Assembly: GCA_041650995.1 (NCBI GenBank)
Contig: JBAZJZ010000001.1
Location: forward strand, 491,302-555,301
DNA length: 64,000 nucleotides
DNA from: Patescibacteria group bacterium
Lineage (GTDB): Bacteria; Patescibacteriota; Patescibacteriia; XYB2-FULL-38-15
Direction of reading: 5' to 3'
In this document: piece by piece, positions 1 through 64,000 of the stretch
How positions within the stretch are numbered: position 1 is the first letter of the stretch
Layout of the letters: each line of letters begins with the position of its first letter
Position numbers and translations under genes: made by a program
Notes under the pieces: generated by a model
What the model saw: the letters and a program-made list of their open reading frames with translations, nothing else
The model's database searches: none
Told to the model about the DNA's origin: nothing

Positions 1-530
1 CCGGCTGACCGTAAAATTGAACCGAAAGAGAAAGCAAGCTCATCTCGCCGGGCGCGGCGCAAATCCGCTCGGCCACTTCCTTTTGCACCATCACCGTAAT
101 TTCCTCCGGCCGCGGCTCTTCGCTTAAAAATTTTCTAAATACTGCTGACGTAATTTGATATGGGAGGTTGGCGACAATTTTATATTCATAATTTTTAACT
201 CCCAATTCGTCATTGGCAATTTTTAAAATATCCTTTTCCACAACTTCTAAATTTTTTGGGATGTCTAAAATTTCTCCCAATATTTTCGCCATTTTTCTGT
301 CTGTCTCTACGGCCACAACTCTTTTCGCTCGCCCGATCAACTCTGCGGTCAACACGCCAAACCCGGGACCGATTTCCAAAACAGTATCATTATTTTTTAA
401 ATCGGCCGCCTGAACTATACTTTCCAAAACTTCGCGATCTATTAAAAAATTTTGCCCGTATTCCCGTGACGGACGGACGCCGTATTTTTTACAAAGCGAT
501 TTTATTACGGTAAGTGAATATAATTCCATA
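1..530 (-). CDS. rsmA: 16S rRNA (adenine1518/1519-N6)-dimethyltransferase KsgA/RsmA; the C-terminus runs off the window start
   Basis: Minus-strand translation from ATG at 530..528 reads MELYSLTVIKSLCKKYGVRPSREYGQNFLID... The GQNFL motif and the SAM-binding GPG motif are both present. The gene is absent from the ORF track because it is cut by the window edge. Confidence 0.85.
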
Positions 531-542
531 AAAACACATTAT

Positions 543-690
543 CGATGCGGTAGCCGCGGGCTTTAGCCCGCGCTCTATTTGACGACGCAGCCTAAAGGCT
601 GCGACTACCAAAATAAATAATCAATTATCACGGCTGGGGCTACCAAAATTAAATCATTCGCGCCGGTAGCCGCGGGCTTTAGCCCGCGAA
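543..690. repeat. Cluster of REP-like palindromic units. Each is a short GC hairpin (cgcgggc-ttta-gcccgcg or gcagcc-taaa-ggctgc) joined to a G(A/G)CTACC tail, in alternating orientations.
   Basis: There are perfect hairpins at 555-572, 587-602 and 671-688. The GGTAGCC/G(A/G)CTACC tail recurs at 549-555, 603-609, 637-644 and 665-671. The units lie immediately 3' of the transposase gene. Confidence 0.7.
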
Positions 691-1164
691 AATCCAATCA
701 TCAAAATTATACAGTGTAGAGCCCCTAAAAGGATACCCAAGCCAGTCACGCGCCAAACCTTTTCTTTGGACATTTTCCAGAATATATTTAACTTGTTTAA
801 TGATGTCTTCATCTCTTCTTAAAATATGATCGTAAAAATCTTTTTGCCACTTAACGCCAAATTTTGAACACGAAAACCAATAGCCTGATCTTTGCTTAAA
901 TTCCACAATACACTTATACAGATTGGAGGACTCTTGTTTCCCTTCTATCACGAAGTGACAGTGATCGGGCATGAAATAATAAATATGGGCCTCACAACAA
1001 ATTTTTTTTAGTGTGCTTAATAAAATATTCTCTAATTGATTAAAAACATCCGGAGAAACAAAAAACGGTTGTCTATCCTCCAAACAAATTGTGAAAGCGC
1101 AGATTATTTGGCCGATGTAAAGATCCCTTGGTAGCCGATGCTTTCGTTCGTTAATTTTAAACAT
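679..1164 (-). CDS. REP-associated tyrosine transposase (RAYT) / IS200-IS605 family TnpA-like HUH transposase
   Basis: The 161-aa product carries an HUH motif (PDHCHFVIEG) and a downstream Tyr in ...KYILENVQRKGL..., matching the Y1 transposase / Transposase_17 fold. It is flanked on both sides by REP-type hairpins. Confidence 0.7.
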   Translation of the reverse strand: MFKINERKHRLPRDLYIGQIICAFTICLEDRQPFFVSPDVFNQLENILLSTLKKICCEAHIYYFMPDHCHFVIEGKQESSNLYKCIVEFKQRSGYWFSCSKFGVKWQKDFYDHILRRDEDIIKQVKYILENVQRKGLARDWLGYPFRGSTLYNFDDWIFAG

Positions 1165-1183
1165 TGATTGCTCTTTTAACTCA

Positions 1184-1207
1184 GGCTATAAAGCCTGCGG
1201 CTACCTA
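1184..1207. repeat. REP-like hairpin unit (caggct-ataa-agcctg + cGGCTACC) on the 5' side of the RAYT gene
   Basis: It has the same hairpin-plus-GGCTACC architecture as the units at 543-690, so REP units bracket the transposase gene. Confidence 0.65.
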
Positions 1208-1215
1208 TATCAAAC

Positions 1216-2397
1216 CTACATCAACGCGTACAACGCTGTCATCGCCGCGCCCAAAATAAAAAGCGCGACCCAACTATCCGGAAAAAAGAAAAGAACAACA
1301 AGGGCAAGAACACTTACAATAAGTTTTCCTAAAACTAAAGCCATCTGAAGAAAAACAACTGAGTTCATCACACTGGTTTTTTTCGCTTCATCATAGATAA
1401 TCGCCGCGAGCGGAACGCCGACTGTTCGTCTTGAAACCCGATACAGCGAATCAGACATAAAAACGCCGACACCGGAAACCACCAAAACCCTCATAAGCCA
1501 AGTAAAAGCGGTAAAAATAACCCCTATTTTCAAAACCTCGTGCCTTGATTCTTCGTCAGTAATCCTTCCGATGTATAAAGTTAAAATTGTCGCCACAAAA
1601 ACTGAGGCGGAAACTAAAAATCCGATGGAGGCGTAAGCCGGAATCATTAAAAAAATAAAAATTGGCCAAAGGTAGCCAGCCAGATGTTCTTCGCCAAAAC
1701 CAAAATAAGAAAAAAGTCTCCGGCGATTTTCCGGCGCGACGAGCCGCTTCATGGAATCCTTATAAGAAAAAGGCACGGGCACAAATTTTTCCGGAGTGGT
1801 AAGAAGCGGAATGTTTGAAACTAAAATTAAAAAAGCGACGATAATAAATAAAACTTTAAATCCCATGGTCGCGATAACAACGCCGCCAAACGCCGGACCC
1901 AAAATCATAACTATGGAATCGAGCACCACTAAATTGGAAATTTCCCTGCCGCGCGATCCGTCTTTTCCGAAACGGGCAAAATCGGCGTGATAACCAGGCC
2001 AATAAAGAGTTTTTTGGATTGCCAGAGAAATAATCGCGCTTACAATAAAAAACGGGTGATAGGGAATGGCAAATAAAGACAAATAAAAAAGAATTAAAAA
2101 GGGCGTGGAAAAAAGAATCGCGTGTTCGTAGCCGCGGGCCCGGGCAAATTTTCCACCAAGCGGCACTAATAAAAAATACAACGCGTAAACGGCGATGTAA
2201 AAAACTAATATTTTAGATAAAGAAAATCCCAATGTGTAAAGATAAATGGGTTCAAAAACACCAACAGCAGAAATGGCAAAATCCAAAATTGCTGTTGACC
2301 AAAAAAGTTCTTTCAACTCCCGCGCCATGCCGTCGGCGAAATAACGATGAAAAATTTTTTGTAAAAACATCTGATTACGGCTCAATTTACGGCTCAA
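1216..2397 (-). CDS. MFS-type transporter (about 12 predicted transmembrane segments)
   Basis: The 393-aa product is strongly hydrophobic with a periodic TM pattern. A G-x-x-x-A-R-G loop follows TM2, as is typical of MFS transporters. Confidence 0.55.
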   Translation of the reverse strand: MSRKLSRNQMFLQKIFHRYFADGMARELKELFWSTAILDFAISAVGVFEPIYLYTLGFSLSKILVFYIAVYALYFLLVPLGGKFARARGYEHAILFSTPFLILFYLSLFAIPYHPFFIVSAIISLAIQKTLYWPGYHADFARFGKDGSRGREISNLVVLDSIVMILGPAFGGVVIATMGFKVLFIIVAFLILVSNIPLLTTPEKFVPVPFSYKDSMKRLVAPENRRRLFSYFGFGEEHLAGYLWPIFIFLMIPAYASIGFLVSASVFVATILTLYIGRITDEESRHEVLKIGVIFTAFTWLMRVLVVSGVGVFMSDSLYRVSRRTVGVPLAAIIYDEAKKTSVMNSVVFLQMALVLGKLIVSVLALVVLFFFPDSWVALFILGAAMTALYALM

Positions 2398-2417
2398 TTA
2401 TCAAATCCGATCTATTT

Positions 2418-3380
2418 TCAGCAACTTGCTTTTTTGTTTCCCTGAAACCACCTTACCGTCATCTCTAATCCTTCATCTAAATTTACGTTTGGCTTCCAGC
2501 CAAGTTCGCGACGAATTTTTGAAGAATCTAAAACGCTACGCATTTGTTCTCCGGCAACTTTGCCGGCGGCCTTGCCCTGCCCGACCGGCGCGCCAAAAAT
2601 TTCGGAAGCGCGGGAACCGGTTAATTTCTTTAAAGTTTTAAAAAGCTTTAGAACGCTTGTTTCGCGAGCCGTTCCAACATTAAAAGGTCCTACCTTTTTT
2701 GATCTCAACGCCAAAAGATTTGCCCGAACAACGTCACCGACGTAAATGTAATCTCTGGTTTGTTTGCCATTGCCAAAAATAACCGGCTGCTTTCCTTGGA
2801 GCATTTTATTGGTAAAAATGGCAACTACTCCGGCTTCGCCATGCGGCGATTGGCGCGGTCCATAAACATTGGCTAAACGCAGAGCAATATATTTCATGCC
2901 ATAAGTCTTCCAAAAATAATGCAAATACATTTCCGTGGAAAATTTTGCCGCGCCGTAAGGAGAGGCGGGCAAAGAAATTTTATCTTCCGGAGTCGGCAAA
3001 ACTGTCTCCTCGGAAGAAAGATTACCGCCGCTTGAAGCAAAAATTATTTTCTTCACGCCCGCATTAGCGGCATTCTGTAAAATATTTATTGACCCAAGCA
3101 CGTTTACTTCCGCGTCAAACATTGGATCGCGCGCCGAAGCCCGCGCATCTATTTGAGCGGCATAATGAAATACCGCCTGGGGCTTTTCCTTTTTAAAAAT
3201 GCTGCCAATTTTTTTATCACGAATATCAACTTTATAAAACTTTGCTTTTGGATTAAGATTTTCCTTTCTGCCTGTAGACAAATTATCAAGCACAACGACC
3301 TGGTGACCGCGTCCGACAAGCGCATCCACAATGTGAGAGCCGATGAATCCTGCGCCGCCAGTGACAATAATCTTTGCCAT
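2418..3380 (-). CDS. NAD-dependent sugar-nucleotide epimerase/dehydratase (extended SDR; GalE / UDP-glucuronate decarboxylase-like)
   Basis: The N-terminus carries the TGGAGFIGSH Rossmann motif. The YxxxK catalytic signature (YGAAK) is present. Length is 320 aa. Confidence 0.8.
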   Translation of the reverse strand: MAKIIVTGGAGFIGSHIVDALVGRGHQVVVLDNLSTGRKENLNPKAKFYKVDIRDKKIGSIFKKEKPQAVFHYAAQIDARASARDPMFDAEVNVLGSINILQNAANAGVKKIIFASSGGNLSSEETVLPTPEDKISLPASPYGAAKFSTEMYLHYFWKTYGMKYIALRLANVYGPRQSPHGEAGVVAIFTNKMLQGKQPVIFGNGKQTRDYIYVGDVVRANLLALRSKKVGPFNVGTARETSVLKLFKTLKKLTGSRASEIFGAPVGQGKAAGKVAGEQMRSVLDSSKIRRELGWKPNVNLDEGLEMTVRWFQGNKKASC

Positions 3381-3416
3381 AAATATAAATTTTCAATTTT
3401 TAAACTATATATAATT

Positions 3417-4526
3417 TTATTTATTATTCTGTTCCTTTTTCCATTTTAAATATGCCTCCATAAACTGTTCCAAATCTCCATTAAGCACCGCGTCTGTATC
3501 CGCTGTTTCAAGTTTTGTTCTGTGATCTTTAACCATTCGGTACGGCTGCAAAACATATGACCGAATTTGATTTCCCCACGCCGCCAAAACTCCGGCTCGT
3601 AATTTATCAATTTCCTTTGTTCGGGTCTCCTCCTGCAGATGTAAAATTTTTGCTTTCAAAATTTTTAGGGCGGTTTCTTTATTTTGAGCCTGTGAACGTT
3701 CGCGCTGGCAGCTTACGGTGAGACCCGTGGGAAGATGAACAACTCTAACGGCCGAATAAGTTGTCTGCACGCTTTGTCCGCCGTGTCCGCTTGATAGATA
3801 TGTGTCGATCCGCAAATCTTTCGAATCCAATTTTATTTCTGAGACATCGTCAATTTCCGGCAAAACTTCAACTAAAGCAAACGAAGTATGCCGCATTTTT
3901 TCCGCATCAAAGGGAGAAATACGGACTAAGCGATGAACACCGGATTCACTCCGAAGCCATCCATAAGCCATCCGACCGGTGACTCTTACTGTTATGCTCT
4001 TAATGCCCGCTTCAGAACCACGCGTTTCATCAATAATTTCTGTTTTCCATCCCTTCTTCTCGCAAAACCTAAAATACATTCTGAGAAGCATCTCTGCCCA
4101 ATCCTGGGCTTCAGTGCCGCCCGTTCCGGCATGAATACTCAAAATGGCGTTCGCTCGATCGTGCGGGCCGGAAAATAAAACAAAAAATTCCAACTTCCTA
4201 AATTGAACGAGAAGCTCATTATATTTTTTTTCAATCTCTTCGCGCAAAGAAACTTCTTTGTCCTTTTGATCGAGCTTGGCCAAATCCAAAATATCCCCCA
4301 CTTCTTTTTTTAATTTTTCCCAAACTTCAACCTCTTCTTTCAAATCATTCAATCTCTGGTTCGTTTCCTTCGCCGCTTCCTGATCTTTCCAAAACTCCGG
4401 CGCCAAAGTTAATTTTTCCAATTTGACGATTTCTTTTTTACTATTTCCTAACTTTAAAAGTTCAAAGGCCTTTTCTATCCTCTGCTCCAACTCTTCTATG
4501 CTTTTAACTAATTCGTCCATTTTCAT
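3417..4526 (-). CDS. prfB: Peptide chain release factor 2
   Basis: The SPF tripeptide and the GGQ motif (SGHGGQSVQTT) are both present. The gene is encoded as a single uninterrupted ORF with no programmed +1 frameshift site. Confidence 0.9.
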   Translation of the reverse strand: MKMDELVKSIEELEQRIEKAFELLKLGNSKKEIVKLEKLTLAPEFWKDQEAAKETNQRLNDLKEEVEVWEKLKKEVGDILDLAKLDQKDKEVSLREEIEKKYNELLVQFRKLEFFVLFSGPHDRANAILSIHAGTGGTEAQDWAEMLLRMYFRFCEKKGWKTEIIDETRGSEAGIKSITVRVTGRMAYGWLRSESGVHRLVRISPFDAEKMRHTSFALVEVLPEIDDVSEIKLDSKDLRIDTYLSSGHGGQSVQTTYSAVRVVHLPTGLTVSCQRERSQAQNKETALKILKAKILHLQEETRTKEIDKLRAGVLAAWGNQIRSYVLQPYRMVKDHRTKLETADTDAVLNGDLEQFMEAYLKWKKEQNNK

Positions 4527-4553
4527 AATTTACAACTAACCTCCCGATTAAAG

Positions 4554-5801
4554 TTATTCTTTATACTCGGCAAGTGTTACTCTCACATCTTTTTCTTCGC
4601 CTTTGTGCAAAACTTTCAAAGTTATTTCATCGCCCGGCTTAGATTTAGCAATTTCCTTGGCTAAAGGATGATCTTCGTCTATTTTTTGACCATTCATTTC
4701 CAAAATTATATCATTCTCAACCAAACCCGCTTTGTCGGCCGGTGAGCCGGGCACTATGGCTAAATCCGTCTGCTTTTGGCCGCGGACAATTAATGCCCCA
4801 TAATCTTTTTCCAATTGATTTTCCTTGGCTATTTCTTGATTAATCAAAACATAACGAACGCCGAGCCATGGCCGAATAATTTTTCCATTCATTTTTACGC
4901 TCTCTATATCCTGCTTGGCCGCATTAATCGGAATAGCAAAACCGATCAACTGTCCTTCCTGGTTCATCGCTGTGTTAATGCCAATAACCTGCCCAGCGAG
5001 ATTCACGAGCGGTCCGCCGGAATTTCCCGGATTTATAGCCGCGTCAGTTTGAAGCGCTTCTTCAATAACCTCTGAACCACCAAGTCGATCACTCGCCACG
5101 ATCCGTCGCCCTATGCCAGAAATTATGCCTTTAGTCACGGCATTTTTATATTCCCCGAGAGAATTACCGATGGCAATAACCGTCTGACCAATTTCAATTT
5201 TATCGGAATCTCCCAATTCCACGGTTGGCAAATCTTTGGCGTCAATTTTTAAGACGGCAATATCCAAAACCGGATCAGTGGCTAAAATTTTCGCGTCATA
5301 TCTTTGATCGTCATTTGTAATAACCGTATATTCCGCCGCTGTGTCTGAGACCACATGTTTATTAGTTAAAATCAACCCATCCGAAGAAATTATAAAGCCC
5401 GTTCCCCCGCCAATTTCCGTTTTGCCCGTGCCGCCACTATTACCGCCCGTGTTTGGCTGCTCAAAACCAAAAGGAAAATTAAAACCAAACAAATCGTAAG
5501 GAAAAGTATTTGAATTATTAATTTTACTTAAATCTTTAGAAATAATTATTGAAACAACGGCCGGAGCAACTTTTTTTACGGCGCTAATTGTTGCCGACTC
5601 CTCAATAACCGCCTGAGTAAACACTCTCTCACTTTCATCGTTTCCGATTACAACGTCTTCACCTAAAAAATTCTTTTGAAACCATGGAACAATATGGCTC
5701 TTACCATAAAGCCCGCCGAGCACACCACCCACTCCGCCAAAAATTAAGCCAACGAGCGCCGCAACAGCAATAATTTTTTGAAAAGATTTATCTTGAAACA
5801 T
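4554..5801 (-). CDS. htrA: HtrA/DegP-family periplasmic serine protease with a C-terminal PDZ domain
   Basis: There is an N-terminal TM anchor, a trypsin-like catalytic core with GNSGGPL around the active Ser, and a C-terminal PDZ-like region. Confidence 0.85.
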   Translation of the reverse strand: MFQDKSFQKIIAVAALVGLIFGGVGGVLGGLYGKSHIVPWFQKNFLGEDVVIGNDESERVFTQAVIEESATISAVKKVAPAVVSIIISKDLSKINNSNTFPYDLFGFNFPFGFEQPNTGGNSGGTGKTEIGGGTGFIISSDGLILTNKHVVSDTAAEYTVITNDDQRYDAKILATDPVLDIAVLKIDAKDLPTVELGDSDKIEIGQTVIAIGNSLGEYKNAVTKGIISGIGRRIVASDRLGGSEVIEEALQTDAAINPGNSGGPLVNLAGQVIGINTAMNQEGQLIGFAIPINAAKQDIESVKMNGKIIRPWLGVRYVLINQEIAKENQLEKDYGALIVRGQKQTDLAIVPGSPADKAGLVENDIILEMNGQKIDEDHPLAKEIAKSKPGDEITLKVLHKGEEKDVRVTLAEYKE

Positions 5802-5871
5802 AGGTTTGAAAATTCCTAATTGACCTAATTAACCTAACGTCTAAATAAATCACAGTATCCAATAACCAAAA

Positions 5872-5891
5872 CTTTAGACATTAGACATTTT
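5872..5891 (-). promoter_or_regulatory. Conserved 20-mer (rc AAAATGTCTAATGTCTAAAG; tandem TGTCTAA heptads) about 70-90 nt upstream of htrA
   Basis: The same motif in the same gene-relative orientation and at similar distance lies upstream of topA at 36440-36459. Neighbouring short motifs (TTTGGTCATTT, AGAAATT) are also shared. Confidence 0.4.
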
Positions 5892-5930
5892 AGCATTTGG
5901 TCATTTATTAAAAATTAGAAATTGGGTTAA

Positions 5931-6245
5931 TTATTTATTCATCCTTTTATTAAATCTATAAATTACTTGCGCAAAATTATTTATTTTATTTTTTCTGACC
6001 TCTATCCCCTCTTCTCCAAGCAGTTCTGCCTTTTTTCTGATTCCACCGGCATATCCACCCAAACTTCCATCTGCTTTTACCACCCGATGACAAGGAATTT
6101 TTATGGGATGAGGATTTTTATGAAGAGCATTTCCAACCGCCCGGGGGCTGGTCTTTAAAATTCGCGCGATTTCTCCATATGTCGAAACTTTTCCCTTCGG
6201 AATTTTTTTCACCAACAATAAAACTTTTTCCTGAAACGGAGTCAT
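5931..6245 (-). CDS. ogt: Methylated-DNA--protein-cysteine methyltransferase (Ogt/MGMT DNA-binding domain type)
   Basis: The PCHRVV active-site motif is present. The likely true start is the internal Met (MTPFQEKV...) at 6245; the longer track ORF to 6293 would read through the upstream terminator hairpin. Confidence 0.8.
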   Translation of the reverse strand: MTPFQEKVLLLVKKIPKGKVSTYGEIARILKTSPRAVGNALHKNPHPIKIPCHRVVKADGSLGGYAGGIRKKAELLGEEGIEVRKNKINNFAQVIYRFNKRMNK

Positions 6246-6282
6246 ATTAATTATAGCAAAAAAATGGGTAAAAGTTAATAAA

Positions 6283-6310
6283 AGAGAGAGCACCCTTTAC
6301 TGCTCTCTCT
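6283..6310 (-). terminator. Rho-independent terminator hairpin (AGAGAGAGCA / TGCTCTCTCT stem) followed by a T-run on the minus strand
   Basis: A perfect 10-bp inverted repeat with an 8-nt loop sits immediately downstream of the Cys-rich peptide ORF on the minus strand. The minus strand then reads TTTTATTAACTTTT. Confidence 0.6.
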
Positions 6311-6334
6311 CAAGGCTGACCTACCCCACACCGA

Positions 6335-6502
6335 CTAGCACTTGCAGTCGCAACTGCAATCGGCGCAATCGCAACAGTCGCAATTGCTGCGGTCGCCGGA
6401 GGTCTGTGGGCCTCTCGAAGTCCGCCGCAGGTCCTTCTTCGACAACGGCTTGGCAGCCGCCCTCTTGCCCTTGAGGGCACGGACCATTTGCACAGCGCTC
6501 AT
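6335..6502 (-). CDS. 55-aa Cys/Asp-rich candidate RiPP precursor peptide (MSAVQMVRALKGKRAAAKPLSKKDLRRTSRGPQTSGDRSNCDCCDCADCSCDCKC)
   Basis: Hand translation of the minus strand gives this peptide. Its ATG overlaps the TGA stop of the upstream radical SAM gene (ATGA), and an AAGGAGGT Shine-Dalgarno sits 6 nt upstream. It has a basic leader and a C-terminal core with 8 Cys and 6 Asp in 16 residues. It falls below the 60-aa cutoff of the ORF track. Confidence 0.7.
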   Translation of the reverse strand: MSAVQMVRALKGKRAAAKPLSKKDLRRTSRGPQTSGDRSNCDCCDCADCSCDCKC

Positions 6503-7602
6503 TCCTTTACCTCCTTTCTACTGATAATTTCCTCTGGGTCGAAATGAGTCCAGAGGAAAGGACAGCCTCCTACACACTTCCCCCAGTGACGACAGCCCTT
6601 ACACTTCTCGTGAGGATATCGCCATATCTCACGCCGGAAGACTCCGTGGATGCCCTTCCTGCCGTACCAGACCTTGGCAAAGTCTGTCGCGGTTTTTACG
6701 GATTGCTCGCTCAGGTTGAAGAGCGGCCGCCCGACGAAGTGAGTGCACGGCAGAACATTGCCGTTAGGTTCGAACACCGCACCCGAGCCATAGAAGATGT
6801 GACAGTGGACACCATCGGAGATGCAGCCGATGGTCATCATCTCGTCCAGCAACGATTGATCAAACAAGCACAACGGAATCGTCGCGAAGAACTTCACCTT
6901 GATTCCTTTCGCCTTTAACGCCAAATAGGCGTCGGTGACGATTTGAGCCGTATGGGCCGGAGACAAGGCGAAAGACTCAGTTTTCTCTTGGCTACCGCCA
7001 GCCGAAGGCAAACCAACGTTAAAGAGGATGTTAACCACTCCCATTTTGTGCATCAACTCAGCTAGCGGAATCACTTCTCCGAAGTTGTGTCTGCTGACAG
7101 TCAGCAGAGTGTTGAACGACAGACCAAGCCTGAGACAATTCTCCACGCCCGCCATCGTCTCTCGAAAACTCAAGGTTCTGGTCACCGCGTTGTGGACTTT
7201 GGCGCTAGATCCCTCTACAGAGATGCTAGCGTGCTTTAGCCCGACATCGACAAGCGACCGTATGTACAGAGGATTGGCTAGTCTGCGTCCGTTGGTCACC
7301 AACTTGAACTCGATGTCAAACTGACTGCCTGCGCGTATCAGTTCAGCCAATCGGGGGTAGAGTGTTGGCTCACCGCCGATCAACAAACAGTCAGACGCTC
7401 CCATCTCTTTCATCATTCCACAGATTCTGATAGCCTGGTCAAAATCCATTGGCCGATCAACGAACTGACTGTGTTCGGCATAGCAACCGGCGCAATGATT
7501 GTTGCAGCCATAAGTCAACGCCAACCAGAACGTCTTGATCTGCGGTCGTTCTGTCCTTCCCATTTTTCTCTCCTTGCTTCTTCGCCAAGAACTCACGTTC
7601 AT
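6499..7602 (-). CDS. Radical SAM enzyme with a C-terminal SPASM/twitch domain (peptide-modifying maturase type)
   Basis: The CX3CX2C motif is present (GCNNHCAGCYAE). The C-terminal Cys cluster (CISDGVHCH...PCTHF...CKGCRHWGKCVGGCPF) is typical of SPASM domains. GC content and codon usage are markedly higher than in neighbouring genes. Confidence 0.8.
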   Translation of the reverse strand: MNVSSWRRSKERKMGRTERPQIKTFWLALTYGCNNHCAGCYAEHSQFVDRPMDFDQAIRICGMMKEMGASDCLLIGGEPTLYPRLAELIRAGSQFDIEFKLVTNGRRLANPLYIRSLVDVGLKHASISVEGSSAKVHNAVTRTLSFRETMAGVENCLRLGLSFNTLLTVSRHNFGEVIPLAELMHKMGVVNILFNVGLPSAGGSQEKTESFALSPAHTAQIVTDAYLALKAKGIKVKFFATIPLCLFDQSLLDEMMTIGCISDGVHCHIFYGSGAVFEPNGNVLPCTHFVGRPLFNLSEQSVKTATDFAKVWYGRKGIHGVFRREIWRYPHEKCKGCRHWGKCVGGCPFLWTHFDPEEIISRKEVKE

Positions 7603-7622
7603 GTTACATTAGCGTATATTCG

Positions 7623-8297
7623 CTATGTCGTCAACACCTCAACTCCGTATTTAACTAACTGATTAAAATTCTTATTTTTTTGCCACAAAATTTCCAATTT
7701 TTTTCTAAAAGCCTGATGCAGATCATATCCCTTATCTTTTTGGCATAGATATTTTTTAAACTCATAATTTAAAATAACCGTGAGAGATTCCTTTAAATAC
7801 TCAAATTGCCGAGGAGAGAGATTTTTAACCGGCTGCTTATTTTTACAATAAGCAATAAATTGAAAGTGCAACAATTCGTGCAGGAACGTTCCTAAATAAC
7901 ATTTAGCTGACCATACCGCGCAAAGCCACACGTACCCTTTTTCATAGTTATAAGGACAACGCGGAAAAGTGGTTAAAAAACAAGTAAACTTTTTTCTGTA
8001 CAATTGTTTTCCGGTTATTTTTTCCATCAGGCTGCACGCTTCTTGGGCATTATCATCAAATAATTTTTGAGCCTCCGCCAAATTTTTCTCCAAAACTTTT
8101 TTATGTTCTTTATAATATTTTTTCAAATAAGGTATTAAAAATTTAAAAGCTTCTTTTTCGGTTTTGCCATAAATTTTTTTCCACAGACTCTCCCCTACTC
8201 TTTGTTTCCAATCAACGCCGTGGGAAATTTTATTGCAAGCATTCCACCAATTCCAGGCGTCTTTTTTAATGTCTAGCTTGATGTTTATAGTTACCAT
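7623..8297 (-). CDS. Hypothetical protein with an HExxH motif (FLHELLHFQF); possible zinc metallopeptidase
   Basis: The 224-aa ORF is AT-rich like the host genome. The only recognisable feature is the HELLH motif. It lies immediately upstream of, and co-directional with, the rSAM cassette. Confidence 0.4.
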   Translation of the reverse strand: MVTINIKLDIKKDAWNWWNACNKISHGVDWKQRVGESLWKKIYGKTEKEAFKFLIPYLKKYYKEHKKVLEKNLAEAQKLFDDNAQEACSLMEKITGKQLYRKKFTCFLTTFPRCPYNYEKGYVWLCAVWSAKCYLGTFLHELLHFQFIAYCKNKQPVKNLSPRQFEYLKESLTVILNYEFKKYLCQKDKGYDLHQAFRKKLEILWQKNKNFNQLVKYGVEVLTT

Positions 8298-8356
8298 AAG
8301 TATAAATCTTTTTTATTTAACTTCTATATCCGGCCTACTGTTTATGGTTAGACTGT

Positions 8357-9064
8357 TCACCCCCGCACTTCACAAATTTCAAAATTATCTTTTATTTCAT
8401 CACGCAATTTCTTTAAAAATTCTATTGAATACGGTTTTATTTCACGAAATTCCGGACTGAAAATTTTCTCGCCTGATCTAAATTGCTGCAAATAATATTT
8501 TTTTGCTCCCCTGATAAAATTCGCAAGGTCCAAAATATTTTCTTCATTATGCAGCCCCGGAACGACTGTGGTACGAAATTCATATTCTAAACCGCTTTGC
8601 ATAATAATGCCAATACTTTGTTTAATATTCTCTATATCCACTGTGGCGCCAGCAACTTTTTCATATGATTCTTTTTGCAATAAAGTTTTTATATCCATAG
8701 AAATATAATCAATCATTTTTTCCGCTATGAGCGCCTTAAGCATTTCCGGATTTGTTCCATTGGTATCTAATTTTACCAAAAAACCAAGAATTCTAATTTT
8801 TTTTATAAACTCCGGCAAATCTGGATGAAGAGTCGGCTCTCCTCCTGTGATGCAAACCCCGTCAAGCAAACCGTGGCGCGAATTTAAAAAATCAAAAAAA
8901 ACTTTTTCTTCAATAATTTCCGATAATTTAAATTCAGCCGGATCAATTAATTCCGGATTATGGCAAAAATGACAACGAAAATTACAACCGACAGTAAAAA
9001 CCGTGCAAGCAATTTTGCCGGGGTAATCAATCAAAGTTAGTTTTTGTAATCCACCGATAATCAT
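8357..9064 (-). CDS. nrdG: Anaerobic ribonucleoside-triphosphate reductase activating protein (radical SAM)
   Basis: An N-terminal CNFRCHFCHN radical SAM cluster is present. Size and gene neighbourhood (next to nrdD) fit NrdG. Confidence 0.8.
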   Translation of the reverse strand: MIIGGLQKLTLIDYPGKIACTVFTVGCNFRCHFCHNPELIDPAEFKLSEIIEEKVFFDFLNSRHGLLDGVCITGGEPTLHPDLPEFIKKIRILGFLVKLDTNGTNPEMLKALIAEKMIDYISMDIKTLLQKESYEKVAGATVDIENIKQSIGIIMQSGLEYEFRTTVVPGLHNEENILDLANFIRGAKKYYLQQFRSGEKIFSPEFREIKPYSIEFLKKLRDEIKDNFEICEVRG

Positions 9065-9135
9065 AGGGACATTTTATCACAAAACACGGCTCCCATCAAT
9101 GGAAAGCCGTGTTTTAAGATTTCATCATTTTTTAC

Positions 9136-9285
9136 TTAAACTTCTTCCAGCTGTTTATCATAAGTCTTTCTCTCTCCAAATTCCGCCTGCTTGCCATCGT
9201 TCCATTGACTTACCGGTCGAAGATAGCCGACGACGCGGGAATAAATTTCACACGCCTGCCGTTTTGATTGTTTTTCCTCCGTCAT
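9136..9285 (-). CDS. Stand-alone glycyl-radical domain minigene (49 aa: MTEEKQSKRQACEIYSRVVGYLRPVSQWNDGKQAEFGERKTYDKQLEEV)
   Basis: Hand translation shows the glycyl-radical loop consensus of class III RNR (YSRVVGY...RPV..WN.GK). The ORF lies about 30 nt downstream of the nrdD stop, in a different frame and with in-frame stops between. It is not in the ORF track (<60 aa). Confidence 0.6.
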   Translation of the reverse strand: MTEEKQSKRQACEIYSRVVGYLRPVSQWNDGKQAEFGERKTYDKQLEEV

Positions 9286-9317
9286 ATATTTATTGTTATT
9301 TATTATTTTGTGATTAA

Positions 9318-11348
9318 TTAATCTTTATAACCAATTTCTTCGTCACACTTCGGACAAAACGGATGTTCACCGGCAAGGTATCCATGTTTCGGACAGACAC
9401 TAAAAGTCGGGGTCAAAGAAAAATAAGGAAGATGAAATTGGCTCGCGATTTTTTTAACAAGTATTTTTGCCGCGTCACCAGAAGGCAATCTTTCTCCGAT
9501 AAATCCATGAAGCACTGTTCCTCCAGTATACCGCGTTTGCAGGTCGTCTTGCAAGCGCAAGGCTTCAAAATAATCATTAGTAAAGCCAACGGGCAGATGA
9601 GATGAGTTTGTGTAATAAGGAGTGGCGCCTTTTTCCCGATGAGCCTTTTCGTTGGCGACAATAATATCCGGATATTTTATTTTATCTTTTTTCACCAAAC
9701 TGTAGCTCGTGCCTTCTCCGGGAGTTGCTTCAAGATTATAAAGATTATTTGTTTCTAGTTGATAATCCATCAACCTTTCCCTCATAAAATCAAGAACGGA
9801 TTTGGCAAAATCATGGCCTTCCTCCGTAGTGATATTCCTACCCAAGAAATTGAGGCATGCCTCGTTCATACCAATCAAACCGATCGTGTTGAAATGGTTT
9901 CTCCAATATTCATTAAATCTTTCTTTTATTGGCGCGAGATAATGTCGGCAATAAGGATAAAGTCCTTTTCCGGTTAGAGTTTCCACAACTTCTCTTTTTA
10001 TTTCAAGACTCTTTTTGGCCAAATCCATTAAACGCGCCAATCTGTCAAAAAATTCTTTTCTTGTTTTTGAAAGATAACCGATGCGAGGCAAATTGATTGT
10101 TACAACGCCGATTGAACCGGTTAAAGGATTGGCCGCGAAAAGTCCGCCGCCGCGTTTTCTAAGTTCGCGGTTATCAAGGCGCAAGCGGCAACACATTGAT
10201 CGCGCGTCTTCAGCTTTCATATCTGAATTTACAAAATTGGCAAAATAAGGAATGCCGTACTTGGCCGTCATTTCCCAAATTGAATCCAACTCTTTCTTCT
10301 CCCAATTAAAATCTGGCGTGATATTATAGGTCGGAATTGGAAAAGAAAAAACTCTACCCTTCGCGTCACCAGAAATCATCACTTCGGCAAAGGCCTGATT
10401 AAACATATCCATTTCCGCCTGAAATTCTCCGTATTTTTCTTTTTGTGGCACTCCGCCAACAATCACTGCTTCATCCGCCATGTTTTTGGGCGGGGTAAGA
10501 TCCATAGTGACGTTGGTAAACGGCGTCTGAAAACCAACGCGAGTGGGAACATTAACATTAAAAACAAATTCCTGCATGGCTTGTTTCACATCTTTGTAGG
10601 ACAAACCATCATAGCGAATAAAAGGAGCAAGAAGCGTGTCAAAATTGGCAAACGCCTGCGCGCCCGCTACCTCTCCCTGAAGAGTATAAAAGAAATTAAC
10701 AATCTGCCCCAACGCGCTCCTCAAGTGTTTTGCCGGTTTTGATTCTATCTTTCCGGCAACTCCCCCAAAACCGCGCGTCAAAAGATCATGGAGATCCCAA
10801 CCGCAACAATAAGCCGCCAAAATTTGCAAATCATGAATATGAAAATCTCCATCCACGTAAGCATCTCTGATTTCGGGCGGATAAACCTTATTTAGCCAAT
10901 AATGAGAACTTATCGCTGAACTAATATGATTATTCAATCCTTGCAAAGAAAACGCCATGTTGCTGTTTTCTCGAACCAACCAATCCAATTTATCCAAATA
11001 ATTGCCCATTATCTGGTTTCCATCAACCAACGCATTCAGTTCGCGAATTTTTGCGTGCTGATCGCGGTAGAGAATATACGCTTTAGCCACCCTAATCTGT
11101 CTGGCTCTAATCAAAACTTCTTCTACAATATCCTGAATTTCTTCCACGGCCGGTATTGAACGATGATGAAATTTTTTATTTAAAATTTTCATCACCTGGT
11201 CAGAGAGCCGATTCGCTAATTTTTCGTCTTTTTCTCCGATTGCCTCTATTGCCTTTCCAACAGCTACCGTAACTTTTCCTTGGTCAAAATCAACAATGCG
11301 GCCATCTCTTTTTCTTATTTGGGTGACTTTATTTTGACTATAAATCAT
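9318..11348 (-). CDS. nrdD: Anaerobic ribonucleoside-triphosphate reductase (class III) catalytic body. It ends after the Zn-ribbon half-site and lacks the glycyl-radical loop.
   Basis: An N-terminal ATP-cone is present. The product has NrdD-like length and a C-terminal ...CPKHGY...CPKCD Zn-binding segment. The RVxGY Gly-radical motif is missing from this ORF. Confidence 0.8.
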   Translation of the reverse strand: MIYSQNKVTQIRKRDGRIVDFDQGKVTVAVGKAIEAIGEKDEKLANRLSDQVMKILNKKFHHRSIPAVEEIQDIVEEVLIRARQIRVAKAYILYRDQHAKIRELNALVDGNQIMGNYLDKLDWLVRENSNMAFSLQGLNNHISSAISSHYWLNKVYPPEIRDAYVDGDFHIHDLQILAAYCCGWDLHDLLTRGFGGVAGKIESKPAKHLRSALGQIVNFFYTLQGEVAGAQAFANFDTLLAPFIRYDGLSYKDVKQAMQEFVFNVNVPTRVGFQTPFTNVTMDLTPPKNMADEAVIVGGVPQKEKYGEFQAEMDMFNQAFAEVMISGDAKGRVFSFPIPTYNITPDFNWEKKELDSIWEMTAKYGIPYFANFVNSDMKAEDARSMCCRLRLDNRELRKRGGGLFAANPLTGSIGVVTINLPRIGYLSKTRKEFFDRLARLMDLAKKSLEIKREVVETLTGKGLYPYCRHYLAPIKERFNEYWRNHFNTIGLIGMNEACLNFLGRNITTEEGHDFAKSVLDFMRERLMDYQLETNNLYNLEATPGEGTSYSLVKKDKIKYPDIIVANEKAHREKGATPYYTNSSHLPVGFTNDYFEALRLQDDLQTRYTGGTVLHGFIGERLPSGDAAKILVKKIASQFHLPYFSLTPTFSVCPKHGYLAGEHPFCPKCDEEIGYKD

Positions 11349-11493
11349 AAATTAGGCGAATAAAATAACAAGATAACCTTAAAGAACATTGATTCGAGAA
11401 TCTGGCAATAAATTTTCAAAACCTGTCTAAATCCTCCTTCTCAAATCTGCTCTTGCTATCTTGCTATCGTATTATCTCTTATACTAAATTTAT

Positions 11494-12714
11494 TTACATT
11501 ATTTTTTTTCGAAGAAACGCGGGAATATCCAAATCTTCCGTTTCTCCCCCTTCAGCCGCGCCGACTTTCTTTGCGGAAAAATTTTTACCACCTGATTCTT
11601 TCTCGTCATTTCCGTCAATATCTCCGAACTCGGTAATTTTTTTCACCGGTCTTTTTTGAAATTGGCCGACAGATGATTTTTCGGCTTCTTTTGCCTTTCC
11701 AATAGTTGGAACGGAAAACGACCGTGGCGTCGGAGCTTCCGCGTCATAAGAAGATTTTCTTCTTTCCGTAAATCCTGTCGCAATAACAGTTATCCTTACG
11801 CTATCTTTCATGTTTTCATTTATCACCGCGCCGAAAATAACTTTAGCGTCAGGATCAGCTGAACCGGTAATAATTTTCGCCGCCTCGGCCACCTCATGCA
11901 TGCCCAAATTCGGACCGCCTGTAACTGTAAAAAGTATTCCTCGCGCTCCATCAATGGACATTTCCAAAAGCGGGGAAGAAATCGCAGCTTTAGCTGCTTC
12001 GTCGGCTCTACTTTCACCACCCGCCTCGCCGATTCCCATCATTGCCGTTCCCGCGTCTTTCATAATTGCCCGCACATCGGCAAAATCAACGTTAATCAAA
12101 CCGGGAATTGTAATTAATTCGGAAATTCCCTGAACGCCGTTTTTTAAAACCTCGTCGCAAGTCATAAAAGCGTCCAGAAGGGAAGTTTTTTTATCAATAA
12201 TTTGTAAAAGACGGTCATTCGGAATAGTAATCAATGTATCAACCTTATCTTCAAGTTCTTCGAGCGCCCGTTCAGCAATAGTCCGCCGTTGAGCCCCCTC
12301 AAAAGAAAAAGGTTTGGTCACAACTCCCACGGTTAAAGCTCCCTGGTCGCGCGCAAGCTGGGCAACAATCGGCGCCGCGCCCGATCCTGTGCCTCCGCCT
12401 AAACCGCAAGTCACAAAGACCATGTCCGCGCCTTTTAGGGCGTCTCTAATTTCATTTTGACTTTCTTCGGCAGAACGCCGACCAACTTCCGGATCCATAC
12501 CCGCTCCCAAACCGCGCGTGATAGTTTTTCCGATATGCAATCTTACGGGCGCTTCCGAATAATGAAGAGCCTGAACATCGGTATTGGCGGCAATAAATTC
12601 AACACCTCTTATTTTTGCTTTGACCATACGATTTACCGCCGATCCGCCCGATCCTCCGACGCCAACAACCTTGATCTTGGCAAAGGTTTCAATTTCTGGT
12701 TTTATTTCTGGCAT
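11494..12714 (-). CDS. ftsZ: Cell division GTPase FtsZ
   Basis: The tubulin signature [10 protein letters not shown] is present, and the gene sits next to ftsA. Confidence 0.95.
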
Positions 12715-12721
12715 AAAATTG

Positions 12722-12797
12722 GATTATAGATTATAGATTATAGATTTTGGCTATTTTATCTTTTATTTAAAATCTACAATCTATAATCTGAAATCTA
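12722..12797. repeat. Imperfect inverted repeat of about 20 bp (GATTATAGATTATAGATTTT / AAAATCTACAATCTATAATC) built from TTATAGA heptad direct repeats, between ftsA and ftsZ
   Basis: Three tandem GATTATA copies run from 12722 to 12742. An inverted copy at 12769-12797 has one mismatch, with an AT-rich 20-nt spacer between the arms. Confidence 0.6.
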
Positions 12798-14023
12798 TTA
12801 TGGCATCAAAGATTTAAACCACTTTTTGACTTGGCTTGTAACTTTATCAATACTTTTGAAACGAGAAGTAAATCCGCCGCTTCTTTCATCATATACTGCA
12901 TTGCCCCAAAGAACCAGTCCCAGGGCCGGTACAAACGACACATCATTAACCTTATCAACCACGCTTGTGATATTTTGAGGATAGCCCAAAGAAACCGGCA
13001 GACGCAATTTTCTCTTAGCGACATCTAAAATTCCCGGGAGCTTGGCGGTTGAACCGACAAGGATCACGCCTGAAGGCAAAAGGCCGCTGCGTCCAATTTT
13101 TTTCAATTCGTCATCAATTTTTTCAAAAATTTCCTCAACCCTGGCCTCAATAATTTCCGCAACGTATTTTTTAGAAATTAAAGTATTTTCCCCTGGCTCA
13201 TAATCACCAAGATTAAGCTCATCTTTTTTACTAATATCTTTTGGCAGAGCTGTGCCGTGTTCCAATTTTATTTTTTCCGCGGCATCAAGCGACGTGCGAA
13301 GGCCAATGGCGACATCCGACGTGATATGATCGCCGCCGAGTGGCAAAAAAGCCGTATGCATAACATCCCCGCCTTCAAAAACTGCGAGCTCTGTAGATGT
13401 CCGCCCGATATTGGCCACGGCTACACCCAATTCTTTCTGGCGAGGACTCGTAACCGCTTCTGATGCGGCGAGAATTGAAAAAACAACATCCTCAATATCC
13501 ACGCCCGTGCGATAAATGCATTTGGTTAAATTTTTTATATGTGAACTTAAACCTTGAATAATTTGAGTTTCTACTTCAAGCCTTACTCCGCTCATGCCGA
13601 TCGGATCGCGAATATTAACTTGACTATCGATAGAAAAAGTCCTGGGTATAACATGTAAAATTTCAAAATTGGGAGGAGTGGCAACGGCACGCGAAGCTTC
13701 GATTGATCTTTCCACGTCACCATCATCAATTTCACCGTTAGGCTTTGCCACGGCAATAACTCCTTTGCTTTTTTGGAAAATAATGTGATCACCGGAAATA
13801 CCAACCCAAACCCCGTCGACAGGAACGCCCGTGACTCGCTCAGCTGCTTCAAAAGCCGCCGCAATGCTTGAGGTGGCGTTTTCAACGCTCATGACCGTCC
13901 CGCGAGACATCCCCTCTGACGGCACCTCTATCGCAGCTAAAATTTTTGGCGCTCCGGCCAGATCCCGCTGCCCCACGACTACTCGCGCTGCAGTTGAGCC
14001 AAGGTCTAAACCGGTGATTATTT
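12798..14023 (-). CDS. ftsA: Cell division protein FtsA
   Basis: The actin-like ATPase opens with GLDLGSTAARVVVG. The track ORF begins at a TTG (14096); the first ATG (MRSEIITGLDLG...) is at 14023. Confidence 0.85.
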
Positions 14024-14177
14024 CACTTCTCATATATTGACGCTTATCTGTTCTTCGCAAGTCTTTTATTATAAATAATCCTGGAAAATTTTGCAACTTT
14101 GTTAAATTGCCACATTATTACTCTGCCAAATGGTTAATGACGTAATCAGCTTTTCACCCGAGACAACAACTTTAGGC

Positions 14178-14543
14178 TTAAAATAATTTAATCAGATACG
14201 GACCCAAAATCAGAACGCCAACTATAATCGCTCCGAGTGAGGAAAGCAAAACTACCGCGGCCATAATATCCTTGACCGTTTCAACATAAGGATGCATTCT
14301 CGGCTTCAAAACATCCACCACTCTTTCAAAAACGCTGTTGATTAACTCTAGCACCAAAACCATCATAATGACAAGCAAAAGAGCTACCGCCTCCCAAACT
14401 TTAACATTAAAAAATAAGGCTAAAATTAAAACCAGAAACCCCAGTAACACTTGAACGCGAAAACTTTGTTCTTCCTTGAAAACCCTGACCAATCCCCTGC
14501 CTGCGTAACGAAAACTTTTTATCAAACGGCTTAAACTAAACAT
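14178..14543 (-). CDS. dgkA: Diacylglycerol kinase / undecaprenol kinase family (DgkA)
   Basis: It is a 121-aa protein with three TM segments and the conserved DgkA-like N-terminal amphipathic segment (RLIKSFRYAGRGL). Confidence 0.7.
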   Translation of the reverse strand: MFSLSRLIKSFRYAGRGLVRVFKEEQSFRVQVLLGFLVLILALFFNVKVWEAVALLLVIMMVLVLELINSVFERVVDVLKPRMHPYVETVKDIMAAVVLLSSLGAIIVGVLILGPYLIKLF

Positions 14544-14585
14544 TGCCGCATTGTTATATTGTTACATTATTAAATTGCCAACAAT

Positions 14586-15011
14586 TTAACCATCTAACAA
14601 TTTAACCATTTTATTTTGTAAATTTTCCATCCTCCTGGATTCTCTTAAACTCTTTTCGTGATCATACCCCGCCAAATGCAGAACGCCGTGGATTAATAAC
14701 ATTTTTATTTCTTCCAACGCGGTGTGCTTTTGCTCCTTCGCCTGCCTCACTGCCTGCGGATAAGAAATTATTATTTCGCCCTCTACTCCCCCGCCAACTT
14801 TTGATTCGTAGATAAAACTCAAAACATCTGTTGTCTTATTTTTCCCACGATAAAAATTATTTAGCTTTTTTATTTCCGCATCGCCGACAAAGGCAAGTGA
14901 AATTTCCGCATTTTTAACTTTTACACTCTTAAAAACTAATTCTACAATTTTGCTGATCCATTTTTTATCTAACTTTCTACCGACACGCTGATTTATTTCA
15001 ATTTTAATCAT
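14586..15011 (-). CDS. ybeY: rRNA maturation endoribonuclease YbeY
   Basis: The zinc-binding motif HGVLHLAGYDH is present. Confidence 0.9.
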   Translation of the reverse strand: MIKIEINQRVGRKLDKKWISKIVELVFKSVKVKNAEISLAFVGDAEIKKLNNFYRGKNKTTDVLSFIYESKVGGGVEGEIIISYPQAVRQAKEQKHTALEEIKMLLIHGVLHLAGYDHEKSLRESRRMENLQNKMVKLLDG

Positions 15012-15030
15012 TTTTACATCCTTAAAAACT

Positions 15031-16014
15031 TTACAAACTCAACTTAAAACTTTTTATCATCATTTCAAAAGTACTTTTATAATTTATCTCTGTTTTACTT
15101 CCGACGCTATAACTAATTGCATAAATTTTATCTCCCGAGGCAAAGTAAGTCGTAAGTCCATCAGGGCTCTTTTTTCCCAAAAGACCGCTTTTTGTTGTAA
15201 TATCGGCAAGCTCAGAAGGATTTGTTTCCGGCGACTCAAACAAATACCAATCTAAAAGCGGCAGGCGGTTAAGATTCTCATCAACTATAACCTGAAAAAT
15301 CTCTCCCGTTGTTGAAGTAAGAAGTATTTCTCTTTCTGTTTCATCAAGGGCTCTTGCGATCCAAAGTGAAGGGTAAAAAATAGAATATTTATAAATTTGG
15401 TTGTCATAAATTTTTACTAGATTTGTTTCTTCAATTTTCTGTGGAGCAAGTCCTGTCGGATTGTATAAATTTATAATTTCCAGGGTGTCGGGATAACCAT
15501 CTCCATCTGTATCTGCTTTAGTCGGATCAGTGCTAAACAAAGTTTCCTCCACGTCTGTCATGCCATCTTGGTCTGTGTCTGTTGCCGAAGGTAGCGGAGT
15601 TGCTGGTTCAGGCAGTGGTGCGGGACAATCAGCAAGGCACGTAATGGAATTTTCTCCTGATTCACATATTCCATTACCACAAACCGGCGCAGGCGGTACA
15701 TTTACAGGCACGTTAACGGGAACATTAACAGGCGGTACATTTACAGGCACGTTCGTCACGACGTTGGTATTAGCCGGCAATGTAGTGGTTTTTGGTTCGT
15801 TGGTCAAACTTTGAGTGAAAAGATACGCCGCCACAGCCATCAAGCCAATAACAACAATCCCCACCACAATAATCAGGGTTGTTTTCGACCCGCCACCCTT
15901 CCCCTCTTTCGGCACTTTTACTTTTTTAAAATAAAACTGCTCTGGCATAGCCTTAATTTCCACGGGCGGCTCTTCGGCGATATTTATGGGTTTCGTTGAC
16001 TCTCCGTTTGACAT
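15031..16014 (-). CDS. Membrane-anchored surface protein with (NVPV)n repeats, a CGNGICE Cys motif and thrombospondin type-3-like Ca-binding D-x-D-x-DG repeats
   Basis: There is an N-terminal TM segment. The tandem NVPVNVPPVNVPVNVPVNVPP tract and DTDQDGMTDVEE...DTDGDGYPD motifs are present. Confidence 0.6.
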   Translation of the reverse strand: MSNGESTKPINIAEEPPVEIKAMPEQFYFKKVKVPKEGKGGGSKTTLIIVVGIVVIGLMAVAAYLFTQSLTNEPKTTTLPANTNVVTNVPVNVPPVNVPVNVPVNVPPAPVCGNGICESGENSITCLADCPAPLPEPATPLPSATDTDQDGMTDVEETLFSTDPTKADTDGDGYPDTLEIINLYNPTGLAPQKIEETNLVKIYDNQIYKYSIFYPSLWIARALDETEREILLTSTTGEIFQVIVDENLNRLPLLDWYLFESPETNPSELADITTKSGLLGKKSPDGLTTYFASGDKIYAISYSVGSKTEINYKSTFEMMIKSFKLSL

Positions 16015-16124
16015 AACAAATAAATTAAAAGTGTAAAGTTAAAAGTGAAAAATTACAGTTAAAAATTAAAAGTTACAAAATTAAAATCAAAACTTTACAC
16101 TTTTAATTTATAACTTTTAACTTT

Positions 16125-16769
16125 CTAGGGCTGTTCCAGTAATCTCCCCGGCCCTTTTGGATCATAGCCGTTTTCTACCTCACTACCATCTAAAAAGGTA
16201 TCTCCGTCCGTATCGGAATTTAAGGGATCAGTGAAATAAAAATTCACTTCCATACCATCATTTAATCCATCTTCGTCTGTATCAACCTTTGTCGGGTCAG
16301 TTCCAAGAGCTGCCTCTTCCGCGTCGGTTAAACCGTCATCATCTGAATCAATGCTTTCCGGCGGAGGAACGACAGGCGCGGTTTCAAGAACTGCGGGCGG
16401 TATTTCCACGGGAGTTTCGTTAACGATTGGTTCTATTTCGGCCGGGATATTTTCTGGAGGCAAGTTGGCATTAAAGTCAGCAACTACGGGAGTTTCAGTC
16501 TCTTCTGGCGCGGCAGAAAACTGCCGCCAGACAAGGTAACCTCCGCCGCCAAGAATTAAAACTAAAATTCCCGCGGCCAAAATTAAAAGTATTTTCTTCT
16601 TACCCGAACCCCCGCTCTCTTCTCCAACATCTTCTGGGGTTGCGCCAACCGGAGCGGCGCCTCCGGGCATGCCGGGCACGGTCGGCGAAAGAGCGCCAGA
16701 CGGTCTTAAGGTTTCGGGTTTTGTCGGCTCAACGCCGGCAAACATATCTTCTGGTTCTTTGTCAAACAT
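16125..16769 (-). CDS. Membrane-anchored surface protein with thrombospondin type-3-like Ca-binding repeats
   Basis: There is an N-terminal TM anchor. A Pro-rich linker is followed by DSDDDGLTDAEE...DTDEDGLNDGME...DTDGDTFLDGSE repeats. Confidence 0.6.
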   Translation of the reverse strand: MFDKEPEDMFAGVEPTKPETLRPSGALSPTVPGMPGGAAPVGATPEDVGEESGGSGKKKILLILAAGILVLILGGGGYLVWRQFSAAPEETETPVVADFNANLPPENIPAEIEPIVNETPVEIPPAVLETAPVVPPPESIDSDDDGLTDAEEAALGTDPTKVDTDEDGLNDGMEVNFYFTDPLNSDTDGDTFLDGSEVENGYDPKGPGRLLEQP

Positions 16770-16791
16770 AATTTTTAATATTAATTTTAAT

Positions 16792-19700
16792 TTATCTTAC
16801 GGTAAAGTAAATACTGCGTTCTCCGCCAATACTTTCGATTGGCGGCGCTGGTGCCGGAATAACTGGTGAGGAATCAAGTCCAAAGTCAACCGTACCGTCT
16901 AAATTATAAGTAACATTATAATTACCACTCGGCGTTCCACTCACATAAACAATTCTGAGATGATGCCGGCCTCTTGATAAGGTGTTTACTGCTGCAAACG
17001 TTGATCGACAAACTTCATCACCCCACGCACAAACTCTCCACTGGACAACTTTATGATTATCAATGTAAACGTCGAAAATATCATCGTCGACGCCAGTGAC
17101 GCGTAAATTTACTGTCGCACAATTTGTCTCGCCGTCCATACAACCATCAACATTACTATTATCATTTGGATCGCAAGCGTCAATTATTCCGTCATTATCA
17201 GCATCCGGATTTCTCGCACCGCTAGGCCCATATTTTCTATTGTCGCAAGCTTGGCCAGCGGCGCAAGTGATAGCACAAGATGCCGGACTACAAGTCGGCG
17301 CGGCTAAATCATATGGTTTTGCCCAAGGATTTGAAGTATCAACGCAGATCCAATTCGCGGGATAGGCCGGTAAATGGCTATCGCACTGCTCTGTTCCATT
17401 AACTGTACCATCGCCGCAAGTCGGACCGCTTGCAGTTCGCAAGGTGCATTCGCGGCTGCAATAATTGCAAGTTGAACCATATGGCGCCGTGCACGGCGTG
17501 CCATTGACCGCATCTCCGGAATCGCACGCCTCTATTCCGGCTCTTGTAAACCCGTCGCCGCAACGGGAACTTTGACAATTAACGCAAGCATCAGTATTTA
17601 TGTCATTACCATCGTCACATTGTTCGCCACCCTGCACAATTCCGTCACCACATTCCCCTGTCACGGTGCAAGAGCTCCAGCCTTCGTCTTGCCAACGGCA
17701 TTGTCTTATATCACCAGGTATTTCACAATTTAAAGTTCTGACCCTTGGATAACCCGTTCCTGTCTCTGGGGCACATAACAGACATTCCTCACCTGACCCG
17801 CAATCCGCGTTACTTTCACAAATTACAGTATAATAGCTAGGAAGGATTGGACTTTCTGGACTTAAATATTCCTCAACCGGAACACAAACACCTCTTGAGG
17901 AAATTTGATTTCTATCACACTCCTCTTGCGGTTCATCCACCACTGTATTCCCACAATATGGCGCCGAGCCAACACAACCCGCGGCGCAATACGGCGTGCC
18001 GTCAGGTTTTTTTCCATATCGGCCATTATCCGCTCCATCGTCGCACCGTTCACCGTAAGCACTTTGCAAAATTCCATCACCACAATAACCGCCGCTCATT
18101 CGGCAAACCGTGGAGCACTGATATTGATTTGTCGGCAATGTCCCGCCACCCGGAATTCTTCCCCCTCCCGGTCCGCGGTCGCAGGCTTCGCCAGTATCAA
18201 TAATTCCATTACCACAAGTGGCAAGACATGTCCCCCAATCATTCCAGCGGCAAGTAGCTAAATTACAAGTACGGCTTTGGCGGCCGTTTGCGCCGCTCGA
18301 GGCGGTACAAACTTGTTCGTTAACGCGGCATGTTCCGCCGCCACAATCCGCGTCAGTCCGGCAAGAAATTGTCGGATCATTAGAGCACGTATTTGCCAAA
18401 CTTGGTTCGCATTCTTCGCTGGCGTTAATTATTCCGTCGCCGCAAATTCCGCCCACGCTGTAAATTGTGTTATTGCAAACGTCTTCATATTGGATTCTTG
18501 ACGGATGCGCTGCCCGGAACCAATGCCAGCTTGGATTTGTTTCCGGAGGAATCATGTATTCTAAATCACTACCAATATTATAAAATCCCGTTTCTGACTC
18601 ATAACGATATTGATAAATATGCGATAAGCCTGGGCAAACGTAAGACTCTCCACTTGTATTCCAGCAAGTATCGGCGCTGTAAGGATCCAGACAACCTTGA
18701 AATTTATTTAATGGGTCAGTCGGCAAGCCGCCGCCGAGCTCCTGGCCAAGGGTTGCCCAAGAGTCCCATTTGCTAGTGGAAATCCCGCGGACATACGAAC
18801 CCGCTTCCAATTTTGGCGGATAGCCTCGCATGGCCATATATCTTTCCACTGCCTCTTTAATTTTATCCAAATCAGATAAACGCTGGACATCGCGCGCCAG
18901 TTTATCTTTTGGCGAATCACATAAAAATTGTGTCGGAGTTTGTGGACAATCTAAATCCGCTGAACAAGAAATTACCGCGCCATCCGCATCTCGCGCCACG
19001 ACTCCCTCGGCGTTACGGCACACTTTGTTGTTCGCCAAATTAATATTAAATTTCCAATTATCCACTAACTGATTATAAATATCAATCGTGTCTTGGCTCG
19101 CGCCTTCATTATATGAAATTAAATAAACATTTGTATAAATATCCGGTTCGGAACCAGAACCGTCCGCACCTCTCGGTTGATTGGCCGCTGAAACATAAAT
19201 CGTCCGGCCGTCTTCCGCCGCTTGATATTGGTCAATTGTTTTTCCGCCCGAAGCTGATGGCCTGAATCCCTGAGCTAAATACCAATCAAACAAAGCCAGG
19301 TGATTTTTGTTTGTGTAAATTCTAATGCCAATCGCGTCAGACGAGCTTTGACATGAGCCGCCCCCTGGGGCGCAAGGACTTTCCGTGTTGCAAGGAAGTT
19401 TGGAAAGAGTGCAGTAACTTCCGCCGACAAACAAGAAATATTCCCTGAGCAAAAAATCTGTCGAGCCGACAGGCGCGGGCGGATTATTTACAACCGGCGG
19501 ATCGCTAATTGTCGGCAAATCGTCGCCAAAACCAATTTCTCCCCTATCCTGACAATAATATGTTTCAAAGTTATATGTTTCATCAATCAATGCTTCCCCG
19601 GTCACACCAAACCTGTCTGGCCACGGATTTTCACAAAGGAAAACTGTTATGTCGGCTCCGCTGCTTATAACTTTCCCCACGGTGCGCGGCGACAAAACTG

Positions 19701-22700
19701 TATCCGTCGTAATTTTTGCCGAAACCAAAATTCTTGCTTCGCCATTTTTATTTTGCGCTGTCGCTGTCTGGCGCTCGCTAAATTGGCAAATACCCCCTGA
19801 ACCACAATCACTATTTCTATTACATCTAGTTCCTGTTTCAACGCAAGATCCCTCGGGAACCAAGTCAACTACAGTTAAATCGTTGGACAACCAATCCTGC
19901 CATTCCCAGTAATAAACATCCGGAAGGCGAGAAAGCATTCTCCCTCGCGCGTCACGGGCCGTGGCAAGAAATTCATGAGTTTCTTCGCTTCGCGTAAAGA
20001 CATAAGAAGCGGGAGAAACTACTACTTGGCTCAAAGCACAAATACTGCTTCCAGTTTCAAAATCCCACCGATAAATTTCCCTGCCACTATAAGCTTCTGG
20101 ATATTCACCATACAACCTTCCGCCTCCCAAAGCCACACCTTTTGAATTTCTAATTCCTTTAATTTCCGGCGATCCGGGATTATCACCTAAAAGTAAAACT
20201 CTATACCTGCGTCCGCCGTCAAAAGCTTTAGTCGGGCTAAAGCTTGCTTCGGTCACCAAATCACTGCCCTTACTTACAACTGTAGATGACGCCGTTCCTG
20301 GCCAGACACACCATGGAGAGGGCGGAGCGGCGCTCACTGGCCGGCCAAACAATGCTTGGCTTAACTGGTTAATTACATTTTTAACTTGACTCAAAATTTC
20401 TAAATCTTTTTCTATTTTGGAAATCGGCTTGATTAATAATCTCGCGATCGGCACTGGCAGCCATTTTTTTATTTTTTGAACAAAGTGGAAACCACCCGTT
20501 TCTTCTCCGGTCCACAAAGCCAGAGAAGTTGTCCCCTCAGGGCACGCGCCGCCGTAATCGCCAACCACTAAAATATTCCCTGTTATGCTTGCCGTTTCCA
20601 TTATTTGATCAAAAGTCACGGAAATTTTAGCATTGCGGCAGACATCAACCGCTCCGGATTCACAAGCAGTTGCGCCATCCCGAGTAGGATCGCAGTTTGC
20701 TACTTTCGGTTTAAAATAGCAGCAAGTATTCCGACCCACTCCTAGCACACAATCAGCATCACTTGTGCAGGTTTGCGAAGTCGTCCCCTCGCACACATGA
20801 GATGGCATACATGACAAATGAATCGCTCCACAATCTTGTCCGCCGCAGCGCAAAGTTAAATCACCGCTATCAGATTTTCCTTCGGTCTCAGCAAAAATTT
20901 CCGTAGTGCTGGAATTTACTCCGGCAGCCACAGCTTCTGGCGCAAGATCAATTGCTGTTGCCGTTTGGTATGGATCAATTCTCGTATCTCTAACTGTTCC
21001 CTCGTTTAAACAAGTTACGCTGCAACCATCACCAGAAACCGCGTTCCCGTCATCACAATCTTCGCCGCGTTCTACTGAACGATTTCCGCAAACTCCCCCG
21101 CCGGCTACAGATCCTTCGTGCTGACAGATATTATTACATCCGTCGCCCGAACGAGTATTTCCGTCGTCGCAGTCCTCGCCCACGTCAATAACTCTATTGC
21201 CACAATGAGTTGATCCTTCATTTAAACAAGCTCCCGCTCCGCCGCAGGGCGTACCAATTCCTGGCGGACAGCCAGTGCACCCGTCGAGAGAAACTGTGTT
21301 GCCGTCATCACAATCTTCGCCAAATTCTTTTACACTATTTCCGCAAGACGGATAATTATTGTTATTTGTAATCGTCGCTACTCCCGGATCGGCCGAAGTC
21401 CATCTCCAATTGTAGTCCATAACAGAAAGACGCTGACCGATCGGACTGCAAAGATCTGGATTACTAAAAGGCGTGGAAGAATAATTTTGTGTTTCGCCGA
21501 TAAAATTTAAAATTGCATTTTGCGGATTAACCACGACACGATCCACAGTGCAAGGATTGGTATCATCTTTAGTCTTGAAAGACCAAGAGTATGAATTTGG
21601 ACTCCCGACCGGATAATTTAAATCAGTCAAATGAACACCGCTTGCTGATGTTACATCATCGGAAATTACCGCGCGATAAAAAGTATTGGGTAAAAATAGT
21701 GTGCCTGCGGGTGGAGCAATTATTAATTTCTTTGTCGTATCATTATAAGAAAGACCCAAAGGAAGAACTTCTGTCAACGGCCGTGTCCCTTCATTTAAAC
21801 AAGTTATTGTGTTACAACCTGCGGGAAATGGCGAACCATCACAATCCTCACCCTCTTCAATAATTCCATTGCCACAATTTGGTCCGAGATTTCCCTCATT
21901 TAAACAGGTTACGCGATTACAACGCTCCGGAAACGGCACGCCATCGCAATCTTCTCCTGTCTCCCGGCGGTCATTACCGCAATATGATCCATAACGCGCG
22001 TTTGATCCTTCATTTAAACAAGTCTCACTGCAACCATCACCAGAAACCGCATTCCCGTCATCACAATCTTCGCCTGGCTCAAGCACACCATTACCACATT
22101 TCCAAATATAAAGATGAACATTCGCCGCGCTCTCCACGCTCGCCCGATTCATATTTGTATTAAATTCCGCGCCGATTTCCGCGTTAATACAAGCGTCGCT
22201 GCAATTCGGCCAACTATCTTTTACCTTTGGATCAGTAAAATCTATGGTCAAATTTCCCGAGCCAGACTTTATTTCACTCGGAATCTCGCCAGTAATCCGA
22301 ACCGGCGAGCCAACTTCTGTTTCTGCCCGAGCTGTAGCAATGGTACGCGGAGTCGCACTGATTGCAACTACTGCCCTTATAATATCTGATGAAGTCCAGC
22401 GCCAATCATACGGACTACAGTCAATAGTTAGACAAACATCACCGGCGGCGTAACAAAGGCCATTATAATCTTGCGTCGCGTCAACACTCGTCAATGTCAT
22501 TTCATAAGGCAAAACTCCCACCAAACCAATCGCGCAAGTTTCGTCACTGTCGCGAGTTTTAAATTGCCAAACATAGTCCCCGCCTTCCACACCGTCTCGA
22601 TCGCCGTCCAAGAAAAATCCTCCGTCCGGACATCCGACGCCGCCGAGACAACTTTTTATTCCTGTGCCTGCAGCCACATCACTTTTTAAAGTTACTTGAT

Positions 22701-25512
22701 ACCAAGTATTTCGCGCCCAGCTGGTTGCAGGTTGAAAAACAAAACCATCCCGATCAGAAGAAATGGCCTCATGTTGAGGATAAAGCGCTCGCGCGGGTTT
22801 TATAGTTCTGGCTACACATGTTTGGTCAGCGCACTCTTCTACTAAAATATTTTCACTATTTATTGACGCTGAATTTATTTTTGTCGTAAAATGAGCTCTA
22901 ACCTCGGCGTTAACACAAACCCGGTCTCCGCCATCTCGTCCAATCCAGGGCGAGGGAGAAGGCGGTGGCGGTGGCGGATTACTACAACTTTCCACCACTT
23001 GCGGATAAATCGGAAGCTGACCAGTAGAAAATTGCCAGAAATAATATCCTCTACCAGCGGCAGCCGCGCAAGCCACGGCGCAACTGCCATCGCGGCAGCA
23101 TTGCTCCCCCGAAGGACAAGCCGCGCCCGCGCGGCAATCTTGAACTATAAAATTAACGCTATTACCCGTGGCTCCCCCGGAAGTAATATTAACCGGACCA
23201 GTTTGGGCTCCTGTTGGCACGGCCGTAGAAATCTCTGTGCCATCAATCGGCGTAACCGTCGCGGGAGTCGCGCGATAAAAATTAACTAAAGCGGACGCTC
23301 CAAATCTCTCTCCATCAATTCTCACCGGTAAATCAATCGGCCCGTTATCTAGAGTAATTTTACAAATGCCCGGCCCGGCCGTCCCTATATCAACCGTAAA
23401 ATCTGAGGTGGTTAAATCACTTGTATCATCAGACTGGCCGCCCGCGGTTCCCGCGGTTGTAATTTTCAAAACATCTGTTACCGCACCGGCCGGTACCTTT
23501 ACAATAATTTGATCATTTTTCCACCAATCTGCGCCGCAAGCCGCGGGAAAATCAGTCGCGGCTAAAATATCCGCGCCCAAAGCGTTCTTAAAAAATACCT
23601 GACCAGTCGCGTCCCCGAAATTGGCGCCGAAAATCGTCACATACTCGCCCACCGGTCCGTGCGTCGGAGAAAAACTTAAAATTCTCGGAGCGGCGGCCGT
23701 CGCGACAACTCTAAAATTAATTGGATTGCTATTTTGTCCGCCAACCACGACCTGAGCCGGAATGGTCGCCGGAGCAATTAAAGGGACAACCGCGCCAATA
23801 CTTGTGGCCGTCCAAAGAATAACTCGTTCGGCTCGCGTACCGCCAAAAAGAATTTCACTTGTTCCTTGTGTTCCGCCAAATTGTGTGCCGGCAACAACGA
23901 CTTCGAAACGGGGTTCTCCGCTGTCTGGCGTGATGGAACAAATTCCCGGCCGGCTTGTATCATTCACATCAAAATTCGGCAAAACCGGACCGCGTTCATC
24001 ATCAGTTTGGTCAGTGTAGTCGGCCGCAGTCGCGCCGGTTGGCGGTGGAACAACAACTTTAATCGGACCATCAGTCGCACCCGCGGGCACAACCACAATA
24101 ATCTGATTATTTTGCCATGTGGCTGAAGCGGGACAAGCAGGCGACCCAGCTAATACAGTATTAAAATAAACCTGTCCGAGGACATCGCCAAAACCTTCCC
24201 CATAAATTGTCACATAATTTCCCACTGCGCCGTCATTTGGCAAAACCGCGGTAATTGTAGGCAATGTTCGGCAAACCCCGCCAATGCACGTGCCGCTTCG
24301 GCAGTCGGCGCCGCTCGTGCAAGATCCTCCATCACAAGTTCCGCAATCAGCTCCGCCGCAATCAAGTCCGGTTTCGTCTCCATCTTGGCTACCATTAAAA
24401 CAATGTGCCGCTCGGACAATAACATCCACGCCGCCGGAAGTCGTATTATTTGAATCAATATCAAAAGCTTTAGCAGTTAAAGTATGCCGCGAACCAGCCA
24501 CGATGCCGGTCGTATCCCAGTCAAAAATTGAAGAATAATCACGCGGCGTTGGGCCACTTGGCGCGTCTGTGCCGAGCGTTCCGCCATTTGAAAAATATTC
24601 CAAATAAGAAACTCCCGCATCATCAGTGGCGTGCGCTTCAATTGAAACTATTACGTCCGCGGAAACCGATTGCCCCGGATCAGGATAAGTAATTCTCACT
24701 TCCGGTCCGGTCACGTCAACTAAATTTCCTGTTGTAAAATTGGCAATACAATTTGGCGCGAGCCCGCCGCAAACCAAATTTCTGCCATCAGCGCTTCTGA
24801 GCCCTGTTGTCGCTTCCACGGTAAATTCCGTATCCCCATCAAAACACTTTCTATCTTCATTCGGCGCCGGACAATTAGCGCTCGGAGTAAATTCCACGAC
24901 CGTGCCGGAAGCACTCGCCGTTCCGTCCACCAAACTTCCGTCAGTCGTTTTTTTCACGGTTAAATTTCCAGTTAAAGTTGTCGCGTCAACATCTTTATTA
25001 AAGACAACCCGCACAACAACATTACGAATTGGAATCGCGCCATTCGGCTGAATACCGCGAATAACAAAAGAGTCTGAAGGCAAACCACCGCCGCCTCCGC
25101 CTCCACCGCCGCCTCCGCCTCCACCGCCGGGAGTTATGCCAGTCGCTTCCATTAATCTATTTAAAACAAACTGGGTAATCCCAAAAGAAAAAATAATAAT
25201 AATCAAACCAATCACGCCGTTTACCAAAATCTTTTTTGCCTTACTGATTCTTTCTTCATTGCCGGCTGCCGTCATCCAAACAAAACCGCCGTATAAAACA
25301 ATGGCCACAGCCACAATTCCCAAAAACCCAAGCGCCACGCGAATAATCTGCGCTGCGACAACTCGAGGATCTTGGGTTGGCAAAGCGATTTCATTCCCCA
25401 CTTCGTTCACGCCAAAATCCTGGGCAAAAATCGTTGTAGCAAATAAAAATCCACTTGTGATTAAAAACAAGGTGAAAAGGATTTTTAAAATTTTTCTCTC
25501 GTGTGGTTTCAT
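16792..25512 (-). CDS. Giant (2906 aa) cell-surface protein. It has a signal peptide plus two-helix membrane module, a 15-residue poly-Gly linker, IPT/Ig-like domains and more than 10 Myxococcus-type cysteine-rich repeats (CGNGxxExGExCDDGN...DGC).
   Basis: It is a single uninterrupted 8.7-kb ORF. Cys-rich repeats include CGNGVLEPGEDCDDGNAVSGDGCSETC, CGNRVIDVGEDCDDGNTRSGDGC and CGDGIVQGGEQCDDGNDINTDAC. IPT-like segments include ITAVLPNDGAVGNYVTIYGEGFG. The N-terminal module is shared with the ORF at 26494-28383. Confidence 0.85.
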   Translation of the reverse strand: MKPHERKILKILFTLFLITSGFLFATTIFAQDFGVNEVGNEIALPTQDPRVVAAQIIRVALGFLGIVAVAIVLYGGFVWMTAAGNEERISKAKKILVNGVIGLIIIIFSFGITQFVLNRLMEATGITPGGGGGGGGGGGGGGGLPSDSFVIRGIQPNGAIPIRNVVVRVVFNKDVDATTLTGNLTVKKTTDGSLVDGTASASGTVVEFTPSANCPAPNEDRKCFDGDTEFTVEATTGLRSADGRNLVCGGLAPNCIANFTTGNLVDVTGPEVRITYPDPGQSVSADVIVSIEAHATDDAGVSYLEYFSNGGTLGTDAPSGPTPRDYSSIFDWDTTGIVAGSRHTLTAKAFDIDSNNTTSGGVDVIVRAAHCFNGSQDGDETGLDCGGADCGTCDGGSCTSGADCRSGTCIGGVCRTLPTITAVLPNDGAVGNYVTIYGEGFGDVLGQVYFNTVLAGSPACPASATWQNNQIIVVVPAGATDGPIKVVVPPPTGATAADYTDQTDDERGPVLPNFDVNDTSRPGICSITPDSGEPRFEVVVAGTQFGGTQGTSEILFGGTRAERVILWTATSIGAVVPLIAPATIPAQVVVGGQNSNPINFRVVATAAAPRILSFSPTHGPVGEYVTIFGANFGDATGQVFFKNALGADILAATDFPAACGADWWKNDQIIVKVPAGAVTDVLKITTAGTAGGQSDDTSDLTTSDFTVDIGTAGPGICKITLDNGPIDLPVRIDGERFGASALVNFYRATPATVTPIDGTEISTAVPTGAQTGPVNITSGGATGNSVNFIVQDCRAGAACPSGEQCCRDGSCAVACAAAAGRGYYFWQFSTGQLPIYPQVVESCSNPPPPPPSPSPWIGRDGGDRVCVNAEVRAHFTTKINSASINSENILVEECADQTCVARTIKPARALYPQHEAISSDRDGFVFQPATSWARNTWYQVTLKSDVAAGTGIKSCLGGVGCPDGGFFLDGDRDGVEGGDYVWQFKTRDSDETCAIGLVGVLPYEMTLTSVDATQDYNGLCYAAGDVCLTIDCSPYDWRWTSSDIIRAVVAISATPRTIATARAETEVGSPVRITGEIPSEIKSGSGNLTIDFTDPKVKDSWPNCSDACINAEIGAEFNTNMNRASVESAANVHLYIWKCGNGVLEPGEDCDDGNAVSGDGCSETCLNEGSNARYGSYCGNDRRETGEDCDGVPFPERCNRVTCLNEGNLGPNCGNGIIEEGEDCDGSPFPAGCNTITCLNEGTRPLTEVLPLGLSYNDTTKKLIIAPPAGTLFLPNTFYRAVISDDVTSASGVHLTDLNYPVGSPNSYSWSFKTKDDTNPCTVDRVVVNPQNAILNFIGETQNYSSTPFSNPDLCSPIGQRLSVMDYNWRWTSADPGVATITNNNNYPSCGNSVKEFGEDCDDGNTVSLDGCTGCPPGIGTPCGGAGACLNEGSTHCGNRVIDVGEDCDDGNTRSGDGCNNICQHEGSVAGGGVCGNRSVERGEDCDDGNAVSGDGCSVTCLNEGTVRDTRIDPYQTATAIDLAPEAVAAGVNSSTTEIFAETEGKSDSGDLTLRCGGQDCGAIHLSCMPSHVCEGTTSQTCTSDADCVLGVGRNTCCYFKPKVANCDPTRDGATACESGAVDVCRNAKISVTFDQIMETASITGNILVVGDYGGACPEGTTSLALWTGEETGGFHFVQKIKKWLPVPIARLLIKPISKIEKDLEILSQVKNVINQLSQALFGRPVSAAPPSPWCVWPGTASSTVVSKGSDLVTEASFSPTKAFDGGRRYRVLLLGDNPGSPEIKGIRNSKGVALGGGRLYGEYPEAYSGREIYRWDFETGSSICALSQVVVSPASYVFTRSEETHEFLATARDARGRMLSRLPDVYYWEWQDWLSNDLTVVDLVPEGSCVETGTRCNRNSDCGSGGICQFSERQTATAQNKNGEARILVSAKITTDTVLSPRTVGKVISSGADITVFLCENPWPDRFGVTGEALIDETYNFETYYCQDRGEIGFGDDLPTISDPPVVNNPPAPVGSTDFLLREYFLFVGGSYCTLSKLPCNTESPCAPGGGSCQSSSDAIGIRIYTNKNHLALFDWYLAQGFRPSASGGKTIDQYQAAEDGRTIYVSAANQPRGADGSGSEPDIYTNVYLISYNEGASQDTIDIYNQLVDNWKFNINLANNKVCRNAEGVVARDADGAVISCSADLDCPQTPTQFLCDSPKDKLARDVQRLSDLDKIKEAVERYMAMRGYPPKLEAGSYVRGISTSKWDSWATLGQELGGGLPTDPLNKFQGCLDPYSADTCWNTSGESYVCPGLSHIYQYRYESETGFYNIGSDLEYMIPPETNPSWHWFRAAHPSRIQYEDVCNNTIYSVGGICGDGIINASEECEPSLANTCSNDPTISCRTDADCGGGTCRVNEQVCTASSGANGRQSRTCNLATCRWNDWGTCLATCGNGIIDTGEACDRGPGGGRIPGGGTLPTNQYQCSTVCRMSGGYCGDGILQSAYGERCDDGADNGRYGKKPDGTPYCAAGCVGSAPYCGNTVVDEPQEECDRNQISSRGVCVPVEEYLSPESPILPSYYTVICESNADCGSGEECLLCAPETGTGYPRVRTLNCEIPGDIRQCRWQDEGWSSCTVTGECGDGIVQGGEQCDDGNDINTDACVNCQSSRCGDGFTRAGIEACDSGDAVNGTPCTAPYGSTCNYCSRECTLRTASGPTCGDGTVNGTEQCDSHLPAYPANWICVDTSNPWAKPYDLAAPTCSPASCAITCAAGQACDNRKYGPSGARNPDADNDGIIDACDPNDNSNVDGCMDGETNCATVNLRVTGVDDDIFDVYIDNHKVVQWRVCAWGDEVCRSTFAAVNTLSRGRHHLRIVYVSGTPSGNYNVTYNLDGTVDFGLDSSPVIPAPAPPIESIGGERSIYFTVR

Positions 25513-25574
25513 AATCTGGCCACACTAAAAATTATTGATAACCTGAAACTTTAAACTTTTTTGTTATTCTAAAT

Positions 25575-26474
25575 CTATTTTAATGTGAATGTCTTAATAA
25601 TCTGTTTGATTTCATCGGCAATCACAGACCATTTTTGGTTCTCCATCCCCGGCGCTCCTGCAAAATCTCCCGCGCCCTGGTAATAAAATGCGTATTGATT
25701 ATTTTCTTTAATAAAAGTATGAGGATAATCAATATTTTCCGGATCATTTTTGTCTTCCAATCTTACAATATCAATTTTTATCCAACGATCTTTGTTTATT
25801 TTGGAAACGAGATCCATCGCCTTCACAATTTTATCCGCCCCAAGATTTAGGACATCTTTTTCTTCAATCGCTCCCCACTCCACGGGAAAAACCAATGAAA
25901 ATCCATATTCACTATTTGTATAGGTGGTGGGTGTCGTAGCTGGTTTTAAAGTTAACTTAAAAGAATCGCTCTTTGCTTCATCCGGGGCGCAAAATACGCC
26001 GTTTACCCAACTCAATTGATATTCTTGATTTTCATCAAGCGAAACCACGACAAACTCGCTCGGCCAACTTTCCATCTCACCTGTCGGTTCATAAATGATT
26101 TCAAAATTTCCGCCAGCATCAACTTTATCTCCTCCGGTCAAATTTGACGCCATACTCAAACAACTCGGATCCATTTCGGAAACTGGAAATAGCCAAACTG
26201 TATAATTCGGCGTAGCTTTTCCCGTAATTTTTATACCTTCCGGAGAATTTTCCACTGTTGCTCCGCTTAACGGTGAAGTTACAGTCGGTTTAACAATTGT
26301 GGTTTGGACCGAAGCCGATTCTGGCACAGTTGGCTCGGCTTCTTTTGATTCCATATTTTGCCACCAATAAACTCCCCCGCCGACGATAAGAGCCGTGAGA
26401 ACCACGGAAATTAACACCGCAATGACGGGAAATTTTTTAGGACTGGCTGGCTGCGTGATCGGCTGGTTTTCCAT
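25575..26474 (-). CDS. Hypothetical membrane-anchored extracellular protein (299 aa)
   Basis: An N-terminal TM segment is followed by a Thr/Ser/Pro-rich linker. It sits between the two paralogous surface proteins on the same strand. Confidence 0.5.
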   Translation of the reverse strand: MENQPITQPASPKKFPVIAVLISVVLTALIVGGGVYWWQNMESKEAEPTVPESASVQTTIVKPTVTSPLSGATVENSPEGIKITGKATPNYTVWLFPVSEMDPSCLSMASNLTGGDKVDAGGNFEIIYEPTGEMESWPSEFVVVSLDENQEYQLSWVNGVFCAPDEAKSDSFKLTLKPATTPTTYTNSEYGFSLVFPVEWGAIEEKDVLNLGADKIVKAMDLVSKINKDRWIKIDIVRLEDKNDPENIDYPHTFIKENNQYAFYYQGAGDFAGAPGMENQKWSVIADEIKQIIKTFTLK

Positions 26475-26493
26475 AAAATTTTAAATTATAAAT

Positions 26494-28383
26494 TTATTCT
26501 ATTGGCCACGTGCAACCCGCGCCAGTTGGGTCAGTACAACTTGTTCCCCCGGCCGGGCCAATTGGCTCATAAAAACAATTTTGATAAATATCTTTTATTC
26601 TATGCGTTGCCCGCGGAAAATATCTTACAAGCCGCTCAAGAACATCTTCCCCATCGCAAGTCGGCGCCGGAGCGGGCGCCACGGTACTTTCAATAAAATT
26701 TCCATGGTAAATTATGGCTTTGTGTTTTTCCGGCGTTCCTCCACGCGGTGTGGGCGTGCCAAGAGCGTCTGTCCCCTCTCCCCCCAAAGTAAACCAAATC
26801 GCGCATTTTTCTTGCTCGTTGTCGTCCAAAATAATATTCTCCGAAGAAAAACTTGTCACACTCATTTGTTTGCTAAACTGCATTTCAACAGGCGCATCGA
26901 GCGGGACATCGCCTACCTCCGCCGGCACATTGGGCGGACCGGGTTTTACCGCTTCAATCCGCGGCGGAATTAAATCAATTGTATTATTGGTAGAAAAATC
27001 CCAAGGATAATTATCAGCGGTCGGTCCTTCGGCCGTGCCGTTTCCATTGCCATCCAAAGAATTGCCGACGACATCGGTCGTGCCGGTGTAGGGCATTTCC
27101 GCTTCCGGCGGAGTTGTGCCAAGCCGCGCGGCTTTTACGGTCACGGCAATATCCGCATCAGAGGGCAAACAGAAAACATCGCCGCCGCAAGAATTTGTTC
27201 CGCACCGAAAATCCGTTGTAAATTCTATTGTTTTATATTGATTGCCAATTGCCCAAGTACCGGCAACCGGCCCGGGAACTGGCACTCCGTCGGCCAAAAC
27301 TTCAATTTTATCAAATCCTTCTGAAGTTTTTCCGGCCACGGTCGTTGGATCCATGGCTTCATCAAAATTTACTTGTACTAAAATATTTCTGGCATTTTCT
27401 GTCCCATCTCCCGGAATCACGCTTTCCACTTTTGGCGGCGTAACATCAACAAAAGTGCTTACTTCAAAATCCCAGGCGTATCCATCGCCAAACGCGCCGG
27501 TGAACGCATCGCCTCCGTCGGCCTTTTTCAATCCAGGTTTCAATGCTACCGTATACCAAATATTTTCCGACGGACTTCCTAAAAGTTCCGCGGGATCAAA
27601 AGTGAAATTTTTCAAATCAGTGGTAAAACCGACTCTTGCCTGATTTGGCTGCAAAAAATTCTCTGGTTGTGGCGCGCCCGGCGTCGGCGGCGTACCGTAT
27701 TCACCTTGAAGTGATTGATAAATTCTGATATTTTCACTTTTTATCGGTAAAATCGTAGCTGACGTAATAAGTACTCCCCCGAGCGTGTCATCACCAGGAT
27801 TGGCTGGATCGTTAATTTCATAACCTTCAATAATCGTATCCAATGCCATCGGTTCTTTAAAAGTAATAATTACTTTCGTATTTCTCGCGATGCCCGTGCC
27901 GCCGCGCGGCGGATAATGACTTTCAATAATGCTGTTGCCGAGCGCTCCGCTGTAACGGCCCACTGCCGGCGGACCAGTCGGCCCTCCTCCGGGACCACCT
28001 CCGCCCGTAAGCGCACCTATTAAAGTATTTAAAACAAATTGCGTAATGCCAAAAGCCATTAAGATAATAACTAAACCAATTATTCCGTTCGTCAAAATCT
28101 TTTTGGCCGTGGCAATTTTTTCTTCATTCCCGGCCGAGGTCATCCATACAAATCCGCCGTAAAGAACAATGCCCACCGCGATGATTCCCAAAAAACCGAG
28201 CGCCACTCTTACGATTTTAGCGGCGATAACTCGAGGATCGCCTTCTACTAAATTAATCTGATTACCCACTTCATTCAAACCAAAATTTTGAGCTAAAGCT
28301 ATTTGGACAAATAAAAGACTGACCGCGAGGACGGCTAAACAAGCTAAAATCTTTAACGCTTTTTTAACTTGCATGTGCGGCAA
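26494..28383 (-). CDS. Surface protein paralog (629 aa). It carries the same N-terminal signal-plus-two-helix module and Gly/Pro linker as the giant protein, followed by Ig-like beta-rich domains.
   Basis: N-terminal residues about 30-130 are roughly 75% identical to the giant protein (QNFGLNEVGNQI...GFVWMTSAGNEEKI...FGITQFVLN). A GGGGPGGGPTGPP linker follows. Confidence 0.8.
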   Translation of the reverse strand: MPHMQVKKALKILACLAVLAVSLLFVQIALAQNFGLNEVGNQINLVEGDPRVIAAKIVRVALGFLGIIAVGIVLYGGFVWMTSAGNEEKIATAKKILTNGIIGLVIILMAFGITQFVLNTLIGALTGGGGPGGGPTGPPAVGRYSGALGNSIIESHYPPRGGTGIARNTKVIITFKEPMALDTIIEGYEINDPANPGDDTLGGVLITSATILPIKSENIRIYQSLQGEYGTPPTPGAPQPENFLQPNQARVGFTTDLKNFTFDPAELLGSPSENIWYTVALKPGLKKADGGDAFTGAFGDGYAWDFEVSTFVDVTPPKVESVIPGDGTENARNILVQVNFDEAMDPTTVAGKTSEGFDKIEVLADGVPVPGPVAGTWAIGNQYKTIEFTTDFRCGTNSCGGDVFCLPSDADIAVTVKAARLGTTPPEAEMPYTGTTDVVGNSLDGNGNGTAEGPTADNYPWDFSTNNTIDLIPPRIEAVKPGPPNVPAEVGDVPLDAPVEMQFSKQMSVTSFSSENIILDDNEQEKCAIWFTLGGEGTDALGTPTPRGGTPEKHKAIIYHGNFIESTVAPAPAPTCDGEDVLERLVRYFPRATHRIKDIYQNCFYEPIGPAGGTSCTDPTGAGCTWPIE

Positions 28384-28418
28384 AGTTAAATTTTTTACTT
28401 TTGCGTTTTTGTTTTGGT

Positions 28419-28883
28419 TTACTTTTTCTCTAAAAATTCTTTCACCATTTTACTTACCGCGTCTCCGCTTGCTCTTCCGCCGGCCGCCTTCATCACCGCG
28501 CCCATTACTTTTCCAAAATCTCCCGGGCCAGAAGCGCCGAGCTCTTTAATTTTTTCTTCAACGATTTTTCTGAGCTCATCTTCCGGAAGTTCTGCCGGCA
28601 AATATTTTGCCAAAATTTCCATTTCTGATTTTTCTTTTGACGCTAGCTCAGCCCGCCCGCCTTTTTCGTAATCAGCGATCGAGTCTTTGTGTTTTTTGAC
28701 TTCGGAATTTATGACCTTTATTACTTCATCATCTCCAAATTCTTTTCTTCCGCCGGCAATTTCCGCGTTCAAAATCGCGGCCCGAAGCAGGCCGAGGGTG
28801 GAAACCACGGCTTCATTCTTTTCTTTTCGGGCACCAACAAAATCTTTTTCGATTTGTTCTTTCAAAATCATGGTAGAGAACAA
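28419..28883 (-). CDS. GatB/YqeY domain protein
   Basis: The product aligns with the YqeY family (…LGLLRAAILNAEIA… …DFGKVMGAVMK…). Confidence 0.75.
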   Translation of the reverse strand: MFSTMILKEQIEKDFVGARKEKNEAVVSTLGLLRAAILNAEIAGGRKEFGDDEVIKVINSEVKKHKDSIADYEKGGRAELASKEKSEMEILAKYLPAELPEDELRKIVEEKIKELGASGPGDFGKVMGAVMKAAGGRASGDAVSKMVKEFLEKK

Positions 28884-28885
28884 AC

Positions 28886-29137
28886 TTACCTTCTAAATTT
28901 ATTTCTTGTTTCAAACTCGTCTTTGAGTTTGCCGATTTTTTTCAAGTATTCGCGTTTTTTTTTGATTTCCTCGCGGCGAAGCGCTGAAGCGCGCTGCAAA
29001 TTGCGGCTTTTTCCTGATGTATGGAATCTGATTTTTTTCGCTTGCAATAATTTTCCGCTTTGCTGAACGCGACGGCTAAATCTCCTCATCATGCTTTCAA
29101 AAGTTTCTCCCCTTTTTCTTTTTACTTCTTGAGCCAT
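28886..29137 (-). CDS. rpsU: 30S ribosomal protein S21
   Basis: It is a small basic protein whose N-terminus resembles S21 (…RRFSRRVQQSGKL…). Confidence 0.65.
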   Translation of the reverse strand: MAQEVKRKRGETFESMMRRFSRRVQQSGKLLQAKKIRFHTSGKSRNLQRASALRREEIKKKREYLKKIGKLKDEFETRNKFRR

Positions 29138-29191
29138 TCTTTCACCTCTCTTTCTTAAGATTATGATTATTTTATTATATGATAAATTTAA

Positions 29192-30574
29192 TTATTTGAC
29201 CACACCGTTTGTTAATTTCTTTTTCATTTCCTGAACAATCTTAACAAAATCCACGATTTCTTGAGAACCACCCTCCATATCCCTAATGATAATTGTGCCA
29301 TCAAGCACTTCTTTTTGACCTAAAAGCAACGCGTACTTCGCGCCAAGCTTATTGGCAATTTCAAGCTGCTTTTTTAATCCCTCTTTAGTCAAGCCATGAG
29401 TAATATAAAATCCGGCACGACGCAAATCCTCAATCAGGGCAAAACTTTTCTTTCTCGCTTGTTCACCAAGCTGCGCCAAGAAAATATCCGGAACGGTAAG
29501 TGGAGGAACTTCAATGTTGTTTTCTTTTATTTTCAAAATCAACCGTTCCACGCCGAGCGCCACGCCGCAAGCCGGAGTAGGTCGACCACCCAAAATCTCA
29601 ACCAGGTTGTCATATCTCCCCCCTCCACCCAAAGCTTCTAATTTTTGGTCCGTAGCCTGATTTTCTTCAGAAAAAAATTCAAAAACGGTTTTAGTGTAAT
29701 AATCCAGGCCGCGCACAAGATATGGGTTCAAATTATAAGGAACAGCCGCGTCGTCAAGATATTCCAAAACTCGAACAAAATGATTTTTACAATCATCACA
29801 AAGATAATCAACAATTTGCGGCGCACCTTCTTTCAACGGCTCACAACCCGCTTCTTTACAATCTAAAATGCGCAAAGGATTTTTAATTAATCTTTTTTTA
29901 CATTCTTCGCAAAGCGAGCTCCGGCGCTCGCGATAATAATTTACTAATTTATTTTTATAAGACTCACGGCACTTGGAGCAACCAATGCTATTTATCTGAA
30001 CATTAATTTTTAATCCCAAAGACTGGATCAAGTTGTAGGTTAAAAAAATTATTTCCGCGTCAATCACAGCATTGCCATCACCCAAAGATTCAAAGCCAAA
30101 CTGATGGAACGATCGAAGCCGGCCAGCTTGCGGACGTTCATGGCGAAACATCGGACCAAAATAAAAGAATTTTACCGGTTGCGGAAGATTTATCATGCCA
30201 TGCTGAACATAAGCTCTCGCGATAGAAGCCGTTGCTTCGGGCCGCAGACATACATTTTCTCCGCCGCGATCAGTAAAGGTAAACATTTCCTTGCCAACAA
30301 TGTCTGTTTCTCCGCCAACCGCCCGGTTAAATAAAGCTGTTTCTTCCAAAATCGGCGTCTCAATAAATTCATAACCGTAATTATTAGAAAAATTTTCCGC
30401 CCGAGTTTTAACTAAATGCCAATACTTATATTCTCCCGGCAAAAGATCTTTCATCCCCCGAAGCGTCTGAAAAACTCTTGTTTTTTGCGGACCAACAGCT
30501 TTACCTTTTTTCTGCTTTTTAACCGCTACTCGCGGCTTTTTTGCTTTTTTTTGAATTTTTACTTTTTTTGCCAT
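29192..30574 (-). CDS. hisS: Histidyl-tRNA synthetase with a roughly 35-aa Lys-rich N-terminal extension
   Basis: The class II aaRS motifs and the HisRS-specific RGMKD motif are present, along with a C-terminal anticodon-binding domain. The N-terminus begins MAKKVKIQKKAKKPRVAVKKQKKGK. Confidence 0.9.
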   Translation of the reverse strand: MAKKVKIQKKAKKPRVAVKKQKKGKAVGPQKTRVFQTLRGMKDLLPGEYKYWHLVKTRAENFSNNYGYEFIETPILEETALFNRAVGGETDIVGKEMFTFTDRGGENVCLRPEATASIARAYVQHGMINLPQPVKFFYFGPMFRHERPQAGRLRSFHQFGFESLGDGNAVIDAEIIFLTYNLIQSLGLKINVQINSIGCSKCRESYKNKLVNYYRERRSSLCEECKKRLIKNPLRILDCKEAGCEPLKEGAPQIVDYLCDDCKNHFVRVLEYLDDAAVPYNLNPYLVRGLDYYTKTVFEFFSEENQATDQKLEALGGGGRYDNLVEILGGRPTPACGVALGVERLILKIKENNIEVPPLTVPDIFLAQLGEQARKKSFALIEDLRRAGFYITHGLTKEGLKKQLEIANKLGAKYALLLGQKEVLDGTIIIRDMEGGSQEIVDFVKIVQEMKKKLTNGVVK

Positions 30575-30580
30575 ACTTAA

Positions 30581-31216
30581 TTACTGATTATACTCGGGTG
30601 TTTCAAAAACTTTTAACTTATTGAATGGCCAACCCCTAAACCACACCTTACCAACAATACTTTCTCTTTTAATCGGGCCAAAACTTCTTGAATCAAAACT
30701 CGCCAGACGGTTGTCGCCCATTATAAAATACTCGTCCATACCAAGAGAAATCGTCCGATCACCAAAAGTTTTAACATCATCATCTAAATAGTCTTCTTCA
30801 AGGCGTAATCCTTCTCGATTTTCGCTGTTAAAAACCGTAATTTTTCCGTCTTTTATTTCCAGCGTCTCGTTAGGTAAACCAAGAATTCTTTTTATAAAAT
30901 ACTGGCTCGGGTCCCGCGGATATTTGAAAACCACAATATCTCCCCTTTCCGGTTCGTTAAAGCGATAACTTATTTCATTAATAATCAAATATTCATGATC
31001 GAAAAAATTCGGCTCCATGGACGCGCCCTTGACGTAAAACGGCTGGATTAAAAAATATCGCACCGGCACGATGATGGCCAGAGAAATCAAAATCACCTTT
31101 ATTATTTCCAACGTATACTCTGTAAAACGCTTTATAGTATTTTCTTTTTTAATTTGATTTCCGGATTCTACCGGCGGTTCAGCTTGTTCGGGTAAATTTT
31201 TATTTAATATTGGCAT
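30581..31216 (-). CDS. lepB: Signal peptidase I
   Basis: S26 motifs are present: GASMEPNF (catalytic Ser), and GDNR..S.DSR near the C-terminus. Confidence 0.85.
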   Translation of the reverse strand: MPILNKNLPEQAEPPVESGNQIKKENTIKRFTEYTLEIIKVILISLAIIVPVRYFLIQPFYVKGASMEPNFFDHEYLIINEISYRFNEPERGDIVVFKYPRDPSQYFIKRILGLPNETLEIKDGKITVFNSENREGLRLEEDYLDDDVKTFGDRTISLGMDEYFIMGDNRLASFDSRSFGPIKRESIVGKVWFRGWPFNKLKVFETPEYNQ

Positions 31217-31253
31217 AATTTATTAACGTTAAATTAATATCAGGAAATTTTTT

Positions 31254-31330
31254 TGGTGGACGATGGAGGATTCGAACCTCCGACCTTTCGAATGTGAATC
31301 GAACGCTCTAACCAGCTGAGCTAATCGTCC
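31254..31330 (-). tRNA. tRNA-Val (anticodon CAC)
   Basis: It folds into a 77-nt cloverleaf by hand: acceptor GGACGAT/ATCGTCC, anticodon loop TTCACAT, T-loop TTCGAAT, with CCA encoded. Confidence 0.85.
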
Positions 31331-31546
31331 GCAAGGGACGAAGTAACAAAATTTAAGCAAGACTCTCTTGCCTTTACCAAATTTATATTTTAATATCCAC
31401 ATTATAGCACGCGAACTTTATAAAAGCAAGTTATTTTTTATACCCGAAATATAGTCGATTTTAACTTAAAAAATATTAAAATTTCGCCTTTTACTGATTT
31501 TGTTATATAATGGAAAAATACCAAATAATTTTTACCTCAAAAAATA

Positions 31547-32992
31547 ATGAAGATAAATCTCCTGGAAAAAAATCTAGCGCCAACTCCCAAAAAGGGTCTG
31601 TCTATTTTCTGGAAATCGGCGATTGCCTGCGCGGTTATCGCCCCGCTTTTTTTGGTTCAGACAACTTTCTTAAAAGGAAATTTCAATCCCTTTTTAAAAA
31701 TTGGCGCGGCGCTGCAAACTTTTGAATTTAGCAACATTACCGAGTGGGTTAGCCAGATTGGAAAGTTAATCAGAAGCGAAGATAAAATTTTAAATGGAGA
31801 AAAAGACGGCCGAATAAATTTTTTACTGCTGGGCATGGGCGGGGCGGGACACGATGGCGCGTATCTTACCGACACAATGATTGTTGCCAGCTTCCAGCCC
31901 AAAGAAAAAAAAGTTGCCATGATTTCCATCCCCCGCGATTTAGCTGTTCCCATGTCTGGCTACGGCTGGCGGAAAATAAATAATGTTAACGCTTTTGCCG
32001 AAGCCAAAGAAAAAGGCAGCGGCGGTGAAGCTGCTATGGCGGTTGTAAGTGAAGTATTGGATATTCCTATACATTATTATATACGAGCCGATTTCCAGGG
32101 CTTTGAAACTTTAATTGATAAACTGGGTGGAGTTTCTGTATATGTTGACCGATCTTTCACTGACTACAAATATCCGACTGCCGACGAAAAATATCAAACT
32201 CTTACCTTTGAAGAAGGCTGGCAAACAATGGACGGCGATACGGCTTTAAAATTCGTCCGCTCCCGCCATGGCACGAATGGCGAAGCATCAGATTTCGCTC
32301 GAAGCAGGCGCCAGCAAAAAATTCTCGTGGCCTTAAAAGAAAAAATTCTTTCTTTCAGCACACTTTTAAATCCCATTAAAATCCAAAGTATTTTTGACGC
32401 AGTAAAAAATTCCATTGATACAAATATGGAAATGTGGGAAATTGTGCGAATGAGCCACTTGGCGCGCGACGTTGATACGGAAAAAATTATCCATCAAGTT
32501 TTAACCGCCGATCAAGAAGGACTGCTTGTGGCCGCGAACATTGACGGCGCCTATGTCCTGGAACCGCGGGCGGGAAATTTCAGTGAAATACAATTTTTAG
32601 TAAAAAATATTTTTAATGTCGCCTCTGAAATAAATTTTGAAGATAAACCCAAACCAACTTACCTTGAAATTCAAAATGGAACAAAGATAGCTGGCTTAGC
32701 TTCACGCACTGCTGAAATGCTCAAAAAATTTGATTACAAAATATCAAAAGTAAGTAACGCCGCCGAACAAAACCATGAAAAGACCATTATTTACGATCTG
32801 ACCGAAGGGGCAAAAAATGACAACCTGAATTTTTTAAAAGAAAAATTAAACGCTGAGGTTTCTCTTTCTATTCCCTCATGGCTTACAAATTCAACTACTC
32901 CTGGAGAAATCGCCCTTTTTGATTCTTCTACAACGGCGGCAAATAATTCAACTGACTTTTTAATTATCCTTGGTAAAAACGTCACTTTCTAA
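31547..32992 (+). CDS. LytR-CpsA-Psr (LCP) family cell-envelope phosphotransferase
   Basis: There is an N-terminal TM anchor. The LCP core motif region reads YLTDTMIVASF...ISIPRDLAV. Confidence 0.8.
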   Translation: MKINLLEKNLAPTPKKGLSIFWKSAIACAVIAPLFLVQTTFLKGNFNPFLKIGAALQTFEFSNITEWVSQIGKLIRSEDKILNGEKDGRINFLLLGMGGAGHDGAYLTDTMIVASFQPKEKKVAMISIPRDLAVPMSGYGWRKINNVNAFAEAKEKGSGGEAAMAVVSEVLDIPIHYYIRADFQGFETLIDKLGGVSVYVDRSFTDYKYPTADEKYQTLTFEEGWQTMDGDTALKFVRSRHGTNGEASDFARSRRQQKILVALKEKILSFSTLLNPIKIQSIFDAVKNSIDTNMEMWEIVRMSHLARDVDTEKIIHQVLTADQEGLLVAANIDGAYVLEPRAGNFSEIQFLVKNIFNVASEINFEDKPKPTYLEIQNGTKIAGLASRTAEMLKKFDYKISKVSNAAEQNHEKTIIYDLTEGAKNDNLNFLKEKLNAEVSLSIPSWLTNSTTPGEIALFDSSTTAANNSTDFLIILGKNVTF

Positions 32993-32998
32993 ATAACC

Positions 32999-34360
32999 AT
33001 GAAATTTACTGTTGCTATTGTTGGCCGAGCCAACGTGGGAAAATCAACCCTCTTTAATCGCCTGCTTGAACGGCCGAAAGCAATTGTCTCCCCCCTGGCC
33101 GGAACAACTCGCGATCGAAATTACGGTCAAGCTCGTTGGCGCGGCCGTGATTTTGAAGTTGTTGATACCGGCGGTCTGGAAGCTGCGGAATTTTTTTCTG
33201 GAGGCATAAAAAAACAAGTGGATATTGCCATCCAAAAAGCCGACCTGGCGCTTTTTTTGGTTGATTTAAAAGATGGCCTTATGCCTCAAGACCGCGCCAT
33301 CGCGAAATTTTTAAAAAAATTAAAAAAACCTGTTCTCCTGGTTGGCAACAAAGCTGATACACCGAAACTTTTTGACGAAGTAGAAAATAAAGAATGGTTA
33401 AAACTTACTTTCGGAAAACCCCTGGCCGTTTCCGCCGCGAATGGCGCCGGAACGGGAGATCTGCTTGATAAAATTTTTAAATTTTTAAAAAAAGAAAAAT
33501 TTGACGAAAAAACACCTGAAGAAATCTCCGCCGTGACACCGATTAAAGTGGCAATTGTGGGAAAACCAAACGCCGGAAAATCTTCGCTTCTAAACTCACT
33601 TTTGGGAGAAGAGAGAGTTCTCGTCAGTGAAGTTCCTTTTACCACCCGCGAACCGCAGGATATGATTTTGCTTTATCGAGATCAACCATTTCTTTTAATT
33701 GACACTGTGGGAATGAGAAAGAAGGCGCGAATTGATCCTGGCTTGGAAAAAGTTGGTGTCCGAAGAAGCATTGCCGCCCTGGATCGGGCTGATGTTATTC
33801 TTTTTATCACTGAAGCTCAAGAACAAATGACCTCGCAAGATAAACATCTCTCCGAATTGATTTTAGAAAAAAATGCCGGTCTCATCATTGTTGCCAATAA
33901 ATGGGATTTGGTAAAAAAAGAAGGACCGAAAACCATGAATCTTTTTGTGGACTACTACCATCGCTTCTTCCCCTACCTCGATTGGGCGCCCGTCGTTTTT
34001 GTGTCGGCGAAGACCGGAGAAAAAGTTGGAAAAATTCTTGACCTTGTTCTTGAAATAAAAAATAAGAGAGAAAAATTTATCAAATCTGAAGATTTAAAAA
34101 AATTTCTAAAAGAAACTTTAGCCAAGCACTGGACAATTATTCATCGCCGAAAAAAATCCGGCGCGGGCGCGCGGCCAAAACTAATCAATCTTGTCCAGGA
34201 AGGGATAAACCCCCCGAAATTTCATCTCGTCACTACTTCTAAAGCAGAGCTGCCTGAAGGTTTTATAAAATTTATTGAAAAAAAATTCCGCGAACGTTTT
34301 GATTTTACCGGCACGCCAATAAAATTGGGCGTAAGACATATCAAAAAAAATAAAGAATAA
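32999..34360 (+). CDS. der: Ribosome biogenesis GTPase Der (EngA), two tandem GTPase domains
   Basis: Two P-loops (GRANVGKST and GKPNAGKSS) are followed by a KH-like C-terminal domain. Confidence 0.9.
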   Translation: MKFTVAIVGRANVGKSTLFNRLLERPKAIVSPLAGTTRDRNYGQARWRGRDFEVVDTGGLEAAEFFSGGIKKQVDIAIQKADLALFLVDLKDGLMPQDRAIAKFLKKLKKPVLLVGNKADTPKLFDEVENKEWLKLTFGKPLAVSAANGAGTGDLLDKIFKFLKKEKFDEKTPEEISAVTPIKVAIVGKPNAGKSSLLNSLLGEERVLVSEVPFTTREPQDMILLYRDQPFLLIDTVGMRKKARIDPGLEKVGVRRSIAALDRADVILFITEAQEQMTSQDKHLSELILEKNAGLIIVANKWDLVKKEGPKTMNLFVDYYHRFFPYLDWAPVVFVSAKTGEKVGKILDLVLEIKNKREKFIKSEDLKKFLKETLAKHWTIIHRRKKSGAGARPKLINLVQEGINPPKFHLVTTSKAELPEGFIKFIEKKFRERFDFTGTPIKLGVRHIKKNKE

Positions 34361-34367
34361 TAATTTT

Positions 34368-34940
34368 ATGAAAATTATTGTCGGCCTGGGAAATCCTGGG
34401 GAAAAATACGAGAACACGCGGCATAACGCTGGCTTCTTTATAATTGAAAATTTAAAACTAGAGAATGAAAATTTTTCCGGATGGAAATTAAATAAAAAAT
34501 TCAACGCGGAAATTTCCGAAGGAAAGATTGGCGGGGGAAAAATTGTTTTGCTAAAACCCCTCACTTTTATGAATAACTCTGGACAAACCGTTGCCGCCGC
34601 CGCGCATTTTTACAAAATAAAACCGGATAATATTTTAGTAATCCACGACGACATCGATTTGCCGCTCGGGAAAATTAGAGTAAAAAAAGACGGGTCGTCT
34701 GGCGGCCACCGCGGCGTGGAATCGATTATTACGGCGCTCAATTCGGAAAATTTTTCCCGATTAAAAATCGGCGTCGGACCAAAGGAACGTCCAAAAAATT
34801 TTGACGCGGCAAATTTTGTTTTAAAAAAATTTAGCAAAAGCGAAGAAAAAACCGCCGGCGATATTACCAAAAAAGCAACCGAGGCGGTCGCTATGATTTT
34901 GGCCGAGGGAGTTAGCGCGGCGATGAATAAATTTAATTAA
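34368..34940 (+). CDS. pth: Peptidyl-tRNA hydrolase
   Basis: The N-terminus reads MKIIVGLGNPGEKYENTRHNAGF. Confidence 0.9.
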   Translation: MKIIVGLGNPGEKYENTRHNAGFFIIENLKLENENFSGWKLNKKFNAEISEGKIGGGKIVLLKPLTFMNNSGQTVAAAAHFYKIKPDNILVIHDDIDLPLGKIRVKKDGSSGGHRGVESIITALNSENFSRLKIGVGPKERPKNFDAANFVLKKFSKSEEKTAGDITKKATEAVAMILAEGVSAAMNKFN

Positions 34941-34953
34941 AAAAATAATCCCG

Positions 34954-34990
34954 CAGTACTGCGGGATACCAAAATTTTTAATTTTTCGTT
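34954..34990 (+). terminator. Rho-independent terminator (CCCGCAGT/ACTGCGGG perfect palindrome followed by a T-rich stretch) after pth
   Basis: An 8-bp perfect stem is followed by ATACCAAAATTTTTAATTTTT. Confidence 0.6.
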
Positions 34991-35262
34991 TTTAACTTTT
35001 AATTTGAGGAGTGTGACGACGATTTTGTCCGTAACACTGCCTGCAAGCGTAAAGTCTATTCCGAAAACGGAAAAAACTTTAACTTATGGTTACTTGCTAG
35101 ATCAGGAGGGGTGATCATCGCGTTCACCGCTCACAGGCAGAGGCACAAACACAATCTCAAATATCTTGATATCTTAACAGAAATTGCTGTTTTTTGTCAA
35201 GACTCAAGCTTCGAGATTTTACAACGGTTTTCATACTCTATCTGGAAATAAAATATCCTTCC

Positions 35263-36363
35263 ATGAACTCCCAAGACGACTTAAAATACTGGGTCGCTAT
35301 CTCCAAATATCCGAAAATTGGCGCAATCCGCCTCATGAAACTTTTTAATTTTTTCCATTCCATGAAAGAAGCCTGGGCGGCTTCTTTTTCTGATCTGCGA
35401 AGAGCCGGACTTGATGAAAATATTATCCATGATTTTCTGGCTCAAAAAATGATCATTAATCCTGACGCTGAATGGGAAAAGCTGGTTAAAGAAAACATCT
35501 CCATCCTAACAATAAACGATCCCGGATATCCAAAATTACTAAAAGAAATCTGGAATCCGCCCGCGATTTTATATGTTAAAGGCACTCTACCGGCTGATGA
35601 TGAATTTAACTTAGCCGTTGTTGGCACAAGAAAAATTAGCACATACGGCCGACAATTAACCTCACTTTTAACCGGCGAATTAGTACAAAATGGTTTTAAT
35701 ATTATAAGCGGCCTGGCTTTGGGAGTTGACGCGCTTGCCCATCAAACAACCGTGCGGCTCGGCGGGAAAACCGTGGCCGTGCTCGGTTCTGGCATTGATA
35801 GTGAAAGTATTTATCCAACAGGAAATAGATTTCTGGCTTCGGAAATTATAAAAACCGGCGGAGCCATAATTTCTGAATATCCCCTGGGTACTGTTGCTCT
35901 GCCGGGAAATTTTCCCCACCGAAATCGCATCGTTTCTGGACTCTCTCTTGGCACGCTTGTAATTGAAGCGGCCGAAGAATCCGGCGCCCTAATCACTGCT
36001 CAATGCTCCTTGGAACAAAATCGCGAAGTTTTCGCCGTGCCTGGCAGTATTTTTAACCCCACTTCTGTTGGACCGAATAAATTGATAAAACTGGGTGCCA
36101 AAGCTGTAACGGAAGTCCGCGATATTTTGGAGACACTGAATTTAGTCCAAGCGGCCGATTTTACCCAAAATAAAAAAATTCTCCCCTCCTCCCCAGAAGA
36201 AGAGAAAATTTTATCAAATCTCTCGGCCGAACCGACTCACGTTGATAAGCTTATCGCCGCCTCAGGCCTTGACACAGCCAAAGTTGGTGCTATACTAACC
36301 CTTATGGAAATGAAGGGAATGGTAAAAAATTTGGGCGGAATGAACTATGTGCTCGGCAAATAA
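35263..36363 (+). CDS. dprA: DNA processing protein DprA (Smf)
   Basis: A Rossmann-like DprA core is present (…LAVVGTRKISTYG…GLALGVDALAH…). The likely start is the internal ATG (MNSQDDLKYW...). Confidence 0.8.
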   Translation: MNSQDDLKYWVAISKYPKIGAIRLMKLFNFFHSMKEAWAASFSDLRRAGLDENIIHDFLAQKMIINPDAEWEKLVKENISILTINDPGYPKLLKEIWNPPAILYVKGTLPADDEFNLAVVGTRKISTYGRQLTSLLTGELVQNGFNIISGLALGVDALAHQTTVRLGGKTVAVLGSGIDSESIYPTGNRFLASEIIKTGGAIISEYPLGTVALPGNFPHRNRIVSGLSLGTLVIEAAEESGALITAQCSLEQNREVFAVPGSIFNPTSVGPNKLIKLGAKAVTEVRDILETLNLVQAADFTQNKKILPSSPEEEKILSNLSAEPTHVDKLIAASGLDTAKVGAILTLMEMKGMVKNLGGMNYVLGK

Positions 36364-36439
36364 ACATTAAAAATCAAAAAATAGTTTAGGCCAAAATTAC
36401 TAATGCCTAATTCCTAATTTCTAATAAATGTCCAATGAC

Positions 36440-36459
36440 AAAATGTCTAATGTCTAAAT
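36440..36459 (+). promoter_or_regulatory. Conserved 20-mer AAAATGTCTAATGTCTAAAT about 60-80 nt upstream of topA; a second copy of the htrA upstream motif
   Basis: It matches the reverse complement of 5872-5891 at 19 of 20 positions. TTTGGTCATTT follows in both places. Confidence 0.4.
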
Positions 36460-36519
36460 TTGGTCATTTGAAATTTGGGATTTGTTTAGAAATTAGATAT
36501 TAGAAATTAAAAATTAATT

Positions 36520-38733
36520 ATGAATCTAGTCATTGTCGAATCTCCGACAAAGGCAAAAACTATCAGTAAATTTTTGAGTAAAGACTTCGTAGTTAAGTCT
36601 TCTTTTGGTCATCTTCGCGATCTGCCACAAAAAGAAATGGGCATTGATATTGAACATGATTTCGCGCCCCATTATGTCGTGCCGAGAAAAAATCAGAAGA
36701 CAGTTACTGATTTAAAAAAATCCGCCGCGAAAGCTAAATTCATTTACTTCGCGTCTGACGAAGACCGCGAAGGAGAAGCCATCTCTTGGCACTTAACTCA
36801 AATATTAAAGCCGAAAACCGGACAGGCTCGCCGGATTGCTTTTCATGAAATTACCAAAGATGCGATCTTAAAAGCCCTAGAAAATCCCCGCGACCTTGAT
36901 TTAAATATGGTTGATGCCCAGCAAGCCCGTCGGGTTTTGGATCGCCTGGTTGGCTATGAACTCTCCCCCTTTCTCTGGAAAAAAGTCGCCAAAGGTTTAT
37001 CCGCCGGCCGCGTCCAATCTGTCGCCGTCCGTTTAATTGTTGAACGCGAACGGGAAATTCAAAAATTTGTTCCTGAAGAATATTGGAATATTGAAGGCGA
37101 TTTTCAGAAAGATGATGGTAAGGAAAAATTTTCCGCGAAATTGAATAAAATTAATAACAAAGTTTTAGAAAAATTTTCAATTAAATCAAAAAATGAAGCC
37201 GATAAAATTTTAAAAGATTTGGCAGGTCGGAATTATCGCGTGGTCAATATTGAAGAAAAAGAGACAAAACGCACTCCCCCGCCGCCTTTTATCACTTCAA
37301 CCTTGCAACAAGATGCCAACCGCCGTTTAGGTTTTTCGGCGAAACAAACAATGCTCATTGCCCAACAATTATACGAAGGTGTGGATTTAGGCAACGAAGG
37401 TTCGGTTGGTTTGATTACCTATATGAGAACTGATTCAGTCAATCTCGCAGAAAAATTTCTGTCTGAATCGCGAGCATTCCTTAAAAAATCTTTTGGCGAA
37501 AAATATTTGGCTCCGAGTTCGCGGCGCTTTACAACCAAATCAAAACTCGCGCAAGAAGCTCACGAAGCAATACGCCCGACCGACGCCGCTCGCGATCCAG
37601 AATCCGTCCGGCCTTATTTAGATGATCACCAATTCAAACTTTATAATCTGATCTGGCGGCGGGCTATGGCTTCGCAAATGTCCGACGGGGCGCTTATTGG
37701 CACAGCTATAGACATTGAAGCAGAAAAATCCAGCGCAAAAATTTCTTATACTTTCCGCGCCAACGGCTTGACTATAAAATTTGATGGCTTCTTAAAAGTT
37801 TATGGCACAAGCCAAGAAACAATTTTACCTGTTTTCAAAATAAAAGAATTATTGGAATTATTAAAGTTAAATCCGAATCAGCATTTCACCGAACCGCCGG
37901 CCCGATATTCTGACGCTTCGCTTGTCAAAACGCTTGAAGAATATGGAATCGGCCGGCCATCAACTTACGCCCCAACAATTTCCACAATTATTGATCGCGG
38001 TTATGTTGAAAAAATTGAAGGACGAAGATTAAAACCAACTGAAATTGCCTTCACGGTGAACGATTTATTGGTGGAACATTTTCCAAATATTGTTGATTTT
38101 AAATTCACGGCTCGCATGGAAGACGACCTGGACGAAATTGCCGAAGGAAAAAAGAAATGGGTCCCGGTAATTAAAGAATTTTATATGCCATTCAAGGAAA
38201 ACCTTGACCAAAAATACAAAGATGTCAGCAAGGCCGAAGAACCGACTGAAGAAGTTTGCGAAAAATGCGGATCGCCTATGGTTATTAAAACGGGACGTTA
38301 TGGAAAATTTTTAGCTTGCAGCGGATTTCCCAAATGTCGAAATATCAAATCGCTCAGCGGCCAAACTGACGGCGGCCCGGCCGAACCGGAAACAACTGAC
38401 GAAGTTTGCGACAAATGCGGCGCGCCCATGGTCATAAAACACGGACGCTTCGGAAAATTTTTATCTTGTTCAAAATATCCTGAATGTAAAAACATGAAGC
38501 CGCTCGTGAAGTCCACGGGCGTTGCCTGCTCCGAATGTGGCAAGGGAGAAATTGTGGAACGGCGTTCAAAGAGAGGAAAAACTTTCTATTCCTGCAACCG
38601 TTATCCTGACTGTAAATTCGCTCTCTGGTCAAAACCGACCGGAGAAAAATGTCCAAAGTGCGGAAGTTTATTGGTCTACGGAAAGGGCGACACCGTTACT
38701 TGTTCCAGTAAAGAATGCGATTATAAAAAATAA
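36520..38733 (+). CDS. topA: DNA topoisomerase I with C-terminal Zn-ribbon repeats
   Basis: A Toprim N-terminus is followed by the topo IA core and four C-terminal Cys4 ribbons (CEKCGSPMV...CSGFPKC). Confidence 0.95.
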   Translation: MNLVIVESPTKAKTISKFLSKDFVVKSSFGHLRDLPQKEMGIDIEHDFAPHYVVPRKNQKTVTDLKKSAAKAKFIYFASDEDREGEAISWHLTQILKPKTGQARRIAFHEITKDAILKALENPRDLDLNMVDAQQARRVLDRLVGYELSPFLWKKVAKGLSAGRVQSVAVRLIVEREREIQKFVPEEYWNIEGDFQKDDGKEKFSAKLNKINNKVLEKFSIKSKNEADKILKDLAGRNYRVVNIEEKETKRTPPPPFITSTLQQDANRRLGFSAKQTMLIAQQLYEGVDLGNEGSVGLITYMRTDSVNLAEKFLSESRAFLKKSFGEKYLAPSSRRFTTKSKLAQEAHEAIRPTDAARDPESVRPYLDDHQFKLYNLIWRRAMASQMSDGALIGTAIDIEAEKSSAKISYTFRANGLTIKFDGFLKVYGTSQETILPVFKIKELLELLKLNPNQHFTEPPARYSDASLVKTLEEYGIGRPSTYAPTISTIIDRGYVEKIEGRRLKPTEIAFTVNDLLVEHFPNIVDFKFTARMEDDLDEIAEGKKKWVPVIKEFYMPFKENLDQKYKDVSKAEEPTEEVCEKCGSPMVIKTGRYGKFLACSGFPKCRNIKSLSGQTDGGPAEPETTDEVCDKCGAPMVIKHGRFGKFLSCSKYPECKNMKPLVKSTGVACSECGKGEIVERRSKRGKTFYSCNRYPDCKFALWSKPTGEKCPKCGSLLVYGKGDTVTCSSKECDYKK

Positions 38734-38838
38734 TTTTCCCCTCCTGCCTGAGGAGGGGTTAGGGGTGGTGGGAGAAAAACATAATAGGACACAAAAAACA
38801 CCTCGGCCTCCGCCGGGTGTTTTTATTATAATCAAAAT

Positions 38839-39138
38839 TTATCTAAGTTCTTTGAGCTGTGATAGAGCCTGGCTCAACGCTGTAGTTAATTCTTCCAAGC
38901 CACTGATCAATTTTCGCTTTTTTTCTTCACTGTCTTTCTCTCTTTCGACAACGTTCATCAACTTCTCAAGACTGCCCTGATGGCGAATTAATATAGCCAG
39001 GGATTCCGTTGCTTCTTCCGGAGAAAAACCAAACCTATCTCCCCCGTGTTCAAGAATCCATTGCTGATCTCTTAGCGCCCGCATTTTTTCTTTACCGCCC
39101 TCCTCCATTATAACTGGAGACTCTCTGCCCTCTGTCAT
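38839..39138 (-). CDS. Hypothetical acidic 99-aa protein
   Basis: The ORF is flanked by hairpin terminators. No recognisable motif was found. Confidence 0.4.
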   Translation of the reverse strand: MTEGRESPVIMEEGGKEKMRALRDQQWILEHGGDRFGFSPEEATESLAILIRHQGSLEKLMNVVEREKDSEEKKRKLISGLEELTTALSQALSQLKELR

Positions 39139-39476
39139 AAATTTAAAAAATTAATAATTAATTCCTCCACTTCCTATAGTACTCTCTCTGATTTTGTCAA
39201 AAATAAAAAAGACAGGGCCGAGACGGACCGTAACCCCTAAACCTATGGTGATGCTAGGGTGGTTGCTCGGACCCCGCCAATTTTATTAAAACATAAAAAA
39301 GAATAAAAATAAACACCCCGCCTTGCGGCGGGGTGTTTTGATTTGGGGTTGGTCCTCTATTTCACGAAGTGGAACAAAGGACTTACCTAGCATCACAAAG
39401 ATATCATAGCATAGTTTCTGTCATTTTGTCAAGGGTTATTTACAAATTCCCCGTTTTAATCTAAAATTAATTTGTT

Positions 39477-40958
39477 ATGATAACGATTGACGATTTAATC
39501 CAAAAAATTAAATTCTACGCGCCAAATGCCGACCTAGATTTGGTGCGCTTAGCTTTTGATTACGCCAAAAAAGCGCACAACGGACAAAAGCGACTTTCCG
39601 GCGAACCATATATTAATCACCCGCTTGCCACGGCCATGAATTTAGCGGAAATGAAATTACATCAAGATATTATCATCGCCGGTCTCCTGCACGATATCCC
39701 CGAAGAAACTCGTCCGGAAAACCCGGAAATCTCTATCCGAGAAATAAAACACAACTTTGGCGAAGAAGTGGCTTTCATGGTCCGCGGAATTACTAAACTA
39801 GGAAAAATAAAATATCGCGGCATGGAACGGTATTTAGAAAATTTGCGCAAAATGTTTATAGCTATGGCCGAAGATGTCCGAGTGATTTTCATCAAATTCG
39901 CTGATCGGCTGCATAATTTGGAAACGCTTGAAGCCCAGCCATCGGCAAAACAAAAACGCATTGCCATGGAAACAATGGAAATTTATGCCCCAATCGCAAA
40001 CCGTCTCGGTATGGGTGAAATAAAAGGTCGTCTCGAAGATCTATCTTTTCCCCACCTTTATCCTAAAGATTTTGAAAAATTAAGAAAAGAAGTTGCGCCG
40101 CGCTACAAAGCCAAAGAAGAATATTTGAAAAAAATAAGGGTAAAACTTTTAAAAACCATTGCCAATTTTTCTTTAGGCGCACCAGGAGAAAAGAGCAGTG
40201 AACAGCGGATTAAAGTTTATTCGATCCACGGCCGAACCAAGCGTCTTTGGAGTATACATAAAAAATTACAGCAAAAAGGATATGACGATCTTTCAAAAAT
40301 TTATGATTTAGTCGCCCTTCGAGTGATTGTGGAAACAGTGGCTGAATGCTACACGGTCTTGGGTATTATTCACCAATTATGGAAACCATTAAAAGGACGC
40401 ATCAAGGACTATATCGCTCAACCAAAACCAAACGGCTATCAATCTCTTCACACTACAGTTTTTTGCGATGACGGTGAAATCGTGGAATTCCAAATCAGAA
40501 CGAAAAAAATGCACGAAGAAGCCGAATTTGGTATTGCTTCGCACTGGTATTATGACGAAAAAGGATCAATGCCCGTTGCAAAAGATTTAAAATGGGTTAA
40601 AGAACTGACAAGGTGGAAAAAAGAATTTGAAGAGAATCAAAGATATTTAGAATCTTTAAAAATTGATGTTTTCCAAAACAGAATTTTTGTTTTCACGCCA
40701 AAAGGCGATGTTATTGATTTACCAGAAAATTCCACGCCGGTTGATTTCGCCTATACCCTACACTCTGATCTTGGAGACAAATGCGCTGGCGCTAAAATTA
40801 ATGAGCAAATGACAAAACTTGATACAAAATTACAAAGTGGCGACGTCGTGGAAATTATAATTGATAAAAATAGAAAAACTCCTTCGTCCGATTGGCTGAA
40901 ATTTGTAAAAACCAACGCCGCCCGGCATAAAATTAAAAGCCGACTGAAAACAAAGTAA
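39477..40958 (+). CDS. (p)ppGpp synthetase/hydrolase, RelA/SpoT family (HD + synthetase + TGS domains; no ACT domain)
   Basis: An HD motif is present (GLLHDIPEE). The synthetase region reads …DLVALRVIV…, and a TGS-like region follows (VFTPKGDVIDLPENSTPVDFAY). Confidence 0.85.
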   Translation: MITIDDLIQKIKFYAPNADLDLVRLAFDYAKKAHNGQKRLSGEPYINHPLATAMNLAEMKLHQDIIIAGLLHDIPEETRPENPEISIREIKHNFGEEVAFMVRGITKLGKIKYRGMERYLENLRKMFIAMAEDVRVIFIKFADRLHNLETLEAQPSAKQKRIAMETMEIYAPIANRLGMGEIKGRLEDLSFPHLYPKDFEKLRKEVAPRYKAKEEYLKKIRVKLLKTIANFSLGAPGEKSSEQRIKVYSIHGRTKRLWSIHKKLQQKGYDDLSKIYDLVALRVIVETVAECYTVLGIIHQLWKPLKGRIKDYIAQPKPNGYQSLHTTVFCDDGEIVEFQIRTKKMHEEAEFGIASHWYYDEKGSMPVAKDLKWVKELTRWKKEFEENQRYLESLKIDVFQNRIFVFTPKGDVIDLPENSTPVDFAYTLHSDLGDKCAGAKINEQMTKLDTKLQSGDVVEIIIDKNRKTPSSDWLKFVKTNAARHKIKSRLKTK

Positions 40959-41010
40959 AAAAATTAAAATAAAAATCACCCGCCGATTTGGCAGGTGGTT
41001 TTTTTGTATG

Positions 41011-41871
41011 TTATCTTTTGGAAATTTTTTTAATTATATCACTATATTCTTCATCACTATAAAAATGAATTATTATTTGGCCTTTCGCGCCTCTTTTCTT
41101 TATTTCCACCTTTGTCCCGAAAACACCGCGTAATAATTCTTCTTTAGCCGCGAGTGCCGGATCAACTTTTCTTTGTCTCACTCCTTTTACTTTTTTTACC
41201 GCGCTCTCTGTGTCGCGGACAGTCATTTCATTTTTCAAAATTTTAGAAAAATATTTTAATTGTGATTTCTCGTCGGGTAAAGACAAAAGTGTGCGACCGT
41301 GGCTTTCTTTTATCTTTCCACTTCGGAGCGCTTGTAAAATTTCTTCCGGCAAACTAAGCAAACGCAAAGTATTGGCAATAACTGGCCGACTTTTACCAAC
41401 TCTTACTGCTACTTCTTCCTGTGTTAAATTAAATTCATCCATCAATCTTTGAAATGCCCTGCCCTCTTCAATCGGATTTAAATTTTTCCGTTGGATATTT
41501 TCAATTAAAGCCAGCTCTAATTTTTCCTGATCCTTGGCTGTCCGGACAATCGCCGGTACAGTTTTCAAATTCAAAAATTTCGCGGCGCGGTAACGGCGTT
41601 CGCCGGCGATTAACTCATAGTTTTCTGCGTCAATTTTTGTGACGACAAGGGGCTGCAAAATCCCATGTTCCTTGATGGAATTTATCAAATCCTCCAAATC
41701 CTGATAGCCAAAATCTTCGCGCGGCTGTTTCGGATTCGGCCGGATGTTTTTCACAGGAACGTCAACGAGGCGAACACCCTGTGGCGCCGCTTCAGCTCCG
41801 GAAGAAAACGCTTGAACTATTCTTTTTGGAGGAATTAATGAATTTAGTCCTCTGCCCAGACCATATGACAT
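41011..41871 (-). CDS. parB: Chromosome partitioning protein ParB/Spo0J
   Basis: The ParB box reads LIAGERRYRAAKFLNL. Confidence 0.9.
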   Translation of the reverse strand: MSYGLGRGLNSLIPPKRIVQAFSSGAEAAPQGVRLVDVPVKNIRPNPKQPREDFGYQDLEDLINSIKEHGILQPLVVTKIDAENYELIAGERRYRAAKFLNLKTVPAIVRTAKDQEKLELALIENIQRKNLNPIEEGRAFQRLMDEFNLTQEEVAVRVGKSRPVIANTLRLLSLPEEILQALRSGKIKESHGRTLLSLPDEKSQLKYFSKILKNEMTVRDTESAVKKVKGVRQRKVDPALAAKEELLRGVFGTKVEIKKRGAKGQIIIHFYSDEEYSDIIKKISKR

Positions 41872-41889
41872 ATATATAATTTAAATTTT

Positions 41890-42654
41890 TTAAAATTTAA
41901 TTTCCAAAATTTCTCGCGCCAATCTTTCATATGCTTTAGCTCCCTTGCTTTTATCATCATAATGCAAAATCGTTAAACCATGAGATGGGGCCTCGGCTAA
42001 TCTGACGTTTCTCGGAATAACCGACCGAAAAATTTTATTTGGAAAATATTGATACAGCTCTTTTAAAATTGCGTCCGAAAGTCCGACGCGGCTATCAAAC
42101 ATAGTAATGACCGCGCCCAAAATTTTTAAATCCGGCTTGAGGTTATCTTGGACCAATTTAATTGTTTCAAGTAATTGACCAAGCCCTTCCAGGGCGTAAT
42201 ACTCCGCCTGAACTGGGATAAAAACATGATCGGCCGCGGTTAAACTATTTATTGTCAAAAGCCCAAGCGACGGCGGGCAATCAATAATGATGTAATCAAA
42301 ATCATTGCGTGCTTCAAGCAAAGCGTCATATAGACGAAATTCCCGCCTATCAGCACCAACAAGTTCCACGTTCGCTCCGGCCAAAGAAACCGTGGCTGGA
42401 GCAACTTTATAACCCTGAACAGGAGTATTTACAATAATATTTCTAAATGGTGATGCCCCGGCAATGGCTTCATATACACCCTTTTCTAAATTGCGATGAT
42501 CAATACCAAGCCCAGAGGTAGCATTGGCCTGCGGATCCATGTCCACGAGAAGAACAAATTTTCCAAGGTGTGCCAAATAAGCGCCCAAATTTACGGCAGT
42601 CGTCGTTTTGCCCACTCCGCCTTTTTGGTTGACAATAGAAATAATTTGAGCCAT
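41890..42654 (-). CDS. parA: Chromosome partitioning ATPase ParA/Soj
   Basis: A deviant Walker A motif is present (KGGVGKTTTAVNLGA). Confidence 0.9.
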   Translation of the reverse strand: MAQIISIVNQKGGVGKTTTAVNLGAYLAHLGKFVLLVDMDPQANATSGLGIDHRNLEKGVYEAIAGASPFRNIIVNTPVQGYKVAPATVSLAGANVELVGADRREFRLYDALLEARNDFDYIIIDCPPSLGLLTINSLTAADHVFIPVQAEYYALEGLGQLLETIKLVQDNLKPDLKILGAVITMFDSRVGLSDAILKELYQYFPNKIFRSVIPRNVRLAEAPSHGLTILHYDDKSKGAKAYERLAREILEIKF

Positions 42655-42732
42655 AATAAATTATCTGCTCCTTAAGATTTAATCATTATACCCAACTATT
42701 GCTTTTTTGACAACTTTGTCGTAAAATAAGAC

Positions 42733-42816
42733 TAAACTGACGCCGATGTGGCGGAACTGGCATACGCGTGCGACTCAAAATCGCATTCCCTTACGGGATT
42801 GTGGGTTCAACTCCCA
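42733..42816 (+). tRNA. tRNA-Leu (anticodon CAA), long variable arm; CCA not encoded
   Basis: It folds by hand: acceptor GCCGATG/CATCGGC, anticodon loop CTCAAAA, a 14-nt variable arm, and T-loop TTCAACT. Confidence 0.75.
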
Positions 42817-42876
42817 CCATCGGCACTTTGACAAAATATTATATATTAGTTATTCTAATATATAATATAAAATTAT

Positions 42877-42951
42877 AGCGGGGTGGAGAAGTAGCATCTC
42901 GCCTGGCCCATAACCAGGAGATCGCCGGTGCAAATCCGGCCCCCGCAACCA
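42877..42951 (+). tRNA. Initiator-type tRNA-Met (anticodon CAT) with non-canonical features
   Basis: It aligns to the bacterial tRNA-fMet consensus (GCGGGGTGGAG...CCCATAACC...AAATCCGGCCCCCGCAACCA) with an unpaired 1:72 position. It also has C33 in place of U33, and a D-loop lacking the GG dinucleotide. Confidence 0.6.
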
Positions 42952-43036
42952 AAAAATAATTGAATTATATAAAGCCGGGTTTGTAGGAAAGGGGTCGGGA
43001 AAACGTAGTTTTCCCGATTTGCGGAAATATTAAAAC

Positions 43037-43090
43037 CGCGGGGTTTTAAAGAGCGAGGCGATAAATCCGGCCCCCGCAACCAAGTTTTTT
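43037..43090 (+). repeat. Truncated duplicate of the initiator tRNA (5' CGCGGGG stem plus the 3' 20 nt AAATCCGGCCCCCGCAACCA)
   Basis: There is an exact 20-nt repeat of the tRNA 3' end 115 nt downstream of the full copy. The D and anticodon arms are missing from this copy. Confidence 0.6.
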
Positions 43091-43121
43091 TGTCTTTTTT
43101 AAATAAATCCAACGGTAGCGA

Positions 43122-43198
43122 GGCTGGGTAGCTCAGTTGGTTAGAGCGAGGGACTCATAAGCCCTAGGTCGTCGGTTCGATCCCGACCCCAGCCACCA
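43122..43198 (+). tRNA. Elongator tRNA-Met (anticodon CAT; tRNA-Ile2 not excluded)
   Basis: It forms a 77-nt cloverleaf with a G1-C72 pair, anticodon loop CTCATAA and T-loop TTCGATC, and CCA is encoded. Confidence 0.8.
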
Positions 43199-43205
43199 AA
43201 GTTTT

Positions 43206-43667
43206 ATGCTCTTAACAGTCCACGCTACAACCGGCGCCTTAATCGGCCAACAAGTAAATAATCCAATTTTAGCTTTTGTTTTAGGGTTCATATCTCATTT
43301 TGTTTTAGATATGATTCCTCACGGCGATCAAGATTGGATTGAAGAATATAAGAGCGACCAAAAGTCCAAAGCTAGAAAAATCATCTGCATTGTAGCCATA
43401 GATGCAATAATTTTATTTACTTTATTGGTTTCGCGATATTTCTACGGCGACTCCTTTGCTCCGAGTTTAAGTATCGCTTCAGGAATTCTCGGTGGCATTC
43501 TTCCTGATTTCATAGTCGCTTGCCATGAATTATCCGATAGACTCTTTAAAAATTTCTATCGATTCCATTTTATTGTCCATGATTTAATTAAAGTCAAACC
43601 AACAACTGCTCAAGGCCTAGCTTTTCAAGCCATTGTTACTGCCATTCTTTTATTAAATTTTATTTAG
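43206..43667 (+). CDS. Hypothetical integral membrane protein, possibly a YdjM-like metal-dependent hydrolase
   Basis: It is hydrophobic with a conserved-looking H..LD..PHGD pattern. The call rests on weak similarity. Confidence 0.35.
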   Translation: MLLTVHATTGALIGQQVNNPILAFVLGFISHFVLDMIPHGDQDWIEEYKSDQKSKARKIICIVAIDAIILFTLLVSRYFYGDSFAPSLSIASGILGGILPDFIVACHELSDRLFKNFYRFHFIVHDLIKVKPTTAQGLAFQAIVTAILLLNFI

Positions 43668-43711
43668 ACAAAAACCCGACCTTGCGGTCGGTTTTTTTAA
43701 TTTATTTTTTA

Positions 43712-44923
43712 TTAAACGTTTGCGACTTCTCCGTAAACTTTAAGTGTTTCCTCAGCGCATTTCTTCCAGTTAAATTTTTCAGCCTGGATTATCCCTTTTT
43801 TACTAAGTTCTTCCCGTAAATTCCGATCCACTAAAATTTTTTCTAACGCACTGGAAATTTCTAAAACTTTTTCTGGATTAATAAGTATGGCAGCTTGACC
43901 GGCAATCTCTGGCAGAGAGGATTTATTTGATGTAATTGTCGGAACTCCAAGAGACAATGCCTCAAGCACTGGCAAACCAAATCCTTCATAGAAAGATGGA
44001 AAAATAAAACAAGCGGCACCTTTCATTAAAGAAAATTTTTCGCGACCGGGAACATAGCCAATATATTTTATCTCTCCGCTTTCCCCTAACTTTTTTTGGC
44101 ACGCCTCAATTTCTTTAAAAACATTTTTATACTTCCATCCTCTAACCCCAGCTAAAATGAGCTGGTATTTTTTTTCTAAATTTTTATTTTTATAAATTAA
44201 ACCGCAAAACGCCTGAACTAAGGCAACGATGTTTTTCCTCGGCTCAATCGTCCCTAAAAATAGGGCGTAATCATCTTTAAGGCCGTATTTTACCTTTAAA
44301 TCTTCAAAACAAATTTCTGACTCTACGCCGCAGGCGGTTTCTTTTTTCGAAGGCAAATTTCTAAACTCCACCCCCTCATAAATCACTTCTACTTTCCCGG
44401 GATTTATTTTGAAAATTTCCGTAATATCTTTTTTGGTATTTTTTGAAACAGCGATAATTTTTTCTGCCTTTTTTAAACTTTTCGGAACCAACGTTTTAGT
44501 TGAAAAATTTTGACCTATCAAAAATTTTTTTGGAAACCACTCGGGATTTTTATATATAGCAAGATCATGAACCGTTACAACGGACTTTCCCTTGTAAGCC
44601 AAGGGCAAAGTATAGGCCGGCGAGTGGAAAACATCCAACTTTTCTTTCTCAATGGCGTTTGCCGTTAAAAGATGAGAAAAGGCAAAAGGTAGATAATGTT
44701 TATATTGATGAAATGGAAAAAATTTTATTTTTACATTTGGTGCGCCAACAATCATTTCTTCGGCGGCGTCTTTGGAAAGTAAATTATCAAAAAAAAGAAC
44801 GTACTCGTTCTTTTTATCTATCTTCAGGAGATTTTTTATCAAAAAAAATGTGTAATGTCCAACGCCGGCAGCTTCTCCATAACCCGGATTTAAAATTGTT
44901 CTACAGTCAATGCCAATGCGCAT
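43712..44923 (-). CDS. Glycosyltransferase family 4 (GT-B, group 1)
   Basis: A C-terminal EGFGLPVLEA motif and typical GT4 architecture are present. Confidence 0.8.
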   Translation of the reverse strand: MRIGIDCRTILNPGYGEAAGVGHYTFFLIKNLLKIDKKNEYVLFFDNLLSKDAAEEMIVGAPNVKIKFFPFHQYKHYLPFAFSHLLTANAIEKEKLDVFHSPAYTLPLAYKGKSVVTVHDLAIYKNPEWFPKKFLIGQNFSTKTLVPKSLKKAEKIIAVSKNTKKDITEIFKINPGKVEVIYEGVEFRNLPSKKETACGVESEICFEDLKVKYGLKDDYALFLGTIEPRKNIVALVQAFCGLIYKNKNLEKKYQLILAGVRGWKYKNVFKEIEACQKKLGESGEIKYIGYVPGREKFSLMKGAACFIFPSFYEGFGLPVLEALSLGVPTITSNKSSLPEIAGQAAILINPEKVLEISSALEKILVDRNLREELSKKGIIQAEKFNWKKCAEETLKVYGEVANV

Positions 44924-44942
44924 AATATAATATTGTATGATT

Positions 44943-45911
44943 TTACCATTGATAATTTACAAATGCCCAATCAACCAAACCCTTAATTTCTTTAAATCTG
45001 TCTTCCGCAGTCGCACTGCCTAAAACCACGGCAATTATTTTATGTCCTCCGCGCATAACTTCCACCGCTAAATTATACCCCGATTCTTCTATATAACCAG
45101 TTTTTCCCCCAATAAAATTATATGGTTCATCATTTAAAAAACTCCAAAGTAATTCATCTGTACTTTTTACATAATAAGTTTTCCCACTTCCGATCGGGTT
45201 GAAGACATATCTTTTTTGCAATGTTGCTGACCTGACCTCTTCCCGCGCCAAGGCCGTAGCAACAAGTTTTGCCACATCACGAGCCGTTCCCTGATTTTCT
45301 GGCAAAAGGCCCGTTGGATCAACAAAAATTGTATCTTTTAAGCTAAGCTCCTCTGCTTTTTTATTCATTTCCGCGACAAAATCTTTTTGCTCCAAACCGG
45401 TGGAGCGCGCCAGGGCAATCGCGGCGTTATTAACTGACCCAACTAAAGCCATATTAAACAAATCCTTAACAGTCACTTCTTCCGGCGAACGAGCGTAAAC
45501 AATGCCACCTTCACGATCGTCCGCTCTTGTCAAACGAATTACCTTATCCCAATCTGGGTCTTGATCCAAAAAAACCAAAACAGTCATCAGCTTGGTCAAA
45601 CTGGCCAAAGGTGTTTTTTCCTGAGGATTTTTTGCAAATAAAACTGTACCCGTACCTTCGTCAAAAACCAATACTGATTTAGCCGTTGTTAAAATTCCAA
45701 TACTCCGGCTATCTTCTTTCTTCCAAGGAGCGCGAGGTTCAGCTCTTGGTAAGCTAAATTGCTGGCCATCACCTTCACTTTGTGTATGGAGCGCCTCTTC
45801 CGCAATAATTTCGTCTGTTAAATCCGAAACAGTCGTCTCGGTGCTCCCTGGGGAATACGCAACAAACGGAGTAAAAATTAAGATTATACTTAGAATGATG
45901 GAAAACATCAT
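44943..45911 (-). CDS. D-alanyl-D-alanine carboxypeptidase (peptidase S11, PBP5-like)
   Basis: There is a signal peptide, and the SxxK motif appears in ASLTKLMT. The SxN-like and KTG-like (GKTG) motifs are also present. Confidence 0.75.
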   Translation of the reverse strand: MMFSIILSIILIFTPFVAYSPGSTETTVSDLTDEIIAEEALHTQSEGDGQQFSLPRAEPRAPWKKEDSRSIGILTTAKSVLVFDEGTGTVLFAKNPQEKTPLASLTKLMTVLVFLDQDPDWDKVIRLTRADDREGGIVYARSPEEVTVKDLFNMALVGSVNNAAIALARSTGLEQKDFVAEMNKKAEELSLKDTIFVDPTGLLPENQGTARDVAKLVATALAREEVRSATLQKRYVFNPIGSGKTYYVKSTDELLWSFLNDEPYNFIGGKTGYIEESGYNLAVEVMRGGHKIIAVVLGSATAEDRFKEIKGLVDWAFVNYQW

Positions 45912-46480
45912 ACAGTAACTTTATCTTGCGACGGCGCGTCGGTTGATAAATTTAAAATTTTATCTAAAATTTCGCTCTTTGATAATTTATCATAATCAGG
46001 CAATTCACTTTGTTTAGTAATTCCGAGATAACGCATGAAGTCGAAAGTAATATTGAAAAGTGGCTCTCCGCCTTTGTCGGAATTTTTTGATTCCGCCAAC
46101 CCCTTTATCATGAGGTTTCGTAAAATTAAACTGCAATTAACTCCGCGTATTTGTTCAAGATCGGATTTCGCGATTGGTCCACGATAAGCAATAATTGTTA
46201 ACGTCTCAAGCGCCGGACGAGTCAATTCCCCAGTCATTTCATCTTTTAAAAAATCTTTTACCATTTTTGAAGAATCCCCACGGGTGGCCATTTGATATTC
46301 ACCATCAATTTCCATGATTTGCACTCCTCTTTTATTATTTTCGCAATCGTCCGCCAAATCTGCTAATAATTTTTTAACCTCTTCTTTTTCCCCACCGACC
46401 TGCTCACATATTTTTTTCAAACTTAGGGGCCGACTCGCCACAAAAAGCAAACTTTCTATTTTTGATTTCAAATTAGCCAT
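45908..46480 (-). CDS. scpB: Segregation and condensation protein B
   Basis: The winged-helix ScpB pattern is present, and the gene sits next to scpA. Confidence 0.8.
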   Translation of the reverse strand: MANLKSKIESLLFVASRPLSLKKICEQVGGEKEEVKKLLADLADDCENNKRGVQIMEIDGEYQMATRGDSSKMVKDFLKDEMTGELTRPALETLTIIAYRGPIAKSDLEQIRGVNCSLILRNLMIKGLAESKNSDKGGEPLFNITFDFMRYLGITKQSELPDYDKLSKSEILDKILNLSTDAPSQDKVTV

Positions 46481-46487
46481 AAATAAA

Positions 46488-47198
46488 TTATATTTTTATA
46501 CTATCTCCTTTTTTAATATTAATTTCACCAAACATTTCCTCTTGTCGAACAACAATGTGTCTATGCTTTAAAAGTTCCAGTACGGCTAAAAAATGAACAA
46601 TGATTTCTACCTTATCTTTTGCTTTAGAAATTATGGTATGAAATCTAACTTCAAGATTTTTTTGGATTAGATCTCTGATGTGCTGTATTTTCTCTTGGAT
46701 AGAAATAGCGCTTTTAACTACGCCGCGCGGCAAACGAACAATCGGTTCAAGGTCTTCTATAATTTCGCGCATCACTAAGATTAATTTTTCTTTCGTAAGC
46801 CAGGCCGGTGGATTAAATAATATATCCCCCGCTCCAAGCGACGGCCGCTCACGGACAAAAGCAAAATGTTTTTTTAAAATCATTTTATGAATTACAAGCG
46901 ATGCGTCGCGGTATTCTTTATAAATTTTAAGTTGTGCGGCCAAATCTGACCCATCACCTCCTTCAGGTTCGAGCGAAGGAAAAAGAGCTTTTGATTTTAT
47001 CCAAAGAAGTTTTGCAGCCACCACCAAAAAATCTGCCATCTCTGCCGGATTAAGATTATCCATCCGCTCAATATATTCAACAAATTGATCGGCAATATAA
47101 GCGAGAGAAATATCCGTGATATTCATCTCCTCTTTCTCGATCATCTGTAGAAGAAGGTCGAACGGACCTTCAAATTTTTCTATTTTTACCTTATACAT
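46488..47198 (-). CDS. scpA: Segregation and condensation protein A
   Basis: The N-terminus reads FEGPFDLLLQMIEKEE. Confidence 0.8.
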   Translation of the reverse strand: MYKVKIEKFEGPFDLLLQMIEKEEMNITDISLAYIADQFVEYIERMDNLNPAEMADFLVVAAKLLWIKSKALFPSLEPEGGDGSDLAAQLKIYKEYRDASLVIHKMILKKHFAFVRERPSLGAGDILFNPPAWLTKEKLILVMREIIEDLEPIVRLPRGVVKSAISIQEKIQHIRDLIQKNLEVRFHTIISKAKDKVEIIVHFLAVLELLKHRHIVVRQEEMFGEINIKKGDSIKI

Positions 47199-47216
47199 TT
47201 TTTAATAAACTCCTTC

Positions 47217-47684
47217 TTATTTTTTCTTCCCAAAAACTCCCATAATTCCACTTGTTGCTTTAAGAAAATTTTTTGCTGTCATTGCAACTGATTCTTCAAA
47301 TGTTCCCGCTCCTGCAATGATCTGTTTTGCCCTAAGAATAGTTTTATCTATATAAACCGGAACTTTATAAATTTGGCCAAAGGGCGTTACGGCGCCAGGC
47401 TTAATTTTAAATACTTTTTTCATTATTCCTTCTCTGGTAATCTCGATTTTTTTCGCTTTAACTATTTTTTTTAACTTTCCTAGATCTAACTTATGCGAAG
47501 CCGGCAAAACCGCCAAAAGATAAATTTTATCCGCCTTTATCACCAAAGTTTTAGCAATTTCACCAAGCTTCACGCCAAGCGTCTGGGCCGCGTCATAAGC
47601 CGTATAAACAGTTTTGTGTCTAACTATTTTATACTTAATTTTAGCTTTGTCAAGATAACTCAAGAGTTTTTTTGGTATGGCCAT
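47217..47684 (-). CDS. YbaK/ProX-type aminoacyl-tRNA deacylase
   Basis: The size and the Gly-rich motif region (…KPGAVTPFG… …IAGAG…) fit this family. Confidence 0.55.
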   Translation of the reverse strand: MAIPKKLLSYLDKAKIKYKIVRHKTVYTAYDAAQTLGVKLGEIAKTLVIKADKIYLLAVLPASHKLDLGKLKKIVKAKKIEITREGIMKKVFKIKPGAVTPFGQIYKVPVYIDKTILRAKQIIAGAGTFEESVAMTAKNFLKATSGIMGVFGKKK

Positions 47685-47688
47685 ATTT

Positions 47689-49110
47689 TTACTTTTTTTT
47701 ATTTTTTCTTAAACGTGAAATCTGCCAAACCATAACTCCAATCATCGCGGCCGTAAAAATAATCCAAACAACACTAATCGCCGCCGCCATACTTGAATCA
47801 TAAATTGTCCCCGTCCAATAATCAGCTCTATACGCCGACCATCCTAAAAAGAGAAGCGCGCCCAAAGAAACTGTAGTCAAAAGGGCTAAACTCTGAAGAA
47901 TCCAGGCGACAATTTTGACGACCTTATGTTTAGAAAAAAACTGCAGCAAGGCGCAAAGAATAAAAACCAAACCAACGGGCGAGAGCACCCCTATCACAAC
48001 AGAAATACTAAGAATTATTAAGAAAAGTAAAATGCCTGTCAAAACATTTTCCCAATCTGCTTCTGGTACTCCGATTTCATCGTTGTCATCCGCGTCACGA
48101 AAATACAAATCGTAAGTCATTTCTGACGGCTGCATATAACGCGATAATTTTGTCAGATAATATTTTCCCTCTTCTGGCTGGATCCAATAATCACCATTTG
48201 ATTCAACTGCCAATTTTTCGATATCTTTTGATTTGATCCAACTGGCATAATTCGTAGTAAATCCAGGCAAATCTTTTTTATGGTCAGAAAAAACGTAAAG
48301 AAGAATATTCACGCCCGGCTGCCGTGGATAGTAGTAATCCGTAACCGGATAAGCTTCAACTGTGGCAGTATTCGCACCGACCGCAACACCCGCGCTCGCA
48401 CTTCCGGCCTCGCCACTTTCCATCATGAGCGGAGTTGGTTCGGGATTAGGATATTTAAAATATTCAGCAATGCCGGAAATTTTTAAAGGAAAAACAATTT
48501 TTGAAGAAGCAAAAATAAACTTAAGCGGCACGGCATGGCCCTGTCTCAATTGCGCTTCAACTCCCCCGCTTATTGATTCAGTATCAAGTTTAATCGCGGT
48601 AAAATACCATTTATTATTAATGTAATCATCAAACAAATATTTCCCCTCTTCTGGAAATTGGTAATTATTATCTTTAAGCCATTTTGTTAAGGCCTCGGGA
48701 TCATCAGCTTCAAGAACAGTGATGTCATAATACTCCACCTTTTTTGTTTCAAGAACCACTACGCCACCTTCAGCTGTTGCCGCGTCCCGCGCCGCGCCAC
48801 TATACATCGGCGTAACCCGATAACTATATTCTGGAGCCGTTAATTTGTCCAAGGCGGTAAAAAGTTCATCAGTAGATTTAGAAACTTCGGGACGGGAAGG
48901 CGTGGGAACAATCCAGCTAAAATTTTCCGCGTCTCCTCGGAAAGTTACGGAAAGAATCATTGTTTCCGTGTTTTCATTGTGAAAAATCACGGCTTTTTGA
49001 TCTGTTTCTTGAATCCAATAATCTGGCGGCGGAAAAATAGCGCCGTCGGCGGAGACAGCTGTCGGCATTACAAGAAGGATGAGGCTGATCGCGAGAATGA
49101 TTTTTTTCAT
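47689..49110 (-). CDS. Hypothetical secreted/membrane protein (signal peptide; C-terminal triple TM)
   Basis: It has an N-terminal signal sequence, a large extracytoplasmic domain and three C-terminal TM helices. Confidence 0.5.
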   Translation of the reverse strand: MKKIILAISLILLVMPTAVSADGAIFPPPDYWIQETDQKAVIFHNENTETMILSVTFRGDAENFSWIVPTPSRPEVSKSTDELFTALDKLTAPEYSYRVTPMYSGAARDAATAEGGVVVLETKKVEYYDITVLEADDPEALTKWLKDNNYQFPEEGKYLFDDYINNKWYFTAIKLDTESISGGVEAQLRQGHAVPLKFIFASSKIVFPLKISGIAEYFKYPNPEPTPLMMESGEAGSASAGVAVGANTATVEAYPVTDYYYPRQPGVNILLYVFSDHKKDLPGFTTNYASWIKSKDIEKLAVESNGDYWIQPEEGKYYLTKLSRYMQPSEMTYDLYFRDADDNDEIGVPEADWENVLTGILLFLIILSISVVIGVLSPVGLVFILCALLQFFSKHKVVKIVAWILQSLALLTTVSLGALLFLGWSAYRADYWTGTIYDSSMAAAISVVWIIFTAAMIGVMVWQISRLRKNKKK

Positions 49111-49137
49111 AAATTAATAAAATAAAATCGTTAATTA

Positions 49138-51501
49138 TTATTTACTAAGGATTAATTGTTTTCCCATTGCCGCCCTTAACACATCATCCACGTCTTTGGC
49201 AAAAATAAATTTTAAATCTTTTCTAACATTATTTGGAAGCTCTTCCAAATCTTTTTCATTATCTTTTGGCAAAACTATCGTTTTGATGTCAGCCCGATGC
49301 GCAGCCAAAACTTTTTCCTTAACGCCGCCGATTTCCATAGCTCTGCCGCGGAGAGTCACTTCGCCGGTCATGCCAACATCTTTTTTAATAGGTCTTCCGG
49401 TCAGAACTGAAATAATTGCCGTAGCCATAGCCACGCCGGCCGAGGGACCGTCTTTCGGAATAGCCCCTGCAGGAACATGGATATGGATATCCGAATCTTT
49501 ATAAAATTTATCTTTGATCCCGAAAACCTTAGCGCGTGAGCGAGCATAAGAATAAGCCGCTTGGGCCGACTCCTGCATCACTTTGCCCAATTGGCCGGTC
49601 AAAATTAACTGCCCCTTGCCCGGCATTTTAGTCGCTTCAATCAAAAGTATTTCTCCGCCAGCCTGTGTCCAGGCAAGCCCGGTTGCCACGCCAACTTCAT
49701 CCTTTTTCTCGGCCATAGTCGTGTGATATTTGGCTGGCCCCAAGAATTGATGGAGATCGGAAATACCGACCTTATAATTTTTATGATCACCCTCGGCAAT
49801 TTTTCGCGCCACCTTTCGGCAAACGGCGGCAATATTTCTTTCAAGTTCACGAACGCCAGCTTCCCGCGTATATTCTCTGATAATCGTCTTTAAAGCTGGT
49901 TCGGTAATTATCAATCTGCTACCGTTCTCGAGCCCATTTTCTTTTAATTGTTTTGGGAGTAAAAATTTTTCCGCGATATGAAATTTTTCTTCCTCAATAT
50001 ATCCAGGAAATTCAATCATCTCCATGCGGTCGCGGAGCGCCGGCGGGATTGTGTCTAAAATATTAGCCGTGGTAATAAACATCACATCCGATAAATCAAA
50101 GGGAACTTCAAGATAATGATCAGAAAAAGAATAATTTTGTTCCGGATCAAGCGCTTCTAATAATGCCGCTGATGGATCGCCGCGAAAGTCCGCGCCAACT
50201 TTATCAATTTCATCAAGCATAAAAACCGGATTTTTTGTACCAGCCGTATTTATCCCCTGGATAATCCTTCCGGGCAGAGCGCCAACATAAGTTCGGCGAT
50301 GGCCGCGAATTTCAGCTTCATCGCGAATACCGCCGAGCGACATTCTAAAAAATTTTCTGCCAAGAGCTTTGGCGATAGCTTTACCGATTGAAGTTTTGCC
50401 TGTCCCCGGCGGACCGGAAAAACAAAGAATCGGGCCTTTTATTTTTCCCACTAATTTTTGCACTGCTAAATACTCAAGCACTCTTTCTTTAACTTTGTCT
50501 AAACCATAATGGTCGTCATCCAAAATATTTTTAGCTTTTTTAATATCAACTTTACTTTCGGTTTTTCTTGACCACGGTAACATAGCCAACCAATCCAAAT
50601 AAGTTCTGATGTAAGAAATTTCCGGACTAAAGGAAGGCATTTTTTCAAGACGAGCCAACTCTTTTAAGGCTTGCTCTTTTGCCTCGGAAGGCATTCCCGC
50701 CTTTTCTATTTTTGCTTTTAACTCCTCAACTTCTGTTCGGCCGCCGGCCATCCCCAATTCCTTTTCAATCGTTTTCATCTGTTCACGCAAAAACATTTCT
50801 TTTTCCATTTTTCCCAATTCCTTTCCGGTTTCCGCCTGAATTTTTTGGGCCATGCGCAAAACTTTCAATTGCCGACCGATAGATTCCCCTAATTTTCCTA
50901 ACTTCCCCTCAATGTTATCGGCCTCAAGAATTTCCTGCTTCTCTTCCACTTTAAAATCCAAATTTATGGTCATCAAATCCGCTAACTCCCAAGGATCGGT
51001 AATATTTAAAATTACTAAAAGTACATCAAACGGAACTGTCGCGCCGAGAGAAATACATTCCTTAAATTGATTAATCAGGCTATACATCAAGGCTTCAATC
51101 CGTTCGGTTTTTTTAACCATTGGTTCCGGCGCCGGTTCAACTTTAACTCTAACAAACGGATCAAATGATAAAAATTCCGTAATTTTTGCACGCATCATTC
51201 CTTCAACCACGATTCGGACAGAACCATCGGGCTGTTTTGTAATTTCCCTTATTTTAGCAAGCGTGCCGATGGAATAAAGATCGTCTTGGGTGATTTTGTC
51301 TCCCACGTCTCTTTTTTCCGCGACACAAACCGCTATTTGATCATGCTGCATGGCGTAGTCCAACGCCTTCATGGTCTTTTCCTTTTTAACTATCAAGGTC
51401 AATGCAACTCTCGGAAAAACAACAACGTCAACCAGCGGGATGACTGCTAATTCCTTTTTTGCCTTACTATCCATCGTGCCTGAAAATTTTTCTGCCTCCA
51501 T
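49138..51501 (-). CDS. lon: ATP-dependent Lon protease
   Basis: The AAA+ Walker A motif (GPPGTGKTS) is present. The S16 protease active-site region reads DGPSAGVAMA. Confidence 0.95.
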   Translation of the reverse strand: MEAEKFSGTMDSKAKKELAVIPLVDVVVFPRVALTLIVKKEKTMKALDYAMQHDQIAVCVAEKRDVGDKITQDDLYSIGTLAKIREITKQPDGSVRIVVEGMMRAKITEFLSFDPFVRVKVEPAPEPMVKKTERIEALMYSLINQFKECISLGATVPFDVLLVILNITDPWELADLMTINLDFKVEEKQEILEADNIEGKLGKLGESIGRQLKVLRMAQKIQAETGKELGKMEKEMFLREQMKTIEKELGMAGGRTEVEELKAKIEKAGMPSEAKEQALKELARLEKMPSFSPEISYIRTYLDWLAMLPWSRKTESKVDIKKAKNILDDDHYGLDKVKERVLEYLAVQKLVGKIKGPILCFSGPPGTGKTSIGKAIAKALGRKFFRMSLGGIRDEAEIRGHRRTYVGALPGRIIQGINTAGTKNPVFMLDEIDKVGADFRGDPSAALLEALDPEQNYSFSDHYLEVPFDLSDVMFITTANILDTIPPALRDRMEMIEFPGYIEEEKFHIAEKFLLPKQLKENGLENGSRLIITEPALKTIIREYTREAGVRELERNIAAVCRKVARKIAEGDHKNYKVGISDLHQFLGPAKYHTTMAEKKDEVGVATGLAWTQAGGEILLIEATKMPGKGQLILTGQLGKVMQESAQAAYSYARSRAKVFGIKDKFYKDSDIHIHVPAGAIPKDGPSAGVAMATAIISVLTGRPIKKDVGMTGEVTLRGRAMEIGGVKEKVLAAHRADIKTIVLPKDNEKDLEELPNNVRKDLKFIFAKDVDDVLRAAMGKQLILSK

Positions 51502-51536
51502 AGTATAAATATTCTTTAATATTTAATACGAAATTT

Positions 51537-51920
51537 TTATTTAAATGGTAACACCGCTTGTTTACCCCGCAGACTTCTCGCCGCCTTTCTTCCGGCCGCT
51601 GTTAATTTTATTTCTTTAATAAACCACTTTTTAGGCGTCCGGACTCCGTAGCCAATAAGAAAACCCTTGTCAATTAATCTTTCCAGGGATTTTGTGACAA
51701 TATTTACTCTATCATCCAGCTTGGGCGGCCGTTTTTGTTTGTCGTAAAACCTTAAAATTTTTCCACGGCCAAATTTGTCTTTTTCCGCGTAACCCAAGCC
51801 CAAAACATACCTTTGGAGATGGGATATTTTCATATATTTATGATAGCAAAAAAATGGCTTAATGTAAAATAAAAAAACGGCCATTTTGGCTGCTGATTTT
51901 ACGCTTAACTTACTATTCAA
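51537..51920 (-). CDS. Hypothetical small basic protein; the true start is probably the internal MKISHLQRYV...
   Basis: It is an ORF with no recognised motif. Confidence 0.35.
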   Translation of the reverse strand: MNSKLSVKSAAKMAVFLFYIKPFFCYHKYMKISHLQRYVLGLGYAEKDKFGRGKILRFYDKQKRPPKLDDRVNIVTKSLERLIDKGFLIGYGVRTPKKWFIKEIKLTAAGRKAARSLRGKQAVLPFK

Positions 51921-52341
51921 TTTTACTTAAATCTCCCTCTAAAACAATCGGCTGCATGGCGATGATTTCATCTTTATAGCCCATTTCTGGAATTGGATTT
52001 AAAAGAAAAATTTCTTTATTCAAAACATGAGCAAAACCCATTTCAAGTAATGAATTTCCGCCAATATAATTTGGAATACCATGACGTTCATTATTCAAAA
52101 CCAAAATTGCATCACCACCCTTTATTTCATCAAAATAATAACGGATAAGCCCATGCTTTATTTTGTTGGCAGCTGATTCGCGATGCACTATTTCAGATGT
52201 CCCCATATCAGCATAATCGTATGTAAATTTTGGCAGGATAACTTCGTGACCATACTTCCGTAATTCTTTTTCCGCCGCCACCATTTCCTTGGCGAAAGTC
52301 ATACTGCCGCAAATAACGATTTTCATATTATTTTTCCACAA
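51913..52341 (-). CDS. Nucleoside 2-deoxyribosyltransferase-like protein
   Basis: The N-terminus reads MKIVICGSM, and the flavodoxin-like size and pattern fit. The call is tentative. Confidence 0.35.
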   Translation of the reverse strand: MWKNNMKIVICGSMTFAKEMVAAEKELRKYGHEVILPKFTYDYADMGTSEIVHRESAANKIKHGLIRYYFDEIKGGDAILVLNNERHGIPNYIGGNSLLEMGFAHVLNKEIFLLNPIPEMGYKDEIIAMQPIVLEGDLSKIE

Positions 52342-53719
52342 TTTTAATGTGCGCTTCTTTCAATTGCTGCTCCGGCAAATCCGACGGGGCCCCCATCATT
52401 AAATCGCGGGCATCGGAAGTTTTTGGGAAAGCCATCACTTCACGAATATTTGGTTCGCCGGCAAAAATCATCGCCAACCGATCAAGCCCCGGAGCAATAC
52501 CGCCATGTGGCGGCGCGCCATAAGTAAAGGCTTCAAAGATATGGCCAAAACGCGCTTCGGCGTCATCTTTACCAACGCCAAGCAATCGGAAAATTTTTGA
52601 CTGCAACGTTCGGTCATGAATTCTGATACTTCCTCCTCCAACTTCATAACCATTTAAAACCAAATCATAAGCATAAGCGCGAACATCAAGCGGATGTTCC
52701 TCTAAATCATCCATATCTTCCTTGTGCGGCATAGTAAATGGATGGTGGGAAGAAACCAATTTTTTTTCCGACTCAGACCATTCAAAAAGTGGAAAATCAA
52801 TCACCCAACAAAAAGCTAATTCATTAGAATTTTTTTTATCTTCACGCAAATCCGGCTTGTCGGTTTTATATTTTTTCATTGCCTCGTCATAAGTCAAAAC
52901 TGGAAAAGGCATCTTTTTAATTTTTTTATCCGGCACCACGGTTTTTGCCAAATGGATCATCAATTCTTCGGTTAATTTCATCACGTCCTCCTGTTCCGCA
53001 AAAGACATTTCCATATCAAGCTGAGTAAATTCCGGCTGGCGGTCGCCGCGCTGATCTTCATCGCGAAAACATCTGGCAATTTGAAAATATTTTTCAAAAC
53101 CAGCGACCATCAATAACTGTTTAAATTGCTGTGGTGATTGTGGCAGAACATAAAATTTTCCGGCATGTAAGCGCGCCGGCACAATATATTCACGCGCGCC
53201 CTCTGGCGTGCCTTTGGTAATGTAGGGCGTTTCTATTTCTGCGAAATTACGCTCGTGCAAAAATTTTCTTATTTCATCAAGCATTTTGCTCCGCAATAAA
53301 ATATTTGTTTTCATCCGCTCGCTTCGTAAATCAAGATATCTATATTTCATACGTAATTCTTCGCTGACGGGTGTTGTATCTTTATCAATTTCAAAAGGCA
53401 GCGTTTTTGATTCATTTAAAATCTCCAAATTTTTTGCTTCAAGTTCTACTGTGCCAGTTAACATTTTTGGGTTGATCATTTTCTCCGGACGTTTATTCAC
53501 TTTCCCGGTAATGGCTACAACAAATTCTGACCGCAACTTGTCGGCTAACGTCATAAATTCTTTATCTTTGGAAGCAAAAACTATCTGAATTAAACCACTC
53601 GTATCACGAAGATCAATAAAAATAATTTTGCCCATATCTCGCCGGACATGAACCCAACCCTTAAGAATAACTTCTTCGCCAATTTTTGAAACTGTGTCTT
53701 TTATAAGCGTGCGAGTCAT
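52328..53719 (-). CDS. aspS: Aspartyl-tRNA synthetase, short form lacking the GAD insertion domain
   Basis: An N-terminal OB fold is followed by a class IIb core carrying GGGSIRIH and FPKT...DLMMGAPS motifs. Length is 463 aa. Confidence 0.75.
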   Translation of the reverse strand: MTRTLIKDTVSKIGEEVILKGWVHVRRDMGKIIFIDLRDTSGLIQIVFASKDKEFMTLADKLRSEFVVAITGKVNKRPEKMINPKMLTGTVELEAKNLEILNESKTLPFEIDKDTTPVSEELRMKYRYLDLRSERMKTNILLRSKMLDEIRKFLHERNFAEIETPYITKGTPEGAREYIVPARLHAGKFYVLPQSPQQFKQLLMVAGFEKYFQIARCFRDEDQRGDRQPEFTQLDMEMSFAEQEDVMKLTEELMIHLAKTVVPDKKIKKMPFPVLTYDEAMKKYKTDKPDLREDKKNSNELAFCWVIDFPLFEWSESEKKLVSSHHPFTMPHKEDMDDLEEHPLDVRAYAYDLVLNGYEVGGGSIRIHDRTLQSKIFRLLGVGKDDAEARFGHIFEAFTYGAPPHGGIAPGLDRLAMIFAGEPNIREVMAFPKTSDARDLMMGAPSDLPEQQLKEAHIKIVEK

Positions 53720-53728
53720 AAATAATTT

Positions 53729-55021
53729 TTATGGTCTTAATCTATTAATCATTCTTGGAAAAGGGATCGTTTCGCGAACATGATGAATGCCGCACATCCA
53801 GCCGGTGATGCGCTCCAACCCGTAACCAAAGCCTGAGTGAGGAACCGAGCCGTATTTTCTTAAATCTAAATACCATTGAAAATCTTCAAGCAGCATTTTT
53901 TCTTCTTTCATTCGCGCAAGCAATAAATCATAATTGTCTTCACGCTCCGAGCCACCGATGATTTCTCCGTGGCCTTCCGGCGCGATTAAATCTGAACCCA
54001 AAACCAGTTCGGGATTTTTTGGATCGCGTTTCATATAAAAAGCTTTAATTTGCCGTGGCCACTTTTCCACAAAAATCGGTACGTCGGAATCTTGAGTCAG
54101 CAAAGTTTCATCGTCAGCACCCAAATCTTCGCCATCTTTAATATCAGACCCTAACGCTTGAACTTTTTTAACCGCTTCATGATAAGTCATTCGCCCAAAG
54201 GGAGCTTGAACTTTTTCTAATTTGGAAATATCTCGTTCCAAAATTTCCAATTCTTTTCTATTTTTTTCTAAAACTTTTTTCACGATATGGCAGATCAATT
54301 CTTCCTGAATTTTCATATTGCCCTCGTGATTAACAAAAGCCGCCTCGGCGTCCATCATCCAAAATTCCGTTAAGTGTCGGCGAGTTTTTGATTTTTCCGC
54401 CCGGAAAGTCGGGCCAAAGTCAAAGCATCGGCCAAAACTCATTGCCGCGGCTTCAAGATAAAGTTGACCTGACTGCGCAAGATAAGCTTTTCCTAAATCA
54501 AAATACGGAACTTCAAAAAGGGTCGTTGTTCCCTCGCAGGCGGTCGGGGTCAAAATCGGCGTGTCAATTTTTATAAAACCATTCTGATTAAAATATTCAT
54601 AAGTCGCGTTGATGACAGTATTTCTAACGCGAAGCGCCGCCCATTGTTTTGATGAGCGAAGCCAGAGGTGTCTTTGATCTAACAAAAAATCCGGGCCATG
54701 TTCTTTTTTTCCAATCGGGTACTCTTCAGCAATTTGAAGTATTTTTAAATTTTTAACTTGAAGTTCATACTCTTCTTTTTTGGGATGTTTACTGACAGTT
54801 CCGGAAATTTCTATCGAACTTTCTATAGTTATTTTTTCGCAAGCTTCCCAGATTTCTGGAGCTACTTCTTTTTTAGAAACAATCGCCTGGACAAAGCCTG
54901 AACCGTCACGAACTTGTAAAAAGAAAATGCTACCCGAGGAACGAAAATTAAAAATCCAGCCGCGAATCGCGACTTCCTGGCCTAAATATTGGCTAATATC
55001 TTTCAATAAAATCGTCTGCAT
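53729..55021 (-). CDS. asnS: Asparaginyl-tRNA synthetase
   Basis: It is a class IIb enzyme. The motif region reads GEIIGGSERE, and the C-terminus reads …PHSGFGYGLERI…IPFPR. Confidence 0.7.
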   Translation of the reverse strand: MQTILLKDISQYLGQEVAIRGWIFNFRSSGSIFFLQVRDGSGFVQAIVSKKEVAPEIWEACEKITIESSIEISGTVSKHPKKEEYELQVKNLKILQIAEEYPIGKKEHGPDFLLDQRHLWLRSSKQWAALRVRNTVINATYEYFNQNGFIKIDTPILTPTACEGTTTLFEVPYFDLGKAYLAQSGQLYLEAAAMSFGRCFDFGPTFRAEKSKTRRHLTEFWMMDAEAAFVNHEGNMKIQEELICHIVKKVLEKNRKELEILERDISKLEKVQAPFGRMTYHEAVKKVQALGSDIKDGEDLGADDETLLTQDSDVPIFVEKWPRQIKAFYMKRDPKNPELVLGSDLIAPEGHGEIIGGSEREDNYDLLLARMKEEKMLLEDFQWYLDLRKYGSVPHSGFGYGLERITGWMCGIHHVRETIPFPRMINRLRP

Positions 55022-55104
55022 ATAATTGTTTAATTATAGATTATTTACCCAACAAAATCAAGATAAAAAGACCGACCAGTCGCTGCTGATCGGCGTACAT
55101 ACTC

Positions 55105-55419
55105 TCACTCCCTTCCTTCCGCGACTCGACCATCTTCGCCGCGGTCATTCTGCGCCTTGATGACTGCGAGTTCTTGTTTGAACTCACGCCACCATCGATT
55201 GAACTTGAAACTCGCCTTTGCAACTAAGATAAACCAAACGCCGAGGAAAGTGAGAGGCAGCGCGATGCTTAAGAATACCCACCCGCTCATTCCTCCGGCG
55301 ATGTAATCCCAGTTCACGATGCCGATACACACCCAGACGAGCGCGGCCAGAAAGATTGCTAACCATGACGGAAAAGTCGCGCCGATGTTTAGTTCGGCGT
55401 TCTCTTTCTCGTTTTCCAT
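55105..55419 (-). CDS. Small two-TM protein with a charged C-terminal tail (104 aa) in a GC-rich insert
   Basis: The translation is MENEKENAELNIGATFPSWLAIFLAALVWVCIGIV...WFILVAKASFKFNRWWREFKQELAVIKAQNDRGEDG. Confidence 0.45.
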   Translation of the reverse strand: MENEKENAELNIGATFPSWLAIFLAALVWVCIGIVNWDYIAGGMSGWVFLSIALPLTFLGVWFILVAKASFKFNRWWREFKQELAVIKAQNDRGEDGRVAEGRE

Positions 55420-55531
55420 CTCGCCCTCCTTCTGCCTCAACTTTATCATAAAACCAAAAAACGTCAATTTATTTTATAAAAAAGCCGATCCAGAATATTT
55501 TTCTGAATCGGCGAGAACGTTGGAACTGCTC

Positions 55532-56212
55532 CTATCTGTCAAGGAACAGCCGGCGGCGACAGGAAGGCACACCGCGGTCTTCTCTCCGACTATCCAACTG
55601 GCTAAAGTTCTGTGTCGGACCGCCAGAACTAAGCCAAAGTTCTGGCACGCATTGCCGGCGAATGCCGTTTCCTGACCACGGTTCACTCTGGTAGTCCGCA
55701 TCAATCAACGCGAAGGCGTGATGAATGAGCGATTCCGGTGAGTGGAGAGCGAGAGCGATCGCTTCTTCCATAATGAGGCCGTGCCGGCAAGCGCGTTTGA
55801 TCTCGCCCGTAACTTCGCCCGTAGTCCGGCCCACATTCCCAGCGCCGTCGTCCACGTCGCAAATGAGATGGGGCGATTTCGACTCACCGATTCCCTCGGG
55901 ATTCCACAATTTGTCACACTCGAGACTCGAATAACCGTGCTTCTTTGCCACGACGAGCAGTTCCATTTGCTTCGCGACAGAAAGCATGGCGTGAGGAATC
56001 ACGACAAGAAACGGGGTACGCTCGGGAATCGTCTCGCCGACCGCATGAAGAAGGCCCGTGGGCGAATCGGCGAGCATGGAAAGATAGAGTCGAAGATCTC
56101 TCTCTGCCCACCCGAGCGCCGTATGCCAACCACCTGCGACGAGTCGCTCCACCTGCCGATCAAACACCTGCCGAAGCAGAGTTCCTTCATCCGGACAACT
56201 CATCGGAAGCAT
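55532..56212 (-). CDS. Hypothetical protein (226 aa) in a GC-rich insert
   Basis: It is the most protein-like of several overlapping frames in this GC-rich stretch. No recognised motif was found. Confidence 0.35.
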   Translation of the reverse strand: MLPMSCPDEGTLLRQVFDRQVERLVAGGWHTALGWAERDLRLYLSMLADSPTGLLHAVGETIPERTPFLVVIPHAMLSVAKQMELLVVAKKHGYSSLECDKLWNPEGIGESKSPHLICDVDDGAGNVGRTTGEVTGEIKRACRHGLIMEEAIALALHSPESLIHHAFALIDADYQSEPWSGNGIRRQCVPELWLSSGGPTQNFSQLDSRREDRGVPSCRRRLFLDR

Positions 56213-56224
56213 TTACTCCTTCCT

Positions 56225-56265
56225 CCCAATTCCTTGGGTACAAAAAAACGGCGGAGGATTCCTCC
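56225..56265 (-). terminator. Rho-independent terminator (GGCGGCGGAGGAGG-AATC-CTCCGCCG + TTTTTTTG on the minus strand) after recO
   Basis: A perfect GC-rich hairpin is followed by a T7 run on the minus strand. Confidence 0.7.
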
Positions 56266-56302
56266 TCCGCCGCCCCCTTTCAACGTTCTGAAATTGAGTT
56301 TA

Positions 56303-57064
56303 TCAAATCTTTAATGTTTTGGTCAAATAGTTTATCCACATAAGGCTTTTTAGCTCTCTATCCCGATGAACCTCGGTAAAAATATCAATAATTTTTGCCA
56401 ACTCCCCGACATGCGCTTTGGTAATTTTAAGCACCACTATTTTTTTAAAATTATTTTCTAAAACAAAACGTGAAATTTTTATCGCCGCAGTGGAAATCGG
56501 TAGCTCACCCCCGCCACACTGACCGCAAGTTAGTCCTCCTCTCCCCGCGTCAAAAAAATTTCTGCTCGGGGTAATTTTATTTTTACATTTAACGCAAGTA
56601 TAAAGTTCTGGCATCCAACCGAGAATGGTTAATAATTTTAAAACAAAAAATTTTGATAAGATATATAATTTTAAAAAACTTTTAATTTTCACCTCATTAA
56701 AAATTTCTAAAATTTCCAAAAGCAATTCATAGATTTTTAAATCCGGATGATCAGTTTTAGTAAAAACATCCACTATTTCTAGACAAAAACTTGCAAGCAC
56801 GGTTTTTCCTAAATCACTTTTGATATTTAAAAAATTTTTTTCTCTGGCAGCACCAGCAATTTGATAGTTTGTTTTCCCTGGTGCCACCATTAAATCAATC
56901 ACGGAAAATAGTTCCAGGTGCCCAGCCATTTTACTTTTTATTTTTCGTACGCCCTTTGCCACCGCGGAAATTTTACCGAGCTCGTCGGTATAAATTACAA
57001 AAAGACGATCGCTTTCACGATAGTCTTGTTTTCTTAAAATTATACCTCGGACAAGACGCGTCAT
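56303..57064 (-). CDS. recO: DNA repair protein RecO
   Basis: An N-terminal OB fold (…ILRKQDYRESDRLFVI…) is followed by a C-terminal Cys4 zinc motif. Confidence 0.8.
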   Translation of the reverse strand: MTRLVRGIILRKQDYRESDRLFVIYTDELGKISAVAKGVRKIKSKMAGHLELFSVIDLMVAPGKTNYQIAGAAREKNFLNIKSDLGKTVLASFCLEIVDVFTKTDHPDLKIYELLLEILEIFNEVKIKSFLKLYILSKFFVLKLLTILGWMPELYTCVKCKNKITPSRNFFDAGRGGLTCGQCGGGELPISTAAIKISRFVLENNFKKIVVLKITKAHVGELAKIIDIFTEVHRDRELKSLMWINYLTKTLKI

Positions 57065-57453
57065 TTTTTTCTATCAAAAAAACTCTGCAAAATAATCATC
57101 GCCGCCACGGCGTCGCGTTCTTTCACGCCGGATTCTGCCATCAGTTTATCCACCATGGCGCTTGAAAATCTTTCATCTTCCATTTCTGTTGGCACCGCTA
57201 AATTATTTTTTAAAAAATCCACAAAACGCATAATTTCTTCTGCTTGCGGTCCGGTCTCGCTCGCCATGGTGAGCGGCAGACCGACTACAATTTTTCCAAT
57301 ATTTTCTTCAACACAAACTCTTTTAATCTCTGCCAATAAAAAATCTCTTCCCTTGTTTTCTAAAACGAAAAACGGCGAGGCTATTTTTGTCTCATCACTG
57401 CCGGTGGCAAACCCAACTCTTTTTTCACCGTAATCAATTCCTAAATAATTCAT
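57061..57453 (-). CDS. ruvX: Holliday junction resolvase-like RuvX/YqgF
   Basis: The N-terminus reads LGIDYGEKRVGFA. Confidence 0.85.
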   Translation of the reverse strand: MNYLGIDYGEKRVGFATGSDETKIASPFFVLENKGRDFLLAEIKRVCVEENIGKIVVGLPLTMASETGPQAEEIMRFVDFLKNNLAVPTEMEDERFSSAMVDKLMAESGVKERDAVAAMIILQSFFDRKK

Positions 57454-58238
57454 AATCTCGTCAAAACTTCATGGCCATTTTTAGTTACAGCTATAGTGTG
57501 TTCAAAATGGGCCGCAAGACTGCGGTCGGAGGTAACTACAGTCCATTCATCGTCTAAAGTTTCAACTTCCGCTCCGCCGGCGCAAACCATTGGTTCCGGG
57601 CAAATCGTCATGCCTTCCCGTAATTCAACTGGTTTATAAAAACGATCCAAAAAATTAGGAACATAAGGGGGTTCATGCACGCGTTTTCCGACACCATGCC
57701 CGACAAGGTCGCGCACTACAGAAAAATCATTTTTCTCAACATGCCCTTGAATGGCTCCGGCTATATCAGAAACAAAATTTCCCGGCTTGATTTGGGCGAT
57801 CCCGGCTTCTAACGCTTCAGCTGTCACTCGAACTAATTTTTCTTTTTCGTCACTAATTTCACCTACAGCTACGGTAATCGCCGCATCAGTAAAAAGCCCT
57901 TCTGATCCGGCGGGATATTTCACTCCCAAATCAAGGCTAATAATATCACCTTCTTTTAAAACTCGTGATGGCAGCGCCGGCGCGTGAATAACTTCGTCAT
58001 TAATTGAAGTGCAAAGTGTTGTTGGGAACGGAGTTGAGTTTGAATTTGACTGGTAATGTTTAAACGCTGGCACTGCTCCGTGCTCGGAAATTAATTTCTC
58101 GGCTAAAGAATTAAGCTCTCCGGTCGTTATGCCTGGACGAACCGCCTTACGCAATTCTTCCAAAACCATCGCTAAAATTCTGCCGCTTTGCCGCATAATT
58201 TTTATTTCTTCTGAAGTTTTTATGATTATTTTTTCCAT
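57450..58238 (-). CDS. map: Methionine aminopeptidase type I
   Basis: The pita-bread fold and its metal-binding His/Asp/Glu pattern are present. Confidence 0.9.
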   Translation of the reverse strand: MEKIIIKTSEEIKIMRQSGRILAMVLEELRKAVRPGITTGELNSLAEKLISEHGAVPAFKHYQSNSNSTPFPTTLCTSINDEVIHAPALPSRVLKEGDIISLDLGVKYPAGSEGLFTDAAITVAVGEISDEKEKLVRVTAEALEAGIAQIKPGNFVSDIAGAIQGHVEKNDFSVVRDLVGHGVGKRVHEPPYVPNFLDRFYKPVELREGMTICPEPMVCAGGAEVETLDDEWTVVTSDRSLAAHFEHTIAVTKNGHEVLTRL

Positions 58239-58242
58239 GAAT

Positions 58243-58890
58243 TTATTTAACTTTTTCTTCGAGTTTATTATCTATTTCCGCAAAAACTTTTTCAATGGGG
58301 CCAACCCCGTTTACCCTAATAATTTTTTCTTTTTTGCCATAATAATTTATAATAGGCTCTGTTTCCGCGTGATAAATTTGAAGCCTCTTCGCAATCGCTT
58401 CTGGCTTGTCGTCGTCGCGCGCTGTAAGTTTTTCTCCACAAACATCGCAAAGTTCATCCCGATGCGGAGGTTTATTTAAAATATTATAAATCGCACCGCA
58501 TTTTGGGCAAACTCTCCGGCTGGCCAACCTTTTTTGAACTTCATCATCGTTTATTTCAAGTAAAATCGCCCAATCCAAACCAATATTTTTTTCCAAAACC
58601 GCCAGTTGATTCATATTCCGCGGATAGCCATCTAAAATAAACCCATGTTGATATTTTGAAGTAGCAAGTTCTCCGAGAACAATTTTATCCGTAATCTCAT
58701 CGGGAACCAATTGTCCTTTATTAATTAACGCGGCAGCCAACCTACCAAGTTCTGTTTGTTTTTTAATTTCCTGGCGAAAAACCTCTCCGGTTGATAAAAT
58801 TTCTAGGTTATATTTTTTTGCCAGCATTTCCGCCTGCGTGCCCTTTCCGGATCCTTGCGAGCCAAAAAGCGCTAATTTTAATTTTCCCAT
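58243..58890 (-). CDS. adk: Adenylate kinase with a Zn-binding lid
   Basis: The P-loop (GSQGSGKGTQ) is present, and the lid region contains CPKCG...CDVCG. Confidence 0.9.
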   Translation of the reverse strand: MGKLKLALFGSQGSGKGTQAEMLAKKYNLEILSTGEVFRQEIKKQTELGRLAAALINKGQLVPDEITDKIVLGELATSKYQHGFILDGYPRNMNQLAVLEKNIGLDWAILLEINDDEVQKRLASRRVCPKCGAIYNILNKPPHRDELCDVCGEKLTARDDDKPEAIAKRLQIYHAETEPIINYYGKKEKIIRVNGVGPIEKVFAEIDNKLEEKVK

Positions 58891-59056
58891 ACCCCGTTAA
58901 AAATCTGACAATTTAATTTTGAGTAATTGTCAGAGTTAAAAATATTAATAAACTATAATGCGCCGCTATTTTATGCAGAAAAATTTTAATAATTTTTCTA
59001 CCAAAGATTTCTAACGGGGCATAAATTCAGAAAACCCACACTAAAAACTGTGTGGG

Positions 59057-59341
59057 TTATTTGTAAATTAAATTTTTTAATTTTTGATAATCAACCGAAG
59101 AAATTTTTCCGGCTTTTACCATTCTAGAAAGTTCCGGTAGAACATGCAACCGATATTCTTCAACCGTTACTCCGCCAGACCCCATAAATCTTACAATAAT
59201 GCTTTTTACGAACAACCGCTGTTCTTGATTCAAAGTTCCGATACGGAAAAGTGTTTTTTCTACCTCAATTGAAGTAGTAAAAAGCATTCCTTGCTTTTTA
59301 GCTCTACCGTTACTGCCGAAAATAATGTCTAAAAAACCCAT
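59057..59341 (-). CDS. Hypothetical 94-aa protein inserted between secY and adk
   Basis: It is an ORF with no recognisable motif. Confidence 0.35.
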   Translation of the reverse strand: MGFLDIIFGSNGRAKKQGMLFTTSIEVEKTLFRIGTLNQEQRLFVKSIIVRFMGSGGVTVEEYRLHVLPELSRMVKAGKISSVDYQKLKNLIYK

Positions 59342-59385
59342 ACGATTTTAATTTAGATTTTAGACTATATTTTCCAAACTATAAA

Positions 59386-60657
59386 TTACAACCCATCATA
59401 CTCCCGCATAGTAAGCTGAGAATCAATTTGTCTGATAGTTTCAAGCACAACAGAAACAACAATCAAAACGCTTGTTCCGCCAAATTGCAAAACTTGCACG
59501 CCGGTAATTTGTTGTAAAATCATCGGCAAAACCGCGATAATCGCGAGAAATAGCGCTCCGGCCAGAATAATTCTTGAAGTCGTCGCACTAAGATACTGGG
59601 CAGTTGGCGCTCCCGGCCTTATGCCTGGGATAAAGCCTCCATTTTTTTGAAGATTATCGGCAATTTGCTGCGGATGAAAAATAACTGCTGTATAAAAATA
59701 GGTAAAACCAAAGACTAAAATAAAATAAAGCAAGCCATAAATAAATTGATTACGAAAAATATCAATCACCCATTGTGCTCCTCCGGCAATCCAAGCCGAC
59801 TTAGCTTGCACAAAAAATTGAGCAACCATCGGCGGGAGAAGAATCAGGGAAATTGCAAAGATAATCGGAATTACACCAGCCATATTAACCCGAAGAGGCA
59901 AATGCGTTGAAGCGCCGCCATACATTTTTGTCCCGCGCACCTGTTTGGCGTAAGAAACCGGAACCTGCCGTTGACCCTCGGTAATAATTACTACTCCGAC
60001 AATCGTGACTATCGCAATGATCGCAAAAATTATAAAGTTAAAAACTTGAGAAGCATCAAACACTACCAAAGCCTGCTGCACGGCGGCTGGCAAACCGCTT
60101 ACAATTCCAGCAAAAATCAAAAGTGAAATACCATTTCCAATTTTTTTCTCGGAAATCAATTCACCTATCCACATCAGAAAAATCGTACCAGTGGTAATGG
60201 TCATAACCGTGCTAAAAAGGCGCCAAGGAGAAACGTCCGTAATAATAGGATTCGCTGATTGGCGAAGCATCGCAATCATGCTATAAGCTTGCAATGCCGC
60301 GAGCGGCACAGCTAAAATTCTTGTCCACTGATTTATTTTTTGTCTGCCATATTCTTCTTTCCCGAGTTCCTCCAAACGAGGGATAATCATCATTAATAAC
60401 TGAAAAATAATTGATGCCGTGATGTACGGAGCAACGCCCAACATCACTACGGAAAAATTTTCCATGCTTCCGCCGGAAAAAACATTCAACAAACCAAGAA
60501 TCTGGTTTGATTCAAAAAATTTTTTTAAATTTTCAAGGTCAACTCCCGGAACCGGAATATGCGCGGCTAAACGAAAAATGCCCAACATCAGAAGGACAAA
60601 AAGAATATTTTTGCGTAAATCAGGAATTTTCCAAATTTGGATAAATTTTTGCCACAT
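59386..60657 (-). CDS. secY: Preprotein translocase subunit SecY
   Basis: It has 10 TM segments and conserved SecY segments. Confidence 0.95.
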   Translation of the reverse strand: MWQKFIQIWKIPDLRKNILFVLLMLGIFRLAAHIPVPGVDLENLKKFFESNQILGLLNVFSGGSMENFSVVMLGVAPYITASIIFQLLMMIIPRLEELGKEEYGRQKINQWTRILAVPLAALQAYSMIAMLRQSANPIITDVSPWRLFSTVMTITTGTIFLMWIGELISEKKIGNGISLLIFAGIVSGLPAAVQQALVVFDASQVFNFIIFAIIAIVTIVGVVIITEGQRQVPVSYAKQVRGTKMYGGASTHLPLRVNMAGVIPIIFAISLILLPPMVAQFFVQAKSAWIAGGAQWVIDIFRNQFIYGLLYFILVFGFTYFYTAVIFHPQQIADNLQKNGGFIPGIRPGAPTAQYLSATTSRIILAGALFLAIIAVLPMILQQITGVQVLQFGGTSVLIVVSVVLETIRQIDSQLTMREYDGL

Positions 60658-60681
60658 ATTAATGATTGGACAATATAACTA

Positions 60682-61122
60682 TTATTGAATGATTTTTCCG
60701 CCTGCCTTTTCTATTTTTTCTTTGGCACTCCCAGAGACAGAACAATCCTTGATGATCAATTTCTTTTTTATTTCCCCACTACCTAAAATTTTCACCGCTA
60801 CTTTCATTTTACCAACTAATCCTTTTTCTAACAATGTTTTCGGCGTAACACGTTCCCCGTCATTAAATTTCTTTTCCAAGTCTTTAACATTTACGGCAAT
60901 CATTTTAGGATAAGGACTATTAAAACCGCGCAACTTCGGGGTGGACATAATAATCCTTCTCATACCCAAAATTTTGAGGCCTTTTCTACCACCTGATCTT
61001 GCGCGCTGCCCCTTCTGTCCCCTGCCACTATATGTGCCCGTGCTTCCAAGACCTCTCCCAACTCGCTTTACTTTTTTCCTTGATCCCGAAGATGATTTAA
61101 TTGTGTGTAATGTTAACGCCAT
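60682..61122 (-). CDS. rplO: 50S ribosomal protein L15
   Basis: The basic Gly-rich motif region reads GRGLGSTGTYSGRGQKGQRARSGG. Confidence 0.9.
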   Translation of the reverse strand: MALTLHTIKSSSGSRKKVKRVGRGLGSTGTYSGRGQKGQRARSGGRKGLKILGMRRIIMSTPKLRGFNSPYPKMIAVNVKDLEKKFNDGERVTPKTLLEKGLVGKMKVAVKILGSGEIKKKLIIKDCSVSGSAKEKIEKAGGKIIQ

Positions 61123-61126
61123 AAAT

Positions 61127-61621
61127 TTATTTTCGCAATTCTAATTTCAACTTGCCTAAAGCATTAATCGTCGCTCTGCTATTATTAATTTTATTTTTTG
61201 ATCCTAAAATTTTTCCAACTACGTTCGGCACGCCAGCCAATTCAAAAACATTCCGCATGGCTCCGCCCGCTTTAACACCCGTGCCTTTTGGCGCAGGTTT
61301 CAAAAGAACAACCGCTGCTCCGAATTTTTCTTTAATTTCGTAAGGAATCGTTTCGTTTTTTAACGGCACGGTTACTAAATTTTTTTCAGCCTTGATCCCT
61401 GCTTTAGCCACTGCTTGCGTCACATCTGATCCTTTAGCTACAGACATGCCGACGCGGCCTTTTTTGTCACCAACAATAACGCAGGCGCGAAATTTCATTC
61501 TTTTTCCGCCCGCCGTTACTCTCGTAACACGCGCTATCTCAAGAATTTTTTGTTCAAATTCTTTTTCCTTGTCAAATCCTTTTTCTCTTCTTTTTCCCTG
61601 GCCTCTTTTGTTAGGCATCAT
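61127..61621 (-). CDS. rpsE: 30S ribosomal protein S5
   Basis: The S5 dsRBD region reads …RVTRVTAGGKRMKFRA…. Confidence 0.9.
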   Translation of the reverse strand: MMPNKRGQGKRREKGFDKEKEFEQKILEIARVTRVTAGGKRMKFRACVIVGDKKGRVGMSVAKGSDVTQAVAKAGIKAEKNLVTVPLKNETIPYEIKEKFGAAVVLLKPAPKGTGVKAGGAMRNVFELAGVPNVVGKILGSKNKINNSRATINALGKLKLELRK

Positions 61622-61639
61622 ATATTAGACTTTATAAAA

Positions 61640-62053
61640 TTAAAATTTAATTCCACCTTCTCTCGCGCCATCAGCGACCGCTTTTATTCTGCCATGATAG
61701 GCAAAACCGCCTCTATCAAAAATCACTGTTTCAATTCCTAATTTTTTTGCTTTTTCCGCAATTAATTTTCCTATCTCAAAAGCAATCGCAACTTTATTGG
61801 TTTTATCGCCAAGATTTTTCGGCGCAACCGGAACAACTCTCTTATTTTTACCCACCGCCTTTTTCCCCAAAGCAAAATCAGAAGCAGAGGCGAGCGTCTT
61901 ACTATTAACATCATCTATCAGCTGGGCACTTATATGTTTGTCACTTCGAAAAACTGCGAGCCTTGGTCTTTTTTGGTCACCAAAAATTTTTGCCCTGACG
62001 CGTGACTGGCGTCTTGCTCTTTTTTTCTCTTTTATTTGCTGTAAATTTTTCAT
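61640..62053 (-). CDS. rplR: 50S ribosomal protein L18
   Basis: The L18 N-terminal pattern and conserved gene order support the call. Confidence 0.85.
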
Positions 62054-62076
62054 ATCTCTAAAATTCTAAATTATTT

Positions 62077-62631
62077 TTATGCTCCAGCGCCGGCCGCTTT
62101 GGCCGCTTTTCCAGCTTTCTTAACAATCACTTCATCAACATATTTTATACCTTTTCCCTTATATGGTTCCGGTGGTTTTAATGCCCTGATCTCTGAAGCT
62201 ACCGCCCCGACCAATCGTTTATCAATTCCGCTGATGGAAATAATATTTTTATCAATTCCTGCGGCGATACCCTTGGGGAGGGGAAAATCTACCGGATGAG
62301 AAAAACCGAGATTTAAAACAATTTTTTCTCCACTTAAAGCTGCTTTATAACCAACTCCGTTTATTTCTAATTTTTTTTCAAAACCAACTGTCACACCTAT
62401 AATCATATTTTTTATCAAGCTACCATAAAGACCCCAAAGCGCTTTATCCGACTTCAATTCTGGATCTTTAACGGTTATTTTCAACTCATTATTTTCCAAA
62501 ACAATAGACACTCGCGGATGGATAGTTTCTTTAAGTTCTCCCTTCGGCCCTTTGACCAAAACAAAAGCTTGCTCGATTTTTACCTCGACTCCCTTTGGAA
62601 CTGGAATTAATTTTTTACCTATTCGAGACAT
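62077..62631 (-). CDS. rplF: 50S ribosomal protein L6
   Basis: The N-terminus reads MSRIGKKLIPVPKGVEV. Confidence 0.9.
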   Translation of the reverse strand: MSRIGKKLIPVPKGVEVKIEQAFVLVKGPKGELKETIHPRVSIVLENNELKITVKDPELKSDKALWGLYGSLIKNMIIGVTVGFEKKLEINGVGYKAALSGEKIVLNLGFSHPVDFPLPKGIAAGIDKNIISISGIDKRLVGAVASEIRALKPPEPYKGKGIKYVDEVIVKKAGKAAKAAGAGA

Positions 62632-62652
62632 TATCGCTTAAATTAATTTTAA

Positions 62653-63036
62653 TTAATATATTTCACAAAGCACTTCTCCGCCCAATCCTCGCTTCCTGGC
62701 TTCAGCAGCGGTTAAAAGTCCGGACGACGTGGAAATAATCGCGACACCAATCCCTCCCAAAACTCTTGGCAAATCCGCTTTTGACGCGTAAACTCTTTTG
62801 CCCGGCTTGCTCACTCTTTTCAAACTTCTAACAGCAGGCGCACCATCTGTATCATATCTTAAAATAATTTTCATTTGCCTTTCTTTTTCCAAAACTTCTA
62901 TCCCACCTACAAATTTTTCTGCTTCCATTATTTTGGCAATTTCAAACTTAATCCTTGAAAAAGGGATCTTAACCTCGTCCTTTTTTACAAGAACGGCGTT
63001 TCTAATTCTGGTAAGCATGTCTGAAATTGGATCCAT
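62653..63036 (-). CDS. rpsH: 30S ribosomal protein S8
   Basis: The N-terminus reads MDPISDMLTRIRNA. Confidence 0.95.
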   Translation of the reverse strand: MDPISDMLTRIRNAVLVKKDEVKIPFSRIKFEIAKIMEAEKFVGGIEVLEKERQMKIILRYDTDGAPAVRSLKRVSKPGKRVYASKADLPRVLGGIGVAIISTSSGLLTAAEARKRGLGGEVLCEIY

Positions 63037-63083
63037 AGTATTGATGCGATGTTTAATTTGTGTTTTTAAATAATTAACCGATT

Positions 63084-63269
63084 CTACCAGCTCGATTTCG
63101 TCACACCAGGAAGCTCTCCGCGATTGGCAAGTTCCCTAAAACATATCCTGCATAACTCAAATTTTCTCATATATCCCCTCTTTCTTCCACAACGCCAACA
63201 TCGCCGAACTTCGCGTGTTTTAAATTTCGGTTTTTTAAGGGATTTGGAAATTTGTGCTTCAGTAGCCAT
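63084..63269 (-). CDS. rpsZ: 30S ribosomal protein S14 type Z (zinc-binding)
   Basis: It is 61 aa with a CxxC...CxxC arrangement. Confidence 0.9.
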
Positions 63270-63281
63270 ATTTTGTTTATT

Positions 63282-63833
63282 CTATGCTTCCTGCATGGGA
63301 AAACCCATCAATTTTAATAAAGTTAATCCTTTTTCTCTGTTCCGCGCTGTGGTTTTAATTGTCACTTGCAAACCATGGATTTTCTCAATTTCTTCTGATC
63401 TAATTTCAGGAAAAGAAATGTTTTCCCTGAAACCAACTGATAAATTTCCTTCTTTGTCTAAAAATTTTTGAGAAATTCCACGGAAATCGCGAACTCGAGG
63501 GAAAGTAATGTTAATTAATTTATCAACAAAGTCATACATTCTCTGGCCGCGCAATGTCACAACTATACCGACCGGCATTCCTTTTCTTATCTTAAAATTA
63601 GAGATTGATTTTTTTGCTAAGGTTTTAACGGGTTTTTGTCCCGTGATTTTTCTTAAAGTGTCTTCAACAATATCCAAAAATTTAGCGTCTTTCAGCCCAG
63701 CGGATAATCCGGCAGTCACCACTACTTTTTCTATTTTAGGCACGGCTAAATTGTTTTTATAACCAAAAAGCTTCTTCATTTCCGGAATAACTTCTTTGGT
63801 ATATTTTGTTTTAATCCTTGATTCGTTTTCCAT
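63282..63833 (-). CDS. rplE: 50S ribosomal protein L5
   Basis: The L5 N-terminus reads MENESRIKTKYTKEVIPEMKKLFGYKN. The track ORF starts at an upstream TTG. Confidence 0.9.
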   Translation of the reverse strand: MENESRIKTKYTKEVIPEMKKLFGYKNNLAVPKIEKVVVTAGLSAGLKDAKFLDIVEDTLRKITGQKPVKTLAKKSISNFKIRKGMPVGIVVTLRGQRMYDFVDKLINITFPRVRDFRGISQKFLDKEGNLSVGFRENISFPEIRSEEIEKIHGLQVTIKTTARNREKGLTLLKLMGFPMQEA

Positions 63834-63852
63834 ATATTTAATTAATCTCGAT

Positions 63853-64000
63853 TTATTCAATTACCTCTTTGCATTTCTTGCACATTCTTATTTTTTTACC
63901 ATTCTCCAAAATTTTATAACTAACCCGCGTCAATTTATTACATTTACTACAAATCAACATCACGTTCGAAGCGCGAAACGGTGCTGGAAACTGAATACGC
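63853..64000 (-). CDS. rplX: 50S ribosomal protein L24, C-terminal part; the N-terminus lies beyond the window end
   Basis: Hand translation gives ...[43 protein letters not shown]. It was not in the ORF track because it is cut by the window edge. Confidence 0.8.

Follow-up and report, generated by a model that had tools for sequence, protein, structure and literature searches.

Repeats that involve the 3' ends of tRNA genes, folded recombination sites and functional spacers of tRNA operons have all been described. The class II att sites of tRNA genes carry a repeat that reaches from the T-loop to the 3' end or past it (PMC1762012). CTXphi contains two dif-like sites, in opposite orientation and approximately 90 bp apart, within a 150-nt forked hairpin, and its integration leaves behind one functional and two non-functional sites (PMC3089051). 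Spacers of tRNA operons can also give rise to functional RNAs, for which the 3'ETS-leuZ sponge is a precedent (PMC7815308, PMC8166272). Here, we describe a tRNA locus of an uncultured bacterium of the Patescibacteria (CPR), located in a 64-kb stretch of DNA that is called the window in the following. The 3' end of an initiator-type tRNA gene is repeated downstream, and the second copy overlaps a conserved element of 109 nt, termed X, which looks like a selected RNA element rather than a decaying insertion scar. The features of the locus are listed in Table 1; loci of relatives are given by their L numbers.

Table 1. Features of the tRNA locus, with positions in the window.
Feature	Position	Strand	Evidence or remarks
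tRNA-Leu(CAA), first gene of the tRNA cluster	42742-42826	+	ARAGORN; Rfam, 57 bits
Sigma-70-like promoter (predicted) TTGACA-17-TATTCT, upstream of the initiator tRNA	42828-42856	+	consensus scan
Spurious ORF, 79 aa	42873-43112	-	broken by indels in relatives
Initiator-type tRNA(CAU)	42877-42951	+	A1xA72, A11:U24, 7-nt GG-less D-loop, C33, G55, encoded CCA
Direct repeat, copy 1	42932-42952	+	T-loop positions 57-60, T-stem 3' strand, acceptor 3' strand, ACCA, +1 nt
AT-rich spacer, 22 nt	42952-42973	+	mean identity between genomes 0.66
Conserved structured element X, 109 nt (fold predicted)	42974-43082	+	alignments, RNAalifold, covariance model R1, conservation
P1 5' arm GCCGGGTTTGT	42974-42984	+	differs from the form in relatives (see text)
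P2 hairpin, core TCGGGAAAAC-GTA-GTTTTCCCGA	42992-43020	+	folding, alignment
P4 hairpin TTAAAACC-GCGG-GGTTTTAA	43030-43049	+	stem invariant, loop variable
P5 mini-hairpin GC-GAG-GC	43053-43059	+	alignment, folding
P1 3' arm ATAAATCCGGC, overlapping repeat copy 2	43061-43071	+	RNAalifold, folding
Direct repeat, copy 2	43063-43083	+	repeat search; present in all X copies
Single-stranded 3' tail (predicted) CCCCGCAACCA: acceptor 3' strand, discriminator, CCA	43072-43082	+	folding
Second tRNA(CAU), elongator Met or Ile-lysidine type	43122-43198	+	ARAGORN; Rfam
Membrane-protein ORF, 153 aa	43206-43667	+	conserved in relatives; Pfam match weak

The tRNA cluster opens with tRNA-Leu(CAA), which adjoins parA in the same position in relatives, too. 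The promoter-like sequence behind it is predicted to drive the tRNA genes, and a TTGACA/TTGCCA-17-TATYYT element is found at the same place in L030, L019, L055 and L034. Within the spacer, the consensus scan predicts neither a promoter nor a terminator, and no intrinsic terminator, i.e., a GC-rich hairpin with a U-run, was found in 42500-43400. The window and L019 have a T-run behind repeat copy 2; L023, L030, L002 and others lack it. The ATG of the 153-aa ORF lies 7 nt past the second tRNA(CAU). As there is no space for a separate promoter in front of this ORF, the tRNAs, X and the membrane-protein gene probably form one transcription unit. Genes in the neighbourhood include parA/parB, relA, topA, a glycosyltransferase and similar ones. 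The minus-strand ORF that covers the region had been suspected to be spurious, in good agreement with the relatives, where it is interrupted by indels of +1, +13 and +19 nt.

Bacterial initiator tRNAs are marked by a CAU anticodon, an unpaired 1:72 position, A11:U24, A73 and three G:C pairs at 29-31:39-41. ARAGORN reports the first tRNA(CAU) of the window as tRNA-Met(CAT) with the anticodon at position 33. Rfam assigns it to the tRNA family RF00005 with 51.2 bits (gathering score 29), a match that is missed under default filters and appears only with permissive ones. Its cloverleaf is the MFE structure. The initiator-type tRNA proposed in the initial annotation is thereby upheld as a tRNA, and its type is supported by the features that follow. 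In common with bacterial tRNA-fMet, the gene has CAU, the unpaired 1:72 position, A11:U24 and A73, and its acceptor stem and T-stem are nearly identical to the E. coli consensus. It departs from bacterial tRNA-fMet in several positions. A1, which takes the place of C1, stands opposite A72 without a Watson-Crick pair. The anticodon stem CCTGG/CCAGG, found in all clade members, holds two of the three consecutive G:C pairs (U29:A41, G30:C40, G31:C39). By direct reading of the sequence, the D-stem GAGA/TCTC, which includes A11:U24, closes a 7-nt D-loop, AGTAGCA, without G18 and G19. The anticodon loop CCCATAA gives C33 instead of U33, and the T-loop TGCAAAT has G55 instead of U/psi55 and thus differs from the canonical T54-psi55-C56. 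The unpaired 1:72 position, C33 and the GG-less D-loop had been pointed out before and are all borne out by this reading; G55 is an additional deviation that had not been listed. Apart from this case, C33 has been described for the initiator tRNAs of multicellular eukaryotes, and in vitro it blocks the t6A enzymes of E. coli (PMC8887486).

In L002, L023, L030, L019, L048, L050 and L054, the same tRNA gene is identical or differs by one base of the variable region (GATC/GACC). The odd loop types, namely a 7-nt GG-less D-loop with G55 and often C33, were found in 31 Patescibacteria species genomes along with compensated D and anticodon stems; these genomes were chosen by this T-arm, and the GG-less/G55 loops recur in all 31. 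Position 1 varies among the 31 related genomes (C 14, A 9, G 4, T 4), and the initiator tRNAs of L008 and L047 show C1xA72. Canonical tRNA loops occur in the relative L094/95. ARAGORN finds no second initiator-type tRNA within the 64-kb window, and our search for literature on CPR initiator tRNA loops found nothing. Since ARAGORN calls the gene, relatives with synonymous sites close to saturation conserve it to 100%, and its odd features are shared by the whole lineage, we take the first copy to be the lineage's working initiator tRNA and not the pseudogene that the initial annotation had allowed for.

The direct repeat, AAATCCGGCCCCCGCAACCAA, is exact over 21 nt, one more than the duplicated 20-mer originally noticed, and its two copies are separated by 110 nt. 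By chance, such a repeat is expected approximately 5e-4 times in 64 kb and 3e-6 times within 200 nt. The distances given at first had to be corrected: the second 20-mer starts 111 nt and the motif CGCGGGG 85 nt past the tRNA end, in place of 115 nt, and CGCGGGG (43037-43043) lies 19 nt upstream of the 20-mer instead of 27 nt. The idea of a truncated duplicate that retains its 5' stem was abandoned, as CGCGGGG belongs to the P4 hairpin, where it reaches from the last stem base through the loop into the 3' arm, and varies in relatives. Neither ARAGORN nor Rfam detects a tRNA at the second copy. Among the relatives, repeat copy 2 carries single substitutions in L054 and L008 and lacks CCA in L002 and L008. 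The duplication also spans approximately 20 nt of the 3' flank in L030 and L023. The 22-nt spacer between tRNA and X resembles the flank behind the tRNA at empty sites as well as the flank behind copy 2 in the same two loci.

X begins with the reverse complement of the tRNA T-loop and T-stem and ends with a direct copy that runs from the T-loop to CCA. In relatives, the P1 5' arm reads GCCGGATTTGCA, which is exactly the reverse complement of TGCAAATCCGGC, the T-loop plus T-stem 3' strand; an A-to-G change in the window yields a G.U pair. Both ends are predicted to pair into a closing helix of 10-11 bp which encloses three hairpins. The P2 hairpin occurs once within the window; it shows G-C to G.U changes that arose independently in L023 and L054, and its loop differs in length in L002. 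The P4 loop is GCAG, GATG or GAGG in relatives, and P5 is replaced in L048 by an 18-nt hairpin, TCCCGC-GATATT-GCGGGA. Every variant of X gives the same predicted architecture, with folding z-scores that reach -5.0; the window's own X attains just -1.8. In the MFE structure of the 207-nt precursor, the acceptor stem is built with the distal 3' copy and the proximal T-loop is paired to the 5' arm of X. A possible pseudoknot of the tail CCGCAA with an internal TTGCGG found no support, as half of the sequences carry TCGCGG, which results in a C.A mismatch. Rfam 15 holds no family for X at the gathering threshold or at E <= 10, and none for its analogue at tRNA-Asp (see below).

X was found in eight distinct relatives with approximately 92% identity. 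Pairwise identity is 0.88-0.95 for pairs without the hairpin-insert variants L048 and L050, and the mean over all pairs is 0.87 when the gaps of these two are counted. For comparison, third codon positions of the adjacent gene are 0.50 identical, and the flanking spacers 0.47-0.66. The closest pair, L002 and L054, differs by 5% within X, which fits a situation of few free and many fixed sites and not a recent sweep. Variable columns are concentrated in unpaired positions (21 out of 55, compared to 4 out of 54 in stems; Fisher p = 2e-4). The three substitutions in stems all turn G-C or A-U into G.U on the plus strand, such that 99.5% of the cells remain paired. Double compensatory substitutions were observed in 0 of 27 pairs among eight very similar sequences, which are too alike for a proof of the fold. 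Changes in size consist of whole hairpins inserted at a loop or junction (L048, L050), and junction strands such as GGAAAGG and GCGGAAATATT are invariant to the same degree as the stems. Applied to 52 loci (427 kb), the covariance model R1 returns X copies alone with 116-136 bits; plain T-arms, aligned as closing helix and tail, reach approximately 14.6 bits. The 110 nt between the repeats are under purifying selection and vertically inherited. They are also predicted to fold, and therefore a simple scar seems inadequate.

Empty sites, i.e., the tRNA without X, are present in L055, L034, L018 and L057. L055 and L034, as well as L024 with a GIY-YIG site, are each nearest to an X carrier. Because the empty-site relatives fall inside the carrier clade, we regard X as ancestral and later cleanly lost. 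The clean empty sites in close relatives also indicate that X is dispensable, which fits an accessory or selfish element equally well as a regulator. Variation of X follows the host clades, while the locus is constant and the flanks are host-specific. The junction CGAC/AAATCCGG is common to the carriers and the more distant L008. The 170-nt insert of L008 is not counted as a homologue of X, since R1 fails to align it even with filters off. A search for further X copies through ParA homologues gained one duplicate sequence, as most contigs stop at the tRNA cluster.

Links to mobile elements were sought at several levels. No integrase, transposase or TnpB is located within approximately 15 kb of the repeats, no large element lies between the repeats in any relative's locus compared, and no further copy of X occurs in the 64 kb. 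In IMG/VR, an exact 17-mer of the X core gave 18 matches, all of them unrelated chance matches, and both the attP-like junction and the G55 T-arm/3' end gave 0 matches. BLAST comparison of spacer and X with phage and plasmid collections yielded no match. A REP-like multi-copy hairpin family was dismissed because the hairpins of X are unique within the window. A retro-copy of the mature tRNA, with an RT stop near position 58, was dismissed as well: the second copies follow the gene flank and lack CCA where the gene lacks it (L008, L028).

The layout of direct repeat, inverted repeat, insert and direct repeat (DR-IR-insert-DR) is also found at tRNA-Asp (L028, L088-93) and at another tRNA-fMet (L094/95), with unrelated inserts, and in L095 such modules form tandem arrays. 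At three independent loci, with TGCAAAT, TTCAAAT and TTCGAAT as T-loops, 12, 10 and 11 nt at the left end match the reverse complement of the whole T-loop plus stem exactly. This recurrence with unrelated inserts points to a common mechanism of DNA origin and not to one specific RNA function. In L047, a complete tRNA-fMet is followed by a GIY-YIG ORF and then by a displaced partial copy whose start lies in the D-loop.

Two explanations of the locus go back to the initial annotation. According to one of them, the repeats are a plain attL/attR scar: an integrase-borne island or prophage once entered the tRNA-fMet T-loop, its later deletion left two att repeats, and the roughly 110 nt are its neutral remnant. 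The geometry of this proposal stood, as the repeat runs from the T-loop past the 3' end like class II att sites (PMC1762012), the 3' flank is duplicated too in L030 and L023, and clean empty sites and other insertions are found at the same spot in relatives. Its remainder did not, since genomes with neutral sites near saturation share 0.84-0.95 identity in the remnant, the non-tRNA part included, its variation obeys the stem/loop pattern, the sequence left of copy 2 is unlike a T-stem half-site, and both an integrase nearby and a relative with a large element between the repeats are missing from the loci compared. We thus consider a plain scar improbable. According to the other, the tRNA is accompanied by an aminoacylatable mini-helix or tRNA-like second gene, for which we see hardly any chance. 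In the window, a 6-bp pairing of CGCGGGG with CCCCGC is conceivable and copy 2 has a terminal ACCA, but the 47-nt fragment folds no better than shuffled sequences (z = -0.29), an adjacent T-stem 5' strand is absent, and ARAGORN and Rfam are silent. Moreover, the 5' acceptor strand that this reading needs is not conserved: it is CGCAGGG, CGATGGG or CGAGGGG in relatives and belongs to a hairpin with an invariant stem.

X might also be a still-mobile, non-autonomous DNA element whose site is a folded hairpin of two inverted target copies and whose recombinase is encoded elsewhere. The conservation would then reflect the requirements of the recombinase, and DNA hairpins tolerate G.T pairs as well. 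Opposed target-like sequences approximately 80 nt apart in a branched hairpin of about 110 nt resemble CTXphi (PMC3089051), and the exact left ends at three independent loci and the module arrays of L095 are in line with mobility. We nevertheless judge this unlikely: there is one copy per locus and none elsewhere in 64 kb, variation tracks the host clades at an always identical locus with host-specific flanks, a candidate recombinase is lacking nearby, as are copies in viral, phage and plasmid collections, and the "cargo" from the first repeat to the inverted copy measures only 22 nt. Between the mobile element and the plain scar in probability, and hence also unlikely, we place a partial tandem duplication of the tRNA 3' end that took place without any mobile element and now serves as transcript punctuation (processing, stability or termination) with no role in trans. 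It would account for the position in a tRNA operon spacer, for a duplication that covers the 3' flank and follows the gene and not the mature tRNA, including the lack of CCA in L008 and L028, and for the stable predicted hairpins with the T-run in the window and L019. Against it stand the negative terminator scan and the T-run missing from L023, L030, L002 and others, the invariant junction strands, which exceed the needs of a punctuation hairpin, and the empty-site relatives, which do without X.

Our preferred reading, held tentatively and with slightly less than even confidence, is that X is a T-loop-centred insertion or duplication which has been retained as a structured RNA in the tRNA operon spacer. 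It presumably originated from a single recombination or duplication at the T-loop of tRNA-fMet in an ancestor of the Falkowbacteria-related clade; T-loop integrases use sites of this class, and the pair of inverted target copies is reminiscent of att sites that fold into hairpins. Afterwards, X would have been inherited vertically and maintained by purifying selection, with three or more clean losses via the flanking direct repeats. With the operon order promoter, tRNA-fMet, X, second CAU tRNA and membrane-protein gene, X would reside in a transcribed spacer, and pairing of its ends would leave the acceptor 3' strand and ACCA as a free tail. The mode of action is the least certain part, above all an effect on tRNA maturation, which is a prediction from thermodynamics. 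X may be released from the tRNA precursor or work inside it as an RNA. Its anti-T-arm strand and second 3' end could compete with the tRNA's own strands, and two alternative precursor folds could modulate maturation of the initiator tRNA. Alternatively, a factor with affinity for the initiator 3' end could be titrated by X. The perfect palindromes of X could also be protein-binding or single-stranded-DNA sites. In a wider hypothesis, to which we attach a rather small probability, undescribed small elements of CPR insert at tRNA T-loops via a folded DR-IR-insert-DR site, and one of them was domesticated in the Falkowbacteria-related clade as a structured RNA with an effect on the maturation of the initiator tRNA or on factors binding to its 3' end.

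From a biological point of view, many CPR lineages appear to have, as their normal and conserved form, an initiator tRNA without G18G19 and psi55, and often without U33, with implications for its folding, modification (t6A, TrmA/TruB) and use in these reduced bacteria. X represents an unannotated tRNA-operon element of approximately 110 nt that mimics and opposes parts of the tRNA and is a candidate regulator or decoy, and the same layout at three unrelated tRNA loci suggests an undescribed T-arm-directed recombination mechanism. For annotation, repeats of tRNA 3' ends in CPR genomes need not mark islands.

Compared to known systems, the locus has most of the geometry of class II integrase att sites. 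From its start within the 7-nt T-loop, the repeat extends as far as the 3' end or beyond, an intact tRNA and a displaced 3' fragment stand at opposite ends, and relatives have empty sites. Unlike these sites, the window contains no integrase or element, and the 110 nt between the repeats are conserved and structured (predicted); ordinary attL/attR pairs also lack the inverted copy of T-loop and T-stem that is added here. The homing-endonuclease cassette of L047 likewise combines an intact gene, an insert and a displaced 3' fragment, but the insert of the window lacks an ORF and is no decayed GIY-YIG gene. X shares with CTXphi attP(+) and integron attC sites a pair of opposed target-like copies, approximately 80-90 nt apart, and a predicted forked hairpin, and with attP(+) the combination of one functional target and two non-functional copies at the locus. 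Two inverted target-like sites within 60-140 nt that form a hairpin, as expected of a folded att site, are thus present by prediction, whereas an associated recombinase, mobile genome, cassette or multiple copies were not found within the 64-kb window. X further differs from CTXphi and attC in its target, the T-arm and 3' end of a tRNA in place of dif or attI, and in having no attached phage genome or cassette, no demonstrated Xer/IntI link and no R''/R' core motifs. Like the E. coli 3'ETS-leuZ and metZWV spacers, X is a conserved non-tRNA segment of a predicted transcript and could act after processing. Those are short unstructured sponges of Hfq sRNAs, whereas X contains several predicted hairpins and repeats the end of the tRNA itself.

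The plus-strand tRNA cluster of the window is flanked by parA (minus strand) and an ORF for a 153-aa membrane protein. The genes within about 15 kb are all housekeeping genes (topA, relA/spoT, parAB, scpAB, a glycosyltransferase, lon, hisS, pth, der and others), and no integrase, transposase or nuclease is among them. The window's sequence matches the ENA metagenome contig ERZ27247363:k141_1634642 identically. Among named proteins, the nearest relative of the window's ParA is from Candidatus Falkowbacteria (85%), which places the organism in the Patescibacteria (CPR). The membrane protein encoded by the ORF (43199-43667 region) is conserved, has an HxxxD...PHGD motif and matches Pfam only weakly (Zn-dependent phospholipase C); the public gene collection holds no exact-sequence record of its product for this contig. 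In L002 and L008 (L numbers denote loci from related genomes), gene calling places an orthologue of about 153 aa at the syntenic site.

Features of the tRNA cluster and predicted helices of the element X
Feature	Position	Strand	Basis
tRNA-Leu(CAA)	42742-42826	+	ARAGORN
Sigma-70-like promoter TTGACA-17-TATTCT	42828-56	+	consensus scan; kept upstream of the tRNA in relatives
Initiator-type tRNA(CAU)	42877-42951	+	ARAGORN
P1 closing helix, X 5' end with AAATCCGG(C)	42974-84 with 43061-71		predicted fold
P2 hairpin, 10-13 bp	42992-43020		predicted fold
P4 hairpin, 8 bp	43030-49		predicted fold
P5 mini-hairpin	43053-59		predicted fold
Free 3' tail of X, 11 nt, CCCCGCAACCA			predicted fold
Second tRNA(CAU)	43122-43198	+	ARAGORN

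The non-canonical loops and the unpaired 1:72 position ascribed to the first CAU tRNA in the initial annotation are all read in the sequence: A1 stands opposite A72, the D-loop AGTAGCA has 7 nt without GG, and the anticodon loop CCCATAA carries C33. Further, we find G55 in the T-loop TGCAAAT, the D-stem GAGA/TCTC (A11:U24), A73 and an encoded CCA; the sole incomplete defining initiator feature is the run of three consecutive G:C pairs (U29:A41 present). The suspicion of a pseudogene proved unfounded, given the ARAGORN call, an Rfam tRNA model score of 51.2 bits (gathering score 29), near-identity in relatives and compensated stems in the lineage. The MFE structure is a clean cloverleaf. The closer relatives have the same 75-nt sequence, or one with a single base changed in the variable region; third codon positions of their neighbouring protein gene are only ~50% identical. 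The Rfam score is reached with permissive filters only, and the default scan (gathering, fast-filter) of the whole window missed the tRNA; automated annotation may under-call CPR initiator tRNAs of this type.

A scan of 185,579 species genomes with the T-arm and the first acceptor 3'-strand bases (GCCGGTGCAAATCCGGCCCCC) yielded 36 loci, nearly all in Patescibacteria (Saccharibacteria, Falkow-, Wildermuth-, Adler-, Torok- and Tagabacteria). Thirty-one parse as initiator-type tRNAs, a sample biased because the search pattern itself demanded G55; the D-loop has 7 nt in 31/31 (consensus AGYAGYA, GG in only 3), and position 33 is C in 20 and U in 11. Compensated variants occur in the D-stem (GAGA/TCTC, GAGC/GCTC, GTGG/CCAT) and in the anticodon stem (CCTGG/CCAGG, TCAGG/CCTGA, CGGGT/GCCCG). 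Such compensated differences mark a tRNA family that functions. All four bases occur at position 1 across the lineage, and T (L016, L025, L029, L031) would form a U1:A72 pair. In the syntenic loci L094/L095, whose ParA is 81% identical, the D- and T-loops are canonical, yet C33 is present. Initiator tRNAs in multicellular eukaryotes have C33 as well, and when E. coli tRNA-fMet carries it, t6A formation is blocked in vitro (PMC8887486). Our literature search on the CPR features (7-nt GG-less D-loop, G55, C33) found no paper. The first copy is a lineage-typical initiator tRNA and no pseudogene.

The duplication of its 3' end, initially reported as a 20-mer, is exact and 21 nt long (AAATCCGGCCCCCGCAACCAA, 42932-52 and 43063-83), the second 20-mer beginning 111 nt past the last base of the tRNA, a distance that departs from the initial annotation. 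Chance alone would produce about 5e-4 repeats of this kind across the window; the observation of tRNA plus repeat is real and far beyond chance. Elsewhere in the window, an intergenic stretch carries another exact direct repeat of 25 nt, itself hairpin-forming (CGGTAGCCGCGGGCTTTAGCCCGCG, 548-572 and 664-688, copies 116 nt apart), with the hairpin GCAGCCTAAAGGCTGC between the copies.

Between the two CAU tRNAs lies a conserved block of 109 nt (42974-43082), here called X. Syntenic loci were recovered via ParA homologues and a metagenome scan for the tRNA D and anticodon arms. Eight distinct carriers are known: the window, L002, L023, L030 (=L046), L019 (=L052), L048, L050 and L054 (=L077). Behind the tRNA, each has an AT-rich spacer of 20-29 nt and then the block, which starts with (G)CCGG(A/G)TTTG and ends with ...CGA(C/T)-AAATCCGGCCCCCGCAA(CCA). 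RNAalifold and the folding of single sequences predict the same structure, and every variant folds to the same architecture, with z-scores as low as -5.0. Length differences comprise a 1-nt loop change in L002 and whole extra hairpins in L048 (TCCCGC-GATATT-GCGGGA) and L050 (TCCGCC-GAAG-GCGGA). The minus-strand ORF (79 aa) covering this region was rightly dismissed as spurious: the relatives' indels of +1, +13 and +19 destroy it.

Identity of X is 0.88-0.95 between genomes without extra hairpins (mean 0.87 counting the L048/L050 gaps), and its non-tRNA part is conserved equally. The adjacent ORF is 0.74 identical as a whole and 0.50 identical at third codon positions; identity is 0.47-0.66 in the spacers flanking X and 0.56 in the 50 nt that precede the tRNA. 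Variable columns make up 4/54 in stems versus 21/55 in unpaired regions (Fisher p = 2e-4). All three stem substitutions turn G-C or A-U into G.U on the plus strand, and 99.5% of the cells are still paired. Double compensatory changes were not found among the 8 sequences, a sample so similar that it cannot yet prove the fold.

Sequence variants of X track the host groups that the second tRNA and the neighbouring gene delimit. L055 and L034 show a clean empty site and L024 a GIY-YIG ORF at the site; since each is nearest an X carrier, X was present in a common ancestor and lost at least three times. Such loss is made easy by the flanking direct repeats. In L008, which is more distant (ParA 81%), the insert is a different one of 170 nt, with the same right junction CGAC|AAATCCGGCCCCC(A)CAA. 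The proposed comparison with related genomes did uncover empty sites; occupied sites carry X, the different insert of L008 or a GIY-YIG ORF, and none of the recovered relatives has a large element between the repeats. GIY-YIG nuclease ORFs of ~90 aa (PF01541, E 1e-14 to 1e-15) occupy this intergenic site in L024, L053 (=L056; in-frame stop in the L053 copy) and L047. In L047 the stop codon TAG sits in the D-loop sequence AAGTAGCA, and behind it lies a displaced partial tRNA-fMet that begins within the D-loop and whose anticodon stem differs (TCCCG/CGGGA).

The direct repeat begins in the T-loop and runs past the 3' end, with ~10-20 nt of flank clearly included in L030 and L023; this geometry is that of class II tRNA att sites (PMC1762012). 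Second copies lack CCA wherever the gene does (L008, L028), and thus follow the gene and not the mature tRNA, which excludes a retro-copy. The 5' end of X reads (G/A)CCGGATTTGCA or CGGATTTGCA in L048, L023, L030 and L050. In L048 it is the exact 12-nt reverse complement of the T-loop and T-stem 3' strand TGCAAATCCGGC; X is therefore bounded by an inverted T-arm copy and a direct T-arm/3'-end copy. In the window, two transitions have turned two P1 pairs into G.U.

This DR-IR-insert-DR layout recurs independently at other loci with unrelated inserts. Behind the tRNA-Asp of a UBA6257-type Paceibacterota, TTCAAATCCC recurs as its reverse complement GGGATTTGAA, followed after ~110 nt by CAAATCCCGTCGCGAGCGC and TAAA. 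In L094/L095, whose tRNA-fMet has canonical loops, most of the 3' 20-mer recurs behind this gene as its reverse complement TTGCGGGACGTTGGGATTCGAA; ~55 nt later comes GAATCCCACCCCCGCAA, and more 3'-end modules follow in tandem. With that of the X carriers, three different T-loops are matched exactly in inverted form (12, 10 and 11 nt), which is not chance. X belongs to a broader set of rearrangements centred on the T-arm in tRNA operons of CPR bacteria, of which our literature search found no description.

Several further arrangements were seen at these loci. In L028 (820-1020) and L088-L093 (~4390-4720), the tRNA-Asp(GTC) of the UBA6257-type Paceibacterota is followed by a spacer hairpin, an inverted T-loop/T-stem copy, a ~110-nt insert and a direct copy of the final 19 nt with TAAA added; the distance between tRNA-Asp and tRNA-Arg differs among near-identical strains, for which masked N runs are partly responsible. 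At ~3990-4190 of L088-L093, a 5' fragment of the next tRNA (GCCAGGGTAGCTCAGTTGG) and three hairpins (GCTAAAAGCC.., GGGCAATTA.., TTCCGCCAGAGGCGGAA + TTTT) precede the complete gene, and this fragment unit is tandemly duplicated in L093. A tRNA-fragment array (L094 1860-2900, L095 1-660) holds an intact tRNA-Leu flanked by a tRNA-Leu-type 5' fragment and a 3' two-thirds fragment. The tRNA-fMet 3' end occurs four times in L094/L095: in the tRNA, X-like with an inverted T-loop, and twice with T-loop hairpins (GCCCAGGG..CCCTGGGC and GGGGAGGG..CCCTCCCC); one of them follows the second CAU tRNA and immediately precedes the membrane-protein ORF. Just upstream of the orthologous ORF, L002 (~4235-4295, minus strand) and L054 (=L077) carry GGATGTGGGTTC and GATCCCGACCCCAGCCA with two small hairpins between them: a T-arm whose T-loop holds a 30-nt hairpin insert, continued by the 3' end of a second CAU tRNA of the window's type. 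The CAU tRNA resident there is different (GGCGGGG...CCCCGCTACCA), so that the old gene's 3' end was displaced. Short GC hairpins with a GAAG-type loop recur in inserts of unrelated lineages, namely the X insert of L050, the Y element of L002 and the elements of L028 and L095 (TCCGCC-GAAG-GCGGA, CACC-GAAG-GCGAG, ATTCGCC-GAAG-GCGAAT, CCC-GAAG-GGG), and the spacer hairpins of L028 and L095 have the loop context CAA-CTGC-TTG in common. Many metagenome contigs of relatives (L003, L009, L078, L080-L082) stop within or just before the tRNA cluster by parA, which suggests that repeats and tRNA fragments break assemblies there; a scaffold gap between the duplicated tRNA-fMet 3' ends of L041 is probably an assembly artefact.

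As to the initial suggestion of an att scar, the probable origin was captured by it, and the present state was not, as the element is conserved and structured; a neutral scar is accordingly an improbable account. A tRNA mimic of the mini-helix type, also raised initially, is very improbable. Its supposed 5' strand CGCGGGG (43037-43) lies 19 nt and not 27 nt before the second 20-mer, and covers the P4 loop with the final stem base before it and the first part of the 3' arm after it. Across genomes this loop is GCGG, GCAG, GATG or GAGG on an invariant stem, so there is no conserved acceptor 5' strand, and the 47-nt fragment folds no better than shuffles (z = -0.29). A folded-att DNA element that is still mobile would fit the recurrent layout, and we regard it as rather unlikely. 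X occurs once in the window with hairpins unique there, and R1, a covariance model built from the X copies, found only these in 427 kb of related loci. X core, attP-like junction and the tRNA's T-arm are all absent from IMG/VR, phage and plasmid collections hold no X match, and Rfam has no family for it. The evidence runs against present mobility.

No promoter or terminator is predicted by our scan between the initiator tRNA and the downstream ORF, whose ATG follows the second CAU tRNA after 7 nt; X would therefore almost certainly be transcribed within the tRNA precursor. That it is mere punctuation of this transcript appears unlikely. The reading we prefer, tentatively, is that X is a selected RNA element of the initiator-tRNA operon. 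In the predicted MFE fold of the 207-nt precursor, the tRNA 5' acceptor strand pairs with the distal 3' copy, and the proximal T-loop and T-stem with the X 5' arm; an alternative fold would combine the correct cloverleaf with a self-closed X. The anti-T-arm strand and the duplicate 3' end could thereby modulate folding or maturation of the initiator tRNA, or X could instead present a decoy initiator 3' end. Any such specific activity is much less probable than the overall reading. On the sequence evidence, what is present at the locus is a conserved, unannotated element of predicted structure, tied to an unusual yet lineage-typical initiator tRNA.

A related architecture is found in CTXphi attachment, where two target-like sites in opposite orientation, ~90 bp apart, form a forked single-strand hairpin, and integration results in one functional site and two non-functional copies (PMC3089051). 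At the X locus we found no recombinase, and the 'cargo' is only 22 nt. The CTXphi attP would still be the closest mechanistic analogue of X known to us, as a lead and not as a test. Integron attC sites are similar in principle to the CTXphi folded site.

Follow-up and report, generated by a model that had tools for sequence, protein, structure and literature searches.

Genes of the recO-asnS gap

In the window (the whole analysed stretch of 64,000 nt), asnS (53729-55021) and recO (56303-57064) were found to be separated by a gap of 1.28 kb containing two minus-strand genes, and the gap was located at the 3' end of a conserved string of ribosomal-protein, secY, adk, map, ruvX and recO genes. 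An earlier reading made from the sequence alone (hereafter the sequence-only reading) had placed a GC-rich insert at 55040-56300, in agreement with the gap from the asnS start (55021) to the recO stop (56303). The two genes were as follows.

55105-55419, minus strand: ORF B, small membrane protein of 104 aa (GC 52.4%, GC3 0.64)
55532-56212, minus strand: ORF A, soluble DUF5701 (PF18959) protein of 226 aa (GC 57.3%, GC3 0.60)

The GC content was found to be 41.8% in the window and 52.4% in the whole gap, and ORF A was the GC peak of the entire 64 kb (681-bp sliding window). The GC3 of the 54 other ORFs of the window was 0.361 ± 0.040, which places ORF A and ORF B at z = 5.9-6.9; a comparable GC3 was found in only one gene elsewhere in the window, the radical-SAM gene at 6499-7602. 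The dinucleotide signature distance of the GC-rich region to the rest of the window was 186 against 79.5 ± 29.5 for host windows (3.6 sd over host windows). The deviant composition noticed by the sequence-only reading was thus confirmed by the GC and GC3 profile and by the dinucleotide signature. The anomaly is limited to the two ORFs and does not cover the whole gap, and the 112-nt spacer between ORF A and ORF B contained 38% GC.

Among the six loci compared, only the sense frame of ORF A was found to be open in all, and the antisense ORFs showed no conservation; the remaining long ORFs, spread over several frames, result from the GC richness. The dN/dS was 0.14-0.24 for ORF A and 0.19-0.24 for ORF B, and both genes are under purifying selection. 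Because conserved homologues were found together with these ratios, both ORFs are genuine genes.

The DUF5701 protein

ORF A was found to match Pfam DUF5701 with an E-value of 3.6e-11 and 43.7 bits (profile positions 1-171 of 206), exceeding the gathering threshold of 27.4 bits, and it is named "DUF5701 family protein" by NCBI (MFA5128901.1). The earlier description of both ORFs as unrecognisable therefore fails for ORF A. All of its 49 aligned relatives also matched the family (49/49), and the close homologues (n = 27) were 46-89% identical. The family-wide conserved residues of the 49-sequence alignment, F17, Q20, Y115, G123, R143, E150 and S217-C218, were all present in ORF A, which shares with PF18959 the motifs FDxQV, IPFLIVIP, PYLIxDVExG, RxGLTxEEGIAL, VPxLW and G-x-[PA]-S-C-x-x-R and, as most members, is a stand-alone protein of about 210-230 aa.

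The family, which is uncharacterised and comprises about 620 clusters (50% identity), is placed in CPR genomes by the present gene. Within it the CPR proteins are a tight subfamily, with internal E-values of 1e-78 or better and values no better than 1e-35 to other members; the nearest non-CPR relatives were only 28-34% identical. The CPR members are fixed at one chromosomal site and their genes lie 15 GC points above their own genomes, whereas DUF5701 genes elsewhere share the GC of their hosts (39-75%). No donor lineage was identified for the DUF5701 gene, which is a point against the hotspot reading favoured below. The search for carriage of ORF A and ORF B on mobile elements gave no plasmid match and no viral-contig relative, with a single weak match to a phage record (25.8% identity, E 9e-5).

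The AlphaFold (AF2) model of ORF A had a pLDDT of 90.4, and Foldseek gave no match to it in the PDB or BFVD viral libraries; a model of such confidence lacking a match in these libraries makes DUF5701 a reasonable structural and functional target. The literature search found no paper mentioning the family. The domain fusions comprised one Ser/Thr-kinase fusion and one tandem duplicate with a signal peptide, other extensions being unannotated, and nothing consistent was obtained from them as a clue to function. The contexts of DUF5701 genes elsewhere were mixed, with a SIR2/PIN/OLD-nuclease neighbourhood, a DMFA2_C-domain protein, a dCTP deaminase and T4SS-pilin arrays, and guilt by association was rejected on account of this heterogeneity. 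The DMFA2_C-domain neighbour was found to be N,N-dimethylformamidase beta subunit-like. A DGR variable protein, an idea prompted by a lectin-like hint, was also rejected; conservation within the protein is highest at the C-terminus, and the scan of 54900-56400 gave no template repeat. It is tentatively suggested that DUF5701 is a stand-alone cytoplasmic alpha/beta protein acting without a dedicated partner, either an enzyme or a module that binds a ligand, centred on the conserved family residues Q20, Y115, R143, E150 and S217-C218. Any more specific role would be unlikely to be the right one.

The two-TM protein

ORF B was found to start at an ATG behind AGGAGG and not at the upstream TTG. 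The hydropathy peaks gave TM helices at residues 17-35 and 48-66, followed by a C-terminal tail that is basic and then of mixed charge, so that the two helices and charged tail seen by the sequence-only reading were borne out. The net charge was +4 at the start of the tail and -3 at the N-terminus, and by the positive-inside rule an N-in/C-in topology is predicted. The model was a helical hairpin (pLDDT 71) in which TM2 runs on as a long, predicted cytoplasmic helix. A search of 5.8 billion proteins gave only three relatives. The family search (Pfam, NCBIfam, PADLOC and PHROG) gave no significant match; the weak Pfam and NCBIfam matches (E 0.0076-0.5) were far under the curated cut-offs with no holin family among them, and Foldseek gave nothing specific.

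The holin-like character proposed earlier was found to hold for the two-TM topology and not for family or neighbourhood. If ORF B were a holin, the region would be the remnant of a prophage lysis cassette. ORF B resembles class II holins and pinholins in its small size, its two TM helices in predicted N-in/C-in orientation and its charged, predicted cytoplasmic C-terminus; in L011 a second small two-TM ORF overlaps the stop codon of the ORF B homologue, and the best PHROG holin match had an E-value of 0.077. However, the same topology is common to many unrelated small membrane proteins, no significant sequence or holin family match was obtained, and no relative of ORF B was found in 2.9 million viral contigs. 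The neighbours of ORF B were asnS and either DUF5701 or a carbamoyltransferase-like gene, and no endolysin, spanin or any phage gene was found in the neighbourhood. A holin in a lysis cassette is extremely unlikely on this evidence.

The comparison with L011, a strain-level relative, placed a recombination breakpoint inside ORF B.

55325-55335, unstranded: recombination breakpoint in ORF B relative to L011 (approximate)

The identity of the window to L011 was mostly 97-100% on the recO side (40-nt blocks 85-100%) and 45-65% on the asnS side. ORF B may be an accessory inner-membrane protein, a suggestion made with low confidence, and the turnover of its alleles at strain level is a hint that it takes part in an interaction subject to diversifying pressure.

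Expression signals

The regulatory features of the gap, given from the recO side to the asnS side, were as follows.

56297-56326, minus strand: promoter-like site in the recO tail (TTGACC, 18 nt, TG-TAAACT; consensus scan)
56274-56290, minus strand: conserved unpaired leader block CAGAACGTTGAAAGGGG, holding the 5' copy of the 8-mer AGAACGTT (56282-56289)
56242-56277, minus strand: recO intrinsic terminator, a G+C-rich hairpin of 16-17 bp followed by T7, inside the 5' leader of ORF A
56213-56238, minus strand: small hairpin CCCAAGGAATTGGG followed by the Shine-Dalgarno GGAAGGAG, directly 5' of the ORF A start codon
55514-55521, plus strand: second, inverted copy of the 8-mer (coding-strand reading AACGTTCT), immediately 5' of the ORF A terminator
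55476-55512, minus strand: ORF A terminator, hairpin GCCGATTCAG...CTGGATCGGC followed by T6
55440-55467, minus strand: ORF B promoter-like site (TTGACG, 16 nt, TG-TAAAGT)
55064-55094, minus strand: ORF B terminator, hairpin GCCGATCAG...CTGGTCGGT followed by a T run, abutting the asnS promoter
55033-55061, minus strand: asnS promoter-like site (TTGATT, 17 nt, TATAAT), the downstream border of the variable slot

The promoter-like site in the recO tail covers the last recO codons and the stop codon and lies upstream of the recO terminator; its -35 and most of its -10 were kept in 7 loci, and if active it would start a transcript at about 56289-56290. The strong terminator seen after recO by the sequence-only reading was confirmed as a hairpin followed by T7. 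That the candidate DUF5701 promoter sits 5' of this terminator is a further point against the hotspot reading, and the expression of DUF5701 may rely on read-through or on the promoter in the recO tail.

The whole leader was found to be 90-95% conserved among 7 loci. The core AGAACGTTGAAAG of the leader block was invariant in all 7 and the full 17-mer was present in 5 of them, although nearby synonymous sites show a dS of about 1; the 17-mer occurred once in the window. The leader had an MFE of -40.8 kcal/mol (z = -4.55). One stem pair of the recO terminator was G-C in the window and L030, G-U in L002 and A-U in the four other loci. The small hairpin and the Shine-Dalgarno were kept in the 7 loci, including L010 with a different downstream gene. 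The only known RNA suggested for the leader, Rfam Clostridiales-2, was rejected at 21.5 bits against a gathering score of 58.6. Neither the leader motifs nor further members of the hairpin family were found elsewhere in the window.

The inverted 8-mer pair was found to be 11/12 complementary. Its 3' copy occupied the same position in L001, L004, L007 and L030 and was missing from L010. An invertible element was rejected for the pair, as one orientation was found in all assemblies and repeats of this length are too short.

A hairpin homologous to the ORF A terminator was found 3' of the cargo gene in L002, L004, L007, L010 and L011. The ORF B promoter-like site was also present in the L010 and L011 cassettes, and the asnS promoter-like site was kept in L002, L004, L001 and L007. 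The junction TTTTTATCTTGATTT at the ORF B terminator and asnS promoter was identical in L002, which is without ORF B. From the terminator and the promoter-like site between them, ORF A and ORF B are predicted to be separate transcription units.

Contents of the slot in relatives

About nine independent assemblies of relatives, one of them a closed chromosome of 886 kb, were found to contain DUF5701 at the same site, always GC-rich, and an assembly chimera was rejected on this recurrence. The order recO, DUF5701, asnS was found in L001, L002, L004, L007 and L030, and in L020 and L021 (end-of-contig or short fragments) DUF5701 follows recO. In the relatives the gene had 55-59% GC within flanks of 41-43%, and it occupied this site in all of the DUF5701-carrying relatives examined, the most distant with 46% protein identity. 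A metagenome scan with the leader pattern gave just two further loci, both with DUF5701, and no empty site. Four gene contents were found at the site among the relatives compared.

L002 and L004: DUF5701 alone
L001, L007 and L030: DUF5701 and a reverse-strand gene of 400 aa
Window and L011: DUF5701 and ORF B
L010: carbamoyltransferase-like gene and ORF B

The alternative cargo was also GC-rich, with 59% GC in the 400-aa ORF and a GC3 of 0.77 in the carbamoyltransferase-like gene. The proposal of a small acquired or flexible cargo locus just 3' of the recO terminator fits the behaviour of the site. The term insert is not supported for DUF5701, which is no recent insertion into this genome.

ORF B was missing from most relatives. 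L001, L002, L004, L007 and L030 contained DUF5701 and no ORF B, and L010 contained ORF B and no DUF5701. The sequence-only reading had taken the two genes for a possible toxin/immunity or defence pair. In such a pair the effector would be DUF5701, with the TM protein as its membrane partner or immunity factor. The two are adjacent and both foreign in composition, the TM gene shows strain-level allele replacement, and the closest non-CPR DUF5701 (P0031, L016) has a SIR2_2 protein, a PIN/Phd toxin-antitoxin pair and an OLD-like ATPase as neighbours. Most other DUF5701 contexts, however, are not defence-like, and the genes do not form a compact operon, the spacer containing a hairpin and T6 terminator and a separate promoter-like site. 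PADLOC-DB 2.0 gave no match for ORF A, ORF B or the alternative cargo genes, and for the 49 DUF5701 members nothing significant, with two single matches at an E-value of 0.02 or worse. The pair is largely refuted by the independent distribution of its genes and is very doubtful as an explanation; the region is real yet ordinary small-scale gene flux in a streamlined CPR genome and not a new defence or toxin module.

In L010 the carbamoyltransferase-like gene was found in the place of DUF5701, preceded by the same conserved leader; the sequences become homologous again at the start and stop codons, and the leader and terminator are homologous on both sides. A dedicated cassette dock would account for such a swap. 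In this reading a site-specific or RNA-guided mechanism would exchange foreign ORFs while the leader and the terminator stay fixed, and the inverted 8-mers AGAACGTT would mark the cassette ends or pair the 5' and 3' parts of the RNA. The ORF-precise replacement and the leader conservation in 7 loci speak for it, as does the confinement of the 8-mer to the two cassette positions in the window and in four relative loci of 8-13 kb. However, the 8-mer is very short, about two occurrences per window are expected by chance, and its 3' copy is missing from L010. Only a single replacement event was seen, the neighbourhood gave no recombinase, attC-like site or integrase, and homologous recombination through the flanks with selection for retained expression signals gives the same pattern. 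A dedicated dock is accordingly judged very unlikely. An equally small chance is given to its extended form, in which the junction would be a genus-wide expression dock (recO-tail promoter, AGAACGTTGAAAG, hairpins and Shine-Dalgarno, with a 3' terminator) for codon-precise swaps of high-GC ORFs signalled by AGAACGTT, with DUF5701 as a new fold of episymbiotic role.

Integron cassettes are alike in that single-ORF units of foreign composition are stacked downstream of fixed expression signals, whereas at this site IntI integrase and attC sites were not found and ORF B has its own promoter-like site. No tRNA was found within 10 kb of the site, no direct repeats of >12 nt at the site, no recombinase ORF in the gap and no integrase in the 12-kb neighbourhoods examined; the inverted repeats at the unit borders were terminator hairpins of 24-29 nt only. 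From the features of genomic islands, deviant composition and variable content among relatives were thus present and mobility signatures were absent. The absence of a mobility gene, tRNA or target-site duplication at the site is a point against the hotspot reading.

Divergence and history of the two units

The divergence of the flanks was found to be star-like with a dS of 0.8-1.4, where values >1 approach saturation and differing base composition may have biased them. DUF5701 of the window and of L002 had a dS of 0.41 (four-fold-site K 0.22), and the two contigs come from the same sample, ERZ27247363. The DUF5701 allele of the window and L002 is thus far younger than its flanks.

The two genes could also be long-standing native genes whose GC is kept by selection (mRNA structure, codon choice) or by biased repair. 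The position of DUF5701 is fixed across the clade, and its GC3 of 0.58-0.64 was found in every lineage despite a between-lineage synonymous divergence of about 1 or more. However, all of the unrelated cargo genes of the slot (the 400-aa ORF, the carbamoyltransferase-like gene and the TM gene) are GC-rich, which points to a property of the incoming DNA and not of one gene. The host-like GC of DUF5701 elsewhere and the young allele of the window and L002 also speak against native genes, and the numbers would fit partial amelioration from a donor with a GC3 of 0.9 or more. Native origin is considered improbable.

The observations at the gap (the composition and coding status of the two genes, their synteny, their independent occurrence in relatives, the separate expression signals and the discordance in divergence) point instead to a small flexible-genome hotspot with two independent single-gene units of foreign composition (probability about 0.7). 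Both genes are probably of horizontal origin and exchanged by homologous recombination; the direction of the original event is deduced only indirectly, because no empty recO-asnS site was recovered among the loci examined.

In the proposed history, the DUF5701 gene (unit 1) would have been gained before the split of the sampled genus-level clade and kept at the same site since its acquisition. It would be read from a conserved native-type leader with the recO terminator, the small hairpin and the Shine-Dalgarno, and its amelioration would still be partial (GC3 about 0.6). Co-occurring lineages may occasionally have swapped its alleles, with homologous recombination acting through the conserved flanks, and at least once its ORF was probably replaced precisely by the carbamoyltransferase-like ORF. 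Unit 2 would be a sporadic promoter-ORF-terminator cassette for the predicted N-in/C-in two-TM protein of 104 aa, placed between the DUF5701 terminator and the asnS promoter and variable even among strains.

Relation to described islands

Replacement flexible islands are described as containing different genes at the same site in all strains, with homologous recombination involved (PMC4033161). The gap resembles the replacement and additive flexible islands of aquatic prokaryotes (PMC4033161) in its constant position between conserved core genes, in the differing content of close relatives and in allele histories that do not follow those of the flanks, a pattern consistent with flanking homologous recombination. 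Compared with the islands treated there, the present slot is very small, with one to three single-gene units, it shows ORF-precise replacement behind a shared leader, and the theme of glycosylation and surface polysaccharides is absent. The gap is a clean and well-bounded example of a replacement/additive micro-hotspot in Patescibacteria.

Hundreds of genomic islands with mostly intra-phylum transfers are reported for Patescibacteria (PMC12455944). The present site differs from them in the absence of mobility genes and in a size under the usual detection of island predictors. It is alike in the streamlined CPR genome with compositionally deviant acquired genes and in the evidence of transfer between co-occurring Patescibacteria, the exchange of alleles between co-occurring species being visible here within one sample.

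Location and composition of the gap between recO and asnS

The stretch 55040-56300, which a sequence-only reading had described as a GC-rich insert, was found to be the gap between asnS and recO, located where a long run of co-directional genes finishes (ribosomal protein genes, secY, adk, map, ruvX and recO). Two genes were present in the gap:

56303-57064, minus strand, recO, upstream border of the gap
55532-56212, minus strand, ORF A, 226 aa, Pfam DUF5701 match above threshold
55105-55419, minus strand, ORF B, 104 aa, two TM segments, AGGAGG upstream
53729-55021, minus strand, asnS, downstream border of the gap

The GC content was 41.8% in the window, 52.4% in the gap, 57.3% in ORF A and 52.4% in ORF B, and the maximum of the 681-bp sliding GC profile over all 64 kb was found on ORF A. 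The GC3 of ORF A and ORF B was 0.60 and 0.64 against 0.361 ± 0.040 in 54 other ORFs of the window (z = 5.9-6.9), and the dinucleotide signature of both ORFs was 186 units from the host, with host windows at 79.5 ± 29.5. By both measures the deviant composition was real and far beyond chance. The description as a GC-rich insert held for the ORFs themselves but not for the signals between them, the 112-nt spacer containing just 38% GC.

The sole other GC3 outlier in the window was a radical-SAM/SPASM gene (6499-7602, minus strand, GC3 0.63). The dinucleotide distance of the ORFs to this gene was 137, smaller than that of either to the host. A donor of similar kind would be compatible with this value, though the signature cannot prove it.

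The radical-SAM gene was found to adjoin a 55-aa ORF (6335-6502, minus strand) with the Cys-rich tail MSAVQMVRALKGKRAAAKPLSKKDLRRTSRGPQTSGDRSNCDCCDCADCSCDCKC, whose ATG overlapped the radical-SAM stop (ATGA), followed by the presence of a hairpin and a T run. The two resemble a RiPP precursor and its maturase.

Predicted signals and the conserved leader

The following elements were predicted on the minus strand, in order from recO to asnS:

across the final codons and the stop of recO, upstream of its terminator: promoter-like site TTGACC, 18 nt, TG-TAAACT
directly after the recO stop, in the leader: conserved block CAGAACGTTGAAAGGGG
after CAGAACGTTGAAAGGGG, in the leader: recO terminator, 16-17 bp hairpin with T7 (leader MFE -40.8 kcal/mol, z = -4.55)
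between the recO terminator and the Shine-Dalgarno sequence, in the leader: small hairpin CCCAAGGAATTGGG
after CCCAAGGAATTGGG, before the ORF A start codon, in the leader: Shine-Dalgarno sequence GGAAGGAG
after ORF A, before the second hairpin: AACGTTCT
after ORF A and AACGTTCT: second hairpin with T6, predicted ORF A terminator
between the ORF A terminator and ORF B, before AGGAGG: promoter-like site TTGACG, 16 nt, TG-TAAAGT
after ORF B, abutting the asnS promoter: third hairpin with T run, predicted ORF B terminator
directly beside the third hairpin: asnS promoter-like site TTGATT, 17 nt, TATAAT

Since a hairpin and a T run were found after each of recO, ORF A and ORF B, each gene was assigned its own terminator; ORF A and ORF B are thus each bounded by a predicted terminator, and ORF B and asnS each have a predicted promoter-like site. 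The sole promoter-like site for ORF A was located upstream of the recO terminator, the gap from terminator to start codon being too short for a promoter.

The ~90-nt leader was 90-95% conserved in seven loci, whereas adjacent synonymous sites differed at ~50% of positions. The 8-mer AGAACGTT was found in exactly two copies in the 64-kb window, inverted (56282-56289, minus strand; 55514-55521, plus strand), with one copy directly 5′ of each terminator bracketing DUF5701, and this placement was common to the window and four related loci (L001, L004, L007 and L030). Leader and 8-mer may possibly serve as operator sites, in 5′-3′ mRNA pairing, as a short leader RNA or as cassette ends.

Coding status and family of ORF A

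The 226-aa ORF, said to have no known motif, was found to belong to a Pfam family and is already named 'DUF5701 family protein' by NCBI (MFA5128901.1). It had 27 close homologues (46-89% identity), and an exhaustive profile search contained ~620 DUF5701 clusters at 50% identity. The pairwise dN/dS was 0.14-0.24 wherever dS was finite, comparable to recO (~0.1). The long ORFs noticed in several frames were by-products of GC-richness, because across the six loci compared no frame but the sense frame of ORF A was open throughout.

The AF2 model of ORF A was confident (pLDDT 90.4, pTM 0.89) and had no Foldseek match in PDB or BFVD, and sequence and profile searches of DUF5701 against PDB gave no match, so that the modelled structure is a candidate new fold. 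No paper naming DUF5701 was found in the literature. Neither a signal peptide nor a TM segment was found in ORF A of this clade (maximum 19-residue hydropathy 1.46), and the protein is therefore taken as cytoplasmic; elsewhere the family also contained secreted forms, tandem forms and one kinase fusion. The family-wide conserved polar residues Q20, Y115, R143, E150 and S217-C218, together with stand-alone occurrence, suggest that the protein works autonomously, as an enzyme or a binding module; the probability of any more specific role is low.

Gene content of related loci

DUF5701 was found directly after recO in every recovered locus carrying it (L001, part of a closed 886-kb chromosome, L002, L004, L007, L030, L020 and L021), followed by asnS wherever the contig reached that far, and its gene contained 55-59% GC in flanks of 41-43% in all of them. 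A recent insertion of ORF A was unsupported by this constancy of site.

Gene content between recO and asnS
L002, L004: DUF5701 alone
L001, L007, L030: DUF5701 and a GC-rich 400-aa reverse-strand ORF
window: DUF5701 and ORF B
L011: DUF5701, ORF B and a 61-aa 2-TM ORF
L010: carbamoyltransferase-like ORF (GC3 0.77), then the ORF B cassette, without DUF5701

L002 and L004 had no ORF B, and their borders at the terminator were clean. In L010, the leader as far as the start codon was homologous to that of DUF5701, as was the terminator past the stop, and because of this homology on both sides the swap of DUF5701 for the carbamoyltransferase-like gene is ORF-precise.

The incoming ORF of L010 (1150-2142, GCA_036704725.1) was 330 aa, aspartate/ornithine carbamoyltransferase-like, with HPTQ and HPLPR motifs seen by eye. 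Such a gene would be unusual for Patescibacteria, whose genomes are typically without pyrimidine synthesis. The 400-aa ORF (59% GC; minus strand; L001 6970-8172, L007 6770-7969, L030 6737-7942), encoded on the opposite strand, followed the DUF5701 terminator and preceded the asnS promoter; it had its own terminator and no Pfam or PADLOC match. L001 also contained an extra ~120 nt past the DUF5701 terminator (~6745-6865) with the long-range inverted repeat CCCCAGCACTAA ... TTAGTGCGGGG, which might represent either a structured small RNA or a miniature element. The recO of L004 (5043-5912) contained a ~36-codon insertion in the C-terminal domain (289 aa vs 253 aa).

ORF B and the toxin, defence and holin readings

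The two TM helices proposed for ORF B were recovered as hydrophobic segments at 17-35 and 48-66. The acidic N-terminus and basic membrane-proximal tail argue for an N-in/C-in topology, and the AF2 model (pLDDT 71) was a helical hairpin whose second helix extended to residue 101. A search of 5.8 billion proteins gave only three relatives, an identical one and two that shared 62-63% identity, with dN/dS of 0.19-0.24. A holin module was not supported, as ORF B had no significant holin family match (PHROG E 0.077), lay beside no lysis genes and had no relative among viral contigs.

A toxin/immunity pair was likewise unsupported, ORF A and ORF B being separate units with separate predicted signals that occur independently. 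PADLOC contained nothing for ORF A, ORF B, 49 DUF5701 members or the alternative cargo. The surroundings of one non-CPR DUF5701 did resemble a defence island, containing SIR2_2, PIN/Phd and an OLD-like ATPase. The neighbours of other DUF5701 genes were a DMFA2_C-domain protein (N,N-dimethylformamidase beta subunit-like), dCTP deaminase, phosphoketolase or T4SS-pilin arrays, with no consistent partner across the neighbourhoods examined. A defence module was not supported.

The distant DUF5701 gene P0039 (L026 2521-6229) was found to adjoin seven tandem T4SS_pilin (PF18895) genes.

Divergence and exchange

The flanking genes were about equidistant among five genomes (AsnS 92-94% identical, dS 0.8-1.2; recO dS 0.9-1.4), and DUF5701 protein identity ranged from 46 to 89%. 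Between the window and L002, DUF5701 had a dS of 0.41 and a four-fold-site K of 0.22, below its own flanks 2-3x by dS and 3-5x by four-fold-site K. Since the two contigs also share one ENA sample, this low divergence indicates that co-occurring species exchanged alleles recently.

L011, a strain-level relative, matched the window at mostly 97-100% identity (85-100% in 40-nt blocks) from the middle of DUF5701 (window position 55840) through the first ~30 codons of ORF B, followed by an abrupt drop to 45-65%, which points to a recombination breakpoint inside ORF B. This allele turnover between strains may reflect an interaction subject to diversifying pressure. After its ORF B allele, L011 contained the overlapping 61-aa second 2-TM ORF (729-914), without counterpart in the window.

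These observations are most simply read as a small flexible-genome hotspot, in which DUF5701 would be an old clade-wide resident, and ORF B and the 400-aa ORF sporadic additive cassettes, all foreign in composition and exchanged by homologous recombination through the conserved flanks. The proposed acquired cargo module is thereby partly supported, its foreign composition being confirmed and its toxin/defence pairing corrected. The hotspot agrees with the numerous genomic islands and the largely intra-phylum transfers reported for Patescibacteria (PMC12455944), and its behaviour is like that of replacement flexible islands, as the title and abstract of PMC4033161 suggest. The components are of already-known kinds, a DUF5701 member and a small orphan membrane protein within an HGT micro-hotspot, and the overall interest is modest: a tidy example of CPR gene flux, besides the possible fold.

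With ~0.5-1 synonymous substitution per site having accumulated in each lineage, a GC3 of ~0.6 would agree with a donor GC3 of at least 0.9 that has been partly ameliorated. Actinobacterial DUF5701 genes had a GC3 of 0.83-0.98 and were ruled out as direct donors because of their 20-30% identity.

The chromosome of L001 and L013 (OZ246416.1, 886,192 bp) was titled 'uncultured Gammaproteobacteria bacterium'; this label is probably wrong, because the gene order was the same as in Patescibacteria MAGs, with AsnS 92-94% identical.
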